NCBI GenBank assembly: GCA_024413595.1
Contig: JAKSUC010000002.1
Span: forward strand, 35,335-99,334
Reading direction: 5' to 3'
Length of the DNA stretch: 64,000 nt
Source: Bacteroidales bacterium
GTDB taxonomy: Bacteria > Bacteroidota > Bacteroidia > Bacteroidales > UBA3824
This document shows, one piece after another, positions 1 through 64,000 of the stretch; positions within the stretch are counted from its first letter, which is position 1; every line of letters starts with the position of its first letter. Both the position numbers and the translations under genes were made by a program. The notes under the pieces were generated by a model that worked only from the letters and a program-made list of their open reading frames with translations, was not told the origin of the DNA and did no database searches.

Positions 1-758
1 CGATTTTTAAATAAGAATTTTAGGTCTGCAACTTTAAATTGTTCTTCGTTATCTTGTTGATTTTCAGATTTTGTTTCATTTTCTTCTTTATCAAATTTAC
101 GTTCCATAAAACAATAAATCAAGAAAGCTCCAAAAGAAGCAATTAAAATAATAAGACCAAAAGCAAGCGGACGAGTAATTAATTCATTTTCACCAGCTAA
201 ACGCCCCGACATATAAAAAACCGCTAACATTCCAAGACGTCCAAAAGCAGTGTTAAGTCCCATAGCTAAAGCAAGTTCTTTACCTTTAAACCATTTTACA
301 ATAACTTTTGACGCAATAATACCAGCAATTTCCATTCCCGTACCAAAAATTGCATAACCAAGTGATGCAAGTTTTACAGATGGTGAATAATCAGTTAGAA
401 ACGAATTAAAAAAATCATAACCAAAGCCTCCATTTAAAAACGTGTCGCTCATAGCATAATAATTTATGCTTGCCCCAACCAAAATAACAGAAATGAAAAT
501 TTTACCAGTAAAACGAATACCTAATTTATCAAGAATAATACCTCCAAAAATTAGCATCAAAAAGAAAACATTAAACCAAGAATACGCACTAGAATACATA
601 CCGTAAGCAGTGCTATCCCATCCAAATTTTGGATTACGTTCAATCATACTTTTGAGAGGCGACATAATGTCGGTGAAAAAATATCCGCTAACCATAACTA
701 GCGAAATCAAAATCAAAACCGTCCAACGTGCAGTTTTGCTTTCATGAAGATTTTTCAT
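1..758 (-). CDS. MFS-type membrane transporter, 5' part (gene runs off the left edge)
   Basis: Absent from the ORF track because no stop lies inside the window. My minus-strand read from ATG at 756-758 gives MKNLHESKTARWTVLILISLVMVSGYFFTDIMS... and stays open to base 1 (...FMERKFDKEENETKSENQQDNEEQFKVADLKFLFKN). It shows successive hydrophobic helices. The family call rests on general appearance only. Confidence 0.45.
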   Translation of the reverse strand, partial: MKNLHESKTARWTVLILISLVMVSGYFFTDIMSPLKSMIERNPKFGWDSTAYGMYSSAYSWFNVFFLMLIFGGIILDKLGIRFTGKIFISVILVGASINYYAMSDTFLNGGFGYDFFNSFLTDYSPSVKLASLGYAIFGTGMEIAGIIASKVIVKWFKGKELALAMGLNTAFGRLGMLAVFYMSGRLAGENELITRPLAFGLIILIASFGAFLIYCFMERKFDKEENETKSENQQDNEEQFKVADLKFLFKN

Positions 759-787
759 AATAGAATAAAGTAGTAAATATTTAAATT

Positions 788-2062
788 TTATTTATATTTT
801 CCGTTCCATAAACGGTTAATAGTTTCTTTAGCTTTATTTTCGGCAGGATTGTCGCATGGTTGATAAAAACTTGTACCTTTAATTTGGTCAGGCAAAAATT
901 CTTGATCAACAAAATGTCCAGGATAATCGTGAGAATATTTGTAATCTTTACCATATCCAAGTTGTTTCATAAGTTTAGTTGGAGCATTTCTAAGATGTAG
1001 AGGAACAGGTAAATCGCCTGTTTGTTCAACCAATTGCATAGCAGCATTTATGGCATTGTATGCAGAATTACTTTTAGGCGAATTTGCAAGATAAATAACA
1101 GTTTCGCTAAGCATAATTCTCGACTCTGGATATCCAACTGTGTTAACAGCATTAAAACACGCATTAGCCAACAACATAGCATTAGGATTAGCCAATCCAA
1201 TATCTTCACTTGCAGAAATAACAAGACGACGAGCAATAAATTTTAAATCTTCGCCACCAGCCAACATTCTCGCCAACCAATAAACAGCTGCATTTGCATC
1301 ACTTCCTCTGATACTTTTTATAAAAGCCGAAATAATATCGTAGTGCATTTCTCCATTTTTATCATACATAGCAAGATTTTTTTGGAGACGTTGCATAACA
1401 GTTTCGTCGTTGATAACTACTTGGTCGGAAGTTTCAGCATTAATAACAATTTCGAGAATATTAAGCAATTTACGTGCATCACCACCACTTTGACGAAAAA
1501 GAGCTGAAGTTTCTTCAACTTTGATATTCATTTTTTTAAGTTCAACGTCATTTTCAATGGTATGAGTAAGAAGTTTATCAAGATCTTCTTTTTCTAGTGA
1601 TTTTAAAACGTAAACTTCACAACGTGAAAGCAATGGTGAAATAACTTCAAACGAAGGATTTTCTGTTGTAGCTCCAATTAAAGTGACAATACCTTGTTCT
1701 ACAGCAGCTAAAAGAGAGTCTTGCTGACTTTTGTTGAAACGATGAATTTCGTCGATAAACAAAATAGGAGAGGGCGTATTAAAAAATTGAGAACGTTGCG
1801 CCTTTTCTAAAACATCACGAACATCTTTAACTCCACTATTAACAGCGCTTAATGTAAACATTGCACGATTGCCACTACTAGCAATAATTTTAGCAAGAGT
1901 AGTTTTTCCTACACCTGGAGGTCCCCACAAAATAATACTATGAATACGTCCTGTTTCAATCATATTTCTAAGAACAGCACCTTGTCCAACAAGATGTTGC
2001 TGACCAATATAATCGTCCAATTTTTTAGGCCTCATGCGTTCAGCCAAAGGTTGTAATGCCAT
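788..2062 (-). CDS. rarA: replication-associated recombination protein A (AAA+ ATPase, RarA/MgsA)
   Basis: 424 aa. Walker A GPPGVGKTT, Walker B LFIDEIHRF, and a MgsA-type C-terminal helical domain (AAVYWLARML, RRLVISASEDIGLANP). Confidence 0.9.
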   Translation of the reverse strand: MALQPLAERMRPKKLDDYIGQQHLVGQGAVLRNMIETGRIHSIILWGPPGVGKTTLAKIIASSGNRAMFTLSAVNSGVKDVRDVLEKAQRSQFFNTPSPILFIDEIHRFNKSQQDSLLAAVEQGIVTLIGATTENPSFEVISPLLSRCEVYVLKSLEKEDLDKLLTHTIENDVELKKMNIKVEETSALFRQSGGDARKLLNILEIVINAETSDQVVINDETVMQRLQKNLAMYDKNGEMHYDIISAFIKSIRGSDANAAVYWLARMLAGGEDLKFIARRLVISASEDIGLANPNAMLLANACFNAVNTVGYPESRIMLSETVIYLANSPKSNSAYNAINAAMQLVEQTGDLPVPLHLRNAPTKLMKQLGYGKDYKYSHDYPGHFVDQEFLPDQIKGTSFYQPCDNPAENKAKETINRLWNGKYK

Positions 2063-2178
2063 TTTTTTGATAAATTTTTATCAAAGATAAAAATTTTAAT
2101 TGATAATTTAAAATTGATAATAGGTATTTGAATATTCTTTTAGATTATTGATAAAAATATAGAAATTTAACAAAAATA

Positions 2179-2970
2179 TTATTCTTTTTTTTCTACTTTT
2201 TTTACTACCCAAACGCTTAATTCAAAAATTAAATAAAGAGGAAAAGCTGTTAAAAACATTGTAAAAACATCGGTTGAAGGTGTAATAATAGCAGAAATAA
2301 TTAATACTAAAACAAACGCATGTTTTCGATGGGTTTGCATAAACTTATATTTTAAAATACCAATTTTTGCTAAAAAATATGTGGCAATTGGTAGTTCAAA
2401 TGAAATTCCTGTGGCTAAACATAATTCTACCAAAGTGTCAATGTAAGAGTCTATTGAAATTAAATTTTCGATATCAGGCATCACTTGATACGATGCCAAA
2501 AAATTAACAGAAAGTGGAAAAATTAAATAATACGCAGTAATAACACCTAAATAAAATAGTATTCCTGTAAAAATCAATGCTTTAGAAATGTATTTTTTTT
2601 CGTTTTGATAAAGCGCAGGACGAATAAAAATCCATATTTCACCTGTTATGTATGGCACACAAATAACAAGAGCAACATAAAAAGAAATGCTCATGTGCAT
2701 AAAAAATTGACCTGCAAGACGTGTACTAATAACTTTTACAGGTTCAACTAAAATAGAACCATCACTAACTCCTAAAATTGAAGTAAAAAAATTAAACAAT
2801 CGAAAAGTAGGAAAATCACTATTAGTAGGTGCAAAAATTATTTCTTCAAAAACAAAATTTTTGAGTAAAAAAACAACAATCGCTACTACAAAAACAGCAA
2901 TAAATGACCTAATTAATACACCTCTTAACACTTCGAGGTGATCCCAAAAATTACCTTTTTGTGGATCCAT
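2179..2970 (-). CDS. tatC: twin-arginine translocase subunit TatC
   Basis: 263 aa polytopic protein with the N-terminal FWDHLEVLR motif typical of TatC. It abuts tatA with no gap. Confidence 0.85.
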   Translation of the reverse strand: MDPQKGNFWDHLEVLRGVLIRSFIAVFVVAIVVFLLKNFVFEEIIFAPTNSDFPTFRLFNFFTSILGVSDGSILVEPVKVISTRLAGQFFMHMSISFYVALVICVPYITGEIWIFIRPALYQNEKKYISKALIFTGILFYLGVITAYYLIFPLSVNFLASYQVMPDIENLISIDSYIDTLVELCLATGISFELPIATYFLAKIGILKYKFMQTHRKHAFVLVLIISAIITPSTDVFTMFLTAFPLYLIFELSVWVVKKVEKKE

Positions 2971-3177
2971 TTATTTTGTAGAGTCGTCGGTTTCGGTTTT
3001 GTTAGAATTTGACTTATTATCGTCTTCAGAATTTCCATTCATGGCATCTTTGTATTCTTTTACACCTTTGCCAAGACCTCGCATTAGTTCAGGAATTTTT
3101 TTAGCACCAAACAAAACTAATATAATTATCAGAATAACAATAAGTTCCTGACCTCCAATAATACCTAAAATTGTCAT
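2971..3177 (-). CDS. tatA: twin-arginine translocase TatA/E family subunit
   Basis: 68 aa with one N-terminal TM helix followed by FGAKKIPELMRGLGKGVKEYK, the TatA hinge and amphipathic helix. Confidence 0.85.
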   Translation of the reverse strand: MTILGIIGGQELIVILIIILVLFGAKKIPELMRGLGKGVKEYKDAMNGNSEDDNKSNSNKTETDDSTK

Positions 3178-3336
3178 AATAATTAAGTTTATTTTTTTGA
3201 CAAAAATATAAAAAAAGTTGTTGACCTAAAATATTTTAAGTCGACAACAGAAAAAAATTATTTTATTTCACAAAATATTTTGTTGATATATGGATAAATA
3301 TTTGATTATTAAATAGTTTTTCCTAATGAATTTTTT

Positions 3337-3548
3337 AATAGATTTGGCAAAATAAGAGTTGCTTATTCTGCCAAATTACATGTATTTTTAATAGATTTGG
3401 CAAAATAAGAGTTGCTTATTTTGCCAAATTGCATATATTTTTAATAGATTTGGCAAAATAAGAGTTGCTTATTCTGCCAAATTGTATGTATTTTTAATAG
3501 ATTTGGCAAAATAAAGACCGCTTATTTTGCCAAATCGTATAAATTTTA
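3337..3548. repeat. four tandem 53-bp repeats, each carrying a 14-bp-arm palindrome (TTTGGCAAAATAAG n5 CTTATT[C/T]TGCCAAA)
   Basis: The string aatagatttggc recurs at 3337, 3390, 3443 and 3496, an exact 53-bp period. The arms pair perfectly in units 2 and 4, and with one mismatch in units 1 and 3. Confidence 0.9.
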
Positions 3549-3556
3549 TATCTTTG
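3526..3556 (+). promoter_or_regulatory. Bacteroidota-type promoter for the AAA ATPase gene
   Basis: TTTG at 3526-3529 and TAtcTTTG at 3549-3556, with a 19-nt spacer, 24 nt before the ATG at 3580. The -33 element lies inside the right arm of repeat unit 4. A further half-site TGGCAAAATAA sits at 3557-3567. Confidence 0.5.
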
Positions 3557-3579
3557 TGGCAAAATAAAACACATATATT

Positions 3580-5028
3580 ATGCAGAAGATTATTGGTAGA
3601 GCAAAGGAAATCAGTGAATTAAATGACGTATACACATCAGGAGTTCCAGAATTTGTTGTGATATATGGTAGAAGACGTGTAGGTAAAACTTTTCTAATAA
3701 GAGAAATGTTTGCTGAAAAATTTGCATTTTATCATACAGGATTGGCTCCTCAGGATATTGACGAAACAAATATGATGAATAGTCAGCTAAATAACTTTGC
3801 ATCTTCGTTGCGTAATTATGGAGAACAATGCGGAGTAATTAAAGATTGGATTTCTGCATTTTCTAAACTTAAAACTCTGCTAATAAATAGAATAGAGAAA
3901 AATCCCAAGAAAAGACAAGTTGTGTTTATTGACGAACTACCTTGGCTTGATACACCACGCTCACAATTTATATCTGCATTGGAACACTTTTGGAACGGTT
4001 GGGGTTCTGGAATATCTCAATTAATGTTGATTGTATGTGGATCTGCTATTGCTTGGATTTCGGATAATCTATTGCACAATAAGGGCGGATTATACAATAG
4101 AAAGACAAGAGAAATAAAATTACATTCTTTTACACTTTGCGAAGCTGAACAATTTTACAAGTCGCGTGGCATTGTACTAAATAGATACACTCAATCTCAA
4201 TTATATATGATGATTGGTGGCATTCCATATTATATGACTTATGTGGAAAAGGGTAAAAGTTTAGAACAAATTACAGATAATTTATTTGCAAATCGAAATG
4301 GCAAATTGAGAAACGAATTAGATCAATTATTTGTGTCGCTATTTACTAATCATGAAGAATGTTTAAAAATAATAAAACTGCTATCCAAGAGTAAGATTGG
4401 ATACACAAGAAAGGAAATTGCAGAAATTACCAAAATTCCATACGGTGGTGGATTAACTAAAACATTGAAAGCTCTTGCAGAAAGTGATTTTATTTGTCAA
4501 TATACTTATTACGGCAAACCTTCCAAAGAAGAACGCTATCGACTTGTAGATTTCTTTACAATATATCAGTTGTCGATAATCAACAATAAGAAAAATCCAG
4601 ACTCTAAAGATTGGAAAGATAGATTTGGTTTGAAAGTAATGTCAGCTTGGTATGGAACTGCATTTGAGGCACTTTGTTGGAACCATATATATCAGATAAA
4701 AAATGCACTTGGCATACCATCGGTACATACCGAAGAATTTTCGTGGAGAGTTGAAGCTTCTGAAATTACAAAGGGGGCACAAATAGATCTTATGATACGA
4801 CGTGCAGATGGTATTTTTAATCTTTGCGAGATGAAATTTTCAATATCTGATTATGCTTTTGATAAAGATGAGGAAAATAAACTACGAAATCGCATTGCTA
4901 CTTTCCAAAACATTACTAAATGCAAAGAACCAATAATGCCAATTCTTGTAACTACTTATGGACTTACACAGAATATCTACAGTAATTTGATACAAAAAAC
5001 TATTACTATGGATGATTTGTTTAAATAA
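3580..5028 (+). CDS. AAA+ ATP-binding protein (Arch_ATPase/DUF234-like architecture)
   Basis: 482 aa. Walker A GRRRVGKT and Walker B VVFIDELPWL, with a C-terminal region resembling the DUF234-type nuclease-fold tail. Family call is from motif memory. Confidence 0.7.
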   Translation: MQKIIGRAKEISELNDVYTSGVPEFVVIYGRRRVGKTFLIREMFAEKFAFYHTGLAPQDIDETNMMNSQLNNFASSLRNYGEQCGVIKDWISAFSKLKTLLINRIEKNPKKRQVVFIDELPWLDTPRSQFISALEHFWNGWGSGISQLMLIVCGSAIAWISDNLLHNKGGLYNRKTREIKLHSFTLCEAEQFYKSRGIVLNRYTQSQLYMMIGGIPYYMTYVEKGKSLEQITDNLFANRNGKLRNELDQLFVSLFTNHEECLKIIKLLSKSKIGYTRKEIAEITKIPYGGGLTKTLKALAESDFICQYTYYGKPSKEERYRLVDFFTIYQLSIINNKKNPDSKDWKDRFGLKVMSAWYGTAFEALCWNHIYQIKNALGIPSVHTEEFSWRVEASEITKGAQIDLMIRRADGIFNLCEMKFSISDYAFDKDEENKLRNRIATFQNITKCKEPIMPILVTTYGLTQNIYSNLIQKTITMDDLFK

Positions 5029-5034
5029 TAAGGT

Positions 5035-5991
5035 TTATTCTTTCACCTTTTTAATTTCTTCAATGGACAATCCGGTTTTTTTGGCAATTTCTTCGTTGCT
5101 AAGACCGAGTTCTTTTAACATTTTTATTAATGAAATAAGTTGATTGTCTTTTTGAGCTAACTGATTGTCTTTTTGAGCTAACTGATTTTGTGTTTCTTCC
5201 AATTCATTTTTCAATCCAGAAATCTCATTCTCTTTTTCTGTCCATTTTTGTTCAATTTCTTCTTCAAGTTCTAATTCGCCTTTAACCTTTTGAGAAGCAG
5301 TGGCTTTTAAAAGAGTTTTCATAAGTTCTTGATATTCAGGAGAAGAATAACGAGTATCATCTAATTCAATGTATTTTTTTTCAACAACTTGACTTTGATC
5401 GAAAATGCTGAGCAATTCTTCTAAAACATTTTTTGCATTTTTCTTAACGTATGGTATTTGAACAATAATAGTATCGTGAGTGAGTCCACTAACAAATTTA
5501 TTTGTTTTTGGAATTGAAATTTCGTTGCCTTCATCATCATGAAAAACGTGTTTGTCTTTAATTACGGCGTATTTTAAATTGTCGCCAATAGAGTGTCCCA
5601 GAATATAAATTGCGTAGATATGATATGGAGTTTCTATATTAACTTTTTTACCTCTATTTATAATAGTTTCAGTATTACAATTGTCATCATTTTGATAATG
5701 AAATCCGAGATATTTACGAAAACGCATAATTTCGCCTTTTGCTACGGCTTTTTGCAATTCAATGGTTACAACTTCTGGATTTTTTTCTCCTTCATTTTGA
5801 ATAGTGGCTCCAAAATCAATACGCAATACAGTAATACCATTTTTTGTGGTAACTACATAGTCGTTGTTTTTCATCTTGAGACTCAGAATTTTTTTATTGA
5901 GAATACTACCCAAGAGAAATTTTGCAGCTCTATCGTTTTGCATCACGAACTTAAATACAGAGTCGTATATTGGATTAAAGACTTTAATCAT
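5035..5991 (-). CDS. Rpn-family PD-(D/E)XK recombination-promoting nuclease / putative transposase
   Basis: 318 aa. The N-terminus FNPIYDSVFKFVM...AAKFLLGSIL is typical of this family. The C-terminus has a coiled coil and an HTH-like tail (LSNEEIAKKTGLSIEEIKKV). Confidence 0.65.
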   Translation of the reverse strand: MIKVFNPIYDSVFKFVMQNDRAAKFLLGSILNKKILSLKMKNNDYVVTTKNGITVLRIDFGATIQNEGEKNPEVVTIELQKAVAKGEIMRFRKYLGFHYQNDDNCNTETIINRGKKVNIETPYHIYAIYILGHSIGDNLKYAVIKDKHVFHDDEGNEISIPKTNKFVSGLTHDTIIVQIPYVKKNAKNVLEELLSIFDQSQVVEKKYIELDDTRYSSPEYQELMKTLLKATASQKVKGELELEEEIEQKWTEKENEISGLKNELEETQNQLAQKDNQLAQKDNQLISLIKMLKELGLSNEEIAKKTGLSIEEIKKVKE

Positions 5992-6075
5992 ATCAATTGC
6001 AATTTTTGATTTGGCAAATATAGCAAATAATCAATAATAAAGGGTTAATAATTAAGTGAATTTTTAAAGTTAGTA

Positions 6076-9000
6076 TTATTTAAAATCTTTCTTTTTTAAG
6101 CATAATGCAGGTAAGAAAATCATAATTCCAATTAATGACATCACTAATCCACCAATAGTTCCAACTGATAAAGGAAACCAAAAACCTTCTTTTTCAACGC
6201 CAATTATAAAAGGTATAAAACCTAAAACTGTTGATAAAACAGTTAATAGAATTGGTATAATTTTGATACTAAATGCTTTTATGTAAGCATGACGTGTTTT
6301 TCTACGTTGTTGTTTTATTTGAAATTCGTTTACAATATAAATACTTGCATTTACTGTAATTCCACACAATAAAACCATTGCAGCAAAACCGCCAGTATCA
6401 AATTTTATTGAGAATAAATAGAACGTTAAAAACAAACCAATATATGCAATAGGTATAGTTGCAACAATAATTAATGGATGTTTCAATGAGTTAAACAAAA
6501 TAGAAGTAATAAAAATAATAATAGCTAGAACAAGAGCTAATAATAGATAATGGTTAGAATTTTCGTTTCCAAACCAATAATATCTCCTATCAGCTTTTAT
6601 AGAGTAGCCAATTGGTAATCGTTGAGTATAAATAGAGTCTGTTTCTTGTAAAACTTTGTCTCCCATAATACTAGAACCTATATATTCATATTGCAAACAT
6701 AATTGATATTGTTGATTAGATTTTCGAATATCTTGAGCAGATTGTTCTTTTTCAAAAGTACATAATTGATTAATTTTATACATTCGTCCATTAATTTCGA
6801 CAGGTCTATTTAATAGAGACCAAATGTTATATTCTTCTGACTGTTTAGTATACATAATGATTTCTTCAAGACGATCGCCATTCCAAACCGTTCCACAACC
6901 TTGATTGTTAACAAACGATTGTTGTATAACCCAAAAAAGATATAAAGGTGAAATATTTTGTTTAATCATTTCTTCAGTTTTAGGTTTTAAATGATATTCT
7001 TGATAATCACTTTTGTAATATTGTTCAGTAGAATTTATCATAACTTCTTTGATACGTTTATGAGTTAACAAAAAGTTTTTAACCGTATCTGCCCAATCTA
7101 ACAGACGTTCATAATTATAGCCTGCCATATCAATTTTATAAGAACCCGCCGACTCACGAACATCGTTAGAAAATCCTTGATCTTGAAGACCATAAACACT
7201 CCAACTACCACCACCTAATTGTAATCCTTTGCTAATAATATTAGATTTTAAAGTGTATGGAAAAACTCCATGTTCTGTTTCTTTAGTAAAATATATAGAA
7301 ATATTTCCTTGTTGAGCTTCTACAGTGGTTTCAAAATGTTTTATTTCTTTAAATTGGCTTAAATAACTTTCCATTTTTCTCATCAAATAATCCATTTGAT
7401 TAAAAGTTGTTCCGTATGGAAGAGTGGCGTAAACTTGCAAAACCACTTGATTACGTCCACTTCCCCAATATTGACCAGTCATTACTTTTTCTGCAAAAAG
7501 TCGCAAACTTCCACCAAAAATAACATCTGTATATGGACGAATTGACTCTTGATAAACTTTAGAACCAAAAATTGTGTTGTAAAAACTTGCAAATTTAGAG
7601 TCACTTTTTATTTCTTTTGGCATTAAAAATAGAGGAATACCAAATCCCCAAATTCCTATTATGAAAGTTAATTTTTTGTGATTAACAATGAATTTTATAA
7701 ATTTTTGATATCCATGATTAAAATGAACAGCAAATCTTAATCTACGTTTTGAAAGACTTTTAATTTTAACATCTTTTTGAAGTTGAATAATAGCAGGAAC
7801 TACCCACAAAGCAGTAAACATAGAAATAAATAGGTTTACAATCATAACAACAGAAAAATCATATAGACTAAGTTTTATTCTATCGTCAAGAAAAAATACA
7901 ATAGATAAAGCACCAATTGTGGTTAAAGTTGCAGAAATAATTGGGAGAATGGCTGTTAGATTATGTTCTCGTCGCCAATGATCTGCCATAATAATAGTGT
8001 TGTCGATTATTAAGTTTAGCGAAATTGTAATACCAGCCAATGAATATAATTGAAGTTCAACGCCTAAAAGATAATAAGCTAAACAAGCAACTGCTAAATT
8101 GCAAATTAAACTACAAACAACAACAACAACTTGTCGCCAACTAAAAGATGTTATCCATATAAAAACCAACAAAATCAAAATAGTTAACCCAGAACGAAAA
8201 TATATTTTGTCTAATTCTTCGCTAATTTGTTCTGTTGCATCGTAAGCTAAATTTAATTCATATCCTTGAGGAAGTCTTTTTTTAAGAATATTAATTTTTT
8301 CAACAACTTTTTTTTGCAATTCAATTTGATTAGCATTTTCTGTTGATGAAATATTTAAATAAATCGAATTTAAACCGTTAATTCTTCTAACAAATGTAGG
8401 ATCAGCATCTTGATATTTCATTTTAACAAGACGATTAAGACCAATTTGACCGCCATTGGGTAAAGGTAAATAAATATCTGATAAAATTAACGAAGAGTCT
8501 GATATATTGGTAGATAGAGTGTATTTACCAATGTTTATTTTGGTACGATAATTACTAATAGCTTTTTGTATATCATTTTCGTTAAGACCGAGTTTTTGTA
8601 TCAAGTCAACATCATATTCAAGTTTACGTTGTTTACGTTGAGCACCAGTGATTTCAACTTTGCTAACATCAGGAAATTCAGAAAAACCAGTTTGAAAAAC
8701 ACGTTCTGCATTTTCTAAAATAACTGACGGTTCAGCTAAAGCATTAATAGTGTAACTTAGGAAAATCGGATTATTTTCGTCAGAAGCCCCTTGAACCATG
8801 ATATATGGATAACTAACCCCTTGTGGTAAATCAGGCCAAACTTGACGTATCAACATAGAAATTTCAAATCTTGACGTTTCTATATCGGCATGTTTATCAA
8901 GTTTTATTGTGATATAACCACCTCCATTATATGATGTAGAATTAATTTCTTCAACACCGTTCATTCTTGAAAACATGGCTTCTAATCTACTAGTAACTTC

Positions 9001-9177
9001 CGACTCAACAATTTTAGATGTTGCATTATTCATCGAAAAATTTACATAAATAGAAGGCATTTTTTCAGAAGGTTGCAATTTTAAAGGTAAAAACGGCAAA
9101 AAAGCAATCCCAATGATTGACAGACACAATGCACTAACAATTACAGTAAACGGAGATATAGTTTTTTGCTTTTTCAT
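6076..9177 (-). CDS. RND efflux transporter permease (AcrB/HAE1-like), second permease of the operon
   Basis: 1033 aa with a 12-TM/2-large-loop layout typical of ACR_tran proteins. There is a 4-nt overlap with the upstream TolC gene. Confidence 0.8.
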   Translation of the reverse strand: MKKQKTISPFTVIVSALCLSIIGIAFLPFLPLKLQPSEKMPSIYVNFSMNNATSKIVESEVTSRLEAMFSRMNGVEEINSTSYNGGGYITIKLDKHADIETSRFEISMLIRQVWPDLPQGVSYPYIMVQGASDENNPIFLSYTINALAEPSVILENAERVFQTGFSEFPDVSKVEITGAQRKQRKLEYDVDLIQKLGLNENDIQKAISNYRTKINIGKYTLSTNISDSSLILSDIYLPLPNGGQIGLNRLVKMKYQDADPTFVRRINGLNSIYLNISSTENANQIELQKKVVEKINILKKRLPQGYELNLAYDATEQISEELDKIYFRSGLTILILLVFIWITSFSWRQVVVVVCSLICNLAVACLAYYLLGVELQLYSLAGITISLNLIIDNTIIMADHWRREHNLTAILPIISATLTTIGALSIVFFLDDRIKLSLYDFSVVMIVNLFISMFTALWVVPAIIQLQKDVKIKSLSKRRLRFAVHFNHGYQKFIKFIVNHKKLTFIIGIWGFGIPLFLMPKEIKSDSKFASFYNTIFGSKVYQESIRPYTDVIFGGSLRLFAEKVMTGQYWGSGRNQVVLQVYATLPYGTTFNQMDYLMRKMESYLSQFKEIKHFETTVEAQQGNISIYFTKETEHGVFPYTLKSNIISKGLQLGGGSWSVYGLQDQGFSNDVRESAGSYKIDMAGYNYERLLDWADTVKNFLLTHKRIKEVMINSTEQYYKSDYQEYHLKPKTEEMIKQNISPLYLFWVIQQSFVNNQGCGTVWNGDRLEEIIMYTKQSEEYNIWSLLNRPVEINGRMYKINQLCTFEKEQSAQDIRKSNQQYQLCLQYEYIGSSIMGDKVLQETDSIYTQRLPIGYSIKADRRYYWFGNENSNHYLLLALVLAIIIFITSILFNSLKHPLIIVATIPIAYIGLFLTFYLFSIKFDTGGFAAMVLLCGITVNASIYIVNEFQIKQQRRKTRHAYIKAFSIKIIPILLTVLSTVLGFIPFIIGVEKEGFWFPLSVGTIGGLVMSLIGIMIFLPALCLKKKDFK

Positions 9178-10667
9178 CTTAAATTGTCGAAATCAAATTG
9201 TTCAGAAAGAGAAATACCTTTATCAAAATCGAATAAAGTTTGCTGACGTAAATTATAATAACAATACCAATATTGATATAAACTTGAAATATAATTGTTT
9301 TGAGCCGATACCATTCGTTGTTGAGAACTTGTTAATGTTGTGATATTACAAGAACCTTCTTGAAATCTAAGAATATTTTCTTGATAAATTTCATTAGCAA
9401 GATTTTGTGCAGTTAAAGCACTTTGAAGCATATTATAACGCGAATTTAATTCCCCAATAGTAATAGTTAAATTTTGTTCAAGTTCTTGAATTTGTTGTTC
9501 TTGGTCAATTTTAGCAATATTTAAATTGCTTTCAGCTTGATTTTTTTGCCCTTTTCTCATTCCCCAATCCATAATAGGAATAGCCATCGAAACTGAAATA
9601 ACATCTTTACGCATCAAATCTTTATAAGCATCAGCAATTTCTTCGGCTTGTTGGTTAAAACCAACATTTGCATTTACGCTAATAGTCATTCTATTAGATT
9701 TTTTAATACGGTCGTATTCTTTTTCTGCTTCTAATACAGATTGTTTGTTTTCTAATAATTGATAACTATTTTTATGAAGATATTCTAATGCTAATTCGTT
9801 GTCAATGATTAATTCATTAGGATTTTCAGGAAGAATTAATTCTATTTTTGTGGATTTATCAATTCCTAAAAACGAAGTTAAAGCTAAAGATGCTTTTTGC
9901 ATATCCACTTCAGCTTGTGCAATTTCGTTTTTTGCATTTACAATTTCAAGTTGAATATCCATTAAATCAGTTTTGGTTATAGACGCAATTTTAAATCTTC
10001 GTTCAGCAATAATAAGCGTTGTATCAGCTTTTTGAGCGTTGTTTATAGCATTTTTGTATCTAACTTGCGCTTGTGCTAAATTAAAAAAATATGTAACAGC
10101 ATTTGATGCAATTTGTTCTGCATTATATAAATATTGAAGTTTTGCTTTTTCAAATTTTAGAGGTTCAATTTTTTTGTCCCATTTAAATTGATTAAAACCA
10201 AACATATTGTGTTGATATCCAATACTAAAAGGAGCAGAAGTAAATTGATTATAAGTATTTGCTCCAAAATATCTTAAATAATCTAAACTTGATTGAATAA
10301 AAAATGTACCACCTAAAGGGTCAAAATTTTGAGAAAGCATTAAACTGCCACTGGCAGAATATGATTTTTGTTGACGATAAACATCTATATCGTTTTCAGA
10401 GTCATATCTTTGTATTAATTGGCGATTATATGAAACAGGAACTAAATTTAAACTTAACGAAGGCAAACGATTAGCTTTATAATTTCGATACGACCAATAA
10501 TTAGATAAATACATATTTTTATATCTAAAAGCCGTAAGCGAACTATCTTGAGCTTTTTCAATTGTTTGGTTTAAATCGAGATATAAAACATTTGAGTTTT
10601 GTCCAAAAATTGGAACATATACAAATGTTAATATTGATATTATTATTGTTTTTATAATGTTATTCAT
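9174..10667 (-). CDS. TolC-family outer-membrane efflux protein
   Basis: 497 aa with a signal peptide and two-fold repeated coiled-coil/beta regions. It is embedded between two RND permease genes and overlaps both neighbours. Confidence 0.8.
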   Translation of the reverse strand: MNNIIKTIIISILTFVYVPIFGQNSNVLYLDLNQTIEKAQDSSLTAFRYKNMYLSNYWSYRNYKANRLPSLSLNLVPVSYNRQLIQRYDSENDIDVYRQQKSYSASGSLMLSQNFDPLGGTFFIQSSLDYLRYFGANTYNQFTSAPFSIGYQHNMFGFNQFKWDKKIEPLKFEKAKLQYLYNAEQIASNAVTYFFNLAQAQVRYKNAINNAQKADTTLIIAERRFKIASITKTDLMDIQLEIVNAKNEIAQAEVDMQKASLALTSFLGIDKSTKIELILPENPNELIIDNELALEYLHKNSYQLLENKQSVLEAEKEYDRIKKSNRMTISVNANVGFNQQAEEIADAYKDLMRKDVISVSMAIPIMDWGMRKGQKNQAESNLNIAKIDQEQQIQELEQNLTITIGELNSRYNMLQSALTAQNLANEIYQENILRFQEGSCNITTLTSSQQRMVSAQNNYISSLYQYWYCYYNLRQQTLFDFDKGISLSEQFDFDNLR

Positions 10668-13600
10668 TTTTAATGTTTTTTTTCTCTATAATTGTGTAAA
10701 TCAAAGGAATAATAAATAAACTTACAAAAGTACCAATTGTCATTGTAGAAATCATAGCAATAGCAAGAGGACGTTGAAGTTCAGAACCCATATCGTTTGT
10801 AAACAGAATAGGTAAAGTTGCGCCAATGGTTGTGAGCGAAGTCATTACAATTGCTCTTAAACGGCGTTGTCCAGCAGTGTGAACAGCTTCGGTCAATTCC
10901 ATTCCTTTTCTGCGTAATTCGTTGATAGTGTCTAATTTAAGAATAGAGTCGTTGACAATAATACCACACGAAACTATTATACCAATTCCAGACATTAAAT
11001 TTATTGAAACTCCACACAGCCAAAGAACTATTAATGCAAAAGACGCGTCGATAGGTATTTCCATCAAAACAATTAATGGTTGTTTAAAACTTTCAAATTG
11101 TGCACACATAATAAAATACATCAACATCAACGAAATAAACAAAATTATTATTAATTGTTTCATCATTTCTTTGTTGCTGAAAAATGCACCTGAAAAATCC
11201 ACTTCCCAACGATTATCTTTGTTTACAATATTTCTAATTGTATTACAAAGGTTGTCTGCATTTTCTATATCATAAAAATATATCGGAATATAATCATTAT
11301 TTTTTCCTGCAGTAATAGTTTTTAATTCGTCGGTATAAACTTCTTTAACCAATTGTCGAATAGGAACATAAATTGTTTCTCGATTTTCATTATCATAAAC
11401 AGAAATAGTTCCATTTTGAATAGTTTCTTCTACTTTTTCGGCGTTTCCCGACAAGTAAATTGGCATATAACTACTATAAGAATGTAGCTCTGTGATTTGA
11501 GAACCTGAAATTAAATTACTTAAATAGTTTTGAAGTGTTGCAATATCAACATGATATAATTCTAAAGCGCGACGATCAATTATCAACGTTTTTTCAGGAA
11601 CAAAAGCTAAATTAGAAGAATGATATTCTTTTGTAGCTTGTTTAATTTGATTTTGAAGGTCTTTAATTTCATCAATAGAAGGATCTTGACCACGTTTATT
11701 AAATTGAGCAACAATATCAGCTTCTGAAGTTTCAAACAATTTTTCAAAAATTGTTGTTGGAGGAGCAAATTTTATAGATGCTTGTGGATAATTTTTTGAT
11801 AACCAATTTTTTACATTATTTGTTAGAGGTTCAATGCTATCAGGAGAAGATGTTTTCCAATAAAGTTCTGCTTCGGTTTTTGACAATTCGTTTCCTGCAT
11901 CCACAACATAATCTTGAACTCCAATATATGCTGTATATTCATCTGCTGAATTGCCAACTGCCTTTAATAAACTTTCTGTACGATAGCGATTTTCTTCAAT
12001 ATTTATTTCAGAATTCCATTCAATTTTTGCAGTTTGTTCATAATAATCAATTTGGGGCATTTTTGATTTATTAATAACTGTAAACATAATCCAACATATT
12101 GGTAATGAAAGTAATGCAATTGTTAAAACAATAGTTTTGTGATTATTTATAAAATCAAAAATTTTGTTGTAACCTGTAGAAATTCGTTGAATATGATTTT
12201 CAACATCAGCACCTTTTTTAGCCACTTTTCTAGCCATAATAACTCGATAAATTACAGGAAGCAACATAATACCAACAATATACGAAACTCCTAACCCCGT
12301 TGTAATTGCAAATGCTTGATCTGAGAAAATTGCTCCTGCCATTCCATCAATAAAAACCAACGGAATAAACACTGCTACAGTTGTTAACGACGAACTCAAA
12401 AGTGGTGAAATCATTTCACTTGTTGCTCCAGAACATGAAACTCTAAGAGTTTTGCCACGTTGATGCCATTGTGCTATATTTTCACTAACAATCAGGGCGT
12501 TATCAATCATCATACCAACCACCAATATCAAACCTGATAATGAAACTATATTAAGAGAGCGTCCTCCTATATAAAATGGTATAAATGTGATAATTATAGA
12601 ACTTAGCATGCTAATGCCAATAACAAGAGAAGTTCTTGCGCCACCCATAAAAAGCATTGCAACTAAAATAATCAAAATAAAACCTATAATTAGGTTTTGT
12701 TTAAGGTTACTTATCGTATAATCGAGCAATTCAGTTTGATTTCTGCAAATTTCGAAATCTAAATTTGGAAATTGAATTTTAAATTGGTCAACAATTTCAG
12801 TAATTTTATCTCGCATTGCATCTAACCCTTCGTCTGATTGCTTAATAACTGCCAAAGTAACAACACGTTTGCCATTAGCAAGCGACATTCCTTGTTCTTG
12901 AAGCGTTGAAACTGAAATATTACAAATTTCTTTTAATTGTATAATTCGTTCACCACAAGTGATATAAATATTTTCAACATCTTCTTTTTCGCTCAACAAA
13001 GTGGAAACTTTAATAGTATATTCATAAATTCCATCTTTAACACGCATACTATTAGCTTCTCTGTTATTATTAGTTATTGCATTTGTAATATCATTAATTT
13101 CAAGACCATAAGTGTGCATTTTGTTAAAATCTGGAGTAACCATAATACATTGAGAAGGTACGCCCGTCATATCAGCCATAGCCACTTCGGGCAATTGTTC
13201 CACGCGTCTACGAATGATATTTTCAACCACTTCGCACATTTGTAAAAATTGTCCTTTGTCGTTGTTGTCGTTTTTAAGTGAGATATTTAGATAAAAAACA
13301 GGAATATCAGTAGCACTTGCTTTAATAGCTTTTGGACGTTGAGTACCTTGAGGCAAATAATTCATTGCACCGTCAATTTTCTCATTTACTTCTATATAGG
13401 CGAGGTCGGTGTTAGTTCCAAATTTAAATTTCATGTTTATAACACCAATACCATCACGAACTTCGCTACGAATTTCGTCTAACCCATTAACTTGCAACAA
13501 ATTATTTCTAATGGGTTGAATAATACTTTTTTCAAGTTCTTGCGACGATTTATTTGCGTCACTAGCTTGAACTGTGATTTGCGGAATGGCAATATCTGGC

Positions 13601-13701
13601 AAAAGTGATACGGGCAAAGTTTCGTACATAACCAAACCAATCACCACAAAGGCTAAAAATGCCATTATCACAGCTATCGGACGTCGTACTAAAAAATCCA
13701 C
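10660..13701 (-). CDS. RND efflux transporter permease (AcrB/HAE1-like), first permease
   Basis: 1013 aa. Starts MDFLVRRPIAVIMAFLAFVVIGL..., a classic ACR_tran N-terminus. Confidence 0.85.
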   Translation of the reverse strand: MDFLVRRPIAVIMAFLAFVVIGLVMYETLPVSLLPDIAIPQITVQASDANKSSQELEKSIIQPIRNNLLQVNGLDEIRSEVRDGIGVINMKFKFGTNTDLAYIEVNEKIDGAMNYLPQGTQRPKAIKASATDIPVFYLNISLKNDNNDKGQFLQMCEVVENIIRRRVEQLPEVAMADMTGVPSQCIMVTPDFNKMHTYGLEINDITNAITNNNREANSMRVKDGIYEYTIKVSTLLSEKEDVENIYITCGERIIQLKEICNISVSTLQEQGMSLANGKRVVTLAVIKQSDEGLDAMRDKITEIVDQFKIQFPNLDFEICRNQTELLDYTISNLKQNLIIGFILIILVAMLFMGGARTSLVIGISMLSSIIITFIPFYIGGRSLNIVSLSGLILVVGMMIDNALIVSENIAQWHQRGKTLRVSCSGATSEMISPLLSSSLTTVAVFIPLVFIDGMAGAIFSDQAFAITTGLGVSYIVGIMLLPVIYRVIMARKVAKKGADVENHIQRISTGYNKIFDFINNHKTIVLTIALLSLPICWIMFTVINKSKMPQIDYYEQTAKIEWNSEINIEENRYRTESLLKAVGNSADEYTAYIGVQDYVVDAGNELSKTEAELYWKTSSPDSIEPLTNNVKNWLSKNYPQASIKFAPPTTIFEKLFETSEADIVAQFNKRGQDPSIDEIKDLQNQIKQATKEYHSSNLAFVPEKTLIIDRRALELYHVDIATLQNYLSNLISGSQITELHSYSSYMPIYLSGNAEKVEETIQNGTISVYDNENRETIYVPIRQLVKEVYTDELKTITAGKNNDYIPIYFYDIENADNLCNTIRNIVNKDNRWEVDFSGAFFSNKEMMKQLIIILFISLMLMYFIMCAQFESFKQPLIVLMEIPIDASFALIVLWLCGVSINLMSGIGIIVSCGIIVNDSILKLDTINELRRKGMELTEAVHTAGQRRLRAIVMTSLTTIGATLPILFTNDMGSELQRPLAIAMISTMTIGTFVSLFIIPLIYTIIEKKNIKNE

Positions 13702-13737
13702 GAAATTTTAATTTAAATGTTTATAAATATCTGTAGA

Positions 13738-14781
13738 TTAGTAAATTATTTCGGTTTTGTCGGCTAAATAAGTGTTGCCAGAAACTATAACAGAGTCGCC
13801 GGCTTCAATGCCTGAAATTATTGCAATATTATCGCTATTTTCGATTGAAGTTTCAACATAACACCATCTTGCCAAACCATCTTTGGCTGTAAATACTACA
13901 GGACGATTTGAACGTAAAACCACTGCACTTTTAGGAACTGAAATAAATTCTCCAGCATTTTTACTTATTTTGATACTAACATTCATTCCTTCAAACAATT
14001 CAGAACCATTATTTACAGTAGCTTTTACGCGAACCATTCCGTTATTTTCTACAAATGGATTTATTTCTTTTATTTGACCTGTCCATTTTTTGTCGGGCAT
14101 TGAATATGCCGAAATTTCAACCTTGCCACCTACGGTAACCATGTTTAATTCATTTTCAATAACTGTAAATTCTACACACATAGAATTTTGATCTATTATT
14201 CGGCAAAATGGTTTTGAATTTGAAGTTAAATTACTAACACGGTCATTTAAATTTGCAACCACGCCACTTATTGGAGCTTTTATGGTGCTATGTTCGTAAT
14301 CGTATTTTGTTGAATTATAAGATGATAGTGATTGTAGATAACCACTTTTGATTTCAGCCAATTTTATAATATTATCTGGAATATTAGTTGAGTCGGGATT
14401 ATAACCTTGACCAATAATAGTTTCCTTCATATTTAGTTTTGATTGTTCAAGATTTGCTTGAGCCGACTCAAATTGATTTTTTAATTTATAAGCGTCTAAT
14501 TTTGCGATAGTTGTTCCTGCTTGAACATGTCTACCATTATTGGTAAAAATTTCAGAAATTGTTCCGCTTACTTCCCAATAAATATCTGCATATTTGTCGG
14601 CTGTAATTTTTCCATTGCTTACAATTTCTAAAGCAAATTGACCTTTTTTTGCAACTTCGGTTGTAACTTGTTGACGATCTTCAACAAGAATATTTTGTTG
14701 ACGTTCTTCTTCTGGCTTTTCTTTTGACGAACAAGAAGCCAAAATCAATGAGATTGAGGTTAGTATTAATCCGTATTTCAC
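13738..14781 (-). CDS. efflux RND periplasmic adaptor (MFP/HlyD family) lipoprotein
   Basis: 347 aa. GTG start (cac at 14779-14781), lipobox LILASC, and barrel-sandwich/beta-barrel adaptor-like sequence. First gene of the efflux operon. Confidence 0.8.
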   Translation of the reverse strand: MKYGLILTSISLILASCSSKEKPEEERQQNILVEDRQQVTTEVAKKGQFALEIVSNGKITADKYADIYWEVSGTISEIFTNNGRHVQAGTTIAKLDAYKLKNQFESAQANLEQSKLNMKETIIGQGYNPDSTNIPDNIIKLAEIKSGYLQSLSSYNSTKYDYEHSTIKAPISGVVANLNDRVSNLTSNSKPFCRIIDQNSMCVEFTVIENELNMVTVGGKVEISAYSMPDKKWTGQIKEINPFVENNGMVRVKATVNNGSELFEGMNVSIKISKNAGEFISVPKSAVVLRSNRPVVFTAKDGLARWCYVETSIENSDNIAIISGIEAGDSVIVSGNTYLADKTEIIY

Positions 14782-15432
14782 TTTTTTTATTTAATTAGAT
14801 GATTATTAGTTTTTTTCAAATTAATAGTTAGAATAGATTTATAATTAATTAACACGACAAACTTAGTTAATTTTTTATTAACTAACTATTTTTTGAGATT
14901 TTTTTTTAATAAAAAATGTTAAATGAAATAATGTTTTTAATTCAGTATTTAGTGTTATAAAATATAAAAAAGGAGAAAAATTTATTTTCTCCTTTTTTAA
15001 TTATTCATGAATTAACTAAAAAGCCATACCTTCCACCGAATAAACAATCGGTTTTTCTTTAGAATTTGTTTTAACATAAATTTCGCGAACAAATTCTTCT
15101 GGTTTATCGGTTTTGAAAGATACTGAAACTATTGCAGAATCAGACTTTTTAATTACAGATTTGTCAATTTTTGCAGTAGTACATTCACAAGATGTAAAAA
15201 TTGTATCAATTTTCATTTCTACTAAACTATCATTTTTCAATACAAACTGAGTTTTCATAGTATCCGAAAAAGGGAAACGTCCAAACGAAAAACGGTTTTC
15301 ATTTTGATTATCAGCAATATTTATATTTGTTGTATCAATTCCCAAACGTTCACAAATTGTACGAATATATAGGTCTTTGATTTTGGGATTTTGAACTGGA
15401 TTACCAATTAGAATTACGCGATTGTTTTCGTC
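14664..15432. repeat. segmental duplication block, copy 1 (MFP 5' end, intergenic region, terminator, DUF1573 and the thioredoxin-fold gene 3' half)
   Basis: By-eye alignment shows near-identity with 17641-18403. The 15016-15432 part is also near-identical to 21248-21659. Confidence 0.85.
14971..14993 (-). terminator. rho-independent terminator after cassette 1
   Basis: AGGAGAAAA-attta-TTTTCTCCT flanked by A6 and T6 runs. It is 23 nt downstream of the stop of the 15016..15879 gene. Confidence 0.8.
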
Positions 15433-15879
15433 AAGAAGGAAACATCTAAATTGTTCTTTATCAGGAAAATGATTTAATTTGTTAAAAGAATCATTTATAT
15501 CAATACAAGTTGGATAATTATAATCGGATGTAATAATTTCAAACAAAGCTTCACTTTGACGTTTTGGACTTATATATTTTAAAATCAAAACATTATTATT
15601 AGTAAGAGATAATATATTTTGATTTAAAGTTTTCCATTCGTGCAACTTTAATTGACAACCTATGCAACCTTTTGGATCTGTATAAGTAACAATTTTTAGT
15701 TTATTATCATTGCAATTTATCTTTAAAGTATCATAACCAGATAAAAAAATAGAGCTATCAGAAAAAATAATCTCTTTATTACTCCAATCTTTTATAAGTT
15801 GTTCTATATCATTCTTTACTTGATTTTGACAAGAAATACAAATAAATATAGACAAAATTATAAAGTAAAACTTTTTCAT
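15016..15879 (-). CDS. cassette 1: thioredoxin-fold (TlpA/redoxin-like, CxxC) lipoprotein fused to a DUF1573 domain
   Basis: 287 aa. Lipobox FICISC, the redoxin pattern KIVTYTDPKGCIGCQ and FLLDENNRVILIG, and a C-terminal DUF1573-like beta-sandwich (FSFGRF...FVLKNDS...TSCECTTAKID...). Confidence 0.7.
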   Translation of the reverse strand: MKKFYFIILSIFICISCQNQVKNDIEQLIKDWSNKEIIFSDSSIFLSGYDTLKINCNDNKLKIVTYTDPKGCIGCQLKLHEWKTLNQNILSLTNNNVLILKYISPKRQSEALFEIITSDYNYPTCIDINDSFNKLNHFPDKEQFRCFLLDENNRVILIGNPVQNPKIKDLYIRTICERLGIDTTNINIADNQNENRFSFGRFPFSDTMKTQFVLKNDSLVEMKIDTIFTSCECTTAKIDKSVIKKSDSAIVSVSFKTDKPEEFVREIYVKTNSKEKPIVYSVEGMAF

Positions 15880-16886
15880 TTATTTTCTAAATTAATTTCA
15901 TCTAAATCTAAATATCCAAGTTGAATTTCATCGTCAAATGTAAAAATTAAACGATTATTACTTTCATCATAACAGAAATTTTTAATATTATAACCAACAT
16001 CAAATGTTGAAATATACTCACCGTTTTTATTAAAAACAATGCATTTTGTTGTAATTATTGGGTTTTGCTCAAATTTTCCACCATTGTAGATACAAACTAG
16101 ATATTTATTGGTAAAAAGAGAGTTCCCAAAACATATTAAACCTTCTTCATCCCAATCTGGACCATAAATATTACTTATTAAATTACCATTAAAATCAGCT
16201 ATACTAATCAAATCATACCATATATTACATTCTGCATAAATACTATCTTTATACGAAACTGCTAAAACAAAACGATTTTGTTTAAATTCTTTATGAAAAT
16301 TATTAAATAATTCAATTTTTCCTGATTTAATATTCCATTTTCCTGTTAATGCAGTTGTTTTATTATACCCAATTTCTGCCATAACTCGACATAAAGAAAA
16401 TGTATCATTAGCGTAAATGTATTGTAGTGGATAATTGTCATTTGAGATATGGTATTTTTCAATAGGAGAAAATCTATTATTGATTAAAAGGCTATCTAAT
16501 TTATAAGCTAAAATTTCACATTTTCCACCATCTTGAACATATATTTCGCGAGTAATTTCATTCCAAGATAATTCTCCAGGAATAGTTATTTCATTTGGAC
16601 TTTGTCCTATATTTCCAAATGGTAATACATAATTAAAATTATTTTTGTTAAATAAATGAATTACAGATTCTAACGATTTCGTATCTTTTATAGCTAAATA
16701 TTCACCTATTATGTATGGTACAGAACTATTACTAAAGTAAATCGTATCTATATTAATTTTATGAATTAATTGATTTACATTAATTATATTGTTGCGTTTC
16801 GTTTGATAAATCTCAGTTTTTGAATTATTTTGACAAGCAATAGTTGTAATTAAAATAATCAAAATAAATATCTTTTTCATACTCAA
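15876..16886 (-). CDS. cassette 1: 6-bladed beta-propeller-type lipoprotein (BF3164-like family)
   Basis: 336 aa. Lipobox TTIAC and the motif FGNIGQSPNEI, shared as G-x-GP-x-E/D with the paralogs at 18864, 22127 and 28645. ATGA overlap with the downstream gene. Confidence 0.6.
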   Translation of the reverse strand: MSMKKIFILIILITTIACQNNSKTEIYQTKRNNIINVNQLIHKINIDTIYFSNSSVPYIIGEYLAIKDTKSLESVIHLFNKNNFNYVLPFGNIGQSPNEITIPGELSWNEITREIYVQDGGKCEILAYKLDSLLINNRFSPIEKYHISNDNYPLQYIYANDTFSLCRVMAEIGYNKTTALTGKWNIKSGKIELFNNFHKEFKQNRFVLAVSYKDSIYAECNIWYDLISIADFNGNLISNIYGPDWDEEGLICFGNSLFTNKYLVCIYNGGKFEQNPIITTKCIVFNKNGEYISTFDVGYNIKNFCYDESNNRLIFTFDDEIQLGYLDLDEINLENK

Positions 16887-16895
16887 AATATTAAT

Positions 16896-16940
16896 TTTAT
16901 AGTTCGCTTGTAAATATTAATATCACAAGCAAACTATAAA
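16896..16940 (-). promoter_or_regulatory. intercistronic stem-loop directly 3' of peptide gene 1
   Basis: The 16-bp arms at 16896-16911 and 16925-16940 pair fully except for one position. That position is C.A on the plus strand but G.U on the minus (sense) strand. Confidence 0.65.
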
Positions 16941-16958
16941 ATATTAATTTATAATCAA

Positions 16959-17183
16959 TTATCTAGGACATAAATTTGCATTTAATAAGTCATTACGATG
17001 ACCATTACAATCACATCCGCCAGTCCAATCTTTACAACCATATGGACAACCACTTTCCCCTTGTGCCAAAAGTTCTACATTTTCCATTTGTAATTCAGAC
17101 AAATTATTATTATTATTGTTTATTTGGAATACGCCAAACACTACTGCAACTGCAACTGCTACCGATATAATTAATTTTTTCAT
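16959..17183 (-). CDS. cassette 1: NVEALA-motif small Cys-rich secreted peptide
   Basis: 74 aa: MKKLIISVAVAVAVVFGVFQ, poly-N, LSELQMENVELLAQGE, then the core SGCPYGCKDWTGGCDCNGHRNDLLNANLCPR (5 Cys). Confidence 0.8.
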   Translation of the reverse strand: MKKLIISVAVAVAVVFGVFQINNNNNNLSELQMENVELLAQGESGCPYGCKDWTGGCDCNGHRNDLLNANLCPR

Positions 17184-17505
17184 TTTTGTATAAAATTTGT
17201 GAATTTTCTCAGACTATGATAAATTTTTATCTCTAAGAAAAATTAATAAATAAATTTATAAAAAAAGATACACTTAAAAATTTTAGTTAAGTGTCGTTAT
17301 CGCACATTAATTTCTTGAATTATGTTGACAACTTTTTGGATGGTTAATACGTTTAAGTTTTCGTAGCTTTATTATTTAAAGTTAGACAATAGGGGAAATG
17401 GTTGAGAAGTTTGGAGGACGTCCGCAATCACTCCCCTTTTTTTATAACCATATTTTTCTTAATGATTACGAAACAAATGTATAGTAGTAATTTTACATTT
17501 CCAAA
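17184..17505 (-). promoter_or_regulatory. promoter plus ~280-nt conserved 5' leader of peptide gene 1 (copy A)
   Basis: On the minus strand, TTTG (17502-17505) and TAcaTTTG (17474-17481) are separated by a 20-nt spacer. The leader holds two conserved hairpins: ACACTTAA/TTAAGTGT at 17270-17294, and AGGGGA...TCCCCT at 17391-17437 followed by T7 on the plus strand. It is roughly 90% identical by eye to 20838-21157 and 24086-24409. Confidence 0.6.
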
Positions 17506-17640
17506 TATTTTTTCATCTTTTTTTTATTTTTTTGCGTATTGAATATAAAATATTGATTATTAATTAGTATTATACAAAAAATAGAATAATATTCGAAAAT
17601 ATATTGATTACACAAATTTAAATAACCACATTTTTTGTAG

Positions 17641-17758
17641 TAACTTGTTGACGGTCTTCAATAAGAATGTTTTGTTGACGTTCTTTTTCTGGCTTTTCTT
17701 TTGAAGAACAAGAAACCAGAATCAAAGAGATAGTTGATAGTATTAATCCGTATTTCAC
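17641..17758 (-). pseudogene. duplicated 5' fragment of the MFP adaptor gene
   Basis: The minus strand reads (GTG)KYGLILSTISLILVSCSSKEKPEKERQQNILIEDRQQVTT, then diverges and stops. It matches the first ~41 codons of the 13738..14781 gene, and the upstream region is duplicated as well. Confidence 0.85.
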
Positions 17759-17941
17759 TTTTTTATATATTAGATGATTATTAGTTTTTCAAATTAATAG
17801 TTAAAATAGATTTATAATTAATTAACACGATAAACTTAGTTAATTTTTTATTAATAAACTATTTTTTGCGATTTTTTTTAATAAAAAATGTTAAATGAAA
17901 TAATGTTTTTAATTCAATATTTAGTGTTAAAAATATAAAAA

Positions 17942-17964
17942 AGGAGAAAAATTTATTTTCTCCT
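17942..17964 (-). terminator. rho-independent terminator after cassette 2 (duplicate of 14971-14993)
   Basis: Same AGGAGAAAA-attta-TTTTCTCCT hairpin with flanking A and T runs. Confidence 0.8.
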
Positions 17965-17986
17965 TTTTTAATTATTTATGAATTAA

Positions 17987-18187
17987 CTAAAAAGCCATAC
18001 CTTCCACTGAATAAACAATAGGTTTTTCGTTAGAATTTGTTTTAACATAAACTTCACGCGAAAACTCTTCAGGTTTATCGGTTTTGAAAGTTACAGAAAT
18101 AATTGCAGAATCAGACTTTTTAATTACAGATTTGTCAATTTTTGCAGTAGTACATTCACAAGATGTAAAAATTGTATCAATTTTCAT
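17987..18187 (-). CDS. cassette 2: DUF1573 C-terminal segment, cut off from the thioredoxin-fold ORF by an in-frame TAA
   Basis: 66 aa, nearly identical to residues 222-287 of the cassette 1 fusion protein. It is in frame with 18209..18862 across a TAA at 18209-18211. Confidence 0.6.
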   Translation of the reverse strand: MKIDTIFTSCECTTAKIDKSVIKKSDSAIISVTFKTDKPEEFSREVYVKTNSNEKPIVYSVEGMAF

Positions 18188-18208
18188 TTCTAATAAACTA
18201 TCATTTTT

Positions 18209-18862
18209 TTAAACAAACTGAGTTTTCATTGTATCCGAAAATGGAAAACGTCCAAATGAAAAACGGTTTTCTTTTTGATTTTCAGCAATATTTATATTTG
18301 TTGTATCAATTCCCAAACGTTCGCAAATTGTACGAATATATAGGTCTTTGATTTTAGGATTTTGAACTGGATTGCCAATAAGAATTACGCGATTGTTTTC
18401 GTCTAATAAAAAACAATGAAAACGTTCATCTGACGGAAAATTATTTAGTATGTTTAGAGAATCGTTATAATCAATGAAAATAGGATAATCAAAACCACTA
18501 GTTTTAAGAATAGTTTTGAAATTTCGTGTCTGAATAATATCATCTTTAGGATTAAATGTTATAATAGTTGGACATTTGTTATCAGAAAGTTTCATAATTT
18601 GTTTAATAAAATTATTCCAAACTTCTAATTTTAATTTACAACTTGAACATCCAGAAGAATCTATATATCTAAGCAATTTTACTTTACTTTTGACTTCTAA
18701 TATATTATTGTCTTTATTTGTTGTATAAAAATTTATATCTTGTGGAAATTCTATTTTTTTATTTGTCCATTGCGCAAATAAATCATAAGATTTTTTTGCT
18801 GTATCATTACAAGATATTAATGTTATAATTAAGACAAATATTAATACAAATTTAGTTTTCAT
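18209..18862 (-). CDS. cassette 2: thioredoxin-fold (CxxC) lipoprotein, truncated within the DUF1573 domain
   Basis: The likely start is MKTKFVLIFVLIITLISC (ATG at 18860-18862), since the track ORF extends to 18889. CxxC motif SGCSSCKLKL. The C-terminal half is identical to cassettes 1 and 3. Confidence 0.65.
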   Translation of the reverse strand: MKTKFVLIFVLIITLISCNDTAKKSYDLFAQWTNKKIEFPQDINFYTTNKDNNILEVKSKVKLLRYIDSSGCSSCKLKLEVWNNFIKQIMKLSDNKCPTIITFNPKDDIIQTRNFKTILKTSGFDYPIFIDYNDSLNILNNFPSDERFHCFLLDENNRVILIGNPVQNPKIKDLYIRTICERLGIDTTNINIAENQKENRFSFGRFPFSDTMKTQFV

Positions 18863-18863
18863 T

Positions 18864-19859
18864 CTATTCGTATTTGAATTTAACAACACTAAATTCTGGT
18901 GTTACAGCATAAATACATTTCTTGTTTTCATCAATACAAAAATTAAAAATTTGAGTATCCAAATTAAATATTTTAATTGGATTACCTTCGTAATCAAAAA
19001 CAAATATTTCATTAGAATATTCTTCATCAGCTTCAATAGGTTTTCCACTATATAAAGCCATAATATAATCAGAAGTTGATGCACAGCAAGGATAAGTATC
19101 TCTTTCAATATCACCTTTATGAGGCAAGTTCATTGGACCAATAATTCTTTTATATAATGTTAAATCACTATTATAAATATCAATCATATCATTAATTGAA
19201 TATGCAATTACAATTTTATCACGATGAGAATTATAGCTAATAGTACTATGTAAATAATTAGACCAATTATGTTCTAATGAAAATTCAGGATATAAAACAT
19301 TAGGATATGGAGCATACTTTATATTACTTGTTAATTTGGTATCAAATTCACACAACATCGTATCATTATTAGAATATAATGAAGTAATTAAATTTCCATT
19401 GTTATTCTGAATAAATGATGTTATAGTTTGATCAAATTGAATTTCTTCAATAGGAAGACAACCAATAGTTGTTACAAAGTCATCATATTTATATTTTCTT
19501 ATTAATCGAAAATGAGGCTCTGCAGCCATTACATAATCATCTGTAACAAATATGAAATTACATTGAACACTTTCATTAGGTCCCAATCCACTTGGAACGT
19601 TATATGTTAGAAAATTATTATTATTTAAATTAAATGTTTGAACAAAATAATCTCCTGATCTATTAATTATAAACAAAAGAGAATCTTTTAAATGAATTGA
19701 TAATGGATTCCAAATTGTATCAAGGTTCATTATTTCTCCATGTAATTTTACTTCCTTGAAATCTTCTCTATTTATTCTTATATAATCATTATTCGAGGTA
19801 TTGTTATTACATGAAGAGAAAATGATTAACGAAAATAATAATATTGTTAGCTTTTTCAT
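18864..19859 (-). CDS. cassette 2: 6-bladed beta-propeller-type lipoprotein
   Basis: 331 aa. Lipobox IFSSC and motif SGLGPNESVQC. Paralog of the 15876, 22127 and 28645 genes. Confidence 0.6.
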   Translation of the reverse strand: MKKLTILLFSLIIFSSCNNNTSNNDYIRINREDFKEVKLHGEIMNLDTIWNPLSIHLKDSLLFIINRSGDYFVQTFNLNNNNFLTYNVPSGLGPNESVQCNFIFVTDDYVMAAEPHFRLIRKYKYDDFVTTIGCLPIEEIQFDQTITSFIQNNNGNLITSLYSNNDTMLCEFDTKLTSNIKYAPYPNVLYPEFSLEHNWSNYLHSTISYNSHRDKIVIAYSINDMIDIYNSDLTLYKRIIGPMNLPHKGDIERDTYPCCASTSDYIMALYSGKPIEADEEYSNEIFVFDYEGNPIKIFNLDTQIFNFCIDENKKCIYAVTPEFSVVKFKYE

Positions 19860-19861
19860 TT

Positions 19862-20509
19862 TTATATATTTTTAAGTTTATATGCTAGAATTTTTAACGA
19901 CTTTGTATTCATTAATATTCTATTAATCAATTGTTTAGAAATCAATTTAGTTTCTTGAATATTAAGAATTTGATTTAATAAAGATTGAGAAATATTTGCA
20001 TTTTTATCCACAATTAATACAAGTGGCGTTTCTTTATCATAAATCATTGGTTTTGTGTTAAATTTATAAAATTTAAAATATTCATTAGGTGAAGAATTTG
20101 GAATTTTATATTGAATATACATTTTTAAATTACTAAACACAAATAAAATATCATTATTTCTATATCCAGTTTTAAGAATATCAATATTTTCATTACATAT
20201 AAACTTACCAAAACCGATAGATAATTTTTGCCTCATTTCATAATTTTCATTATAAATAATTTCAGGCGTAGTAAAATTGCTTGATTTTTTTAAATCATAA
20301 TAGTTAATAGAAATATTCCCTATTAATGACTTAAAATCAATTGTTTGTTCTATAGAATTAAAAATAGCTTTTTTATAAATTTCGTATGTCTTTAAAAATT
20401 CTGCACTATATACTTCTTCAGTTTCTTCTTGCTCTTGAGCTAATAAATACTTATTATTAAATAGTAATAATAAAAGAATAAATGTATTTAATATAATTTG
20501 CTTGTTCAT
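19862..20509 (-). CDS. cassette 2: secreted accessory protein of unknown function
   Basis: Likely ATG at 20507-20509 (MNKQIILNTFILLLLLF...LLAQ signal). The C-terminal stretch PLVLIVDKNANISQSLLNQILNIQETK aligns with PLALVLNKKNNIPEDIINRVLSVKDTK of the 23155..23748 protein. Confidence 0.5.
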   Translation of the reverse strand: MNKQIILNTFILLLLLFNNKYLLAQEQEETEEVYSAEFLKTYEIYKKAIFNSIEQTIDFKSLIGNISINYYDLKKSSNFTTPEIIYNENYEMRQKLSIGFGKFICNENIDILKTGYRNNDILFVFSNLKMYIQYKIPNSSPNEYFKFYKFNTKPMIYDKETPLVLIVDKNANISQSLLNQILNIQETKLISKQLINRILMNTKSLKILAYKLKNI

Positions 20510-20523
20510 ATTATTTAAATATA

Positions 20524-20559
20524 ACAATTTTGGTAATAATCAATTATTACCAAAATTGT
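20524..20559 (-). promoter_or_regulatory. intercistronic stem-loop directly 3' of peptide gene 2
   Basis: Perfect 16-bp arms ACAATTTTGGTAATAA / TTATTACCAAAATTGT with a 4-nt loop. Confidence 0.7.
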
Positions 20560-20576
20560 ATTAAATTATCATTATT

Positions 20577-20837
20577 TTACATATGTCCTGTAATACATGG
20601 ATATGGACAACTACCATTGCATTTACTCCCACTTTGCGCACCAACACCTACAACATCACACCATTTATTATTGAAAAAAGCATTCTTACAACAATTATTA
20701 ATTATTTCACCATAATCAGCTAATGCTTCTAAATTATCCATTTGTAATTCACTCAATTGATTATTATTTTGATTAGCTTGGAATACACCAAATGCACTTG
20801 CTGCAATAAAAGCTACAGCGATAAATAATTTTTTCAT
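20577..20837 (-). CDS. cassette 2: NVEALA-motif small Cys-rich secreted peptide
   Basis: Likely start MKKLFIAVAFIAASAFGVFQANQNNNQLSELQMDNLEALADYGE (ATG at 20835-20837), then the core IINNCCKNAFFNNKWCDVVGVGAQSGSKCNGSCPYPCITGHM (6 Cys). Confidence 0.8.
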   Translation of the reverse strand: MKKLFIAVAFIAASAFGVFQANQNNNQLSELQMDNLEALADYGEIINNCCKNAFFNNKWCDVVGVGAQSGSKCNGSCPYPCITGHM

Positions 20838-21157
20838 TTTTGTTAAAATTTTGCATTTTCTTAGACTTTGAATATTTTTTACGTCCAAGAAAAAAATTAA
20901 TAATTTAATAGATAAAATAAATCCACTTAAAAATATAAATTAAGTGTCGTTATCGCACATTAATTCCTTGAATTATGTTGACAACTTTTTGGATGGTTAA
21001 TACGTTTAAGTTTTCATAGCTTTTTATTTAAAGTTAAACAATAGGGGAGATGGTTGAGAAGTTTGGAGGACGTCCGCAATCACTCCCCTTTTTTTATAAC
21101 CATATTTTTCTTAATGATTACGCAACAAATGTATAGTAGTTATTTTACATTTCCAAA
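20838..21157 (-). promoter_or_regulatory. promoter plus conserved 5' leader (copy B)
   Basis: On the minus strand, TTTG (21154-21157) and TAcaTTTG (21126-21133) with a 20-nt spacer. Same hairpins as copy A. Confidence 0.6.
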
Positions 21158-21247
21158 TATTTTTTCAATATTTTTTTGTTTTTTTAATATGATATATAAT
21201 TTTTTGATTATAAAATATTTAGTTTAACTGTTTTATTAAATTATGTA

Positions 21248-21451
21248 TTAATTTACAGCCACTCCATCTACTATATAGACGATCGGTTTTTCTTTAGAAT
21301 TCGTTTTTACATAAACTTCACGCGAAAATTCTTCTGGTTTGTCGGTTTTGAAAGATACTGAAACTATTGCAGAATCAGACTTTTTAATTACAGATTTGTC
21401 AATTTTTGCAGTAGTACATTCACAAGATGTAAAAATTGTATCAATTTTCAT
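21248..21451 (-). CDS. cassette 3: DUF1573 C-terminal segment after an in-frame TAA
   Basis: 67 aa, near-identical to 17987..18187 except for the last residues (VYIVDGVAVN). In frame with 21473..22126 across a TAA at 21473-21475. Confidence 0.6.
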   Translation of the reverse strand: MKIDTIFTSCECTTAKIDKSVIKKSDSAIVSVSFKTDKPEEFSREVYVKTNSKEKPIVYIVDGVAVN

Positions 21452-21659
21452 TTCTAATAAACTATCATTTTTTTAAACAAACTGAGTTTTCATTGTATCC
21501 GAAAATGGAAAACGTCCAAATGAAAAACGGTTTTCTTTTTGATTTTCAGCAATATTTATATTTGTTGTATCAATTCCCAAACGTTCGCAAATTGTACGAA
21601 TATATAGGTCTTTGATTTTGGGATTTTGAACGGGATTGCCAATAAGAATTACGCGATTG
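21248..21659. repeat. homogenised 3' block, copy 3
   Basis: Near-identical by eye to 15016-15432 and 17987-18403. Confidence 0.8.
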
Positions 21660-22126
21660 GAAGAATCGAGAAGGAAACAATGTAAATATTCTTCTGGAGG
21701 AAAACTATTTAAATTAAATATTTCATTTTTTTGATCTATAACAACAGGATGTTCAAAATAAGCCATTCTTAAATTAGTATGAATTTCTCTAATTTCATTT
21801 TTTTTATTTTTAGGATTAATTATAAATAATTTAGCGCACCTATTATTTGTTTTTGCATCAATATAACTAAAAAAATTATTCCAATCAGTTAAACGCATTT
21901 TGCAATTTGTACAGCCAGTTGAATCAATGTAAAACAATATTTTTAGTTCATTATTACTATTATACTCAATTGTATCAGTACCTAATTTCGTAAATATTAA
22001 ATTAGGTAATTTTATTGTTTTATTTGACCATTCATTAACAAGATTTATATAATTCTGTTTATTGTTACAAGAAAATAGTAAACATAATATAAATACAAAT
22101 GAAATTAAACTATAAAATTTATTCAT
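21473..22126 (-). CDS. cassette 3: thioredoxin-fold (CxxC) lipoprotein, truncated within the DUF1573 domain
   Basis: 217 aa. Lipobox LLFSC and CxxC motif TGCTNCKMRL. The divergent N-terminal half is followed by a C-terminal half identical to the other copies. Confidence 0.65.
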   Translation of the reverse strand: MNKFYSLISFVFILCLLFSCNNKQNYINLVNEWSNKTIKLPNLIFTKLGTDTIEYNSNNELKILFYIDSTGCTNCKMRLTDWNNFFSYIDAKTNNRCAKLFIINPKNKKNEIREIHTNLRMAYFEHPVVIDQKNEIFNLNSFPPEEYLHCFLLDSSNRVILIGNPVQNPKIKDLYIRTICERLGIDTTNINIAENQKENRFSFGRFPFSDTMKTQFV

Positions 22127-23179
22127 TTATTTATAATTAAATTTAACAATACTAAACTCTGGAGTTTCGGCAATTGCATAAATTGAATTATTTTCTTCAT
22201 CAACAGCCAAACCATATATGTCAATATTTAAATTGAAAACCTTAAAAGGATTTCCTTCATAATCAAAAACTAATATTTGATTTGGAATAGGATTATCTGG
22301 TGCAGTTTTCCCCTCATAATAGCAACACCAAATATATTTTTTTGTTAAACAACATAATACACATGATCTTTTAGTAGAAGAATTAGGACTTAAAAAGTTA
22401 TCACGTTCTACCATTAATGGTTCAAATCCTATTGGTCCGTGAACACGAGATATTAAATTTAAATCATTATCATAAATATCAAATATGTCTGTAAAAGCAT
22501 AAGGAACAACTATTCGTTCGTTGCTATCATTATAATAAATTCGATTTTGGAATGCAAATTTGTTCTCAATGTCTTTATAATTTTTAGAACTTTCCAAAAT
22601 AGGATATGGAGTATGTTTATCTATTTTATTACCTAAACTATCAAATAATGTTATGGTATTACTTGTATCAATATGACTTGCACCAACTAAATTATTATTA
22701 GATAACAAAACCATTGCGGTTGGATAATAATCTTTTGCTTCGTATGTTGCTATATTACAAATATGCGATTTTTCTAAAAAGTCTTTTTTAGAATATTTCA
22801 TTAGTTGATTTGTTTGTATACTAAATGACAAAATATAATCTTTCATAATCTGCAAAGACCAACAATCAAGACTTTCATTTGGACCAACACCAAAAGTAAT
22901 ATTTTCACATTTTTTTAATTTTGTCTCAAAATCAAATACTTGAGCAAAATTTTCTTGGGATTTATCTATTAATATTAGATTATTATCTTCAATAAAAATT
23001 TGAGTTGGTTTCCAAATCGAATCAAGATTAACAATCTCATAATCAAGATTTTCAATTGATTGAAAGTCATCATAGGTTATATTTTTGATTGACTTATCAA
23101 GATTATTTTCCGAATTGCAACTACAAATAAATATAGCAATTATTATATAAAAATTTATTTTTCCCATGTTTTTACACAA
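22127..23179 (-). CDS. cassette 3: 6-bladed beta-propeller-type lipoprotein
   Basis: 350 aa (start may be M5 at 23167). Lipobox FICSC and motif FGVGPNESLDC. Confidence 0.6.
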   Translation of the reverse strand: MCKNMGKINFYIIIAIFICSCNSENNLDKSIKNITYDDFQSIENLDYEIVNLDSIWKPTQIFIEDNNLILIDKSQENFAQVFDFETKLKKCENITFGVGPNESLDCWSLQIMKDYILSFSIQTNQLMKYSKKDFLEKSHICNIATYEAKDYYPTAMVLLSNNNLVGASHIDTSNTITLFDSLGNKIDKHTPYPILESSKNYKDIENKFAFQNRIYYNDSNERIVVPYAFTDIFDIYDNDLNLISRVHGPIGFEPLMVERDNFLSPNSSTKRSCVLCCLTKKYIWCCYYEGKTAPDNPIPNQILVFDYEGNPFKVFNLNIDIYGLAVDEENNSIYAIAETPEFSIVKFNYK

Positions 23180-23748
23180 AATGTTAATATTTCAAAATAA
23201 GTAGTATTATTTTTTATATAATTTATATCATTTTTATTTATTTCTTTAGTATCCTTTACTGATAAAACACGATTAATAATATCTTCTGGAATATTATTTT
23301 TTTTATTTAATACTAAAGCTAAAGGTATATATCTATTTGTTTTAAAATCTTGTATTTCAAATGGATATAAAATTATATTAATATTTTGATGCTCTCTTTT
23401 AAATGGAATATATAATGTTCCACGTGCTGTTGTTGTCATAACACAACAGATATCATTTTGATCTATTGCTAACGCAAAAATATGACTTAATGAACTATCA
23501 AAATCTTGATAAAAATAAGTTTTCCCATGAAAAAAGTCACTTTTTTCTTTTAAATTATAAGAAAAAACAAATAATCTTGCTTTTGCATTTAATATAGGAA
23601 TTTTATATTTTATATTACTGTTTTTTAGAATTATTGCGTGCGGATTTACAGATCCAGCTTGTAAACCAAATGATGCAACAGCAACTTCTCCTTGGGCATA
23701 AACATTATAACTTAAAAATACAAATATTAAAATAAAAAATATCTTCAT
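23155..23748 (-). CDS. cassette 3: secreted accessory protein of unknown function (homolog of 19862..20509)
   Basis: 197 aa with signal peptide MKIFFILIFVFLSYNVYAQ and C-terminal similarity to the cassette 2 accessory protein. Confidence 0.5.
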   Translation of the reverse strand: MKIFFILIFVFLSYNVYAQGEVAVASFGLQAGSVNPHAIILKNSNIKYKIPILNAKARLFVFSYNLKEKSDFFHGKTYFYQDFDSSLSHIFALAIDQNDICCVMTTTARGTLYIPFKREHQNINIILYPFEIQDFKTNRYIPLALVLNKKNNIPEDIINRVLSVKDTKEINKNDINYIKNNTTYFEILTFCVKTWEK

Positions 23749-23767
23749 AATAATACGAATAATTTAT

Positions 23768-23802
23768 AATTCTGTTATTGATATTAAATCAATAACAGAA
23801 TT
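23768..23802 (-). promoter_or_regulatory. intercistronic stem-loop directly 3' of peptide pseudogene 3
   Basis: Perfect 15-bp arms AATTCTGTTATTGAT / ATCAATAACAGAATT with a 5-nt loop. Confidence 0.7.
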
Positions 23803-23843
23803 AATCTATAATAAATAGCCTATTATATAATAAGCAAAATTTT

Positions 23844-24085
23844 TTAATTAGGATAACTATCAGGACAACGCTCAGTATATCCAGTACTTGTATACATTAT
23901 ATCACAATACCAATAAGGATTATAATGACATACCATACGACATCCATATGAAGCACTTTCACCTTGTGCCAAAAGTTCAGCATTTTCCATTTGTAATTCA
24001 CTCAATTGATTATTATTTTGATTAGCTTGGAATCACCAAATGCACTTGCTGCAATAAAAGCTACAGCGATAAATAATTTTTTCAT
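23844..24085 (-). pseudogene. cassette 3: NVEALA-motif peptide gene with a 1-nt deletion (frameshift)
   Basis: The span is 242 nt, which is not a multiple of 3. Compared with gene 2 (ggaatacaccaaatgc), this copy reads ggaatcaccaaatgc. The conceptual repair gives MKKLFIAVAFIAASAFGVFQANQNNNQLSELQMENAELLAQGE followed by SASYGCRMVCHYNPYWYCDIMYTSTGYTERCPDSYPN. Confidence 0.8.
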
Positions 24086-24409
24086 TTTTGTTAAAATTTT
24101 GCATTTTCTTAGACTTTGAATATTTTTTACGTCCAAGAAAAAAATTAATAATTTAATAGATAAAATAAATCCACTTAAAAATAAAAATTAAGTGTCGTTA
24201 TCGCACATTAATTCCTTGAATTATGTTGACAACTTTTGGATGGTTAATTCGTTTAAGTTTTCATAGCTTTATTATTTAAAGTTAGACAATAGGGGAAATG
24301 GTTGAGAAGTTTGGTAGACGTACGCAATCACTCCCCTTTTTATTTTTATAACCATATTTTTCTTAATGATTACGTAACAAATTTATGATAGTAATTTTAC
24401 ATTTCCAAA
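24086..24409 (-). promoter_or_regulatory. promoter plus conserved 5' leader (copy C)
   Basis: On the minus strand, TTTG (24406-24409) and TAaaTTTG (24378-24385) with a 20-nt spacer. Same hairpins as the other copies, with clustered substitutions at the tip of the GGGGA hairpin. Confidence 0.55.
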
Positions 24410-24538
24410 TATTTTTTCAACTTTTTTTTTGTTTTTTTTAATATGATATATAATTTTTTGATTATAAAATATTTAGTTTAACTGTTTTATTAAATTATTA
24501 TGTGTGTATTATATAATTTAAATACCAAATAAATGATT

Positions 24539-26230
24539 TTAATTATTAGTCTTAAATAGTTTTTCCATATTTTCCACTTTACTTCGCATTTCGCGAGTAG
24601 CTTCTGACTCAATTTTAATAAATTTATTCATAATTATTTCATATTCAGCCTTTCTGTTTTCAGGCTTAAAATAATTTTCATTTGCATATAACAAATATAA
24701 TAAGTAATGAGGATAAAGTCTATTCGGTAATCTGTGAGACGAACGAATATAATATTTTTCAGCTTCAGAATAATTATTTAAGTTTTGATAACATTCTCCA
24801 ATAACATTAAATATCATAGGATCAGAAAGATAATTAAGACATTTGTTTAATTCTATAATAGCATCTTGATATTTTTCTGTTTTATAAAGCGAATGTCCAT
24901 ATTCATAAAGAAATCTTCCATTCCAATCCATTTTATCTGACATTTCAGCATAATATTTGGCTGCTTTTGTGTAAACTTTCATATTATAAAACATTTGCGA
25001 TTTTTCCCATTTTTGCATTAAATCAATGCGTTCTGAATAAATTGGACGTTTTATAATCATAAATATTGCTAAAATAGAAAGTAAACTAGCTAAAATAATT
25101 TTATGATAAACATAATTTATGTTTTCTGGAATAATTAATCCAATAGTTAAAATAATCAGAAGTACCACAAATGCAGGTATTTGCATTGGGTAAGATGCAA
25201 AGCAAAAAACTAACAACGAAATTATTCCACCAACAAATTGAAATCTCTTATTTTTATGGGCAAAAAATATTGCAAAAACTAAAAATGCAATAATCAATAA
25301 AGTTAACGGAATTCCATATAATATTGCAAATTGTAAATATTCATTAAACGCATAATCAGGAGAAGTGGCAATATTTTCTTCGTTACCAATATTAAAATAT
25401 CCTTTTTTTTCAATAATGTTAGCAAAATATTTTTCTTGAGCGTTGCCGTATGCAGGTGAAAAAATGTCGTGCCCCGAAATTGGAGAATCCATTACAGCTA
25501 AAGTAGAAATTTTCCATAAAAATAATCTACCATTTGCCGACTCGCTTTTCACTTTCCAAATACCTATTCCAGCTAAAAATAATATTATAACACCTATTAT
25601 TAATAATAATTTTTTGTTGATTTTTATTTTGTCAAGATATTTTTTTAAAATTCCTGAGCATAATAAAACATATATGCAACCAAAACAACCTGAAATCCAA
25701 CTTGTTCTACTCATGGTTGATGGCAAAACAATTATTAATAAAACTAATGTAAAAATTAATATATAATATTGCGATAATATATTGATTTTCTGAAATTTAG
25801 TAATATTTTCAGATTTATTTAAATTTTCTTTTTTCACTTTGATATTCAGCCACATATTTAATGCAATAGGAAGTGTAATTGCCAAATATCCGCCTAAAGG
25901 TCCTGGATTATAAAACGAACCTGTTAATTTAAATATAGAGTGATTAGAATAAGAAAAACCGTATAATTGCATCAAAGAATAAAATGCTTCTATACAGCCA
26001 ACTATAACAATACACCATTCTAAAGTGGATAAAATATGTTTTTTTTCAACAAAAAAAATTGCTACTCCTATAATAATAATTGGAAAAATTCCACGTAAAC
26101 AAAATGAATTCCATTGAGAAATTTGCATTATTTCGTCGGATAGTTTTGCTACTCCATAATTTAGCATCAACCAATATATTACGCTAAAAAAGATTAATCC
26201 ACAAAATATTTTTCTAAGTGTATCAGTCAT
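24539..26230 (-). CDS. O-antigen ligase/polymerase-like (Wzy_C-type) membrane protein with C-terminal TPR repeats
   Basis: 563 aa with about 10 TM helices, a loop reading PSTMSRTSWISG, and a soluble TPR-like C-terminus (AAKYYAEM..., YQDAIIELNKCL..., YSEAEKYYIRS). Confidence 0.55.
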   Translation of the reverse strand: MTDTLRKIFCGLIFFSVIYWLMLNYGVAKLSDEIMQISQWNSFCLRGIFPIIIIGVAIFFVEKKHILSTLEWCIVIVGCIEAFYSLMQLYGFSYSNHSIFKLTGSFYNPGPLGGYLAITLPIALNMWLNIKVKKENLNKSENITKFQKINILSQYYILIFTLVLLIIVLPSTMSRTSWISGCFGCIYVLLCSGILKKYLDKIKINKKLLLIIGVIILFLAGIGIWKVKSESANGRLFLWKISTLAVMDSPISGHDIFSPAYGNAQEKYFANIIEKKGYFNIGNEENIATSPDYAFNEYLQFAILYGIPLTLLIIAFLVFAIFFAHKNKRFQFVGGIISLLVFCFASYPMQIPAFVVLLIILTIGLIIPENINYVYHKIILASLLSILAIFMIIKRPIYSERIDLMQKWEKSQMFYNMKVYTKAAKYYAEMSDKMDWNGRFLYEYGHSLYKTEKYQDAIIELNKCLNYLSDPMIFNVIGECYQNLNNYSEAEKYYIRSSHRLPNRLYPHYLLYLLYANENYFKPENRKAEYEIIMNKFIKIESEATREMRSKVENMEKLFKTNN

Positions 26231-26284
26231 AGTTTTTTGAAGTAAATGCTATCTTGATTTATTGTATAAAGTAAAGATTAATTG

Positions 26285-27331
26285 CTATTTTTCAAGATAT
26301 TTATATTTATTTTGACGTTGTTGCCAACGTTCTCTTGCATATTGTTGCATATCAGCAACTGTATCTTTTTCGTCGATAATTTCAAAACCAAGTAGAGTTT
26401 CAATAATATCTTCCATTGTTGCAATTCCGTCCATTCCACCATATTCGTCAACAACTAAAGCTATTTGTTCTTTTTTCTTTAGTAAATCTTCCCAAAGTGA
26501 AATAACAGGTTTTGTGTTAGGAACCACAACAATATCTCGTTTCATGTCTTTAAGTTTCATTGAGTCATGATCTTCTGCCAACGACTCCATAACTTGTTGA
26601 CGAAAAACATATCCAATAATATTTTCATCGTTGCCATTATAAATAGGAATTCTTGAAAATCTTAAATAATCTTTATTATCAAGAAATTGTCCTAAAGTCA
26701 TATTTTCATCTGCCACCGAAACTACAACTCGTGGTGTCATAATATCACTTACACGATAGTTTCTAAGTTTCATAAGGTTTTGAATTATAGTATTTTCCTT
26801 TTCTTTAAAAATACCTTCTTCTGTACCAATAGTTGCAAGAGCAGAAATTTCTTCACGACTGATTGTTGGTGTATTTTTATCTTTTTTAAATAGTTTTGTA
26901 AGTTGTTGAACTATAATAACTAATGGAAATGTTATTATATAAGTTATACTTATTAAATGTCCCACCAAACCAGCAAGTTTTTCCCAATATTTAGCGCCAA
27001 TAGTTTTTGGTGTAATTTCCGAAAAAACAAGAATTAAAATTGTTAAAATTGCCGATACAATGCCTAAACTTTCAGAACCATACACTTTTGCTGCTTGTGC
27101 ACCCACCATGGCGGCACCTGCGGTATTTGCAATTGTATTTAAAGATAAAATTGCAGCTAAAGGACGGTCTACGTCTGATTTTAGTTTACATAGTTTTTTT
27201 ACGCCTTTGCTTTTAGAATTTTCGTTGATTTTTATAAAAATGGGTGTTACACTTAGTAAAACACTTTCCATCAGCGAACATATAAAAGATATTAATAATG
27301 AAGCTGATAAATAGATAATTAATAGAGTCAT
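26285..27331 (-). CDS. CNNM/DUF21 plus CBS-pair domain membrane protein (hemolysin-related family)
   Basis: 348 aa with an N-terminal DUF21 TM region followed by CBS-pair sequence (RVSDIMTPRVVV..., IALVVDEYGGMDGIATMEDIIE). Confidence 0.8.
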   Translation of the reverse strand: MTLLIIYLSASLLISFICSLMESVLLSVTPIFIKINENSKSKGVKKLCKLKSDVDRPLAAILSLNTIANTAGAAMVGAQAAKVYGSESLGIVSAILTILILVFSEITPKTIGAKYWEKLAGLVGHLISITYIITFPLVIIVQQLTKLFKKDKNTPTISREEISALATIGTEEGIFKEKENTIIQNLMKLRNYRVSDIMTPRVVVSVADENMTLGQFLDNKDYLRFSRIPIYNGNDENIIGYVFRQQVMESLAEDHDSMKLKDMKRDIVVVPNTKPVISLWEDLLKKKEQIALVVDEYGGMDGIATMEDIIETLLGFEIIDEKDTVADMQQYARERWQQRQNKYKYLEK

Positions 27332-27376
27332 AGTCTATTTTGATGAATAATTTATTTTTGACAAAAGTATAAAAAA

Positions 27377-27402
27377 ACGGTTAGGAACAAAAATCCTAAC
27401 CG
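27377..27402 (-). terminator. rho-independent terminator after asd
   Basis: ACGGTTAGGA-acaaaa-TCCTAACCGT with an A7 run on one side and a T6 run on the other. Confidence 0.8.
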
Positions 27403-27424
27403 TTTTTTATGATAGATTATTTTT

Positions 27425-28435
27425 TTATTTTACATTACCAACTTTGATAAGATATTCAGCAATTTGAACAGCATTTAAAGCTGCACCTTTACGAATTTGG
27501 TCACCACTAATCCAAAGTGTTAAACCATTTTCGTCAGTGATATCTTTTCTCATACGTCCAACAAAAATATCATCTTTACCAGCAGTTTCAAGAGGCATTG
27601 GGTAAACAAGATTTGTTGGATCGTCTTTTAATTGACAACCAGGAGCCGCAGCAATAGCTTTTTGAGCTTCTTCAACGCTGATTGGTTTTTCGGTTTCGAT
27701 CCAAATAGACTCAGAATGAGAACGTAAAGAAGAAACTCTAACGCAAGTTGCAGAACATTTAACATCTGAATGCATAATTTTACGAGTTTCATTATACATT
27801 TTCATTTCTTCTTTAGTGTAACCGTTAGGTTGAAAAACATCAATTTGAGGAATAACATTGTATGCCAATTGATGAGCAAATTTTTTAACTGTAACAGGTT
27901 GATTATTAAGAATTTCAGAATATTGTTGTTGTAATTCAGCCATTGCAGCAGCACCAGCACCCGAAGCTGATTGATAACTAGAAACATGAATTCTCTTGAT
28001 GTGAGAAATATTTTCTAGAGGTTGAAGAGCAACAACCATCATAATTGTTGTACAATTAGGATTTGCAATAATACCACGAGGACGGTTTAAAGCGTCTTCT
28101 GCATTACATTCAGGAACCACCAAAGGAACATCTTCGTCCATACGGAAAGCACTTGAATTGTCAATCATTACGGCACCGTATTTAGTTATGTCAGTAGCAA
28201 ATTCTTTAGAAGTGCCAGCTCCAGCTGATGTGAAAGCAATATCAACGTCTTTAAAATCATCATTGTGTTGAAGAAGTTTTACTTCAATTTCTTTACCTTT
28301 GAATGTGTATTTTGTTCCTGCACTACGTTGAGAACCAAATAATACCAATTCATCCATAGGAAAATTTCTTTCGGCGAGAATGCGCAAAAATTCTTGTCCT
28401 ACCGCACCACTCGCACCTACAATTGCTACTTTCAT
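27425..28435 (-). CDS. asd: aspartate-semialdehyde dehydrogenase
   Basis: 336 aa. [19 protein letters not shown](P) fold, active-site region IANPNCTTI, and SYQSASGAG. Confidence 0.9.
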
Positions 28436-28644
28436 TTTTTATATATGTTTTAAAATTTAAAGTCCCAAAATTATGCTTTTTACATGATATTTCAATAGCT
28501 TTTTTCTAAATTTAATTTTGATTTAATAATTAAGATTTTTTATTTTTATTAATGATTTGGTAATACTATTAATGTAATATTAAACAATGAAAGATGTGTT
28601 TTATTATCTTATTTTGTTGTATTTATATAATTAATAATAAATAT

Positions 28645-29685
28645 TTATTTTAATAAACTTTTATAAATTCCCATTTCATTTTTTGAAGAGTCTAATCCTA
28701 TTGCATATATTTCATCATTATGAATAGTAAATGAAGTAATTGGTATATTGGTTTTATATAGTTTTAATATATTACCTTTATAATCTATTTGATATATAAT
28801 GCTATTTACATTACCTTCCGAAACTTCTTTAAACGAATCATTCCAACATAGTGACCAAAAACTATCTTGATAAGCAATCACATACGTAAAATATGTTAAT
28901 TTTTCCTCATTATAAACTATTTCATTATTATTTATTTCAAAATTATTTTTGTCATAATCTTTAAAATAAAGTCTTCTATTTAATTTCATATTATTTATAG
29001 AAACTAAATCTATCATTTTATAGTTTTTATAAGCTATTACTATGTTTTTTTCATTAGCAGAATATGTCGATAGAAATATTTGCATTGTTAGACTAAATTT
29101 TGATAAATCTTTATATTTTTTAGGAATTTTGTAAAAATTATAATTTGAAATAGAATCTTTCTTTCTATCATAATATTGTATTTGATATTCTCCTGTTTTT
29201 GTGACAACTATAGCTGTATCATTATATAATAAAACATTATTAACCATAAAAAAATCTTTAGGTAAAGGTTTTTCTGTAATGTTTTCTTTACAATTTGAAT
29301 TTACAGAAACTTGTAAATATTTATAATCATCAACTATGTTAATAGCTTTTTCTTCATTTTTACCTTTTGATACTAAAAATGGAATAATGAAATCAGTTGG
29401 TCCTTGTCCTATATTTCCAAATTCTAGAATTAATGTATCTTTATAATATATCTTAAAAAAATTTTTTTTGACTTTTGTAAATTGCTCTGAAACAATAAAT
29501 AATGAATCAAGAAAACAACAATTTGTTGGTATTAATGGTTGTATATTTAATTTCAATGGCTTAAAATTTATTGTTGTTGTATCAATACTTATATTATCTA
29601 TAGGTTCTATTAATTGTTCTGAATTATTAGAACAACTTGTAATGTAAAATAGTAGTAATAATAAACACTTATAATATTTATTCAT
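28645..29685 (-). CDS. cassette 4: 6-bladed beta-propeller-type lipoprotein
   Basis: The likely start is MNKYYKCLLLLLFYITSC (ATG at 29683-29685). The track ORF extension to 29760 runs through a 21-bp-arm hairpin. Motif FGNIGQGPTDF. Confidence 0.6.
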   Translation of the reverse strand: MNKYYKCLLLLLFYITSCSNNSEQLIEPIDNISIDTTTINFKPLKLNIQPLIPTNCCFLDSLFIVSEQFTKVKKNFFKIYYKDTLILEFGNIGQGPTDFIIPFLVSKGKNEEKAINIVDDYKYLQVSVNSNCKENITEKPLPKDFFMVNNVLLYNDTAIVVTKTGEYQIQYYDRKKDSISNYNFYKIPKKYKDLSKFSLTMQIFLSTYSANEKNIVIAYKNYKMIDLVSINNMKLNRRLYFKDYDKNNFEINNNEIVYNEEKLTYFTYVIAYQDSFWSLCWNDSFKEVSEGNVNSIIYQIDYKGNILKLYKTNIPITSFTIHNDEIYAIGLDSSKNEMGIYKSLLK

Positions 29686-29716
29686 AAATAAAATATTTTT
29701 AATTAGTGAAATATTT

Positions 29717-29767
29717 TTAATTAGTGAATAAATATATGATTTTATAATATATTTATTCACTAATTAA
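29717..29767 (-). promoter_or_regulatory. intercistronic stem-loop directly 3' of peptide gene 4
   Basis: Perfect 21-bp arms TTAATTAGTGAATAAATATAT / ATATATTTATTCACTAATTAA with a 9-nt loop. Confidence 0.7.
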
Positions 29768-29799
29768 TTATAATGATATTAGGTTTGTAGAATATATAA

Positions 29800-30087
29800 T
29801 TATTTACATCTTCTAATAACTTCTACGCAAGCAACTGAACTACAAGAACAATCACGAGAACAAATATTATTTTCCCACATATAGTTTGAAACACGGTATT
29901 CTGCAATACCCCAATCACAATTATTACTACCTCCACCACCTGAGCTTTCTCCATTTTCTGCACCCAATGCTAGTAATTCTACATTTTCCATTTGTAAATC
30001 ACTCAATTGATTATTATTTTGATTTGCTTGGAATATACCAAAAGCACCTGCAGCTACTATGGCTACTGATATAAAAAGTTTTTTCAT
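29800..30087 (-). CDS. cassette 4: NVEALA-motif small Cys-rich secreted peptide
   Basis: 95 aa: MKKLFISVAIVAAGAFGIFQANQNNNQLSDLQMENVELLALGAE, then the core NGESSGGGGSNNCDWGIAEYRVSNYMWENNICSRDCSCSSVACVEVIRRCK (6 Cys). Confidence 0.8.
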   Translation of the reverse strand: MKKLFISVAIVAAGAFGIFQANQNNNQLSDLQMENVELLALGAENGESSGGGGSNNCDWGIAEYRVSNYMWENNICSRDCSCSSVACVEVIRRCK

Positions 30088-30219
30088 GTTTTCTTTATGT
30101 TTTAAGATTAAAAATTAATAAAACAACCGGTTGGTCAAACTTCCAAGAAAAACAAATTTAATTTTTTGAGTCACTAGTAAAATCAAAATCTTAAATAGTT
30201 CTTTTAGGTTTTGACGATG

Positions 30220-30251
30220 CAAATATAGAAAACGCATTTTTTATTTCCAAA
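30220..30251 (-). promoter_or_regulatory. promoter of peptide gene 4
   Basis: On the minus strand, TTTG (30248-30251) and TAtaTTTG (30220-30227) with a 20-nt spacer. It shares the AAAATATTTGGAAA context with the three other peptide promoters. Confidence 0.55.
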
Positions 30252-30402
30252 TATTTTGTAAATTATTTACGTTTTTTTTTTTGATTAACTTTACATCTTT
30301 TAGAACGACACACCATCTATTGAATAAATTTGAATTTTTATGTTTAATTATTTAGTTTTTTGTTTTTAATTAGTAGAGAAAGATAGTGAGATTGTTTCTA
30401 GA

Positions 30403-32094
30403 TTAATCATACATAATTTGATAATCTTTTTTTCTACCTCTAATCCAAAATTCTTGAGGAATAGCTTTCCAATTTCCTTTAGCATGAGGCGAAACAACTT
30501 TCATTTCTTCGATATGACGCATAATAATATATCGTAAATCTTTGCTAGTTGCAGAAGAAATACGTTCTAATAAATTTTCGTGACAAATACCAGAACCATC
30601 AGTTAAATGACCACCGCCACCATTTCCACGATACGAATTTATGGCAACAGTATAAATTTTGTCAAGTTCAAATGGTCGTCCATCGGAAAAACTTTGAATT
30701 GTAATTTTTTCACCAGCAGGTTTTGTTAAGTCAACTGTATAATTTATACCAGAAGCAGATGAATAATTATAAAATTTTCCAGCGGTTCGGTCGTTGCCTT
30801 TTTCGTCAACTTCAAAAAGAACAAGATGATCTTTTTTGTCGCTCATTGTGTTAAACCATGTTCCGTAAGAATATTCAAGATAATCGAGAATTTCTTTACC
30901 TGAAAGTTTCATTGTATATAGCAGATTTTCAAACTTGTAAAGTTTAAACATATCTCTAATACAAACTGTACCTTTTGACACTTTGCTATCAAAAGTTAAA
31001 GGAGCTGCAAACGAAACATCAGCACCAGTTTCTTCTAATTGAATACTATGAATTAAATCAACAAAAGCCGAATTTCCAAACATTGCATCTCTTGACGAAA
31101 TTGTTCTTGTAAATTTTGCAATTGGTTTAGAAACATAATGTTTAATCATGTTGATATAGTCAGAATAGCGTTTCATCATTTCGCTATCTGGTTCACAGCT
31201 ATTCATTTCCATGATTAAACCAGTAATTTTTTTATCTATGAGTTTATCACCGTCTTTTTTTACTTGAATAGAAGCAACAGCAGCTAATTTAGCGCAATTT
31301 TTAGGGTCAAGAATAATAACGCGTCCGCCTTCTGAATTTCTAACCACCATATTAAATTCTTGATGATCGTGACCTGCAAAAATCAAATCAAATCCAGGAA
31401 CTTTTTGAGCCACAAGATTAGAAGCGTTTTCGTTTTTATATTCTTCGTCACTTCTATTATTATAAGTGCTATCAACTCCAGAATGACATAAACCAACAAT
31501 AATATCTGGATTTTCTTTTTCTTTAACAATTTTAATCCATTTTTGAGCACATTCCACCATATCTTGAAATTCGATACCTTCCCAAATTTTTTCAGGAAGC
31601 CAAACAGGAATTGATGGAGTAATAAACCCAATAATAGCAATTTTTACATTTTTACGCGTAATAATTGTATATGGCTTAAAATAAGGTTCCCCCGTTAATT
31701 TATTAACAGCATTTGCTGCCAACCATGGAAAATTAAATTCATTAATAAGTTTGTCATAAACTTCATGCCCAGTTTCAATATCATGATTACCAACGCTTGC
31801 AGCATCGTATTTCATAAAATTCATAACATCGGCACAAATATGCGACTCGCCAGGTTTTCTTTCGTAGTTTGAATAATAAACCACAGGTTGACCTTGAAGA
31901 AAATCTCCATTGTCTAATAAAATCACTTCTTGACTAGTAACGCTACGTTGTTCTTTAATATAAGTGTAAACTTGAGCTAAAGAAGTGTTAAGAGGTTCAT
32001 TTTCAATAAAATCGTATGGAAAAATAGCTCCGTGTACGTCGCCTGTTGCGATTATTTTTATTTTGATGGTTTCCGGAACCGTTGTATTTTCCAT
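30403..32094 (-). CDS. bifunctional metallophosphatase / 5'-nucleotidase (UshA/CpdB-like)
   Basis: 563 aa. Calcineurin-like motifs GDVHGA, DNGDFLQG, GNHD and GHDH, plus a C-terminal 5'-nucleotidase domain. Confidence 0.8.
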   Translation of the reverse strand: MENTTVPETIKIKIIATGDVHGAIFPYDFIENEPLNTSLAQVYTYIKEQRSVTSQEVILLDNGDFLQGQPVVYYSNYERKPGESHICADVMNFMKYDAASVGNHDIETGHEVYDKLINEFNFPWLAANAVNKLTGEPYFKPYTIITRKNVKIAIIGFITPSIPVWLPEKIWEGIEFQDMVECAQKWIKIVKEKENPDIIVGLCHSGVDSTYNNRSDEEYKNENASNLVAQKVPGFDLIFAGHDHQEFNMVVRNSEGGRVIILDPKNCAKLAAVASIQVKKDGDKLIDKKITGLIMEMNSCEPDSEMMKRYSDYINMIKHYVSKPIAKFTRTISSRDAMFGNSAFVDLIHSIQLEETGADVSFAAPLTFDSKVSKGTVCIRDMFKLYKFENLLYTMKLSGKEILDYLEYSYGTWFNTMSDKKDHLVLFEVDEKGNDRTAGKFYNYSSASGINYTVDLTKPAGEKITIQSFSDGRPFELDKIYTVAINSYRGNGGGGHLTDGSGICHENLLERISSATSKDLRYIIMRHIEEMKVVSPHAKGNWKAIPQEFWIRGRKKDYQIMYD

Positions 32095-32407
32095 TGTTTT
32101 ATTGTGTATAATTTATTGTTTGTTAATATTTTATATGATTTTTTTAATATTGTAGTATTTAAAATAATCATTTTTCAAAATTAATGAATTTTTTTAATAT
32201 TTAGTAAATATTTTCGACTTCTTTAATTTTTTTACACAATTATTTTTTATTTTCTTTATGATAATAAGGTATAATATTCTATAAAACATAGACTTTGATA
32301 TTTTATAATTTAATAAATTATTATATAAATTTTTTTTATTTTTTTATTTTATAAAAGTGATTTTTTAAAGAAAAAAACTTCTGTTAATTTTGCACAAAAA
32401 TTGAACT

Positions 32408-33154
32408 ATGGCAAAACGATTAAAAAAATATATAAATAAAAAGGTTAAATCGTTGAAAAAAGTTAAAAATTCATTGTCGCGCGATTATAAAAAAAGTAAA
32501 ATGAATACCAAAAAAGGAAAACGCAAAATGAACTTTTTTTGTGTGTTGATAATGATTGTATTAGGTATATTTTTGTTTTCTTTATGTGTAAAAACCACCG
32601 AACCTGTAAGTCCTAAAGCAAAGGGTGTTGATATTGCAATGTATAATTATGGTTCTGAAATAAAAAGACTTTCAAAACAATTTAATTTGTCACCTTCTTA
32701 TTTAATGGCTTTAATTATGTTAGAGAGTTCAGGAATGAAAGAAGTGCCACCACGATTTGAAAAACATGTTTATAAAAAATTAAAGTCGGTTCAAGAAAAA
32801 AAAATATCTGATTTAGAAAATATAAGTTATAAAGAAATATCCCAAGCTAGTGACGCAGCCTTAAAAAATCTTGCATCATCTTGGGGCCCATTTCAATTGA
32901 TGGGTTATAAATGTATCCATTTGGGAATTGAAATTAAGGATTTGAGAGGTGAAAATTCGTTATATTATGGAGTTTTGTGGATAGACCAAACCTACGGCGA
33001 TTATATTCGTAAAAAGAAATATAAAGATGCGTTCCATATTCACAATACAGGTCGTCCAGTTCCAGCAAATGGAAAATATAAAACGTATAATCCTGATTAT
33101 GTGCCTAATGGAATAGAATATATGAAAATTTTTGAAGAAAAATTTAAGGAATAA
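32408..33154 (+). CDS. membrane-anchored N-acetylmuramidase-like protein (DUF3380-type)
   Basis: Motifs LESSG, RFEKHVY and SWGPFQLMGYK resemble the DUF3380 muramidase family. One TM helix (FFCVLIMIVLGIFLFSL). The start is uncertain: 32408, 32501 or 32528. Confidence 0.5.
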   Translation: MAKRLKKYINKKVKSLKKVKNSLSRDYKKSKMNTKKGKRKMNFFCVLIMIVLGIFLFSLCVKTTEPVSPKAKGVDIAMYNYGSEIKRLSKQFNLSPSYLMALIMLESSGMKEVPPRFEKHVYKKLKSVQEKKISDLENISYKEISQASDAALKNLASSWGPFQLMGYKCIHLGIEIKDLRGENSLYYGVLWIDQTYGDYIRKKKYKDAFHIHNTGRPVPANGKYKTYNPDYVPNGIEYMKIFEEKFKE

Positions 33155-33241
33155 TGTTTTATTATATAGTTTTGCAAAATTTTTGTAATTATTATAATCA
33201 ATAATTAACTCATTAATAATATTTAATTTAATAAAAACAAT

Positions 33242-34345
33242 ATGAAAATCAATCAATCCAAAGCATTAATTGCAATATCTGCAATAGCTTTATTTTCGAT
33301 TTTGCCTTCAAGTTCTGACGCTCAAATCAATCTAAAATCTGACGATGGCAAATTAAGTTTAAAATTAATTGGTCGTACCAATTTTGATGCGGGTATGTAT
33401 CTTGATACTATTGATCATGCAGATAATGGCGTTTGTGTAAACGATACTCGTCTTGGTATAAACGCTAAATATGGCGAAAAATGGTCAACTAAAATTGAAA
33501 TTTGTTACACTGAAAAAACTATTTCTTTCCGTGACGTTTATTTCAATTATGAATTTAACAAAAACAATCACATTCAATTTGGTAACTTCTTTATGCCTTT
33601 TGGTATCAAGGCTTTAGGTCTTGCTTATAAATTTGTTGAAGATGCCTCTGTAGACTACGCATTTTGTCCTGCTCGTAAAATGGGTATCGCTTATATGTAT
33701 ACTTCTGATAAATTTAATTTTACTGGTGGTATTTTTAGTGATGGTAATGTTGATAAAAAAGCTATCAATCAAGGATTAAATCTTTCTGCCAAAGTTATTT
33801 TCCGTCCTATTATTAACGAGTCTACTGTTTTACACTTTGGCGTAGCTCCTTTGTATACTAATAGTCCTAACGAACCTTCTTTCACAGGCATTATGCCAAC
33901 TACTATTCATACTAACAAATTGATTTCTACTGGTACTTTAGGTGCTCCTTCTTATTTAAGATATGAAGGTGAATTAATTTTTATTCACAAAAAATTCTAT
34001 TTAGAAGGTCATTATCAAGGTGCTAATGTTGATATGAGAAACGAAGATGCTTATAATTGTGGTGGTTGGTTTGCTCAAGCTGGTATTTTGTTGATTGGTG
34101 ATCAACAAAACTATAATAAATCTACTGGTTTGGCAGCTAATGCTTCTCCTAAAAACTTAGAATTGTTAGCTCGTGTTGACGAATTAGATTTTGGTACTAA
34201 AGGTGGTCGTCAAAATGATTTAATGATTGGTATCAACTATTTCTTTAGTAAAAATTTAAATATGAAACTCAACTTTGTTAATGCACATGTTAAAGATGGT
34301 GAGTCTTTCAATTTAATTCAACTTCGTACACAATTCTCTTTCTAA
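33242..34345 (+). CDS. outer-membrane porin (phosphate-selective porin O/P-like)
   Basis: 367 aa with a signal peptide ending SSDAQ, alternating beta-strand pattern and a C-terminal aromatic residue (QFSF). Confidence 0.5.
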   Translation: MKINQSKALIAISAIALFSILPSSSDAQINLKSDDGKLSLKLIGRTNFDAGMYLDTIDHADNGVCVNDTRLGINAKYGEKWSTKIEICYTEKTISFRDVYFNYEFNKNNHIQFGNFFMPFGIKALGLAYKFVEDASVDYAFCPARKMGIAYMYTSDKFNFTGGIFSDGNVDKKAINQGLNLSAKVIFRPIINESTVLHFGVAPLYTNSPNEPSFTGIMPTTIHTNKLISTGTLGAPSYLRYEGELIFIHKKFYLEGHYQGANVDMRNEDAYNCGGWFAQAGILLIGDQQNYNKSTGLAANASPKNLELLARVDELDFGTKGGRQNDLMIGINYFFSKNLNMKLNFVNAHVKDGESFNLIQLRTQFSF

Positions 34346-34370
34346 TTAAGAGTTTAATATTTATAAAAAA

Positions 34371-34397
34371 ATCCTATCAAACTTTATTTGATAGGAT
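34371..34397. terminator. bidirectional rho-independent terminator between convergent genes
   Basis: ATCCTATCAAA-cttta-TTTGATAGGAT flanked by A7 and T6 runs. Confidence 0.8.
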
Positions 34398-34417
34398 TTT
34401 TTGTTTTCTATTCTGAA

Positions 34418-35038
34418 TTATCTAATATAATTAGTTTTAACAGCAGGTTCGCGAGTTGGTTTATTGATACCAGCTTTTTTACCATTTTCGATACATTTTA
34501 AAAGCCAAGCCATATTGTCTGCCAAAGTTCGCATAGTTTGCATTCCTTCAAGATCTTGAACCACTTCTTCAGGTGCGTTTCCATGAACTTGGTTCCAATA
34601 TTGAGAACTAACAATTGGCATACAATTAATTCCAAAATATTTGTTTATATCGTCAAAAGCACAACTAGCTCCTCCACGACGACAACTTACTACTGCTGCG
34701 GCTGGTTTGTAAGCAAGTTTACTTCCTGCTGAAAAAAACAATCTATCCATAAAACATTTTAATTGTCCTGAAATTGCTGCATAATAAACTGGCGAGCCAA
34801 ATACAAATCCATCAGCGGAGGCATATTTCTCAACAAATTGATTTACAATATCATCTTGTATACATTTACCTAATTTAGGACATTGTCGACATCCTAAACA
34901 ACCTGCTATTGGTTTTACGCCTATTTGAAATATTTCTGTTTCTATGCCTTGTTTTTCAAGTTGTTTTGCCACTTCACTTAATGCTGTAAATGTACAACCA
35001 TTTTTACGTGGGCTTCCGTTTATTAATACTACTTTCAT
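34418..35038 (-). CDS. flavodoxin-like NAD(P)H-dependent FMN reductase / iron-sulfur flavoprotein family
   Basis: 206 aa. MKVVLINGSPRKNGCT N-terminus and a Cys cluster GCLGCRQCPKLGKC. Confidence 0.75.
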   Translation of the reverse strand: MKVVLINGSPRKNGCTFTALSEVAKQLEKQGIETEIFQIGVKPIAGCLGCRQCPKLGKCIQDDIVNQFVEKYASADGFVFGSPVYYAAISGQLKCFMDRLFFSAGSKLAYKPAAAVVSCRRGGASCAFDDINKYFGINCMPIVSSQYWNQVHGNAPEEVVQDLEGMQTMRTLADNMAWLLKCIENGKKAGINKPTREPAVKTNYIR

Positions 35039-35045
35039 TTTTATT

Positions 35046-35597
35046 CTATTTTATTTCCATTCCATTTTTGATTTTTGCTAAAACTTCGTCTCCACAAAGC
35101 GCTTGAGCTAGAAATAATCCAAATTTTATTGATTGTCCAGCTCCGGTTGATGTAAATAGATTTCCATCTTGTTCTACGTCGTTGCCTGTAAATTGATAAT
35201 TTTCAGACATTTCAGCTTTGCAACATGAATGTGATGTTACTTTTTTACCTAATCCAATTTTGTTTTTTAACAAAACTGTTGGACCAGCACAAATTGCAGC
35301 TAAAAATTTTCCGCTTTTATATTGATTTATAGCTATTTCTCCAACTATTTTGTTGTTACATAAATTTTCATATCCAGGATATCCTCCAGGTAAATAAATT
35401 AAATCTGCATCAGAAAAATCTGAGTCTTTATAAGTTATATCAGCTTCTACTTTCACTTTGTTTGATGCAGAAACTATTTTTTGTTCTGTAACAGAAACGG
35501 TTTTTACGTCTATTCCTCCTCTACGAAAAATATCGTAAGGTGCTAATGCTTCTATTAATTCAAAGCCATCTGCTAAAAAAATATATACTTTTTTCAT
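35046..35597 (-). CDS. DJ-1/PfpI family protein
   Basis: 183 aa. Nucleophile elbow AAICAGP and LPGG motif. Confidence 0.85.
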   Translation of the reverse strand: MKKVYIFLADGFELIEALAPYDIFRRGGIDVKTVSVTEQKIVSASNKVKVEADITYKDSDFSDADLIYLPGGYPGYENLCNNKIVGEIAINQYKSGKFLAAICAGPTVLLKNKIGLGKKVTSHSCCKAEMSENYQFTGNDVEQDGNLFTSTGAGQSIKFGLFLAQALCGDEVLAKIKNGMEIK

Positions 35598-35617
35598 TAT
35601 TGTTTTGATGTTTTTTA

Positions 35618-36961
35618 TTATAGTGATAATGCTTGTAATGCTTGCGTTATTCGGTCTTCACCAATTAATTTTGATGCTATACGGCGTTTATTATCAATCA
35701 GATACATTATTGGTGTACTAACTATGTAATAATATTCGCGAAAATGTGAATGATTTTCCGTGTCGCATAAATCTATCCAAGGAAAATTTTTGCGTTCTGA
35801 ATTTTGACGAATACTTTCATACGAAAAATTATCATTACACAAAGAAAATATTTGATAACCTTTTTCAATTAATTGTGGATAATATAATTTTAGAGAATTT
35901 TCTGCACTATCGCAATGTCCACAACCATTTGCCCAAAAAAGAATTAATATTGGTTTTGAAGATGAATAATCAAAAATAGATATAGAGTCATCTGAATTTA
36001 TTTTTCTTACTTTTATGTTGTGAGCATCATATCCAATAATTGCAGATTTGTAAATATCTCTCTGATTTTCAATCATTTTGTGAGTTTCTTCTGGTAATCC
36101 TTTAACAGTGTCGTTTAAAAAATATGAGTCGGCAATGTGAACAAAAACTTCGTTCATTCCAAGTTTAAAAAATCCTCGATAAAAATTTAATAAATAACCA
36201 GTTACATAATGGTATACTTCAATATTTTCTTTGCTTAAATTAATTAATTTGTCAGTTTGACGAATTATTTCAGGAACACCACTTTCTATATAATGAGCAA
36301 TATGAGAGCGAATTACTTTATAAAAGAAAGGAGTTCTAATAAGTCCTTTTTGAGAAAAATTAACATAATTCCACATTTCTTGGTTCGAAAAGTTGGTGGA
36401 ATTCATACATTTAAGAACGTCTTCAAAAAAAGTATTATGATTTTTAGAAGCTTCAATTTTCCACGCCTCATTATAAACTGCGTCAATTTTTGACAATTCA
36501 ATATCCAGTTTTTCAATTTTAGAAGAGTCGGTTGTGTATTTTTTTAATGTGTCAATTTCATGCTGTTTTATAACAATATCTGTCATTCTACGTTGATAAT
36601 CAAAAAAATTGCTATTCATTTCCGAGCCAGTAATTTTCATAGTTTTTTGCGGATCGTTTGCGTCACATTTCATAACAAATTTTTGATTATTTTCATCTAT
36701 CAAAATATCAATAACTTGAGCATTTTTATCTAAAATTACGGAATAAATACCAGAAGGTAAATTTTCATTACCGCGAAAAACATAAAATCCGTTTTCACTT
36801 GAAGCAGAGTCGGTTATAAGATATTGTTTATCTTCATAATAATATGCAAGACGAACTTTTTGAGGTTCTAAATGTGATGGTTTTATTTTTATTTCATATC
36901 CTTGTGATAAACAAGTGTTTATACAAATTATAAAAGAAATAAATGTCAAAAATAATTTCAT
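35618..36961 (-). CDS. thioredoxin-fold (TlpA-like) protein with an N-terminal beta-rich and helical extension
   Basis: 447 aa with a signal peptide and C-terminal FWANGCGHCD (CGHC active site). Confidence 0.7.
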   Translation of the reverse strand: MKLFLTFISFIICINTCLSQGYEIKIKPSHLEPQKVRLAYYYEDKQYLITDSASSENGFYVFRGNENLPSGIYSVILDKNAQVIDILIDENNQKFVMKCDANDPQKTMKITGSEMNSNFFDYQRRMTDIVIKQHEIDTLKKYTTDSSKIEKLDIELSKIDAVYNEAWKIEASKNHNTFFEDVLKCMNSTNFSNQEMWNYVNFSQKGLIRTPFFYKVIRSHIAHYIESGVPEIIRQTDKLINLSKENIEVYHYVTGYLLNFYRGFFKLGMNEVFVHIADSYFLNDTVKGLPEETHKMIENQRDIYKSAIIGYDAHNIKVRKINSDDSISIFDYSSSKPILILFWANGCGHCDSAENSLKLYYPQLIEKGYQIFSLCNDNFSYESIRQNSERKNFPWIDLCDTENHSHFREYYYIVSTPIMYLIDNKRRIASKLIGEDRITQALQALSL

Positions 36962-37001
36962 AATAATGATTTTTATTTTTTTTCAAATATACTAAAAAAA
37001 A

Positions 37002-37024
37002 TGGACAGTAAAAAACTGTCCATT
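37002..37024 (-). terminator. rho-independent terminator
   Basis: ATGGACAGT-aaaaa-ACTGTCCAT preceded on the plus strand by an A8 run, which gives a U-run on the minus transcript. Confidence 0.7.
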
Positions 37025-37048
37025 TATCAATAAAAAACTAAATAATTA

Positions 37049-38617
37049 TCACTTTTTATTTTCAGCTTCTTCAATCATATTTATAAGTTCATAAACTTGA
37101 GTATGAGAAAGACGTTTAGCTAAAATTTCTTTCTTTTCGTCTAATAAATAAAGAGTTGGTGTACTATTAACATCGTAATTATCACGATATTGATCAAAAG
37201 GGTTCCAACAATTAATCCAACCTTTTTCAAATAATTTGTGTTCTTTTACAAAATCAAACCATTTGTTGATATGTCGGTGAAGATCACCAAGATTATCAAC
37301 GCTTTTGTTCATATATACAGCCCAAACCGTAACACCATAATTTTTTAGAGTATCTTGGTAATATTTGAAAAGTTTTGGAATTTCTTCTTTACAATGGCTA
37401 CAATCTGGTTCCCAAAATGTAATTAAAGTATATTTTGATTTAGAGTCGTGCATTTCAACATAACCATCAAATTTGTTAACAAGATTATCAAGAATTTTAA
37501 CCACATCATTTCTACGAGCTTCAAAATCAGGTTTCTTTTTTTCAATTTCAACGCCTTCAGTTTTAAGCACTTCGGTAAATGGACGCAAAGCATCAATTCT
37601 TGTTGTGTCGTTTGGAAGCAATTGCATCAACATTGGTTTTGATTTGTTACCAACAAGACAATTTTCTTTTTTAGTAATTTTCTTTTTTAAAGCAGTTTTA
37701 AAAGAGTCGGTATCCCAAACAGCATCTTTAACATAAATTTCTGCTAATGAACAATATACATTTTCAGCCATCATTGACTCGCTTTTTGCATATTTATTAA
37801 AAAAGTAAACTAAAACATAACGGAAAAGTTCTTCGCTTGTTCTAGCTTTATTAACCATCATTGTAGTTTCTTTAATCAAAGAGTCAGGCATTTGAACCAC
37901 AATATTTTCAATATATCTTTCTATTTTTGGTTCATAAAGAGCAGTTCGTAACAAACGTCCATCCGACAAATCAAAATTATCAAAATAGTGAGCTTTATAA
38001 TAAAAATATCTTTCGTTTTGATCTGTAATATTTTCAGGAATAGTAATATCACGTGTAGCTGTCAAAAATTTAGAGAAAAACATATTTGGATATTTCGAAA
38101 TTTGTTCTTGATATTTATTTTCAACATTTTTATTTATAACATCTAGTTTTGCTTGACATTCTTCAATTTTAGCTGTGTTATTTTTTTCTTTATATTTGGT
38201 TAAATCAGCTGAAATTTTTTCATATTCTTCTTTAGAAGCGTTCAAAAACTTTTGATAGTCAACAAATAATTGATTTTCTAAACTACCAGTAATAACCATT
38301 TTTTCTAAAAAGTCGGTTGTGTCGTTTTCAATAGAAAATTTTTGGTTGTCATTATCAATAAGAATATCAAAATAATTTCTATTTGGTAAAAATACAAAAT
38401 ACATTCCTCCTGTCAGTTCTTTTTTTCCTTTAAAAACACCTACACCTTTAGAGTCGAGTTTTGCAGTGTCATCGGGAATAAGTTTTTCGTTAAAATGATG
38501 ACCTAAAATAACTTCCTGATTGGGAAGATTTTTGATTGTGATACCAATTTCGTGTTTTTGAGCCATTAAATTTAAGCTTAATACGCTAATCAGTATTAAT
38601 AAAAAAATCTTTTTCAT
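37049..38617 (-). CDS. thioredoxin-fold (TlpA-like) protein, paralog of 35618..36961
   Basis: 522 aa with a signal peptide and C-terminal FWEPDCSHCKEE (CSHC active site). Confidence 0.7.
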   Translation of the reverse strand: MKKIFLLILISVLSLNLMAQKHEIGITIKNLPNQEVILGHHFNEKLIPDDTAKLDSKGVGVFKGKKELTGGMYFVFLPNRNYFDILIDNDNQKFSIENDTTDFLEKMVITGSLENQLFVDYQKFLNASKEEYEKISADLTKYKEKNNTAKIEECQAKLDVINKNVENKYQEQISKYPNMFFSKFLTATRDITIPENITDQNERYFYYKAHYFDNFDLSDGRLLRTALYEPKIERYIENIVVQMPDSLIKETTMMVNKARTSEELFRYVLVYFFNKYAKSESMMAENVYCSLAEIYVKDAVWDTDSFKTALKKKITKKENCLVGNKSKPMLMQLLPNDTTRIDALRPFTEVLKTEGVEIEKKKPDFEARRNDVVKILDNLVNKFDGYVEMHDSKSKYTLITFWEPDCSHCKEEIPKLFKYYQDTLKNYGVTVWAVYMNKSVDNLGDLHRHINKWFDFVKEHKLFEKGWINCWNPFDQYRDNYDVNSTPTLYLLDEKKEILAKRLSHTQVYELINMIEEAENKK

Positions 38618-38873
38618 AATTTATTATAATGAGAGTTGTTTTGTTACAAATATAGTCTAATTTTTAAACGTAGAAGTTGTATCAAAATTCTAAGTTTAAC
38701 TTTTTTTAGCATGCAAAACAAAGGTAAAAATTATATGTTATATTTTCAAATTATTTTTTTTATAAATAATATATTCGTAAATCAATACTTTAATATTTTC
38801 AATTATTTTTTTTTTCAATTTTTTGCTTTTTTTGCAAAAATATAGTAACTTACATAAATTTAAAAAAGAAATT

Positions 38874-41800
38874 ATGAATAATAAATTATTATCATTTGTT
38901 TTACCATTTTTACTGTTTTTTGCAGTTAATGAGTATATAAATCACAGTAATATTAACCTGAATAATAAAATAATAGAAATGACACCTCCAAATTACGAAG
39001 AATTATGGAAAAAGGTAGTAGATTTTGAACATAAAGGTCTACCTAAAAGCGCGTTAGAAGTTGTAGAACAAATCTACAAATTAGCAAAAAATGAAGATAA
39101 TGGCGATCAAATAATTAAAGCTATTATTCACAAAATGAAATATAAAGATAAATTTGAGGACTCTAAATTTGAAACAAATTTTGCTGAAATTTTAAAAGAA
39201 GCTGAGGGTGCCAAATTCCCTTTAAATTGTGTTTTGTATTCTTTTGCAGCTGATTTAATTAATCAATATACTGACGAAAATTATTATCAATTTATGTCAA
39301 GATCAGAAACTACTGATTTTGACAATAATGATATGAAAACTTGGTCTATTCAAAAATTGAATTCTGAGTTTTTAAAATATACATTTAAATCTATTGAAAA
39401 TAAAGAAGAATTAGCTAAAATAAAATATGATTATTATCCATCAATAATTTTAAAAGGTTCAAAACCAGAAGGATGTCGTCCATCGCTTTATGATTATTTG
39501 GCTTATCATGCTTTTGAAAATGTAAAAAGTATGAAAACAACAATGCCTGAAACTTATTTTTTTGCAGATGATTTTTATTTTGACATTGAAAAATTTGCAA
39601 ATACTGATTTGCAAGAAGGTGACTCATTGTCTGTAAATTACAATTCTTTAAAAATACTTCAAGATTTAGCAAAAATTAGAATTTCAGAAACAGAAAAAAA
39701 CGAAGAAGCATTAGTTGATTTTATATTACAATATCTTGATTTTGTGTCTAATAAATCAGCAAATGCTAATAAAGATAATCTTTTGCTATGTGCTCTTGAA
39801 AATTTAGAAAACAAATATTCTAATTCAAAATATAAATCAGGAATAAGTTACACATTAGCAAAATTTTATTATGATAAAGTAGAAAACGTAAAAAGTTTTG
39901 GTGAAGGCAATAAACAATATAGAAAAATTGCTCATGATATTTGTCAAAAAATAGTAGATGATAATCCAAATTCAGAATATGGCATTTCTGCTTATAATTT
40001 AATTCAAAAAATTGAAGAAAAGTCTATTACAGCCACTTTTGAAAGTATTGTTGTTCCAAATAATAATTTTATTGGGCTTATCGATTACCAAAATTTGTCT
40101 GAAATTTATTTTAAAATCATAAAAATAGATTATGATAAATATATATCAATAAATGAAGAGCCTGAAAGTTATGATCAAAAATTTCAAAAATATTTAAAAA
40201 CTGGTAAAATTGTAAATGAGTTTTCTAAGCAAATACCAGATAATCATGATTATATAAATCATAAAGTTGAAATTGTTTTTCCAAAACAAGATATTGGATT
40301 TTATTTAATTGCAATTTCAGATAATGCAAATTTTGCCGATAAAACTATAATAAAAGTATGTCCGATAACAATTTCTAATCTTTCCATAAATTTTCAGCAA
40401 AAAGATAATGGAAATCAAATATGTTATGTTTCGTCGCGAATAGAAGGAAATCCAATAGAAAGTGCAAACATTAAGCTATATTACCAAGAATATAGTAAAT
40501 TACGTAGAAAATGGGTATGGTCTAAAATTTTAGACGTAAAAACAAATAAAGAAGGAATAGTTGAATTTCCAAAACCAAAATCTGATCAAAATAGTTATGA
40601 AGTAGTTGTTGGAAAAAATAATGATACTTTGCGTGCTGGAGAATTATATATGTATAATATCTCAAAACCTGAAGCACATGAACAAGTTTATATGTTTACA
40701 GATAGAGCAATTTATCGTCCAGGACAAACTATTTATTTTAAGGGATATGCAATGAATTTTGATGAAAATAACGTTGCTACACCTATTTGTGATAAAAATT
40801 ATACAGTAATTCTTCGAGACGTTAATAATAAAGAAATTTCGTATGTAAAATTGGTGTCTAATGAATATGGAACTTTTAATGGTCAGTTTGAAATTCCTAC
40901 AGGTTTATTGAATGGAAATATGACTATTATGACAAATCGTTCTTATTATAAAAGTGTTAAAGTAGAAGAATATAAACGACCCACTTTTGAAGTTGAACTT
41001 AATAGGATAGAAGGTACTTATGTTACAAATGATGATGTAATAGTAAAAGGAAATGCCAAAAGTTATTCTGGAATGACAGTTAATAATGCAGAGGTGAAAT
41101 TCAGAGTTACTCGCACTCCAAAATTTGATTTTGGACGTCATTTTTACTTTTTTAGACCATCACAAAATCCTATTGAAATAGTTCATGGAACAGTAGTTAC
41201 AAACGAAAAAGGAGATTTTGAATTTAAATTTAAAGCAGAACCAGATCCAATGGCTGGTACAACTCCAGATGTTGCATTTAATTATTCTGCATCGGTTGAA
41301 ATAACTGATGTTAATGGTGAAACACATCAAGCATCTAGAAATGTAACTATTGGATTTTCTTCTATGGATTTGAATGTTTATACAAATTCGTTTTTCACTA
41401 AAAGTAATGATTTTGTAGTTGATATATCGGCTCGTAATCTAGATTTTGTTCCTATTAATACAAAAGGTGTTGCCAAAATATCTAAAGTTATTGATAATGG
41501 ATTGTTAATCAATAGAAAATGGCAAAATCCTGATACTAATATTTACACAATAGAAGAATGGAAATCTTTGGTTCCAGGTTTTGTTTATGGAAAATCTTAT
41601 TTTGATGAAAAATATTCAATTGACAAAGTTGTTTTAACAAAAGATTTTGACACTGAGAAAGAAAATAAGATAACAATTCCTGAAGTTAAGAATTTTGAGT
41701 CTGGTTATTATCAAATAGAAGTTGCATCAAACGATCCAAAAACAGGACGTGAAATAAAGTCAAAATCTTATTTTTCAGTATGTAATCAAACAGACAAAAA

Positions 41801-44800
41801 ATTACCAAATTCTGATTATTTAGTAGTTGAGCGATTAAACAATAATTTAAAAGTTGGGGAAAAAGCACAATTTTTAGTAGGAACTTCTCTTAATAATCAG
41901 TCAATATTATACAGAATTTATCAAGCTAATACCTTGATTTCAAGCAAAATAATAACGCTTGATAATGAAATGAAAATGTTTGAAATTCCTATAGAAAATA
42001 ATAAAGAAGGAAATATAAGGGCAATACTTTATTTTGTTAATCATAATACATATTTTGAAAAAAATGCAGTATTTTCAATACCCAATTATGATAAAGATCT
42101 TAGTATAGAATATTTAACATTTCGAGACAAACTTCAACCAGGAGAAAATGAAACATGGAAACTAAAAGTAACCGACCATGATGGCAAAAATGTTTCAGCA
42201 GAAGTGGCTGCAACTATGTATGATAAATCGTTAGATGCTTTTGCTAAAAATAATTATGATGTATCTGTTCCATATTCTTATAACTATTATAATTTAACTA
42301 GTTCAACACCAACTTTTGGAACTCAAGCAGCTAATTATATATCTAATTATATAGTTGATAGAAGATTTTTTAAATCTCAATATGGTTCATTAAATTGGTT
42401 TGGCTATAGATATTCAAATTATAGAAATAATTATAGAATGGCTGGCATGGCAATGGAGGTAATGGAAATGGAAGATTGTTGCGAAATGGTACCAGCTTCA
42501 AATGCAAAGATGAGTATGGGGATGGCTAAAAAATCTATGGCAATGGAAATGCCAATGGCAAGTATGGCAAATATGAGTGCTCAAAATACAGAAGTAAAAG
42601 ACGAAGAAGAAAATCCTACCGAAGAAGTTCAAGTTCGTACAAATTTTAACGAAACTGCATTTTTTTATCCCGAACTTAGAACAGATGAAAATGGAGAATT
42701 AAATATTGAATTTACTATGCCAGAGTCGCTTACTTCTTGGCGAATGATGGCTATTGCACATACAAAACAATTACAATTTGCTTTTTCTGAAAAAGAAATT
42801 GTAACTCAAAAACAATTAATGGTTCAACCAAATGCTCCTAGATTTTTTAGAGAAAACGATAAAATATTTATTCCTGTTAAAATAGGAAATCTAAGTGAAA
42901 CTGATTTAGATGGAAAAATTACAATTGAAATATTTGATCCTCTTACAGAAAAAAAAGTTGACAATGTTGTAAAAGTTTCAGAACAAAATTTTAGTGTAAA
43001 AAAAGGATTAAGTACTTCTGTAGATTTTGAACTTGAAATTCCAGAACGTTACAGTACATTGGCTTATAAGATTATAGCAAAATCAGGAAATTTTGCAGAT
43101 GGCGAACAAAAAGCATTACCTATTATGAGTAATAGAATGTTGGTTACAGAAGCACTTCCATTGCCAATAAATGCCAATCAAACAAAGAATTACAAGTTTG
43201 AAAAACTTATAAATTCTGCAAATTCATCAACACTTCGTCAACACAAATTAACATTAGAATTTACCTCAAATCCTGCATGGTATGCAGTTCAAGCATTGCC
43301 TTACATGATGGAATATCCGTATGAATGTAACGAACAAACATTCAGTCGTTTATATGCAAATTCTATAGCAGCACACATTGCAAATTCGTCTCCAAAAATC
43401 AAAGCAGTTTTTGATGCTTGGAAAAATTCTGATAGTAAAGCTTTGCTTTCAAATCTTGAAAAAAATGAAGAATTAAAATCAGTTCTTCTTCAAGAAACAC
43501 CTTGGGTGATGGAAGGTGCTAACGAAACAGAACGTAAACAGCGTGTTGGATTATTATTTGACCTAAATAAAATTGCAGGTGAAGAACGAAAAACTCTTGA
43601 AAAACTTCGTAAAAATCAATATCCTTCAGGTGGTTGGCCGTGGTTTGATAAAATGCCAGAAAGCAATTATGTTACACTCTACATTGTAGAAGGTATGGGT
43701 CATCTTAAAAAATTGGGTATCAATACTTTTAATGAACCTAAAAATCATAATATGCTTGAAAAAGCTATTAATTTTATTGACGATGAATTTGTTAAATATT
43801 ATAAAGAATTAAAGAAAGTATATTCTGATAAAGAATTAAAAGAGGGTAATTTCTTGACATTTACAGCTATTAATTATCTTTATGCTCGTAGCTATTTTAC
43901 CGAAATTCCTATTTCTTCAAAAACAAAAGAAGCATTTAATTTCTTTATAGGTAAAGCTGAAAAATATTGGCTAAAAACAGGTAAATATTCACAAGCAATG
44001 ATTTCTATGTTTTTGCATAGATATGGAAATAAAACAGTTCCTAATGATATATTAAAATCATTAAAAGAACATTCCACTTCTTCAGAAGAAATGGGAATGT
44101 ATTTTGCCGATAATGTTTCAGGATTTTTGTGGCACGAAGCTCCAATTGAAACACAATCTATTATAATTGAAGCATTTGATGAGGTTGCCAACGACCAAGA
44201 GATAGTAGACCAATTGAAAATTTGGCTTTTAAAACAAAAACAAACTACAGATTGGAAAACAACAAAAGCAACAGCAGAAGCTTGTTATGCTTTGTTGTTG
44301 CGTGGCACAGATTTACTTTCAAATTCTGAAATATGTACAATATTGCTTAATAATCAACCAGTTGATCCAAAATCTAATCCTGATATAAAAGCTGATGCAG
44401 GAACAGGTTATTTTAAAACATCATGGTCGGGCAACGAAGTAAAACCTGAAATGGGAAATGTTACTGTAACAAATCCAAATAATGGTGTAGCTTGGGGTGC
44501 GCTTTATTGGCAATATTTTGAACAACTTGATAAAATTACATTTGCTGAAACACCTTTAAAAATTTCTAAAAAATTATTTAGAGAAAATATTACAGACAAA
44601 GGTGTTGTTATTGAACCTGTTACAGAAAACTCAAATTTAAAACCAGGAGATAAAATTGTTGTTCGTATCGAAATCAGAACTGACCGTGATATGGAATATG
44701 TTCATTTAAAAGATATGCGAGCTTCTGGTTTTGAGCCAGTTAATGTTCTTTCTGGATACCGTTATCAAGGTGGAATTGGATATTATGAATGTACAAAAGA

Positions 44801-44972
44801 CGCATCAACAAATTTCTTTATTGAATATTTAAGAAAAGGAACCTATGTATTTGAATATAAACTTTATGTTCAACATAAAGGTAATTTCTCAAATGGAATT
44901 ACATCAATTCAATGTATGTATGCACCAGAATTTACTGCTCATTCAGAAGGTGTTAGAGTAGAAGTTAAATAG
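38874..44972 (+). CDS. alpha-2-macroglobulin family protein (large, with a thioester-type CxEQ motif)
   Basis: The first ATG is at 38874 (MNNKLLSFVLPFLLFF); the track ORF begins at a TTG at 38823. It has MG-domain-like repeats and YPYECNEQTFSR (CNEQ at 43326-43337). Confidence 0.8.
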   Translation: MNNKLLSFVLPFLLFFAVNEYINHSNINLNNKIIEMTPPNYEELWKKVVDFEHKGLPKSALEVVEQIYKLAKNEDNGDQIIKAIIHKMKYKDKFEDSKFETNFAEILKEAEGAKFPLNCVLYSFAADLINQYTDENYYQFMSRSETTDFDNNDMKTWSIQKLNSEFLKYTFKSIENKEELAKIKYDYYPSIILKGSKPEGCRPSLYDYLAYHAFENVKSMKTTMPETYFFADDFYFDIEKFANTDLQEGDSLSVNYNSLKILQDLAKIRISETEKNEEALVDFILQYLDFVSNKSANANKDNLLLCALENLENKYSNSKYKSGISYTLAKFYYDKVENVKSFGEGNKQYRKIAHDICQKIVDDNPNSEYGISAYNLIQKIEEKSITATFESIVVPNNNFIGLIDYQNLSEIYFKIIKIDYDKYISINEEPESYDQKFQKYLKTGKIVNEFSKQIPDNHDYINHKVEIVFPKQDIGFYLIAISDNANFADKTIIKVCPITISNLSINFQQKDNGNQICYVSSRIEGNPIESANIKLYYQEYSKLRRKWVWSKILDVKTNKEGIVEFPKPKSDQNSYEVVVGKNNDTLRAGELYMYNISKPEAHEQVYMFTDRAIYRPGQTIYFKGYAMNFDENNVATPICDKNYTVILRDVNNKEISYVKLVSNEYGTFNGQFEIPTGLLNGNMTIMTNRSYYKSVKVEEYKRPTFEVELNRIEGTYVTNDDVIVKGNAKSYSGMTVNNAEVKFRVTRTPKFDFGRHFYFFRPSQNPIEIVHGTVVTNEKGDFEFKFKAEPDPMAGTTPDVAFNYSASVEITDVNGETHQASRNVTIGFSSMDLNVYTNSFFTKSNDFVVDISARNLDFVPINTKGVAKISKVIDNGLLINRKWQNPDTNIYTIEEWKSLVPGFVYGKSYFDEKYSIDKVVLTKDFDTEKENKITIPEVKNFESGYYQIEVASNDPKTGREIKSKSYFSVCNQTDKKLPNSDYLVVERLNNNLKVGEKAQFLVGTSLNNQSILYRIYQANTLISSKIITLDNEMKMFEIPIENNKEGNIRAILYFVNHNTYFEKNAVFSIPNYDKDLSIEYLTFRDKLQPGENETWKLKVTDHDGKNVSAEVAATMYDKSLDAFAKNNYDVSVPYSYNYYNLTSSTPTFGTQAANYISNYIVDRRFFKSQYGSLNWFGYRYSNYRNNYRMAGMAMEVMEMEDCCEMVPASNAKMSMGMAKKSMAMEMPMASMANMSAQNTEVKDEEENPTEEVQVRTNFNETAFFYPELRTDENGELNIEFTMPESLTSWRMMAIAHTKQLQFAFSEKEIVTQKQLMVQPNAPRFFRENDKIFIPVKIGNLSETDLDGKITIEIFDPLTEKKVDNVVKVSEQNFSVKKGLSTSVDFELEIPERYSTLAYKIIAKSGNFADGEQKALPIMSNRMLVTEALPLPINANQTKNYKFEKLINSANSSTLRQHKLTLEFTSNPAWYAVQALPYMMEYPYECNEQTFSRLYANSIAAHIANSSPKIKAVFDAWKNSDSKALLSNLEKNEELKSVLLQETPWVMEGANETERKQRVGLLFDLNKIAGEERKTLEKLRKNQYPSGGWPWFDKMPESNYVTLYIVEGMGHLKKLGINTFNEPKNHNMLEKAINFIDDEFVKYYKELKKVYSDKELKEGNFLTFTAINYLYARSYFTEIPISSKTKEAFNFFIGKAEKYWLKTGKYSQAMISMFLHRYGNKTVPNDILKSLKEHSTSSEEMGMYFADNVSGFLWHEAPIETQSIIIEAFDEVANDQEIVDQLKIWLLKQKQTTDWKTTKATAEACYALLLRGTDLLSNSEICTILLNNQPVDPKSNPDIKADAGTGYFKTSWSGNEVKPEMGNVTVTNPNNGVAWGALYWQYFEQLDKITFAETPLKISKKLFRENITDKGVVIEPVTENSNLKPGDKIVVRIEIRTDRDMEYVHLKDMRASGFEPVNVLSGYRYQGGIGYYECTKDASTNFFIEYLRKGTYVFEYKLYVQHKGNFSNGITSIQCMYAPEFTAHSEGVRVEVK

Positions 44973-44992
44973 ATTTTTATTAATATCAAGAA

Positions 44993-45028
44993 AGAGGAAT
45001 GTGATTTTTTACATTCCTCTTTTTTTTC
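44993..45028 (+). terminator. rho-independent terminator after the alpha-2-macroglobulin gene
   Basis: AGAGGAATGT-gatttttt-ACATTCCTCT followed by T8. Confidence 0.8.
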
Positions 45029-45076
45029 TCATAATTTTTAGTTATCTTTACGAATAAACCAATAAATTATATTATC

Positions 45077-45880
45077 ATGAAAATAACCAATTTAAAAATA
45101 GTATTATTGACAACAACATTATTTATGTTGGCTTGTAGCAAAGAGTCAGACACTGACCCTGAAAATGGTGATAATCCTTCGTCAAGTGACCAAAATTATA
45201 CTTATCACGAAACTATGGATGGAAAAGTTGAATGGAAAGATGCGTCAAAAAACACATATTTTTCAGGAAACAAAGATCCGTTTAGAACAATGACAAGTGA
45301 TAATTATATTAAAATATCGCAAACATCTGGCAAAGGAAATGGTAAATTAAATAATTATTGTCTTGGAACATTTGGAAGTCAGTTAAATTGTTTTTCATCA
45401 GGATTTGAAACGGAATTTAAATACGTTTCAGGCGATTTAAATAATTATGGAGTATCATTAATTGGCAAAAAATGGGGCGGATCTTCTAAAAGTGGTTATA
45501 CTTATCAAATGGTTGACGAATATAGATTTTCTTTGTATTTAGATGGGAAATTTGAAATAAATTATTATCCGTCAGCTGGTTATAATGATAATAAAACATC
45601 GATAGCTTCAATTTTACCAGAAGAGTCAAATATAAATGTAAAACCCAAAGCATCTAATATATTGTTAATTCAGTCATCAAAAAGTGGAATTCAAGTTATT
45701 ATGAACAAAAAATTGATTTATACAATTCAAAACCCAACAGTAGAGTCAGGAATGATTGCAATATTTCAATCACAACCAAGCAAAACAGATTGTTCAGAAA
45801 ATCCACTAGAAATGTATATAAAAATATTAAATGTTCAAAGTAATGAGAAAAATGAAGATAATCCAATGAATAAACAATAA
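45077..45880 (+). CDS. lipoprotein of unknown function
   Basis: 267 aa with lipobox FMLACS. I recognise no family motif. Confidence 0.5.
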   Translation: MKITNLKIVLLTTTLFMLACSKESDTDPENGDNPSSSDQNYTYHETMDGKVEWKDASKNTYFSGNKDPFRTMTSDNYIKISQTSGKGNGKLNNYCLGTFGSQLNCFSSGFETEFKYVSGDLNNYGVSLIGKKWGGSSKSGYTYQMVDEYRFSLYLDGKFEINYYPSAGYNDNKTSIASILPEESNINVKPKASNILLIQSSKSGIQVIMNKKLIYTIQNPTVESGMIAIFQSQPSKTDCSENPLEMYIKILNVQSNEKNEDNPMNKQ

Positions 45881-45964
45881 CAAAAACATATTCATATTTT
45901 GAGTTTTTTTAACTCAAAATATGAATTATGTAAAATTAATGTATTAAAAGCAATAACCGTTATT

Positions 45965-46516
45965 TTATCTTATACGATCTTCAAAACGTTTAATAACAAT
46001 AGAATCTATATATTCTACACGTCTTTTAGGTTGATGACGTTTTTCGTATCTATTTTTAAAATATTGATAAGCCAAATCGTTTTTCAAAATTTCTTCAACA
46101 ATATCATATAACTTTTTAAAATTTTCGATACGAGATTGAGGAAGAGTATTTGTTTCATATTTCTTTTTATTAAGGAAATACCATTGTTTAGACGAAACAC
46201 TTAATGGTAATTCATTATACATTCTAACATATTCATACATACTCTTAAAATTTTCCAACCATTTATAATCGCTTTTTTTAGAAGTTAGGTCAGAATAAAT
46301 ATGTTTAATTCTTTGAATTTCTGTTTTGTGTTCATTAGATAAGATATCATAAAATTTGTTGATATCGTTCCACCAATTATGAAGTTTTAATTCTTCTATG
46401 TTTGATACTATACAGAATGGAAAATGTTTTTCACGTTGTAAAAACATTTCAATTTTTTGAAGATTTTCTGAAAATAATCTTTCAATTTCAATTACTTGAG
46501 TATTTCTCTTGTTCAT
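45965..46516 (-). CDS. hypothetical protein (possible helicase-associated 'HA' repeats)
   Basis: 183 aa with repeated W-x-x-x-F/Y helices (HNWWNDINKFYDIL; YKWLENFKSMYEYV; KQWYFLNKKKYE). The assignment is weak. Confidence 0.3.
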   Translation of the reverse strand: MNKRNTQVIEIERLFSENLQKIEMFLQREKHFPFCIVSNIEELKLHNWWNDINKFYDILSNEHKTEIQRIKHIYSDLTSKKSDYKWLENFKSMYEYVRMYNELPLSVSSKQWYFLNKKKYETNTLPQSRIENFKKLYDIVEEILKNDLAYQYFKNRYEKRHQPKRRVEYIDSIVIKRFEDRIR

Positions 46517-47311
46517 TGTTTATTATTTTTTGAGTTTTGAATTATTCTTTTTTTAATTAATATATAATAAAAAAAACTTTCAATTTTTTACTATTTCAAC
46601 TTGAATGTTATAATAATTTGTAAAATTATTTTTAGAAATTATACATTACTTTTATATTTATTTATAATATAAGGTTAAGTAATATTAATCTATCTTTTTT
46701 GTAATAAATTTCAAATTGATATATTACTTGTTATATCACACATTCATCATTAAACTAGTGTATTTTGTTAAGTATTTCTTTATTAGTATATTCATTATTA
46801 AAAATCTATCTTTATTTTATGGGACAAATATAATAATAATTATTTGATTAATCATTAACAATATTAATAATTTTTCAAATTTTTAATTATTTTAATTTAA
46901 TCCTCTAAAAGTATGTTTTGTTTTCGTGTTATTTTTGTTGATATATTAATTTAAACGATTGATTATTAATTAAATACATGTGTATGAATTTAGACAAGTA
47001 TAAATATTTAATCTCACGAATTTTGAAACATTTACCAAGTGATTATAATAAAAATATTCAATTTAATTTTTTTTTCATATAGCTAATATCTATTTTTGTT
47101 CCATCTTTTAGTCTTTGTGCAATAATAATTGGTAAATTTCATTTATTGATTTTTAATTAATTTTTTTTCAAATATATTTTTATATAATAGTATTTGTTAT
47201 CATTTTTTTTATTCTACATGATATTAATAAGATTTTATTATTTAGAAGATTTTTTAAATATTAATTCTTATTTTTCTTTTCTTTTTTTATTTTTGTCAAA
47301 AATCAGTAATC

Positions 47312-48040
47312 ATGACAAAAATTATAACAATTTTGTTTTTATTTTTATCACTTTCTGTTTTTTCACAACAAAAAAATGGAATAGTTTTTACGTTTTCTTT
47401 TGATGATAAACCTTTGATTTTAAACGAATTTCGTGAGAATTCTATAAAAGATATGAAATATTGTATTTGTCAAAGTCAATATTTTATTTCTAACATAAAA
47501 TTGATTAATAAAGATGGAAGTGAACAATATTTTTCTAATAAAATTCATTATGTTGATGCCGAAATACCTTCAACTTTGCAATGGTTTGTAGACGATAATT
47601 TTTCTTTAGAAAATGTTGAATATTTGACTTTTACTTTTGGTTTTGATTCAATATCTAATCGCAGTTATATGTTTAAAAATCCGCCTGAAAATCTTATGTT
47701 CTGGCCTGATTATTTAGGTGGTGGTTATCATTATATGAAAACTAATATTCGTTTTGTGGATAATTTTAATGAAAGTTATGTTTTTAATTGTCATATAGGT
47801 CGTGGACAAGTTTATGATGAAGAAAATGAGCCAATTAGTTATATTGATAATGATTTTTCAGTTACTATTCCTATAAAAACAACAAAAATTAATGATAATG
47901 ATTTTGCTATCATTAATTTAAATTTAGCAAAATTGTTTGATTCTCATTCTGCTTTAGAACTTATTGATTTACGTGGTATTATGAATAATCAAAAGGCTAT
48001 GAAAATGTTTTCTGAAGAATTAAAAAATGCTTTTGAATAA
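47312..48040 (+). CDS. MbnP-like periplasmic (copper-binding family) protein
   Basis: 242 aa with a signal peptide. It lies immediately upstream of a di-heme peroxidase (3-nt gap), as in MbnP-MbnH pairs. The beta-rich sequence includes YFISNIKLINKDG and GGGYHYMK. Family call is from memory. Confidence 0.5.
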   Translation: MTKIITILFLFLSLSVFSQQKNGIVFTFSFDDKPLILNEFRENSIKDMKYCICQSQYFISNIKLINKDGSEQYFSNKIHYVDAEIPSTLQWFVDDNFSLENVEYLTFTFGFDSISNRSYMFKNPPENLMFWPDYLGGGYHYMKTNIRFVDNFNESYVFNCHIGRGQVYDEENEPISYIDNDFSVTIPIKTTKINDNDFAIINLNLAKLFDSHSALELIDLRGIMNNQKAMKMFSEELKNAFE

Positions 48041-48043
48041 TTT

Positions 48044-49189
48044 ATGAAACACATTTATATATTATTCTTTTTATTTTTTATTGTAGGCTGTAAAATTAAT
48101 AATAGCCCAAGTATTTATTCGCCAATAAAATATGATATTGGCGTTCCAATGTTTCCAGATTCGTTGAATATTCCTAATGATAATCCATTAACAGTAGATG
48201 GTGCTAAACTAGGAAGATACCTTTTTTATGATGTAAGACTTTCAGGAAATAAAAATAAACCAATGAGTTGTGCCACTTGTCATAAACAAGAAAATGCTTT
48301 TGAATGTGGAATAAATGAGTTTCCTGATGGTCGTCCTATTGGAAATTCAGGACAAAAAACTCCGAATGTTATGTTACCACTTTTTAATGTGGTTTGGAAC
48401 AATAGTGGATATTTTTGGAATGGTTATGTTTCAAAATCTAACACAACTTTAGGAAGTGAAAAATACGGAGTTCCTGCTGATTCAATTTATTCAATAACAA
48501 ACATAGAGTCAACAGTTTGGATGGGAATAGCGGCACCTCATGAGATGAATGGTGATATTGACAAAACTGTTAAATTAATAAGTAAAGATCCATTTTATCA
48601 AGATTTGTTTTTTAAAGCATTTGGAACCAAAGAAATTAATATAACATTGATTTCAAAAGCAATAGCACAGTTTGTACGTTCAATAGTTTCATTTGAGTCA
48701 AAATTTGACCGTTTTATGGCTGGTGAACTTCAACTTTCAAAATCAGAAATGCGTGGTTTAATGTTGTTTACTACAGAGGGCGCAGATTGTTTTCATTGTC
48801 ATGGTAGTCCTGCGTTGCCACTTTGGACAACAAATCAATTTATGAACAATGCAAAAGATATTGAATTTGAAGGTCAAAATGATAGATATGCAGTAACAAA
48901 AAATCCTATGGACAAAGGAAAATATCGTGTTCCAACTCTTAGAAATATTGAATTTACAGGACCATATATGCACGATGGAAGATACAAAACTCTTGATGAA
49001 GTTTTAGAATTTTATAACAATGGACTTAAACGTTCGCCATATGTCGATCCTTTGTCAATAAATGCAAATCATGGAGGTATGCACTTGAGTGATAAAGATT
49101 TAAAAGATTTAAAAGCTTTCCTTTTAACATTGAGTGATACCGCTTTTATTCACAATCCTAAATATTCAAATCCGTGGGATAATAATTAA
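48044..49189 (+). CDS. di-heme cytochrome c peroxidase (MauG/MbnH-like)
   Basis: 381 aa with two CxxCH heme sites (CATCH, CFHCH) and PTLRNIEFTGPYMHDG. Confidence 0.85.
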   Translation: MKHIYILFFLFFIVGCKINNSPSIYSPIKYDIGVPMFPDSLNIPNDNPLTVDGAKLGRYLFYDVRLSGNKNKPMSCATCHKQENAFECGINEFPDGRPIGNSGQKTPNVMLPLFNVVWNNSGYFWNGYVSKSNTTLGSEKYGVPADSIYSITNIESTVWMGIAAPHEMNGDIDKTVKLISKDPFYQDLFFKAFGTKEINITLISKAIAQFVRSIVSFESKFDRFMAGELQLSKSEMRGLMLFTTEGADCFHCHGSPALPLWTTNQFMNNAKDIEFEGQNDRYAVTKNPMDKGKYRVPTLRNIEFTGPYMHDGRYKTLDEVLEFYNNGLKRSPYVDPLSINANHGGMHLSDKDLKDLKAFLLTLSDTAFIHNPKYSNPWDNN

Positions 49190-49722
49190 CAAACCACTTC
49201 ATTCATTTTAATATCATGCTCTTCGTTAGGGATATTTTCTAAAAGTTGAAATGGAAAACAAACACCAATTTTGTAAGCATTTGTTAGTTTCGGTAATAGT
49301 CTATCATAAAAACCTTTACCTCTTCCTAAACGATTTTTTTGTTTGTCAAAAGCCATTCCAGGAATAATGGCTAAATTAATTTTATGATAATCACATTCTT
49401 CAAAAATTTTTCCTGTTGGTTCTAATATACCAAAAGCACCGATTTTTAGAGAATTTTTATCTGAATAAACTTTCAAAACTAAATTTTCTCCTTCTACAAC
49501 AGGTAATAAAATGTTTTTTTGGTATAACTCTGCATTTTTGATAAGAAGTTGAGTGTCAACTTCATCAGCTAAAGAATTGTATAATAAAACATTAGTAGAA
49601 GCGCGCCATAATCCGTCATTTATAATGCTTTTGCATATATTTTCTGACATAGAAAAAAGTTCCGACTTAGAAAATCTCAATTTTCTAAGTCGGACTTCTT
49701 CTCTAATTTGTTTTTTATTCAT
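49186..49722 (-). CDS. 5-formyltetrahydrofolate cyclo-ligase
   Basis: 178 aa. GMAFDKQKNRLGRGKGFYDRLL signature. Confidence 0.85.
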   Translation of the reverse strand: MNKKQIREEVRLRKLRFSKSELFSMSENICKSIINDGLWRASTNVLLYNSLADEVDTQLLIKNAELYQKNILLPVVEGENLVLKVYSDKNSLKIGAFGILEPTGKIFEECDYHKINLAIIPGMAFDKQKNRLGRGKGFYDRLLPKLTNAYKIGVCFPFQLLENIPNEEHDIKMNEVVC

Positions 49723-49766
49723 TATATTGATTTAAATAATCAGTTATTTCTACTCACTACAAAACA

Positions 49767-50492
49767 TCAATATTTTTTAAACCAACTAACAATTTTCATT
49801 TTTAGCACACCCCACACAGCTTCACCAAAAATATTAGTGCTCATTTTTGAAGTACCTTGTTTACGATCGGTAAAAATGATTGGAACTTCTTTGATTTTAA
49901 ATTTCTTTTTCCAAGCAGTGAATTTCATTTCGATTTGAAAACCGTATCCTTTCATTTTAATATGGTCTAAATTAATAGCTTGCAACACTTTTTTTGTATA
50001 ACAAACAAAACCTGCTGTTGTGTCCATAATTTTCATTCTAGTAACAGTTCTAACATACGCAGAACCATAATAAGACATTAAAACACGTCCAATAGGCCAA
50101 TTAACAACGTTTACACCAGAAATATATCTACTTCCAATCGACATATCATATTTGTCAATAGCGCAAGCATTATAAAGATTTATTAACTCTTCAGGAGGAT
50201 GCGAAAAGTCGGCGTCCATTTCAAAAATGTAGTCATAATTATGTTCTAAACTCCACTTAAAACCTGTAATATAAGCAGTTCCAAGTCCAAGTTTTCCACT
50301 ACGTTGTATCATAAATAAACGATCTGGATATTCAGCCATTATATTTTTAACAATGTCGGCAGTTCCATCTGGTGAATTATCGTCAATTACCAAAATGTCA
50401 AATGGTTCTGGTAATTTAAATACAACTCTAATTATATTCTCAATATTTTCTTTTTCCTTATATGTAGGAATTATTATAACTTTATTAGACAC
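49767..50492 (-). CDS. polyprenol-phosphate mannosyltransferase (GT2, Dpm1-like)
   Basis: 241 aa. VIIIPTYKEKENI, DDNSPDGT and MDADFSHP motifs. Confidence 0.8.
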   Translation of the reverse strand: MSNKVIIIPTYKEKENIENIIRVVFKLPEPFDILVIDDNSPDGTADIVKNIMAEYPDRLFMIQRSGKLGLGTAYITGFKWSLEHNYDYIFEMDADFSHPPEELINLYNACAIDKYDMSIGSRYISGVNVVNWPIGRVLMSYYGSAYVRTVTRMKIMDTTAGFVCYTKKVLQAINLDHIKMKGYGFQIEMKFTAWKKKFKIKEVPIIFTDRKQGTSKMSTNIFGEAVWGVLKMKIVSWFKKY

Positions 50493-50504
50493 GATTGGTG
50501 TTTT

Positions 50505-51521
50505 TTAAAATTCAAAAAATGTTTTCTTTTTCTTAATGATGCTATTGTAAACTATACTACCATTATATATTTCTTTATGGTTATAGTTTACGGCGATTTT
50601 TTTTAATTGTTTTCTCTGTTTTATTAGAGTTGGTAAATTAAAATAAAATGCAAAATGTGCTTTTATAACGGCTATAAAATATGAAAATTGTAATTTGCAT
50701 AAATAAATTATTGCCGAAATACCATCAAGACACATTCTAAACCATAAAATAGGTAATAACCTTTTAGGAGACAGATTTTTATACAACATTTTCAAACTAT
50801 TTCTGTAATTCAAAAATAGTTTGTGTGGATTTCCTTGATTTAAAGTACCTCCACCAAGATGAAAAACTTCAGCCTCTGCACAATATAAAACTTTCATACC
50901 CAAGTTTTTAACTCGCCAGCAAAAGTCTATTTCTTCCATGTGAGCAAAAAAATTATCGTCTAAACCGCCACACTTTTTATAAATATCTGCTTTAACAGCC
51001 ATAAAAGCACCAGATGCCCAAAAAATATCTTTGTTTACCAAATTATATTGACCATTATCAGGTTCTATATTTTCTAAAATTCGTCCTCTGCAAAAAGGAT
51101 AACCAAACATATCTATAAAACCACCTGCTGCTCCTGCATATTCAAACATTTCTGGTGATTTTAGAGATTTTATTTTTGGCATAGCAACGGCTACATCTTG
51201 ATTTTCTTCAAGCAATTTTATTAATGGTGTAACTGCGTCGCTTTTTAGTTCTATATCGCTGTTACACAATATAAAATAATCGCTTTCTATTTGGTTTAGT
51301 GCCAAATTATAACCTTTTGCAAATCCATAATTTTGGTCTAATATAATAATTTTAACTTGTGGAAAATTGTTTTTTAATAAGTTAATTGAATTATCGGTGC
51401 TATTATTGTCGGCAACAACTACCTCATAATTAGGTTTATTACAATATTTAATTATTGACGGTAAATATTCGTTAAGAAATTTTTCTCCGTTCCAGTTTAA
51501 TATAACTATTGAAACTTTCAT
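50505..51521 (-). CDS. glycosyltransferase family 2 protein
   Basis: 338 aa. VSIVILNWNG and VADNNSTDNS, with a DxD-like NSD and a C-terminal TM region. Confidence 0.8.
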   Translation of the reverse strand: MKVSIVILNWNGEKFLNEYLPSIIKYCNKPNYEVVVADNNSTDNSINLLKNNFPQVKIIILDQNYGFAKGYNLALNQIESDYFILCNSDIELKSDAVTPLIKLLEENQDVAVAMPKIKSLKSPEMFEYAGAAGGFIDMFGYPFCRGRILENIEPDNGQYNLVNKDIFWASGAFMAVKADIYKKCGGLDDNFFAHMEEIDFCWRVKNLGMKVLYCAEAEVFHLGGGTLNQGNPHKLFLNYRNSLKMLYKNLSPKRLLPILWFRMCLDGISAIIYLCKLQFSYFIAVIKAHFAFYFNLPTLIKQRKQLKKIAVNYNHKEIYNGSIVYNSIIKKKKTFFEF

Positions 51522-51528
51522 CGGTAAA

Positions 51529-52320
51529 TTATTTCATATAATTCTTAACTTTGTTAAGAAATTCATCATAAACGTTATTTCCTGCAGCAATAATTTCACC
51601 GCCAAAAATATAATTATCTTCTCCGTTAAAATCACAAACTTTACCACCTGCTTCTTCAACAATAAAAGCTCCTGCAGCAACGTCCCATGGATGAAGACCA
51701 TATTCATAAAAAGCCTCAAATCTTCCGCAAGCTGTGTATGCTAAATCTGTAGCGGCAGAACCTAAACGTCTCATACCATGAGTATTAATCATCATATCAG
51801 CCATAGATTTCATAAATTTGTCCTGACGTGAAAAATCATAATATGGAAAACCAGTTGCTATTAACGAGTCTTTAAGATTGTTTCGTTTTGAAACAAAAAT
51901 TTGTTTGTTGTTAAGATATGCTCCATTTCCTTTTGACGCAGCAAAACATTCATCCAAGCCTATTTCATAAACAACACCTACAACGGTTTTATTATTTTCT
52001 TGAAGAGCAATGCTTATGCAAACAGGAAAAATTCCATGAATAAAATTGGTTGTTCCATCAAGAGGGTCTACAATCCAATTATAAATATCCCCACGATCGT
52101 TTCTTGTTCCCTCTTCGGCAATAAATCCTGCTTCAGGTACTATTTTAGATAGTTGTTCAACAATTTTCTTTTCAGAAGTTTTGTCTACGTAAGAAACAAA
52201 ATCATTTTTCCCTTTAATTTCAATTTTGTTAGTATCAAAATTGTCGTGTTCGTGACGAATATATTTTCCAGTTTCAATAGCAAGTTTTGAAACTTCGTCA
52301 CATATTTTTTTGTAGTCCAT
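51529..52320 (-). CDS. inositol monophosphatase family protein
   Basis: 263 aa. IVDPLDGTTNF and WDVAAG motifs. Confidence 0.9.
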   Translation of the reverse strand: MDYKKICDEVSKLAIETGKYIRHEHDNFDTNKIEIKGKNDFVSYVDKTSEKKIVEQLSKIVPEAGFIAEEGTRNDRGDIYNWIVDPLDGTTNFIHGIFPVCISIALQENNKTVVGVVYEIGLDECFAASKGNGAYLNNKQIFVSKRNNLKDSLIATGFPYYDFSRQDKFMKSMADMMINTHGMRRLGSAATDLAYTACGRFEAFYEYGLHPWDVAAGAFIVEEAGGKVCDFNGEDNYIFGGEIIAAGNNVYDEFLNKVKNYMK

Positions 52321-52328
52321 TATAATAA

Positions 52329-53558
52329 TTAATCTTTTTTTTCTATTATTTCAGCATTTGGTATTTGAGGAATTTGTTCAATAGGTTTACACAATTCAGA
52401 AATTTTGTCTCTAAATTTATAAGTTAGAAAAATAATAACTGCACCAGAAATTAATAAACCAGTAGCAATCATTTGAGCTTGTGTAACTTCCATTCCTAAA
52501 ATATTAAATTTATTATTTACTCTAATTTGTTCAATTAGTAAACGTTCAATACCTTGCAACGACAAGTAAATACCAAGCAACATTCCTGGAAATTTGATTT
52601 TTTTTCTAATACAAAAAATAATTCCAAAAATAATAAGCATCATTAAACTTTCGTAAAGCGAAGTAGGATAAACACTTTCAGCTAACATTCTGCAATGTTG
52701 ACCAGTACAATCAGGAATATGAATGCCATTATTAATCACATTGTGAGGAAAATTACTGCTCCAAGCCCATTCTGGTATCCAAGAAGGACAAGGATTATTA
52801 TTAACAATTCCCCAACATCCATCACCTGAAATTTGACAACCTAATCTACCTAAAGCATAACTCATAGGTAAACCAAATGCTGCTGCATCAAGTGTATGAA
52901 ACGAATTGATTTTTAGTTTTTTAAGGTATATTGCACCAGCAGTACCACCAACAATTAATCCTCCAAAAAAAGTAAGGCCACTAAAAGAAAATAATTCTCC
53001 AATCGGGTCGGCTAAAAATCTGTCAAAATTTTCAAGATTGTGAAAAATTTTTGCACCTATAATACCAAATAAACCAGTAACAACTAAAATATTGCCTGTT
53101 AATTGGTGAGGCATTTGTTTGATAATTACTGTTTTAGGTTTATCAAGTTTTTTCTTATTTCTATCATACCAAGTATAACCAGCAGTAATAAGTCCGCAAA
53201 TTATACCTCCAACCCAACTACCGCGAGTTGAAAGTAAAAATTCTTGTGCATTTTCTGAAAATTCATTATAGTTAAAAATGATTTCTACAACTTTAAAACA
53301 AACTAAGAATGTTAATAAAAAAGATGAGATTAATTCTAAAGGAGTTGCTTTTTCACCTATTTTATCAATTTTGTATAGAGCGCACATAAGACCTTCTGAC
53401 TCTTTACGTTTATATTCAGAAGTCATGATAAATGCTCCAACTATAAAAGCAACCGCAACAAAAAAACCATAGGTTTGAATTGGAAGTGAAAGATTTGTTC
53501 CTATAAAATCATTAATTGCATCACTTATAGTTGGATAGCTTAATAGAATAAATTTCAT
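52329..53558 (-). CDS. lgt: prolipoprotein diacylglyceryl transferase (extended form)
   Basis: 409 aa. GLTFFGGLIVG, GRLGCQISGDGCWG (in place of the usual GRxGNFxNGE) and PTSLYESL motifs, in a polytopic protein. Confidence 0.7.
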   Translation of the reverse strand: MKFILLSYPTISDAINDFIGTNLSLPIQTYGFFVAVAFIVGAFIMTSEYKRKESEGLMCALYKIDKIGEKATPLELISSFLLTFLVCFKVVEIIFNYNEFSENAQEFLLSTRGSWVGGIICGLITAGYTWYDRNKKKLDKPKTVIIKQMPHQLTGNILVVTGLFGIIGAKIFHNLENFDRFLADPIGELFSFSGLTFFGGLIVGGTAGAIYLKKLKINSFHTLDAAAFGLPMSYALGRLGCQISGDGCWGIVNNNPCPSWIPEWAWSSNFPHNVINNGIHIPDCTGQHCRMLAESVYPTSLYESLMMLIIFGIIFCIRKKIKFPGMLLGIYLSLQGIERLLIEQIRVNNKFNILGMEVTQAQMIATGLLISGAVIIFLTYKFRDKISELCKPIEQIPQIPNAEIIEKKD

Positions 53559-53787
53559 TTTTTTAGAATTATAATTTTATAAAGTTGCGAAATTATAAAT
53601 TAATTTTGTTATTGCAAAACTGAAATACTTCTTTAATATTAATTATTAAATTATTATATTTTTTTTTTATAAATAAAATCAAATAAAATTTAATGAATAT
53701 ATTTTTTGAGAAAATTAATTATTGACAAAACAAAAAAAATATTATCTTTGTGTATTTACAAATTAAAAATATTAAACCTAAGACAAT

Positions 53788-54252
53788 ATGGAAAATCAAG
53801 TAGCAGGTTGGTTAGTGTTACACACTGAAGGAAAAGAAGTTATAAGTTTTGAATTAAAAGAAGGTAAAAACCGAATTGGTAGAAAAACAACTCAAAATAG
53901 TCCAGAAATTTTTATTGATGGCGATTTGTTTGTTAGTAGAAATCATGCAGTTTTGGTTGTAAGAAAAAATGAAAAAACTGAATATGAATATATAATAGCA
54001 GATAATACTGAAATTCAAGGAAAACCTAGTTTAAATGGAACTTATATTAATGGAAATAGTGAACGTTTAGGAGAAAGTCCTGTTAAACTAAAAGATGGTG
54101 ATACAATTCAAATTGGATTAACTAAATTTGTTTTAAAAACTTCAACTGTTGCCATTAATGCAGAAGACGCTATAAAATTGGCTGCTAAAGTTGAATATAC
54201 AAATACCGTTGAATTTGAAAATTCTCAAGCTGTTTTGCGTAAACGTTGTTAA
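53788..54252 (+). CDS. FHA domain-containing protein
   Basis: 154 aa. GR...VSRNHAVL...SLNGTYING...L..GDTIQIG pattern. Confidence 0.85.
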   Translation: MENQVAGWLVLHTEGKEVISFELKEGKNRIGRKTTQNSPEIFIDGDLFVSRNHAVLVVRKNEKTEYEYIIADNTEIQGKPSLNGTYINGNSERLGESPVKLKDGDTIQIGLTKFVLKTSTVAINAEDAIKLAAKVEYTNTVEFENSQAVLRKRC

Positions 54253-54267
54253 TTATAAATTTTTGTT

Positions 54268-55725
54268 TTGATGATAAAAAAGATTAATATTTTATTATTA
54301 TTGTTATTGTTTTGTAATTATATTTATGCTCAAAATATAACAATAGAAGGTAATGCTAAATCTTATGCAGGTGATACGTTAAATATTTATGTTAATGATA
54401 ATTATTTAACAAAAGATAACAAAATTATTTCATCTGCTATTGTTAATCAAGAAGGAGATTTTAATTTTTATATTAATATTAATGAAACTCAATTAGCTTA
54501 TATTGATTTATCTGTTTTTGTAGGTTACATTTTTTTAGAGCCAAAACAGAATTTAACTATTGTATTGCCTACAAAACAACAATTAAGAATTGAAGATCAA
54601 TTAAATCCATATTTTAAACCAATAAAATTTTATGTAAAATGTTTAAATTGTTTAGACGACGATTTAAATATCTTGATACCTAAATTTAATGAACTTTATA
54701 ATCAAGCACTTGATACAATTTTATTTACATCATACAAAGATTTTTCAAAATCATCAACCGACAAAATTAAAAAATCTATTTCAGATAAATTTCCTACTAA
54801 AAATAAATATTTTATTGATTATAAAGATTATACATTTGCAATGTTAGATTATACAGCATATCATAGAAGTAAAGATGATATTGTAGAAAAAATGTTTACT
54901 AACAGAGATGTTTTATTAAATAATCCAGCATATATGGATTTGTTTGAAGAAATGTTTTCAAATGTTTTGTCTGGTGGTCAAACTTCGGTTATTAGTGTAA
55001 AAAACATTTATTCAGGTATTTATGACAAAAGTTATAATACTTTAAAACATATTTTAATGAGTGATAAAAAACTATCAGGAAATGATTTATTAACAGATTA
55101 TGTTATTTTAAAAGGATTATACGATAGTTATTATTGTGATGAATATCCTAAGGAATATTTAATTGCAGTTACCGACTCATTAATGTTAAATTCAAAACAT
55201 AAACAAGTTAAAGCAATAGCACAATCATTATCTCAAAAATTTACAAAATTAATGGTTGGTTATCCAGCACCACAATTTAGTTTAAAAGATAAAAATGGAA
55301 ATGATTTTATTTTGCAACAGCAATCAAAATTTGTATATATAACATTTTTTAATCCAAATAGTTATACCGCACAATCAGAATTTGAATTGTTAAAACAAAT
55401 AAGAACAGAATTTCCACCCGAAGTATTAACAATGGTAACAATATTTGTATCGTCACAACAATCAGAAATGCAACAGTTTTTAAATAAAAATCCAGATTGT
55501 AATTGGTCGATAGTATGGTATCAAGGTGATAATCAATTATTAAGAGATTATAATGTAAAAGCCTATCCTTCGTATTATATGGTAAATCCAGAAGGAAATT
55601 TAATAATGAACCCAGCACCTTCGCCTACAGAAAATTTTCAACCTAAATTTGCCTCTCTTATAAATGATTGGAAAATTTATCAAGCAAGAAAACAAGCTCG
55701 CGAAAACGATAAAAAATTAAGATAA
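54268..55725 (+). CDS. thioredoxin-fold (TlpA-like) protein lacking the CxxC motif
   Basis: 485 aa with a signal peptide. It has the same N-terminal beta-rich/helical/C-terminal Trx layout as 35618 and 37049, but the active-site position reads FFNPNSYTAQSE. Confidence 0.5.
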   Translation: MMIKKINILLLLLLFCNYIYAQNITIEGNAKSYAGDTLNIYVNDNYLTKDNKIISSAIVNQEGDFNFYININETQLAYIDLSVFVGYIFLEPKQNLTIVLPTKQQLRIEDQLNPYFKPIKFYVKCLNCLDDDLNILIPKFNELYNQALDTILFTSYKDFSKSSTDKIKKSISDKFPTKNKYFIDYKDYTFAMLDYTAYHRSKDDIVEKMFTNRDVLLNNPAYMDLFEEMFSNVLSGGQTSVISVKNIYSGIYDKSYNTLKHILMSDKKLSGNDLLTDYVILKGLYDSYYCDEYPKEYLIAVTDSLMLNSKHKQVKAIAQSLSQKFTKLMVGYPAPQFSLKDKNGNDFILQQQSKFVYITFFNPNSYTAQSEFELLKQIRTEFPPEVLTMVTIFVSSQQSEMQQFLNKNPDCNWSIVWYQGDNQLLRDYNVKAYPSYYMVNPEGNLIMNPAPSPTENFQPKFASLINDWKIYQARKQARENDKKLR

Positions 55726-55769
55726 TTTGTTTTTTATTAAAATTTATATTCAAATAAATAGATTAGGTA

Positions 55770-57593
55770 ATGTTAAAACTTGTAAAACACGGACTTACAA
55801 AATATCAAAGTTCTAAACTCAATTCATTTATTGAGAAGTTCTTGTTTTATACAACATTAATAGCATTTTTTGTAGCAGTTTACGAAATTGGTTTTTTAGA
55901 TAGTTCAACAGATACAACTATTCTTCATAATTTTTATTATATTTATTTATTAGTTTACTTTTTTAGTTTTTCAACAAGAATTCCCTCTATGTTTCAAAAG
56001 AAAAGTAAAATATATTTAACTATAATAAGAATATTATTGTTTGCATTTTTAATATTTTATTTTTTTAATGTAAAATTTTTGTTTGATGCAGTAGATTATC
56101 ATGGTTTATTTTATAGACTAATAACTAGTCCAAATATAGTTTATGTATTGATAATCAGTATATTTTTTATAGAAGTTTCAAAATCAACGTATAAAGTTCT
56201 TGTATTTAATATAACACCAGAAATACTTTTTGCATTGAGTTTCATAGCTTTAATATTTATTGGAGCTGGATTATTAATGTTGCCAAATGCTACAGTAACC
56301 AAAATAAAATTTGTAGATGCCTTGTTTATGGCAACAAGTGCAACAAGTATAACCGGATTACAATGTATCGACTCAGCAGTTGGTTTCACATCTTTGGGAC
56401 AAGGTATAATATTGTGTCTCTTGCAGATAGGTGGTTTGGGCGTTATGACATTTACTTGTTTTATAGTTTATTTTTTTAAAGATACCAGTTCGTTTAAAGC
56501 AGGAGTAATGTTGGGAAACATGATGAGTACCGAACGTTTTGGAAATGCTTTTAAAACCATTTTAAAAATAGTAGTTTATACATTTACCATTGAAGGAATT
56601 GGAGGATTAGCAATATTTTTATCAATAAGATACGATAATTCTTTTCCAACCCTAACAGATAAAATAACATTTTCGATTTATAATGCAGTTTCATCATTTT
56701 GTAATGCTGGGTTTTCTACAATTCCAGGAAGTATGACGTCTGATTTAGTTTTCAAAAATTATCCATTAAAATTGATAATTTCAATGATGGCAATATTAGG
56801 AGGAGTAGGTTTTCCAATATTGATGAATTTACAAGACTCAATTTCAAAATTTTTTACAAATGTAAAAAATGCTTTTTTTAAGCATAAAAAATTTGTACAT
56901 CTGCCACGAGTTGTAAATGTAAATACAAAATTAGCGTCAATAGTTTCAGTAGTTTTGTTGATATTTGGAACTTTGTCGTTTTTTATATTAGAATATAACA
57001 ACACATTAAAATTACATGATGGATTATTGTATAAATTTATAGACTCGTTTTATTATTCAGTTATGCCACGTTCAGCAGGATTTAATGATGTAGGATTAGA
57101 CACATTTAAAATACCTACATTGTTGATAATAATGTTTTTAATGTGGGTTGGCGCATCTCCAGTTTCAACAGGAGGAGGGATAAAAACCACAACATTCGGA
57201 GTTGCAATATTAGATATTTTTAGTATTTTGCGAGGCAAAGATAGAATAGAAATTTTTTGTAGAAAAATAGCTAATAGTACTGTACGTCACGCATTTGCAG
57301 TAATAATGATTTCATTAGCAGCATTAGGAATAGGTACATTTTTGTTGATGATATTTGAAGAAAAAAATTCATCAGCCAATTTATTAAATTTAGCATTTGA
57401 ATGTACATCAGCATATTGTACCTGCGGATTAAGTATGGGAATAACCCCGGAATTAAGTGATGCAAGTAAATTATTATTATCATTTTTGATGTATATAGGT
57501 AGGGTAGGAGCATTAACAATAGCCGCAGCATTTTTTAAGAAAACAAAATCGTTGAAATATATGTATCCAAAGGAAAAAATCCATATAGGATAA
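55770..57593 (+). CDS. trkH: TrkH/KtrB family potassium transporter
   Basis: 607 aa polytopic protein with repeated selectivity-filter-like SITGL, CNAGFS and TGGGIKT motifs. Confidence 0.85.
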   Translation: MLKLVKHGLTKYQSSKLNSFIEKFLFYTTLIAFFVAVYEIGFLDSSTDTTILHNFYYIYLLVYFFSFSTRIPSMFQKKSKIYLTIIRILLFAFLIFYFFNVKFLFDAVDYHGLFYRLITSPNIVYVLIISIFFIEVSKSTYKVLVFNITPEILFALSFIALIFIGAGLLMLPNATVTKIKFVDALFMATSATSITGLQCIDSAVGFTSLGQGIILCLLQIGGLGVMTFTCFIVYFFKDTSSFKAGVMLGNMMSTERFGNAFKTILKIVVYTFTIEGIGGLAIFLSIRYDNSFPTLTDKITFSIYNAVSSFCNAGFSTIPGSMTSDLVFKNYPLKLIISMMAILGGVGFPILMNLQDSISKFFTNVKNAFFKHKKFVHLPRVVNVNTKLASIVSVVLLIFGTLSFFILEYNNTLKLHDGLLYKFIDSFYYSVMPRSAGFNDVGLDTFKIPTLLIIMFLMWVGASPVSTGGGIKTTTFGVAILDIFSILRGKDRIEIFCRKIANSTVRHAFAVIMISLAALGIGTFLLMIFEEKNSSANLLNLAFECTSAYCTCGLSMGITPELSDASKLLLSFLMYIGRVGALTIAAAFFKKTKSLKYMYPKEKIHIG

Positions 57594-57605
57594 AAAAATA
57601 TAAAT

Positions 57606-58295
57606 ATGAAAAAATACATAATAGTAGGATTAGGAAATTTTGGTTCATCATTAGCCATAAAGTTGACAAACGCAGGCAACGAAGTTTTTGGAGCAGACTC
57701 AATTTTAAATAGGGTAGAAGCAATTCAAGATAAAATAACTTCGGCAGCAATGCTTGATTGTACAGATTTTAATGCAATAAAGTCGGCTCTTCCATATAAA
57801 GATACAGATTGTGTAATAGTTGCAATAGGCGAAGATATTGGAGCGTCAATTCTTGTAAGTGCCACATTTAAACAATTGAATGTTAAGCGAATAATGAGTC
57901 GTGCAATTTCAGAAACTCATCAGCGAGTTTTAGAAGCAATTGGCATAACAGAAATTGTGCATCCAGAGGAAGAGTCTGCATCAAGATTAACCGAAGTTTT
58001 GAGTTTAACTGGAGCAATGGATGTTTATAGTTTGTTTGATAAACATAAAGTTGTAGAAGTAAAACTTCCAGAACGATATTTTGGTAAAAAAATAATAGAA
58101 ACTGATATTCGTCAAAAATATCATCTTAATATTTTGACTGTGATTAAGTTAGTGAAACATAAAACACTTCTTGGAAATACCAAAGAAAAACAAGAAGTTC
58201 TTGATTATGTTACACCAAACACATTGCTCGAGTCGGGAGATTTGATTGTTGTTTTTGGACGTTCAAGCGATTTAAAAGAATTTGTGAATGATTAA
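57606..58295 (+). CDS. trkA: TrkA/KtrA potassium uptake NAD-binding subunit
   Basis: 229 aa. IIVGLGNFGSSLA Rossmann motif plus a TrkA-C-like C-terminus. Follows trkH. Confidence 0.85.
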   Translation: MKKYIIVGLGNFGSSLAIKLTNAGNEVFGADSILNRVEAIQDKITSAAMLDCTDFNAIKSALPYKDTDCVIVAIGEDIGASILVSATFKQLNVKRIMSRAISETHQRVLEAIGITEIVHPEEESASRLTEVLSLTGAMDVYSLFDKHKVVEVKLPERYFGKKIIETDIRQKYHLNILTVIKLVKHKTLLGNTKEKQEVLDYVTPNTLLESGDLIVVFGRSSDLKEFVND

Positions 58296-58361
58296 GATAT
58301 GATTGATAAACTTGAGATATTTTATTAAGATTATATCTCAAGTTGATTATTATATTTTTTC

Positions 58362-59609
58362 TTATTTATTCATCGAATTAATAATTTTATATCCAATAAG
58401 TCTATTTCCACGATAAGAATAATTAGTATTGTAAATAGTTATAAGATAGCTATTTTCAGTATTATACCACGAACCATCAAGATATTCAATTGAATTGTCA
58501 GAATGTTGATTTATAAATGTAAAATTATACAAACCTTGTTTTAAAAGCATATTACATTCATAAAGATTGGTTTCAGAATTAAATTGTAATAGGTTTTCTT
58601 CATTAAGTTCATAATTAGAAAGTTGACCAAAAACATAAATTTTACCATCAGCAAACGCATCATATTTTAGTTTAAAATTTACGTTTATATAGTCAGCTTC
58701 AAGTTCATTGTCAAAACCTCGATCGTTTTTGATATAATATTGCCCGTTTAAATCTTCTTTATAAGAATATGAATTGTATGAAGGATAATATGTTGTAAGA
58801 TCAAAAGAATATAAATTGTTTTTAAATTCAATTTTGTCAATTCCCAACGATCTAAAATTTTTATCTTTAGCGTCAAAAAATTCATATTCACAACCACCTT
58901 TAAAAATGTTGTTACCTTCGTTGTTATTATACCTTATATTGTATGTATCAGCATAATTGTGGTTTAGTTCACAGCGTGAATTAATGTTACCATTTTGTTG
59001 AACGTAAACTTTCATAAATTTTGTTGGATTAGAAATACGTTCTTTGCTATTATCAATATTTATGTTAATTTGTTGACAATCAATAGAATATTCTGCTAAA
59101 AATGGTCTCTCAATTTCTGCATCAACCATTAATTGAGTTTCATTATCGCAAATCATAAATTTTTTTATCAAAATAATATTATCAGGATTAGATGTTTCGT
59201 AAACTTTTATAATATAATTTCCACTAATATTTAAAGTTATATCGTTGTTTGGAATATTAATTTTATAGTGAGTAAATTTAGAATGAGTGTTAAACGAGCT
59301 AGAAAAATCGTCGGCTGTTCTATTGTCAAAACCATCTGCAAATTCATAAAAATCTAAATCGTCGGGAACAAAATCTGCATCACAATGTTGAATTGTATAC
59401 GACAAATCAGAATAATTATCGTTTATAATGTCGAACGAAAGAGTTAAACTTTCTGATAAATAACAAATTGGAAGTCCAAAATTTGTTTCAGTTTTACGAA
59501 ACTCAACAGTTTTAATATCTTTTCCAATATATTCTTTAATGGCGTTTTGTGCTGATATATTGAAAGATATAAATATTAAAAATAAAAAAATTGCTAATTT
59601 TTTAGTCAT
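58362..59609 (-). CDS. DUF5103-like protein (type IX secretion 'plug' family)
   Basis: 415 aa with a signal peptide. LSYTIQHCDADFVPDDLDFYEFADGF resembles the conserved Y-x-I-x-HC-x-x-D-W block I recall for DUF5103. Confidence 0.4.
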   Translation of the reverse strand: MTKKLAIFLFLIFISFNISAQNAIKEYIGKDIKTVEFRKTETNFGLPICYLSESLTLSFDIINDNYSDLSYTIQHCDADFVPDDLDFYEFADGFDNRTADDFSSSFNTHSKFTHYKINIPNNDITLNISGNYIIKVYETSNPDNIILIKKFMICDNETQLMVDAEIERPFLAEYSIDCQQININIDNSKERISNPTKFMKVYVQQNGNINSRCELNHNYADTYNIRYNNNEGNNIFKGGCEYEFFDAKDKNFRSLGIDKIEFKNNLYSFDLTTYYPSYNSYSYKEDLNGQYYIKNDRGFDNELEADYINVNFKLKYDAFADGKIYVFGQLSNYELNEENLLQFNSETNLYECNMLLKQGLYNFTFINQHSDNSIEYLDGSWYNTENSYLITIYNTNYSYRGNRLIGYKIINSMNK

Positions 59610-59680
59610 AATAGTATTTCTAATTTATTTTGATAATAACTTTGCAAAGGTTATAATAAAAATGTTTAAAACAATAAAAA

Positions 59681-60712
59681 ATGAAAATAGTTTGTGATAA
59701 TAAAGTAAGATTTTTGGGAGATGTATTTCATGGCATTGCAAATGTTGAATATTATCCAGGAAGTGAAATAGATAAAACCAAAGTAAAAGACGCTGACGCA
59801 TTGTTGGTTCGCACTAGAACGCAATGTAACGAAAATTTACTATCGGGAAGTAGTGTAAAATTTATAGGCACAGCCACAATTGGTTTTGATCATATTGATA
59901 CAAATTATTGTGAAAAAAATGGAATATTTTGGACAAATGCTCCAGGTTGCAATTCAGGTTCTGTTTGTCAATATATTATTTCTGTATTACATTGTTTATC
60001 AAAATATTATGGGTTTTTATTAAACAAAAAAACAATTGGAATAATAGGAGCGGGGCACGTTGGTTCAAAAGTGATAAAAGCTTCAAAAATTCTAGGAATG
60101 AATGTTTTAGTAAATGATCCACCTTTACAAAAATTAGGAAACAAAGATTATGATTTTTGTGATATAGATTATTTATTAAAAAATTCTGACATAGTAGATA
60201 TTCACGTTCCATTTAATAAAGATGGAGAATATTCAACCAATCATTTAGTAAATAGTGAATTTATCTCAAAAATGAAGAAAAATTCTATAATAATCAATTC
60301 GTCGCGCGGACCAGTAGCTGATAATTTAGAATTATTAGAAGCATTAAAACACGAAAAAATTTTAACAGCAGTTCTTGATGTTTGGGAAAATGAACCAAAA
60401 ATAAATATTGAACTATTACAACGTGTATTTTTAGCCACACCACATATAGCAGGTTATTCTGTAGATGGCAAGGCAAATGCCACAATGCAGATTGTAAGAC
60501 AATTAAGTAAATTTTTTAATTTAAATTTAAACAATTGGACACCGTCAGTAAAAGGTTATGATGGTTTTATGCTTAATTATGATTTAATTACAGATTATGA
60601 GCAAGTTATTAAATCGTATAATGTTTTAAGAGATAGTGAAAAATTAAAAACTTCACCCGAAAAATTTGAATGGTTTAGAGAAAATTATCCTACACGACGC
60701 GAACAATTATAA
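59681..60712 (+). CDS. pdxB: 4-phosphoerythronate dehydrogenase (D-2-hydroxyacid dehydrogenase family)
   Basis: 343 aa. GIIGAGHVGSKV NAD-binding site, the catalytic-region HIAGYS, and a PdxB-like N-terminus MKIVCDNK. Confidence 0.75.
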   Translation: MKIVCDNKVRFLGDVFHGIANVEYYPGSEIDKTKVKDADALLVRTRTQCNENLLSGSSVKFIGTATIGFDHIDTNYCEKNGIFWTNAPGCNSGSVCQYIISVLHCLSKYYGFLLNKKTIGIIGAGHVGSKVIKASKILGMNVLVNDPPLQKLGNKDYDFCDIDYLLKNSDIVDIHVPFNKDGEYSTNHLVNSEFISKMKKNSIIINSSRGPVADNLELLEALKHEKILTAVLDVWENEPKINIELLQRVFLATPHIAGYSVDGKANATMQIVRQLSKFFNLNLNNWTPSVKGYDGFMLNYDLITDYEQVIKSYNVLRDSEKLKTSPEKFEWFRENYPTRREQL

Positions 60713-60910
60713 AAAAAACGGGCCTTCAAATGGTCCGTTTTACTAGGTTAAAAAATGTTTTAGTTTTTGGTTTTAAAGTGTAAGTTCGGAATAACGTATA
60801 AAAAAAGTTTTGTTTTAGTTTTGTTTGTTTTCATATTAAAGACACTTTTGAAGTGTTTTACCCTTAAAAAAAAATAAAAAAAATTATATTTTTATTTAAA
60901 ATGTTGAAAA

Positions 60911-62854
60911 TTAATTATTAAAACGCCATAAAATACCAAACATAAAATGAAAGTCTGGAATAGGATAAACATCAGTAGGCGCATAATAATCTTGAAACAT
61001 TTCGTCATTGATGTGTTCCCATTTAAAAAACATTAATACACCCTTGATTTTGATGTTAAAAAATCCATTAATAATAGGATAATTACCCACAGTATATCTG
61101 CTAGAAGGGTAGAAAACCGAAGTTGCCGGAGAATAACCAAAAGCATTATATTCACCAGAATATCTAACTTCACCACCTATTTGAGTTAAAAGAACATTTT
61201 TAACTAAATAAAATTCAAAATAAGTTGAATGATAAAGAGCATATTTAGGTAAATTAAAAATTTCGTTTTTATTAGAATTTTGCCAAGTAAATCTATTCGC
61301 AAAACGAACATGCCAAACAAAAAAGTCTTTTTGAAGGCTAATAGTTTGAACCGTAATAGCATCAGAACATTGTTCTGGCACAACGTCAGTGTTAAAATAT
61401 ATATATTTGTTAAGCAAATAATTAGAAGCTCCAATTTTTAAATGCCAACGAGGAATACCAAATTCAGCACCAATTCTAGTTACTTGAGTTTTACTAAAAT
61501 TATTGTTCCATTTAAAATTATTGCTATTATATTTTTGTTCAAAATAAGTAGGTTCCGTATTATAAAAATCAAAAGTAGCGTTTAAATATCCATTAATCGT
61601 ATCGCTATTATTTTTGAAATATTTATAACCTAAATTAGCATTAAATTCAACGTCACCAGAACGATATCCAGTTAAATATTGTTTATAATCAGCATTTAAA
61701 AATAAATTTTTTGATTTATTTTTAAAAATACCAGCTTCAAAAAAAGTATTTTGATAAGTATTTTGATTAAGACTTTCGATATGATTAGTTAAATTGTAGT
61801 ACATTTCATGTTCAACACCTAATGCACCTCTAAGACCAGGAGAATAACCCATTAATTGACCTTCGCAAACTTTAAGTTGAACTTTGTTAGTTAAACGACG
61901 AAAGAAAATAGAGTCATATGTGCTTTTTTTAGATTTGAAAAAATTATGATAAATGGAAGTATCCATATCATTATCAGTGTATGTTCTAAATTGTTTTTCA
62001 AAATCGAAAATATAATTAAAAGCTAAACGAGGAGTATAAATTTCAGTTCTTGTAGTATCGTTAATAATTTTAAAATCAGTAGTTCCAATAGAATATTCAG
62101 ACACCAATCCCCAATGACGATAACCCCAATAGCTATCACTTTTGCTCATTTTTGTATTAAAACGTTTGTCAGTGATTTCAACAGTGTCGATAATACCGCC
62201 ATTTTCTTGAATTTGAAATTTATTAAATTTATAAAAAGCATGAATACTAAAATGTTTTCCTCTATAACTAATGTTTGGAGCAATAGAAGTTAAACGAGTG
62301 TGTTGATTAGTGATACGACCTTCGCTACCATCAAGGTTTATATTAAAAGCCCAATTAAGTTTTTTGTTAACATTTTGAGTATGAGTAAAATCCACAATTT
62401 GACAGTTTCTAGCTTTAGGCGTTGTGGCATAATAAAGCACAGTGTAAGGATGATTAACTTGGTAATATTTAGTTTTTTCAGGAGTGTTCCAAAAATCGTT
62501 TAAATAATTAAAAAATATAATAGAATTCCATTTATTGATAGGTCTATCGTCAAAAATGTTAGAAATATAAGGCGATGCCATATTTCCAAGATTAGAATTA
62601 GAAATAGAACTTTTATCAATTTTGTCATAAACTTGAAAAAGATGTAAACTAGTATCTTGCGATAAATCATATTCAACAGGCGAATAATCTTTACCTAAGG
62701 TCCATTCATTAACAACTAAAGGAATATCTTTTTTGTCGCTTTTTTTGTCTTTTTTTTGAGCAACAACGTTACTAGTCGCCATAATCATAATTAAAATGGC
62801 GAGAAAAATGTTTTTGTGTTTTATTTCACACATATTAAAAATATATTTGTTCAT
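60911..62854 (-). CDS. large outer-membrane beta-barrel protein ('putative porin' type)
   Basis: The track ORF starts at a TTG at 62911. More likely starts are ATG 62854 or 62833 (MCEIKHKNIFLAILIMIMATSNVVAQ signal). The sequence is rich in alternating aromatic beta-strand patterns. Confidence 0.45.
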   Translation of the reverse strand: MNKYIFNMCEIKHKNIFLAILIMIMATSNVVAQKKDKKSDKKDIPLVVNEWTLGKDYSPVEYDLSQDTSLHLFQVYDKIDKSSISNSNLGNMASPYISNIFDDRPINKWNSIIFFNYLNDFWNTPEKTKYYQVNHPYTVLYYATTPKARNCQIVDFTHTQNVNKKLNWAFNINLDGSEGRITNQHTRLTSIAPNISYRGKHFSIHAFYKFNKFQIQENGGIIDTVEITDKRFNTKMSKSDSYWGYRHWGLVSEYSIGTTDFKIINDTTRTEIYTPRLAFNYIFDFEKQFRTYTDNDMDTSIYHNFFKSKKSTYDSIFFRRLTNKVQLKVCEGQLMGYSPGLRGALGVEHEMYYNLTNHIESLNQNTYQNTFFEAGIFKNKSKNLFLNADYKQYLTGYRSGDVEFNANLGYKYFKNNSDTINGYLNATFDFYNTEPTYFEQKYNSNNFKWNNNFSKTQVTRIGAEFGIPRWHLKIGASNYLLNKYIYFNTDVVPEQCSDAITVQTISLQKDFFVWHVRFANRFTWQNSNKNEIFNLPKYALYHSTYFEFYLVKNVLLTQIGGEVRYSGEYNAFGYSPATSVFYPSSRYTVGNYPIINGFFNIKIKGVLMFFKWEHINDEMFQDYYAPTDVYPIPDFHFMFGILWRFNN

Positions 62855-63154
62855 AAACAAAAATTTCAAGATTATCAACCAACAAATATTGTTGGTAAAA
62901 ATTTTCTGCAAAAATAAATTTCAATTATCAAAACATCAAATTTAAAATTTGAGTAATTACTAATTTTTTGAAAATTTTTATTAAATTAAGTTATTATTTT
63001 CTCAAAAAAGAAGAATTTATAAAAAATGCGACTTTCAAAAACATTGTTTTAATCTCAAAAAATAAAAAAAATAATCAATAAAAATAAAAAAATAGATTGC
63101 AAATATCTTAATATCAATAAACAAAAAAAAAGTTTAAAAAAAAGTTCAAAAAAA

Positions 63155-63187
63155 TTTGCAAGATATATGAAAAAGACCTTACATTTG
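63155..63187 (+). promoter_or_regulatory. Bacteroidota-type promoter for tRNA-His
   Basis: TTTG at 63155-63158 and TAcaTTTG at 63180-63187 with a 21-nt spacer, 14 nt before the tRNA. Confidence 0.5.
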
Positions 63188-63201
63188 CACCCGAAAAATG
63201 A

Positions 63202-63275
63202 GCCGAGGTAGCTCAGTCGGTTAGAGCATCGGATTGTGGATCCGAGGGTCATGGGTTCGAATCTCTTCCTCGGTA
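63202..63275 (+). tRNA. tRNA-His (anticodon GTG)
   Basis: Hand-folded cloverleaf: acceptor gccgagg/cctcggt, D arm gctc-agtcggtta-gagc, anticodon arm tcgga-ttGTGga-tccga, variable loop gggtc, T arm atggg-ttcgaat-ctctt, discriminator A. No CCA is encoded. Confidence 0.8.
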
Positions 63276-63286
63276 CTCAGTTTTAG

Positions 63287-63318
63287 GTCGTCAAATTTCT
63301 TTTGGCGACTTTTTTTTT
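63287..63318 (+). terminator. rho-independent terminator after tRNA-His
   Basis: GTCGTCAAA-tttct-TTTGGCGAC (one G.U pair) followed by T9. Confidence 0.7.
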
Positions 63319-63465
63319 ACTTATTTTTCCAAATTTGATATTATTCCTAAAACTATTTTAAAAAGTTTTTCTTAGAAATTTCTTCTTTAGGTATTTATTA
63401 GATGATGTTTTATAAAAATGTATATTTTTTGATAGAACTATGAAGGTTAAAATAAATAACAAATT

Positions 63466-64000
63466 TTATAAAATTCTAACACCTAAAAGAGTAATGTCGT
63501 CTGTTTGAATAGAAGAAGACATCCAATAATCTAATTCATTCATTAAATTATTTTTTTGAATATTAACAGGAAGCATATCATTTTGAGAAAAAAATTCAAC
63601 TAATCCAGGTTGAGAAAAACAATTTCCACATTCTCCACCTTTTTGATTTTGTAGTCCATTTGTAACAAAATAAACCATGTCATTAGGAAAAAGAGTAATT
63701 TGTTTTGTTGTAAAAGTTTCAGTATCAGATTTGATAATAGATTCAACCGATCTAGAATCACCTTTTTCAACAATCACTTGTCCTCGTCGCGAAATATATA
63801 TATATTGACACGAAGTAGAAAAATCAACGTCGTAAGAATTTTTATAAAACTTACAAACCGTCATTTCCATACCATCTCTTTTTTTCAAAAAATATTCGTC
63901 AGCTTCTTTGTAAATTGTATTAATGAAAAAAGAGCCTAAACTTTCAATAATTTGAGAAGGTGATATATCAATACTAGATTTAACAAGAATATCTTTTAAA
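63466..64000 (-). CDS. PP2C/SpoIIE-family protein phosphatase, C-terminal part (gene runs off the right edge)
   Basis: The minus frame is open from base 64000 (…LKDILVKSSIDISPSQIIESLGSFFINTIYKEADEYFLKKRDGMEMTV…). DGMEMTV and the terminal DDITLLGVRIL match PP2C motifs. Confidence 0.6.
   Translation of the reverse strand, partial: LKDILVKSSIDISPSQIIESLGSFFINTIYKEADEYFLKKRDGMEMTVCKFYKNSYDVDFSTSCQYIYISRRGQVIVEKGDSRSVESIIKSDTETFTTKQITLFPNDMVYFVTNGLQNQKGGECGNCFSQPGLVEFFSQNDMLPVNIQKNNLMNELDYWMSSSIQTDDITLLGVRIL

Follow-up and report, generated by a model that had tools for sequence, protein, structure and literature searches.

Messenger RNAs of Bacteroides usually have short 5' untranslated regions (UTRs), with a median of 32 nt in B. 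thetaiotaomicron, for which cis-antisense RNAs of 78-128 nt with sigma-ABfr promoters have also been documented (PMC7366714). The DonS-type small RNAs (sRNAs) of Bacteroides are cis-antisense RNAs of this size and lie opposite the 5' region of susC-like PUL genes (PMC7366714). In the antisense attenuation systems of the pT181 and pIP501 rep leaders, Anti-Q/prgQ of pCF10 (PMC3181467) and RnaG/icsA (PMC2879508), binding of the antisense RNA switches an alternative leader fold to a terminator. Terminator-type riboswitches and protein-dependent leaders, such as those of the NusG paralogues UpxY and LoaP, have a long conserved 5' leader with covarying helices. A type I toxin is encoded by a stand-alone small hydrophobic ORF, usually of fewer than 60 aa, which is paired with an antisense RNA. 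NVEALA peptides (PF14055) and their propeller and DUF1573 partners are common in gut and rumen Bacteroidales, and no functional paper on the peptides or their partners was found in the searched literature.

The window analysed here, a stretch of 64 kb from a Bacteroidales MAG, contains the NVEALA-peptide cassettes A, B and C, each with a Bacteroidetes-type promoter and a leader of about 285 nt, and a fourth cassette, D, with a shorter one. Judged from sequence, the ~285-nt region is a member of an uncatalogued family of structured leader RNAs that precedes NVEALA genes in many Bacteroidales, and the leader at 17184-17470 serves peptide gene A (Table 1). The reading preferred here, to which we assign a probability of about 0.5, is that this leader and its copies in B and C are the AT-rich local version of that conserved non-coding element, and that it would be shared by two overlapping transcription units, a sense operon mRNA and an antisense sRNA. 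All elements listed by the first-pass annotation of this DNA were recovered within 1-2 nt of the positions it had given.

Table 1. Features of the leader of cassette A and corresponding elements of the other cassettes (positions in the window).
Feature	Position	Strand	Description
NVEALA-family peptide gene A (74 aa)	16959..17183	-	signal-like N-terminus, LQMENVELLA motif, Cys-rich core; PF14055, E 1.6e-9
AU-rich spacer, hairpin 2 to ATG (17183)	17184..17257	-	~60-70 % identical A vs B/C; no conserved promoter box
Hairpin 2 (CACTTAA/TTAAGTG; ACACUUAA-loop-UUAAGUGU, 17271-17293) and U-tract AUCUUUUUUUAU	17258..17293	-	predicted stem probability 0.96-0.98
Hairpin 2 copies	B 20924-20946; C 24172-24194	-	
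P2 hairpin GUUGUC[ACAUAAUU...AAUU.AUGU]GAUAAC	17296..17332	-	same position as GGUUGC/GCAGCC-like helices elsewhere
Predicted antisense promoter TTG-N20-TACGTTTA	17325..17355	+	-7 box 17348-17355; identical in B, 20978-21008
Antisense sRNA 5' tail, predicted single-stranded	17361..17391	+	complement of sense blocks CCCUAUUGUnnAAC and, in other lineages, AAGGAGGU
P1, GGGGA(A/G).TGGTTG ... CAATCA.CTCCCC	17392..17436	+	proposed terminator stem of cis-antisense sRNA; less stable in sense leader
P1 copies	B 21044-21088; C 24292-24336	+	
T7 tract	17437..17443	+	directly 3' of P1; A-run on sense RNA; proposed antisense terminator U-tract
P0, 5'-terminal hairpin of sense leader (GUAAUCAU...AUGGUUAU)	17444..17469	-	two sense-only G.U pairs
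Sense promoter, cassette A	17474..17508	-	-33 TTTG/TTG = ATATTTGG, 20-nt spacer, -7 box TACATTTG
Sense promoters of other cassettes	B 21126-21160; C 24378-24412; D 30220-30250	-	

The NVEALA genes head multi-gene operons with beta-propeller (TolB-like), DUF1573, signal peptidase S26 and RND-export genes. Their products of 74-95 aa have a signal-like N-terminus and a Cys-rich core and look like secreted or processed peptides rather than membrane toxins. The peptide gene of cassette C is frameshifted. An identical in-frame TAA within the DUF1573 genes of cassettes B and C shows recent homogenisation. A selenocysteine reading of these split genes was ruled out because the in-frame stop is TAA.

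Like the DonS-type RNAs, the locus belongs to Bacteroidales and has a predicted promoter of the sigma-ABfr type, and a short RNA, here predicted at 83-95 nt, would face the 5' region of the operon that it is expected to repress, with one copy ahead of each paralogous operon. In contrast to DonS, the target is an NVEALA-peptide operon and not a PUL, there is neither sequence similarity nor an Rfam match, and the candidate RNA is contained entirely within a long structured leader, oriented convergently to the sense promoter, and is not encoded beside an anti-sigma gene. Membership of the DonS family, defined by a position opposite the 5' end of a susC-like PUL gene, was rejected, as no SusC or SusD gene is present among the neighbours, which are NVEALA, TolB-like propeller, DUF1573 and RND genes.

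The antisense attenuation systems share with this locus the convergent promoters overlapping by about 100 nt, a small antisense RNA against the 5' part of the leader and an intrinsic terminator, all here predicted, shortly before the regulated genes; the pCF10 leader transcript encodes a secreted peptide, too. However, the alternative leader fold of these systems has no counterpart here. No antiterminator alternative to hairpin 2 lies within 5 kcal/mol of the optimum in A and B; in C, the only one found is about 4.5 kcal/mol above it. Antisense-controlled attenuation was rejected, as the predicted terminator stem probability is the same with the target masked (0.96/0.96, 0.97/0.98 and 0.99/0.99). 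Type I toxin-antitoxin systems such as ldr/rdl, tisB/istR and hok/sok likewise combine a small gene whose product has a hydrophobic N-terminus with a 5' UTR that is long and structured and with a short antisense RNA (here predicted) that targets this UTR far ahead of the start codon. This identity was ruled out by the length of the peptides, their Cys-rich core, their assignment to the Pfam family NVEALA and their position as first genes of multi-gene operons. The riboswitches and UpxY/LoaP-type leaders resemble the element in their length, conservation and covarying helices and in the hairpin and U-tract that end them ahead of a specialised, secondary-metabolite-like operon. They differ in that the leader studied here showed neither a conserved multi-helix junction nor a ligand pocket, its 3' domain varies between lineage groups, it matches no Rfam family and no NusG paralogue was seen in its neighbourhood.

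Homologous leaders precede NVEALA genes in about ten other lineages with GC contents of up to ~50 %. Besides the window, nhmmer found the leader in 26 fetched loci, and in every locus detected with nhmmer or the covariance model the element is physically linked to an NVEALA gene. Covariance model R1, which was built solely from four foreign group I sequences, matches all three window copies (E 7.2e-4, 3.3e-3 and 0.025) as well as groups II and III. In the model-fitted alignment of P1 and P2, which is skewed in favour of the modelled structure and puts the long P2 of the window in the wrong place, 14 of the 16 pairs have changes on both sides, and 91.3 % of the cells are paired versus 70.3 % in shuffles, with 0 of 500 shuffles reaching the observed value. 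The covariation score is 0.434, compared to 0.154 in shuffles and at most 0.129 in slid controls. RNAalifold on a plain MAFFT alignment of 14 leaders returned 0 pairs with the stems out of register, and this alignment was replaced by hand-registered helices and the model-derived alignment.

No family of Rfam 15 reaches its gathering threshold in the 24-kb region, the first seven loci and the three isolated leaders that were scanned; the best scores in the leaders (11-25 bits against thresholds of 40-114) cover terminator-like hairpins only. Genome and metagenome scans with peptide patterns yielded only 3 + 2 loci, and a scan of viral contigs with a 19-mer gave 0 matches. The leader of groups I and II is located within operons, behind an sORF of 65-70 aa or immediately behind a DUF1573 stop codon, and has neither its own promoter nor a clear sense terminator at its end. 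With its constant position upstream of NVEALA genes, its compensatory helices in the model-fitted alignment and the lack of codon-position bias, the element has the properties of a generic structured cis-regulatory leader RNA.

The first-pass annotation had described a common promoter layout with a 20-nt spacer for the four peptide genes on the minus strand. A pattern scan for TTG-N20-TAnnTTTG located all four (17504-17474, 21156-21126, 24408-24378 and 30250-30220), and the entire 64-kb window holds just 25 matches on the minus and 30 on the plus strand. The consensus follows the published description (PMC7366714); group III sense promoters have the form TTG-N20-TAnnTTTA, with A as the final base. 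In cassette A, the final G of the -7 box is at 17474 and transcription is predicted to start at ~17467-17469, giving a computed 5' UTR of about 285 nt, which agrees with the ~280 nt proposed for A, B and C. The promoter of cassette D is followed by a 5' UTR of ~127 nt, close to the ~125 nt of unrelated leader originally described, and this leader was detected neither by nhmmer nor by the covariance model. It shares with the short leaders of loci L003 and L008 only the promoter-proximal TTTGCAnCGyCrAAA, and their homology is unconvincing.

On the predicted folds, P0, P2 and the CACTTAA hairpin (hairpin 2) behave as sense-strand structures. P0, whose CGTAATCA is common to the group III homologues L024 and L001, has an energy of -3.6 kcal/mol on the sense versus 0.0 kcal/mol on the antisense strand, and its variants carry 10 sense-only versus 3 antisense-only wobbles. 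P2 has nine sense-only G.U cells and no A.C cell, its cells pair to 97.5 % on the sense versus 86.1 % on the antisense strand, and the sense strand gives the more stable fold in 10 of 12 variants (RNAalifold: -6.50 versus -4.67). For P0 and P2, the mean extra stability on the sense strand is about 2.4 kcal/mol; for the 3' domain, thermodynamic z-scores do not separate the two strands. The stems of hairpin 2 are identical in A, B and C while the loops are CTAAAATTT, TTTATATTT and TTTTTATTT, as expected from the earlier description of a conserved stem with a free loop. With 7-8 bp, only two G-C pairs and about -6 kcal/mol, it is not called by a simple terminator scan, which requires at least three G-C pairs. 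Hairpin 2 looks like a candidate leaky intrinsic terminator or attenuator of the sense leader because a U-tract comes after it (GAUUUAUUUUAU in B and C). Stronger hairpins, with UACUUUUAG or AUAAUUUUAA after them, close the group III homologues; no equivalent is present in groups I and II.

The strand preference of P1, the composite hairpin that had been reported together with the T7 tract on the plus strand, is opposite to that of P2. In 12 of 16 variants, P1 folds more stably on the antisense (+) strand, with -14.0/-18.2/-13.6 versus -13.6/-14.2/-10.7 kcal/mol on the sense strand in A/B/C; the advantage amounts to 3-8 kcal/mol in four of the five groups, and group III favours the sense fold instead. 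RNAalifold gives -7.36 for the antisense versus -6.34 for the sense strand, and across lineages 9 of 10 pairs have changes on both sides. One of the original arguments for the plus strand was a G.U pair that works there only. This is correct for the inner helix, in which A.C on the minus strand is G.U on the plus strand, but it does not hold as decisive evidence. In the outer helix of copies A and C, a G.U pair is workable on the minus strand only, so that wobble pairs in the window point both ways. The hand alignment of the basal helix has six antisense-type versus two sense-type wobbles, and the model-fitted alignment has 7 G.U versus 7 A.C cells, with 88 % paired on either strand.

On the antisense strand, P1 is followed by a T-rich tract in about 14 of 16 variants; this tract is poor in some group I loci (L016: GATTATATAT). 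On its predicted fold, plus-strand P1 combines the stable G+C-rich hairpin and the immediate U-tract of an intrinsic terminator. The simple terminator scan, limited to loops of at most 8 nt, does not call P1 because it is a long irregular hairpin; the sigma-70/terminator pattern scan is uninformative for Bacteroidetes promoters. P1 probably terminates a small antisense RNA from the opposite strand. The first-pass annotation had left it open whether such an antisense terminator or sRNA would exist instead of a sense leader structure or in addition to it. Here, the sense-only wobble pairs of P0, P2 and the CACTTAA hairpin make the second version the best fit.

A TAnnTTT box that could serve as the antisense -7 element is located 33-39 nt upstream of antisense P1 in 15 of 16 variants. 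Its consensus positions are invariant while the two free positions vary (TA, TG, CT, CG), and the chance expectation per lineage is 0.02-0.06. The box is a perfect TAnnTTTG in groups III and IV and TACGTT(T/C)(C/T) in groups I and II, and in A and B of the window its last base is A, not G, as it also is in the sense promoters of group III. At a genome GC of 27.5 %, TAnnTTT[GA] occurs about 200 times per strand in the 64 kb. A TTG (17325-17327) stands N20 ahead of the box in the window, and no antisense -33 TTTG element, expected about 19-21 nt ahead of the -7 box, is conserved across the other lineages; the -33 motif is not always detectable in Bacteroidetes (PMC7366714). The predicted cis-antisense sRNA has a length of ~83 nt (~17361-17444, plus strand), with its start placed to within 3 nt on either side. 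The sense blocks facing its tail are conserved in groups I, III and V. Pairing of the tail in trans with the peptide translation-initiation region gave no signal (z of about -1.5 to +0.4). Cassette C has a mutated box, TTCGTTTA (24248-24255), and this loss coincides with the frameshifted peptide gene. TCCGTCTA is an altered form of the -7 box that was designed without a change to P2.

In the preferred two-transcript reading, the operon mRNA would start from the minus-strand promoter and contain, in this order, P0, an A-tract, P1, a linker, P2 and the CACTTAA hairpin with its U-tract; the conserved linker between P1 and P2 (CCCUAUUGU..AAC ... AAACGUA) would be single-stranded. Hairpin 2 would be a leaky intrinsic terminator ~75 nt ahead of the ATG, the majority of sense transcripts would stop there and give a leader RNA of ~210 nt, and expression of the peptide operon would depend on read-through. 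On the plus strand, the -7 box in the linker would drive the small RNA, which would consist of a ~30-nt unstructured tail, the P1 hairpin and U7 and be perfectly complementary to leader nt ~+25 to +108. The target stretch is ~95 % identical in cassettes A, B and C, and the antisense RNA could therefore act on all of them. It would probably act through cleavage or destabilisation triggered by the duplex, or through transcriptional interference at the sense promoter, which lies only ~25 nt past the predicted antisense terminator. We infer antisense transcription, the terminator activity of either hairpin and the regulatory outcome from these predictions.

The alternative that survives best, although we consider it unlikely, is a purely sense cis-regulatory leader without an antisense RNA, acting ahead of every NVEALA gene as a protein- or ligand-binding RNA or as a processing or stability element. 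The A-tract and the CAAAnnUA block would then be sense features, for example protein-binding sites, and the A.C mismatches in P1 would be tolerated. This would agree with the fold z-score of the whole leader (-3.57 sense versus -1.59 antisense), the sense-only wobbles in P0, P2 and the terminal hairpin, and a P1 that is wobble-neutral in the model alignment and sense-favoured in group III. The location of the leader within operons in groups I and II likewise fits an element serving the downstream gene, and the antisense strand has no conserved -33 element. However, the T-tract 3' of P1 on the opposite strand, the invariant linker positions that spell an antisense TAnnTTT at a fixed distance and the antisense advantage of P1 in four of five groups would all be left unexplained.

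It is distinctly improbable that the region is an independent ~210-nt sense sRNA gene with trans targets, extending from the promoter to the hairpin 2 terminator, with the peptide genes using read-through. In its favour, the element of groups III and V has a promoter immediately ahead of it and closes with a hairpin and U-tract 30-85 nt before the ATG, the terminator stem has a predicted probability of 0.96-0.99 in the window and L024, and the spacer has no second promoter box. Yet the element is bound to an NVEALA gene at every locus, and in groups I and II it lacks its own promoter and a clear terminator.

We give very little credence to a small protein encoded by the region, either as a 113-aa ORF or as a 6-codon leader-peptide ORF, ATGTGCGATAACGACACTTAA, that ends inside hairpin 2. 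Gene callers place an ORF of 113/114 aa over the homologous region in L010, L014 and L019, and the mini-ORF is identical in A, B and C. However, other groups lack a counterpart of the mini-ORF, whose AUG is hidden within P2, no conserved start codon follows the conserved AAGGAGGU, and the 113-aa ORF is absent from group I and the window, where the sense strand of the leader holds no ORF of at least 30 aa. The group II ORF was rejected as coding, as changes at codon positions 1/2/3 number 22/14/11 without a third-position excess.

In self-BLASTN, promoter, leader and peptide N-terminus are 86 % (A/B), 84 % (A/C) and 95.6 % (B/C) identical, whereas the peptide cores and propeller genes do not align between cassettes, as had been noted for leaders and cores from the start. 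The cassette 3' ends, comprising the end of the DUF1573 gene, the terminator and the start of the RND adaptor gene, are 87-90 % identical too. Therefore, conservation within the window alone cannot tell selection from segmental duplication or gene conversion, and cross-genome evidence is decisive. An element without function, whose three copies are similar only through recent tandem duplication and gene conversion of cassette ends, would suit the equally conserved 3' ends and the shared TAA of B and C, but it is contradicted by the cross-lineage homology (nhmmer, covariance model), with sequence blocks and helix positions kept in unrelated MAGs of very different GC, by the compensatory changes in P1 and P2 and by hairpin 2 stems (14 nt) that are invariant within a stretch otherwise ~60-70 % identical between A and B. 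These comparisons support the initial claim that the conservation of the leader goes beyond a recent duplication.

A conserved structured leader of ~250-330 nt is unusual compared to the typical Bacteroides 5' UTR of ~30 nt. Together with the probable cis-antisense RNA, it offers a testable regulatory handle on the NVEALA system and would add a new RNA family to the few characterised riboregulators of Bacteroidetes. It also illustrates that a leader hairpin can be under selection on the strand opposite to that of its neighbours, and that a helix-by-helix comparison of wobbles and energies can reveal such strand differences. A further extension, rather improbable in our view, is that each antisense RNA silences other cassettes in trans, and that sense leader and antisense sRNA form an undescribed NVEALA regulatory module across Bacteroidales. 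Such silencing is conceivable because the target is near-identical among paralogous cassettes with hypervariable peptide cores. If true, this would mean cross-cassette control, for example of one peptide variant at a time, for RiPP-like secreted Cys-rich peptides.

The four minus-strand cassettes (A to D) of the window, which has a GC content of 27.5 %, each open with a small NVEALA-family gene, followed by TolB-like beta-propeller and DUF1573 genes; downstream are an RND adaptor and pump. One protein of the window is also on record in the NCBI assembly GCA_024500545.1. The promoter layout TTG-N20-TAnnTTTG reported by the first-pass annotation was recovered at all four cassettes. It is the sigma-ABfr consensus (PMC7366714) and has just 25 matches on the minus and 30 on the plus strand of the entire window. 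For cassettes A, B and C the predicted 5' UTR is about 285 nt long, and for D about 127 nt, in agreement with the leaders of ~280 and ~125 nt described in the first-pass annotation. These are long leaders: B. thetaiotaomicron, by comparison, has a median of 32 nt (PMC7366714). Both hairpins attributed to these leaders, the composite hairpin P1 and the CACTTAA hairpin, were found in place in A, B and C.

Positions of cassette features in the window
Feature	A	B	C	D	Strand	Remark
NVEALA gene	16959-17183	20577-20837	about 23844-24085	29800-30087	-	PF14055; C frameshifted
Sense promoter TTG-N20-TAnnTTTG	17504-17474	21156-21126	24408-24378	30250-30220	-	
P1	17392-17436	21044-21088	24292-24336			
T7	17437-17443				+	
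CACTTAA hairpin	17271-17293	20924-20946	24172-24194			three differing loops
Predicted antisense promoter TTG-N20-TACGTTTA	17325-17355	20978-21008			+	
Predicted antisense -7 box	TACGTTTA	TACGTTTA	TTCGTTTA in its place		+	peptide gene C frameshifted

In a self-BLASTN comparison, promoter, leader and peptide N-terminus were 84-96 % identical among A, B and C, whereas the peptide cores and propeller genes could not be aligned. Since the 3' ends of the cassettes are likewise 87-90 % identical, conservation within the window alone cannot tell the effect of selection apart from that of duplication or gene conversion. A nonsense mutation shared by the DUF1573 genes of B and C points to gene conversion among the cassettes in the recent past: an in-frame TAA (18209-18211 and 21473-21475, minus strand) stands in place of the Leu of cassette A (FV*KND vs FVLKND) and splits the genes into ORFs of 217-226 and 66-67 aa. 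Selenocysteine was rejected at these sites because the stop is TAA, although there is a weak match to the NCBIfam 'OS_HP2 (seleno)protein'. Two segments of 90 % identity (14660-15518 / 17637-18489) result from a segmental duplication and take in the end of the DUF1573 gene, a bidirectional terminator (14965-14999, 17936-17970) and the RND adaptor gene's initial ~130 nt; a truncated adaptor remnant is left as the ORF 17618-17758 upstream of the cassette A promoter. Peptide gene C is probably a pseudogene, as a 1-nt deletion relative to B near 24033/24034 (GGTGTATTCC to GGTGATTCC) results in two ORFs; this cassette also has a mutated -7 box in the predicted antisense promoter, and its P1 tip differs by three substitutions.

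Pattern scans yielded few loci, and an NVEALA profile search combined with contig look-ups provided 43 from rumen and gut metagenomes and MAGs. With a leader profile, nhmmer located the element in 26 of the fetched loci in addition to the window, each time immediately before an NVEALA-type gene. The leaders form five sequence groups: I (L006, L016, L004/L036, L037, L042, L005 and L011 at 14.4 kb), II (L010-15, L019-23), III (L001, L002/L009 at 6.7 kb, and two copies in L024), IV (L002 at 3.7 kb, L024-28) and V, the window. 

Their common blocks are, in order, an A-rich tract, the long hairpin P1, CCCUAUUGUnnAAC, AAGGAGGU (groups I and III only), AAACGUA or CAAAnnUAC, a hairpin P2 (GGUUGC/GCAGCC and variants), further helices, a terminal hairpin with U-rich tail (groups III and V), and an AU-rich spacer before the ATG. 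The Shine-Dalgarno-like AAGGAGGU is perfectly kept in groups I and III (e.g. L016 ~9828-9836, L001 ~2378-2386) with no conserved start codon after it; Bacteroidetes rarely use such sequences, and a conserved block of this kind is unusual there. Its antisense reading is ACCUCCUU; the window carries AAAGCUAC in this place.

Groups I and II carry a conserved 65-72-aa sORF ahead of the leader (L010 9397-9594, L016 9515-9727, L037 671-889, L019 1488-1685) with a hydrophobic N-terminus and a Pro-rich tail that contains KKLPGQP. This sORF gave no Pfam match and was not found in the window by tblastn. In L010 and L016, a TAaaTTTG promoter drives sORF, leader and NVEALA gene, and upstream of it lies a (T/A)TTGCAA repeat array (9170-9350 and 9290-9460, respectively) whose units look like transcription-factor binding sites. 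A second, shorter leader type of ~130 nt is conserved between L003 (1165-1306) and L008 (1655-1810), with which the cassette D leader (30088-30220, minus strand) shares only the promoter-proximal TTTGCAnCGyCrAAA. A third type of upstream region, ~180 nt long, occurs in L029-L035 and gave no match. The gene neighbourhood of NVEALA cassettes is kept in L010, L014, L016, L019, L024 and L029: DUF4221/DUF5128/TolB-like propeller, DUF1573, a 646-aa F5/8-type-C protein, signal peptidase S26, a Wzy_C/TPR protein, and RND adaptor and pump, with a Ser/Thr kinase and PP2C phosphatase upstream. This suggests a dedicated system for peptide processing and export.

The first-pass annotation had proposed Rfam and covariance-model searches. 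A covariance model derived exclusively from four group I leaders matched the three window leaders (E 7.2e-4, 3.3e-3 and 0.025), group II (E 7e-5) and group III (E 0.003-0.4), always on the gene's strand; a weak match within a coding region (30874-30960, plus strand, 17.5 bits, E 0.42) is most likely due to chance. In the derived alignment, 91.3 % of cells are paired compared to 70.3 % in shuffles (0/500 reach the observed value), both sides change in 14 of 16 pairs, and covariation scores 0.434, whereas shuffles give 0.154 and slid controls at most 0.129. Fitting the alignment to the model inflates all these figures somewhat. P1 stems at the same place have plainly unlike sequences (GGGGAG/CUCCCC, GGGCGACG/CGCCGCCC, GGCUGCGC/GCGCAGCC, GAAGGAGUG/CACUCCUUC), showing that function, and not just recency, lies behind the conservation of the leader.

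No Rfam 15 family matches the leaders, the term 'NVEALA' is absent from the literature searched, and related Pfam/DUF identifiers occur only in unrelated papers. The leader represents a new family of RNA leaders, so far uncatalogued. A coding role is unlikely: on the sense strand, no ORF in the window leader reaches 30 aa, and a 113-aa ORF called over group II leaders was rejected as its changes fall 22/14/11 on codon positions 1/2/3. A 6-codon ORF (ATG TGC GAT AAC GAC ACT TAA, 17288-17308, minus strand), identical in B and C, ends with its stop codon in the CACTTAA hairpin's 5' arm. It might serve as a leader-peptide-type element, but its AUG falls within P2 and it is without counterpart in other lineages.

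Every helix was compared on both strands. P2 is more stable on the sense (minus) strand in 10 of 12 variants (RNAalifold -6.50 vs -4.67 antisense), with 9 G.U and 0 A.C cells and 97.5 % standard pairs vs 86.1 %. The 5'-terminal hairpin P0 and the terminal hairpin also lean to the sense strand, and the entire window leader folds with z = -3.57 (sense) vs -1.59 (antisense). Taken together, these results support a real sense-strand structured leader well.

P1 behaves differently: of its 16 variants, 12 are more stable on the plus (antisense) strand (RNAalifold -7.36 vs -6.34 sense). The difference amounts to 3-8 kcal/mol for groups I, II and IV and to 0.4-4 kcal/mol for the window. A T-rich tract follows it directly on that strand in nearly every lineage (T7 in the window, T8-T9 in L001/L024, TTTTTAT in L006, TCTCTTTTTGTT in L002), while the conserved CCCUAUUGU comes next on the sense strand. 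A TAnnTTT box lies 33-39 nt upstream of P1 on the plus strand in 15 of 16 variants, against a chance expectation of 0.02-0.06 per lineage; it reads TACGTTT(C/T) in groups I and II, TATATTTG or TATGTTTG in group III and TACTTTTG in group IV, its invariant letters being those of the -7 consensus while the 'nn' positions vary. Group III sense promoters share the form of the window's predicted antisense promoter. The antisense terminator or small RNA considered in the first-pass annotation is favoured by T-tract, box and P1 energy, and disfavoured by group III, where the sense fold of P1 is more stable. Its wobble argument does not by itself decide the strand of P1: hand-registered basal helices contain 6 antisense-type wobbles (A.C on sense) vs 2 sense-type, but the sense-fitted model alignment gives 7:7. 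An embedded antisense sRNA, as predicted from sequence, has about even odds.

Such a compact plus-strand gene would comprise promoter, ~30-nt tail, P1 and U-tract, giving, in the window, an RNA some 83 nt long (roughly 17361-17444). Its tail, complementary to the conserved linker, would contain ACCUCCUU in groups I and III. With a start site between -7 box and P1, P2 falls outside this RNA, which fits its purely sense-type constraints.

The CACTTAA hairpin may act as a leaky terminator, or an attenuator, of the sense transcript. All 14 nucleotides of its stem are unchanged within a stretch otherwise 60-70 % identical between A and B, its probability of forming in the full leader is 0.96-0.98, and AUCUUUUUUUAU (A) or GAUUUAUUUUAU (B and C) follows in the sense RNA; group III leaders end in stronger hairpins before UACUUUUAG or AUAAUUUUAA. 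The spacer of the window leader holds no second promoter box. Against this role speak the low stability of the stem (about -6 kcal/mol) and the lack of an equivalent in groups I and II.

The predicted arrangement resembles antisense-driven attenuation in pT181 and pIP501, Anti-Q/prgQ of pCF10 (PMC3181467) and RnaG/icsA (PMC2879508): promoters converge, here at a distance of about 105 nt, an antisense RNA is directed at the leader's 5' portion, and a terminator precedes the genes. Neither a switchable alternative fold of the leader nor pairing between the antisense tail and the peptide start region was found. If made, the antisense RNA would more likely act either by forming a duplex with the leader that is then cleaved or degraded, as has been suggested for DonS-type RNAs (PMC7366714), or through transcriptional interference with the sense promoter. 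Since A, B and C are about 95 % identical over the target stretch, an antisense RNA from one cassette could act on the others.
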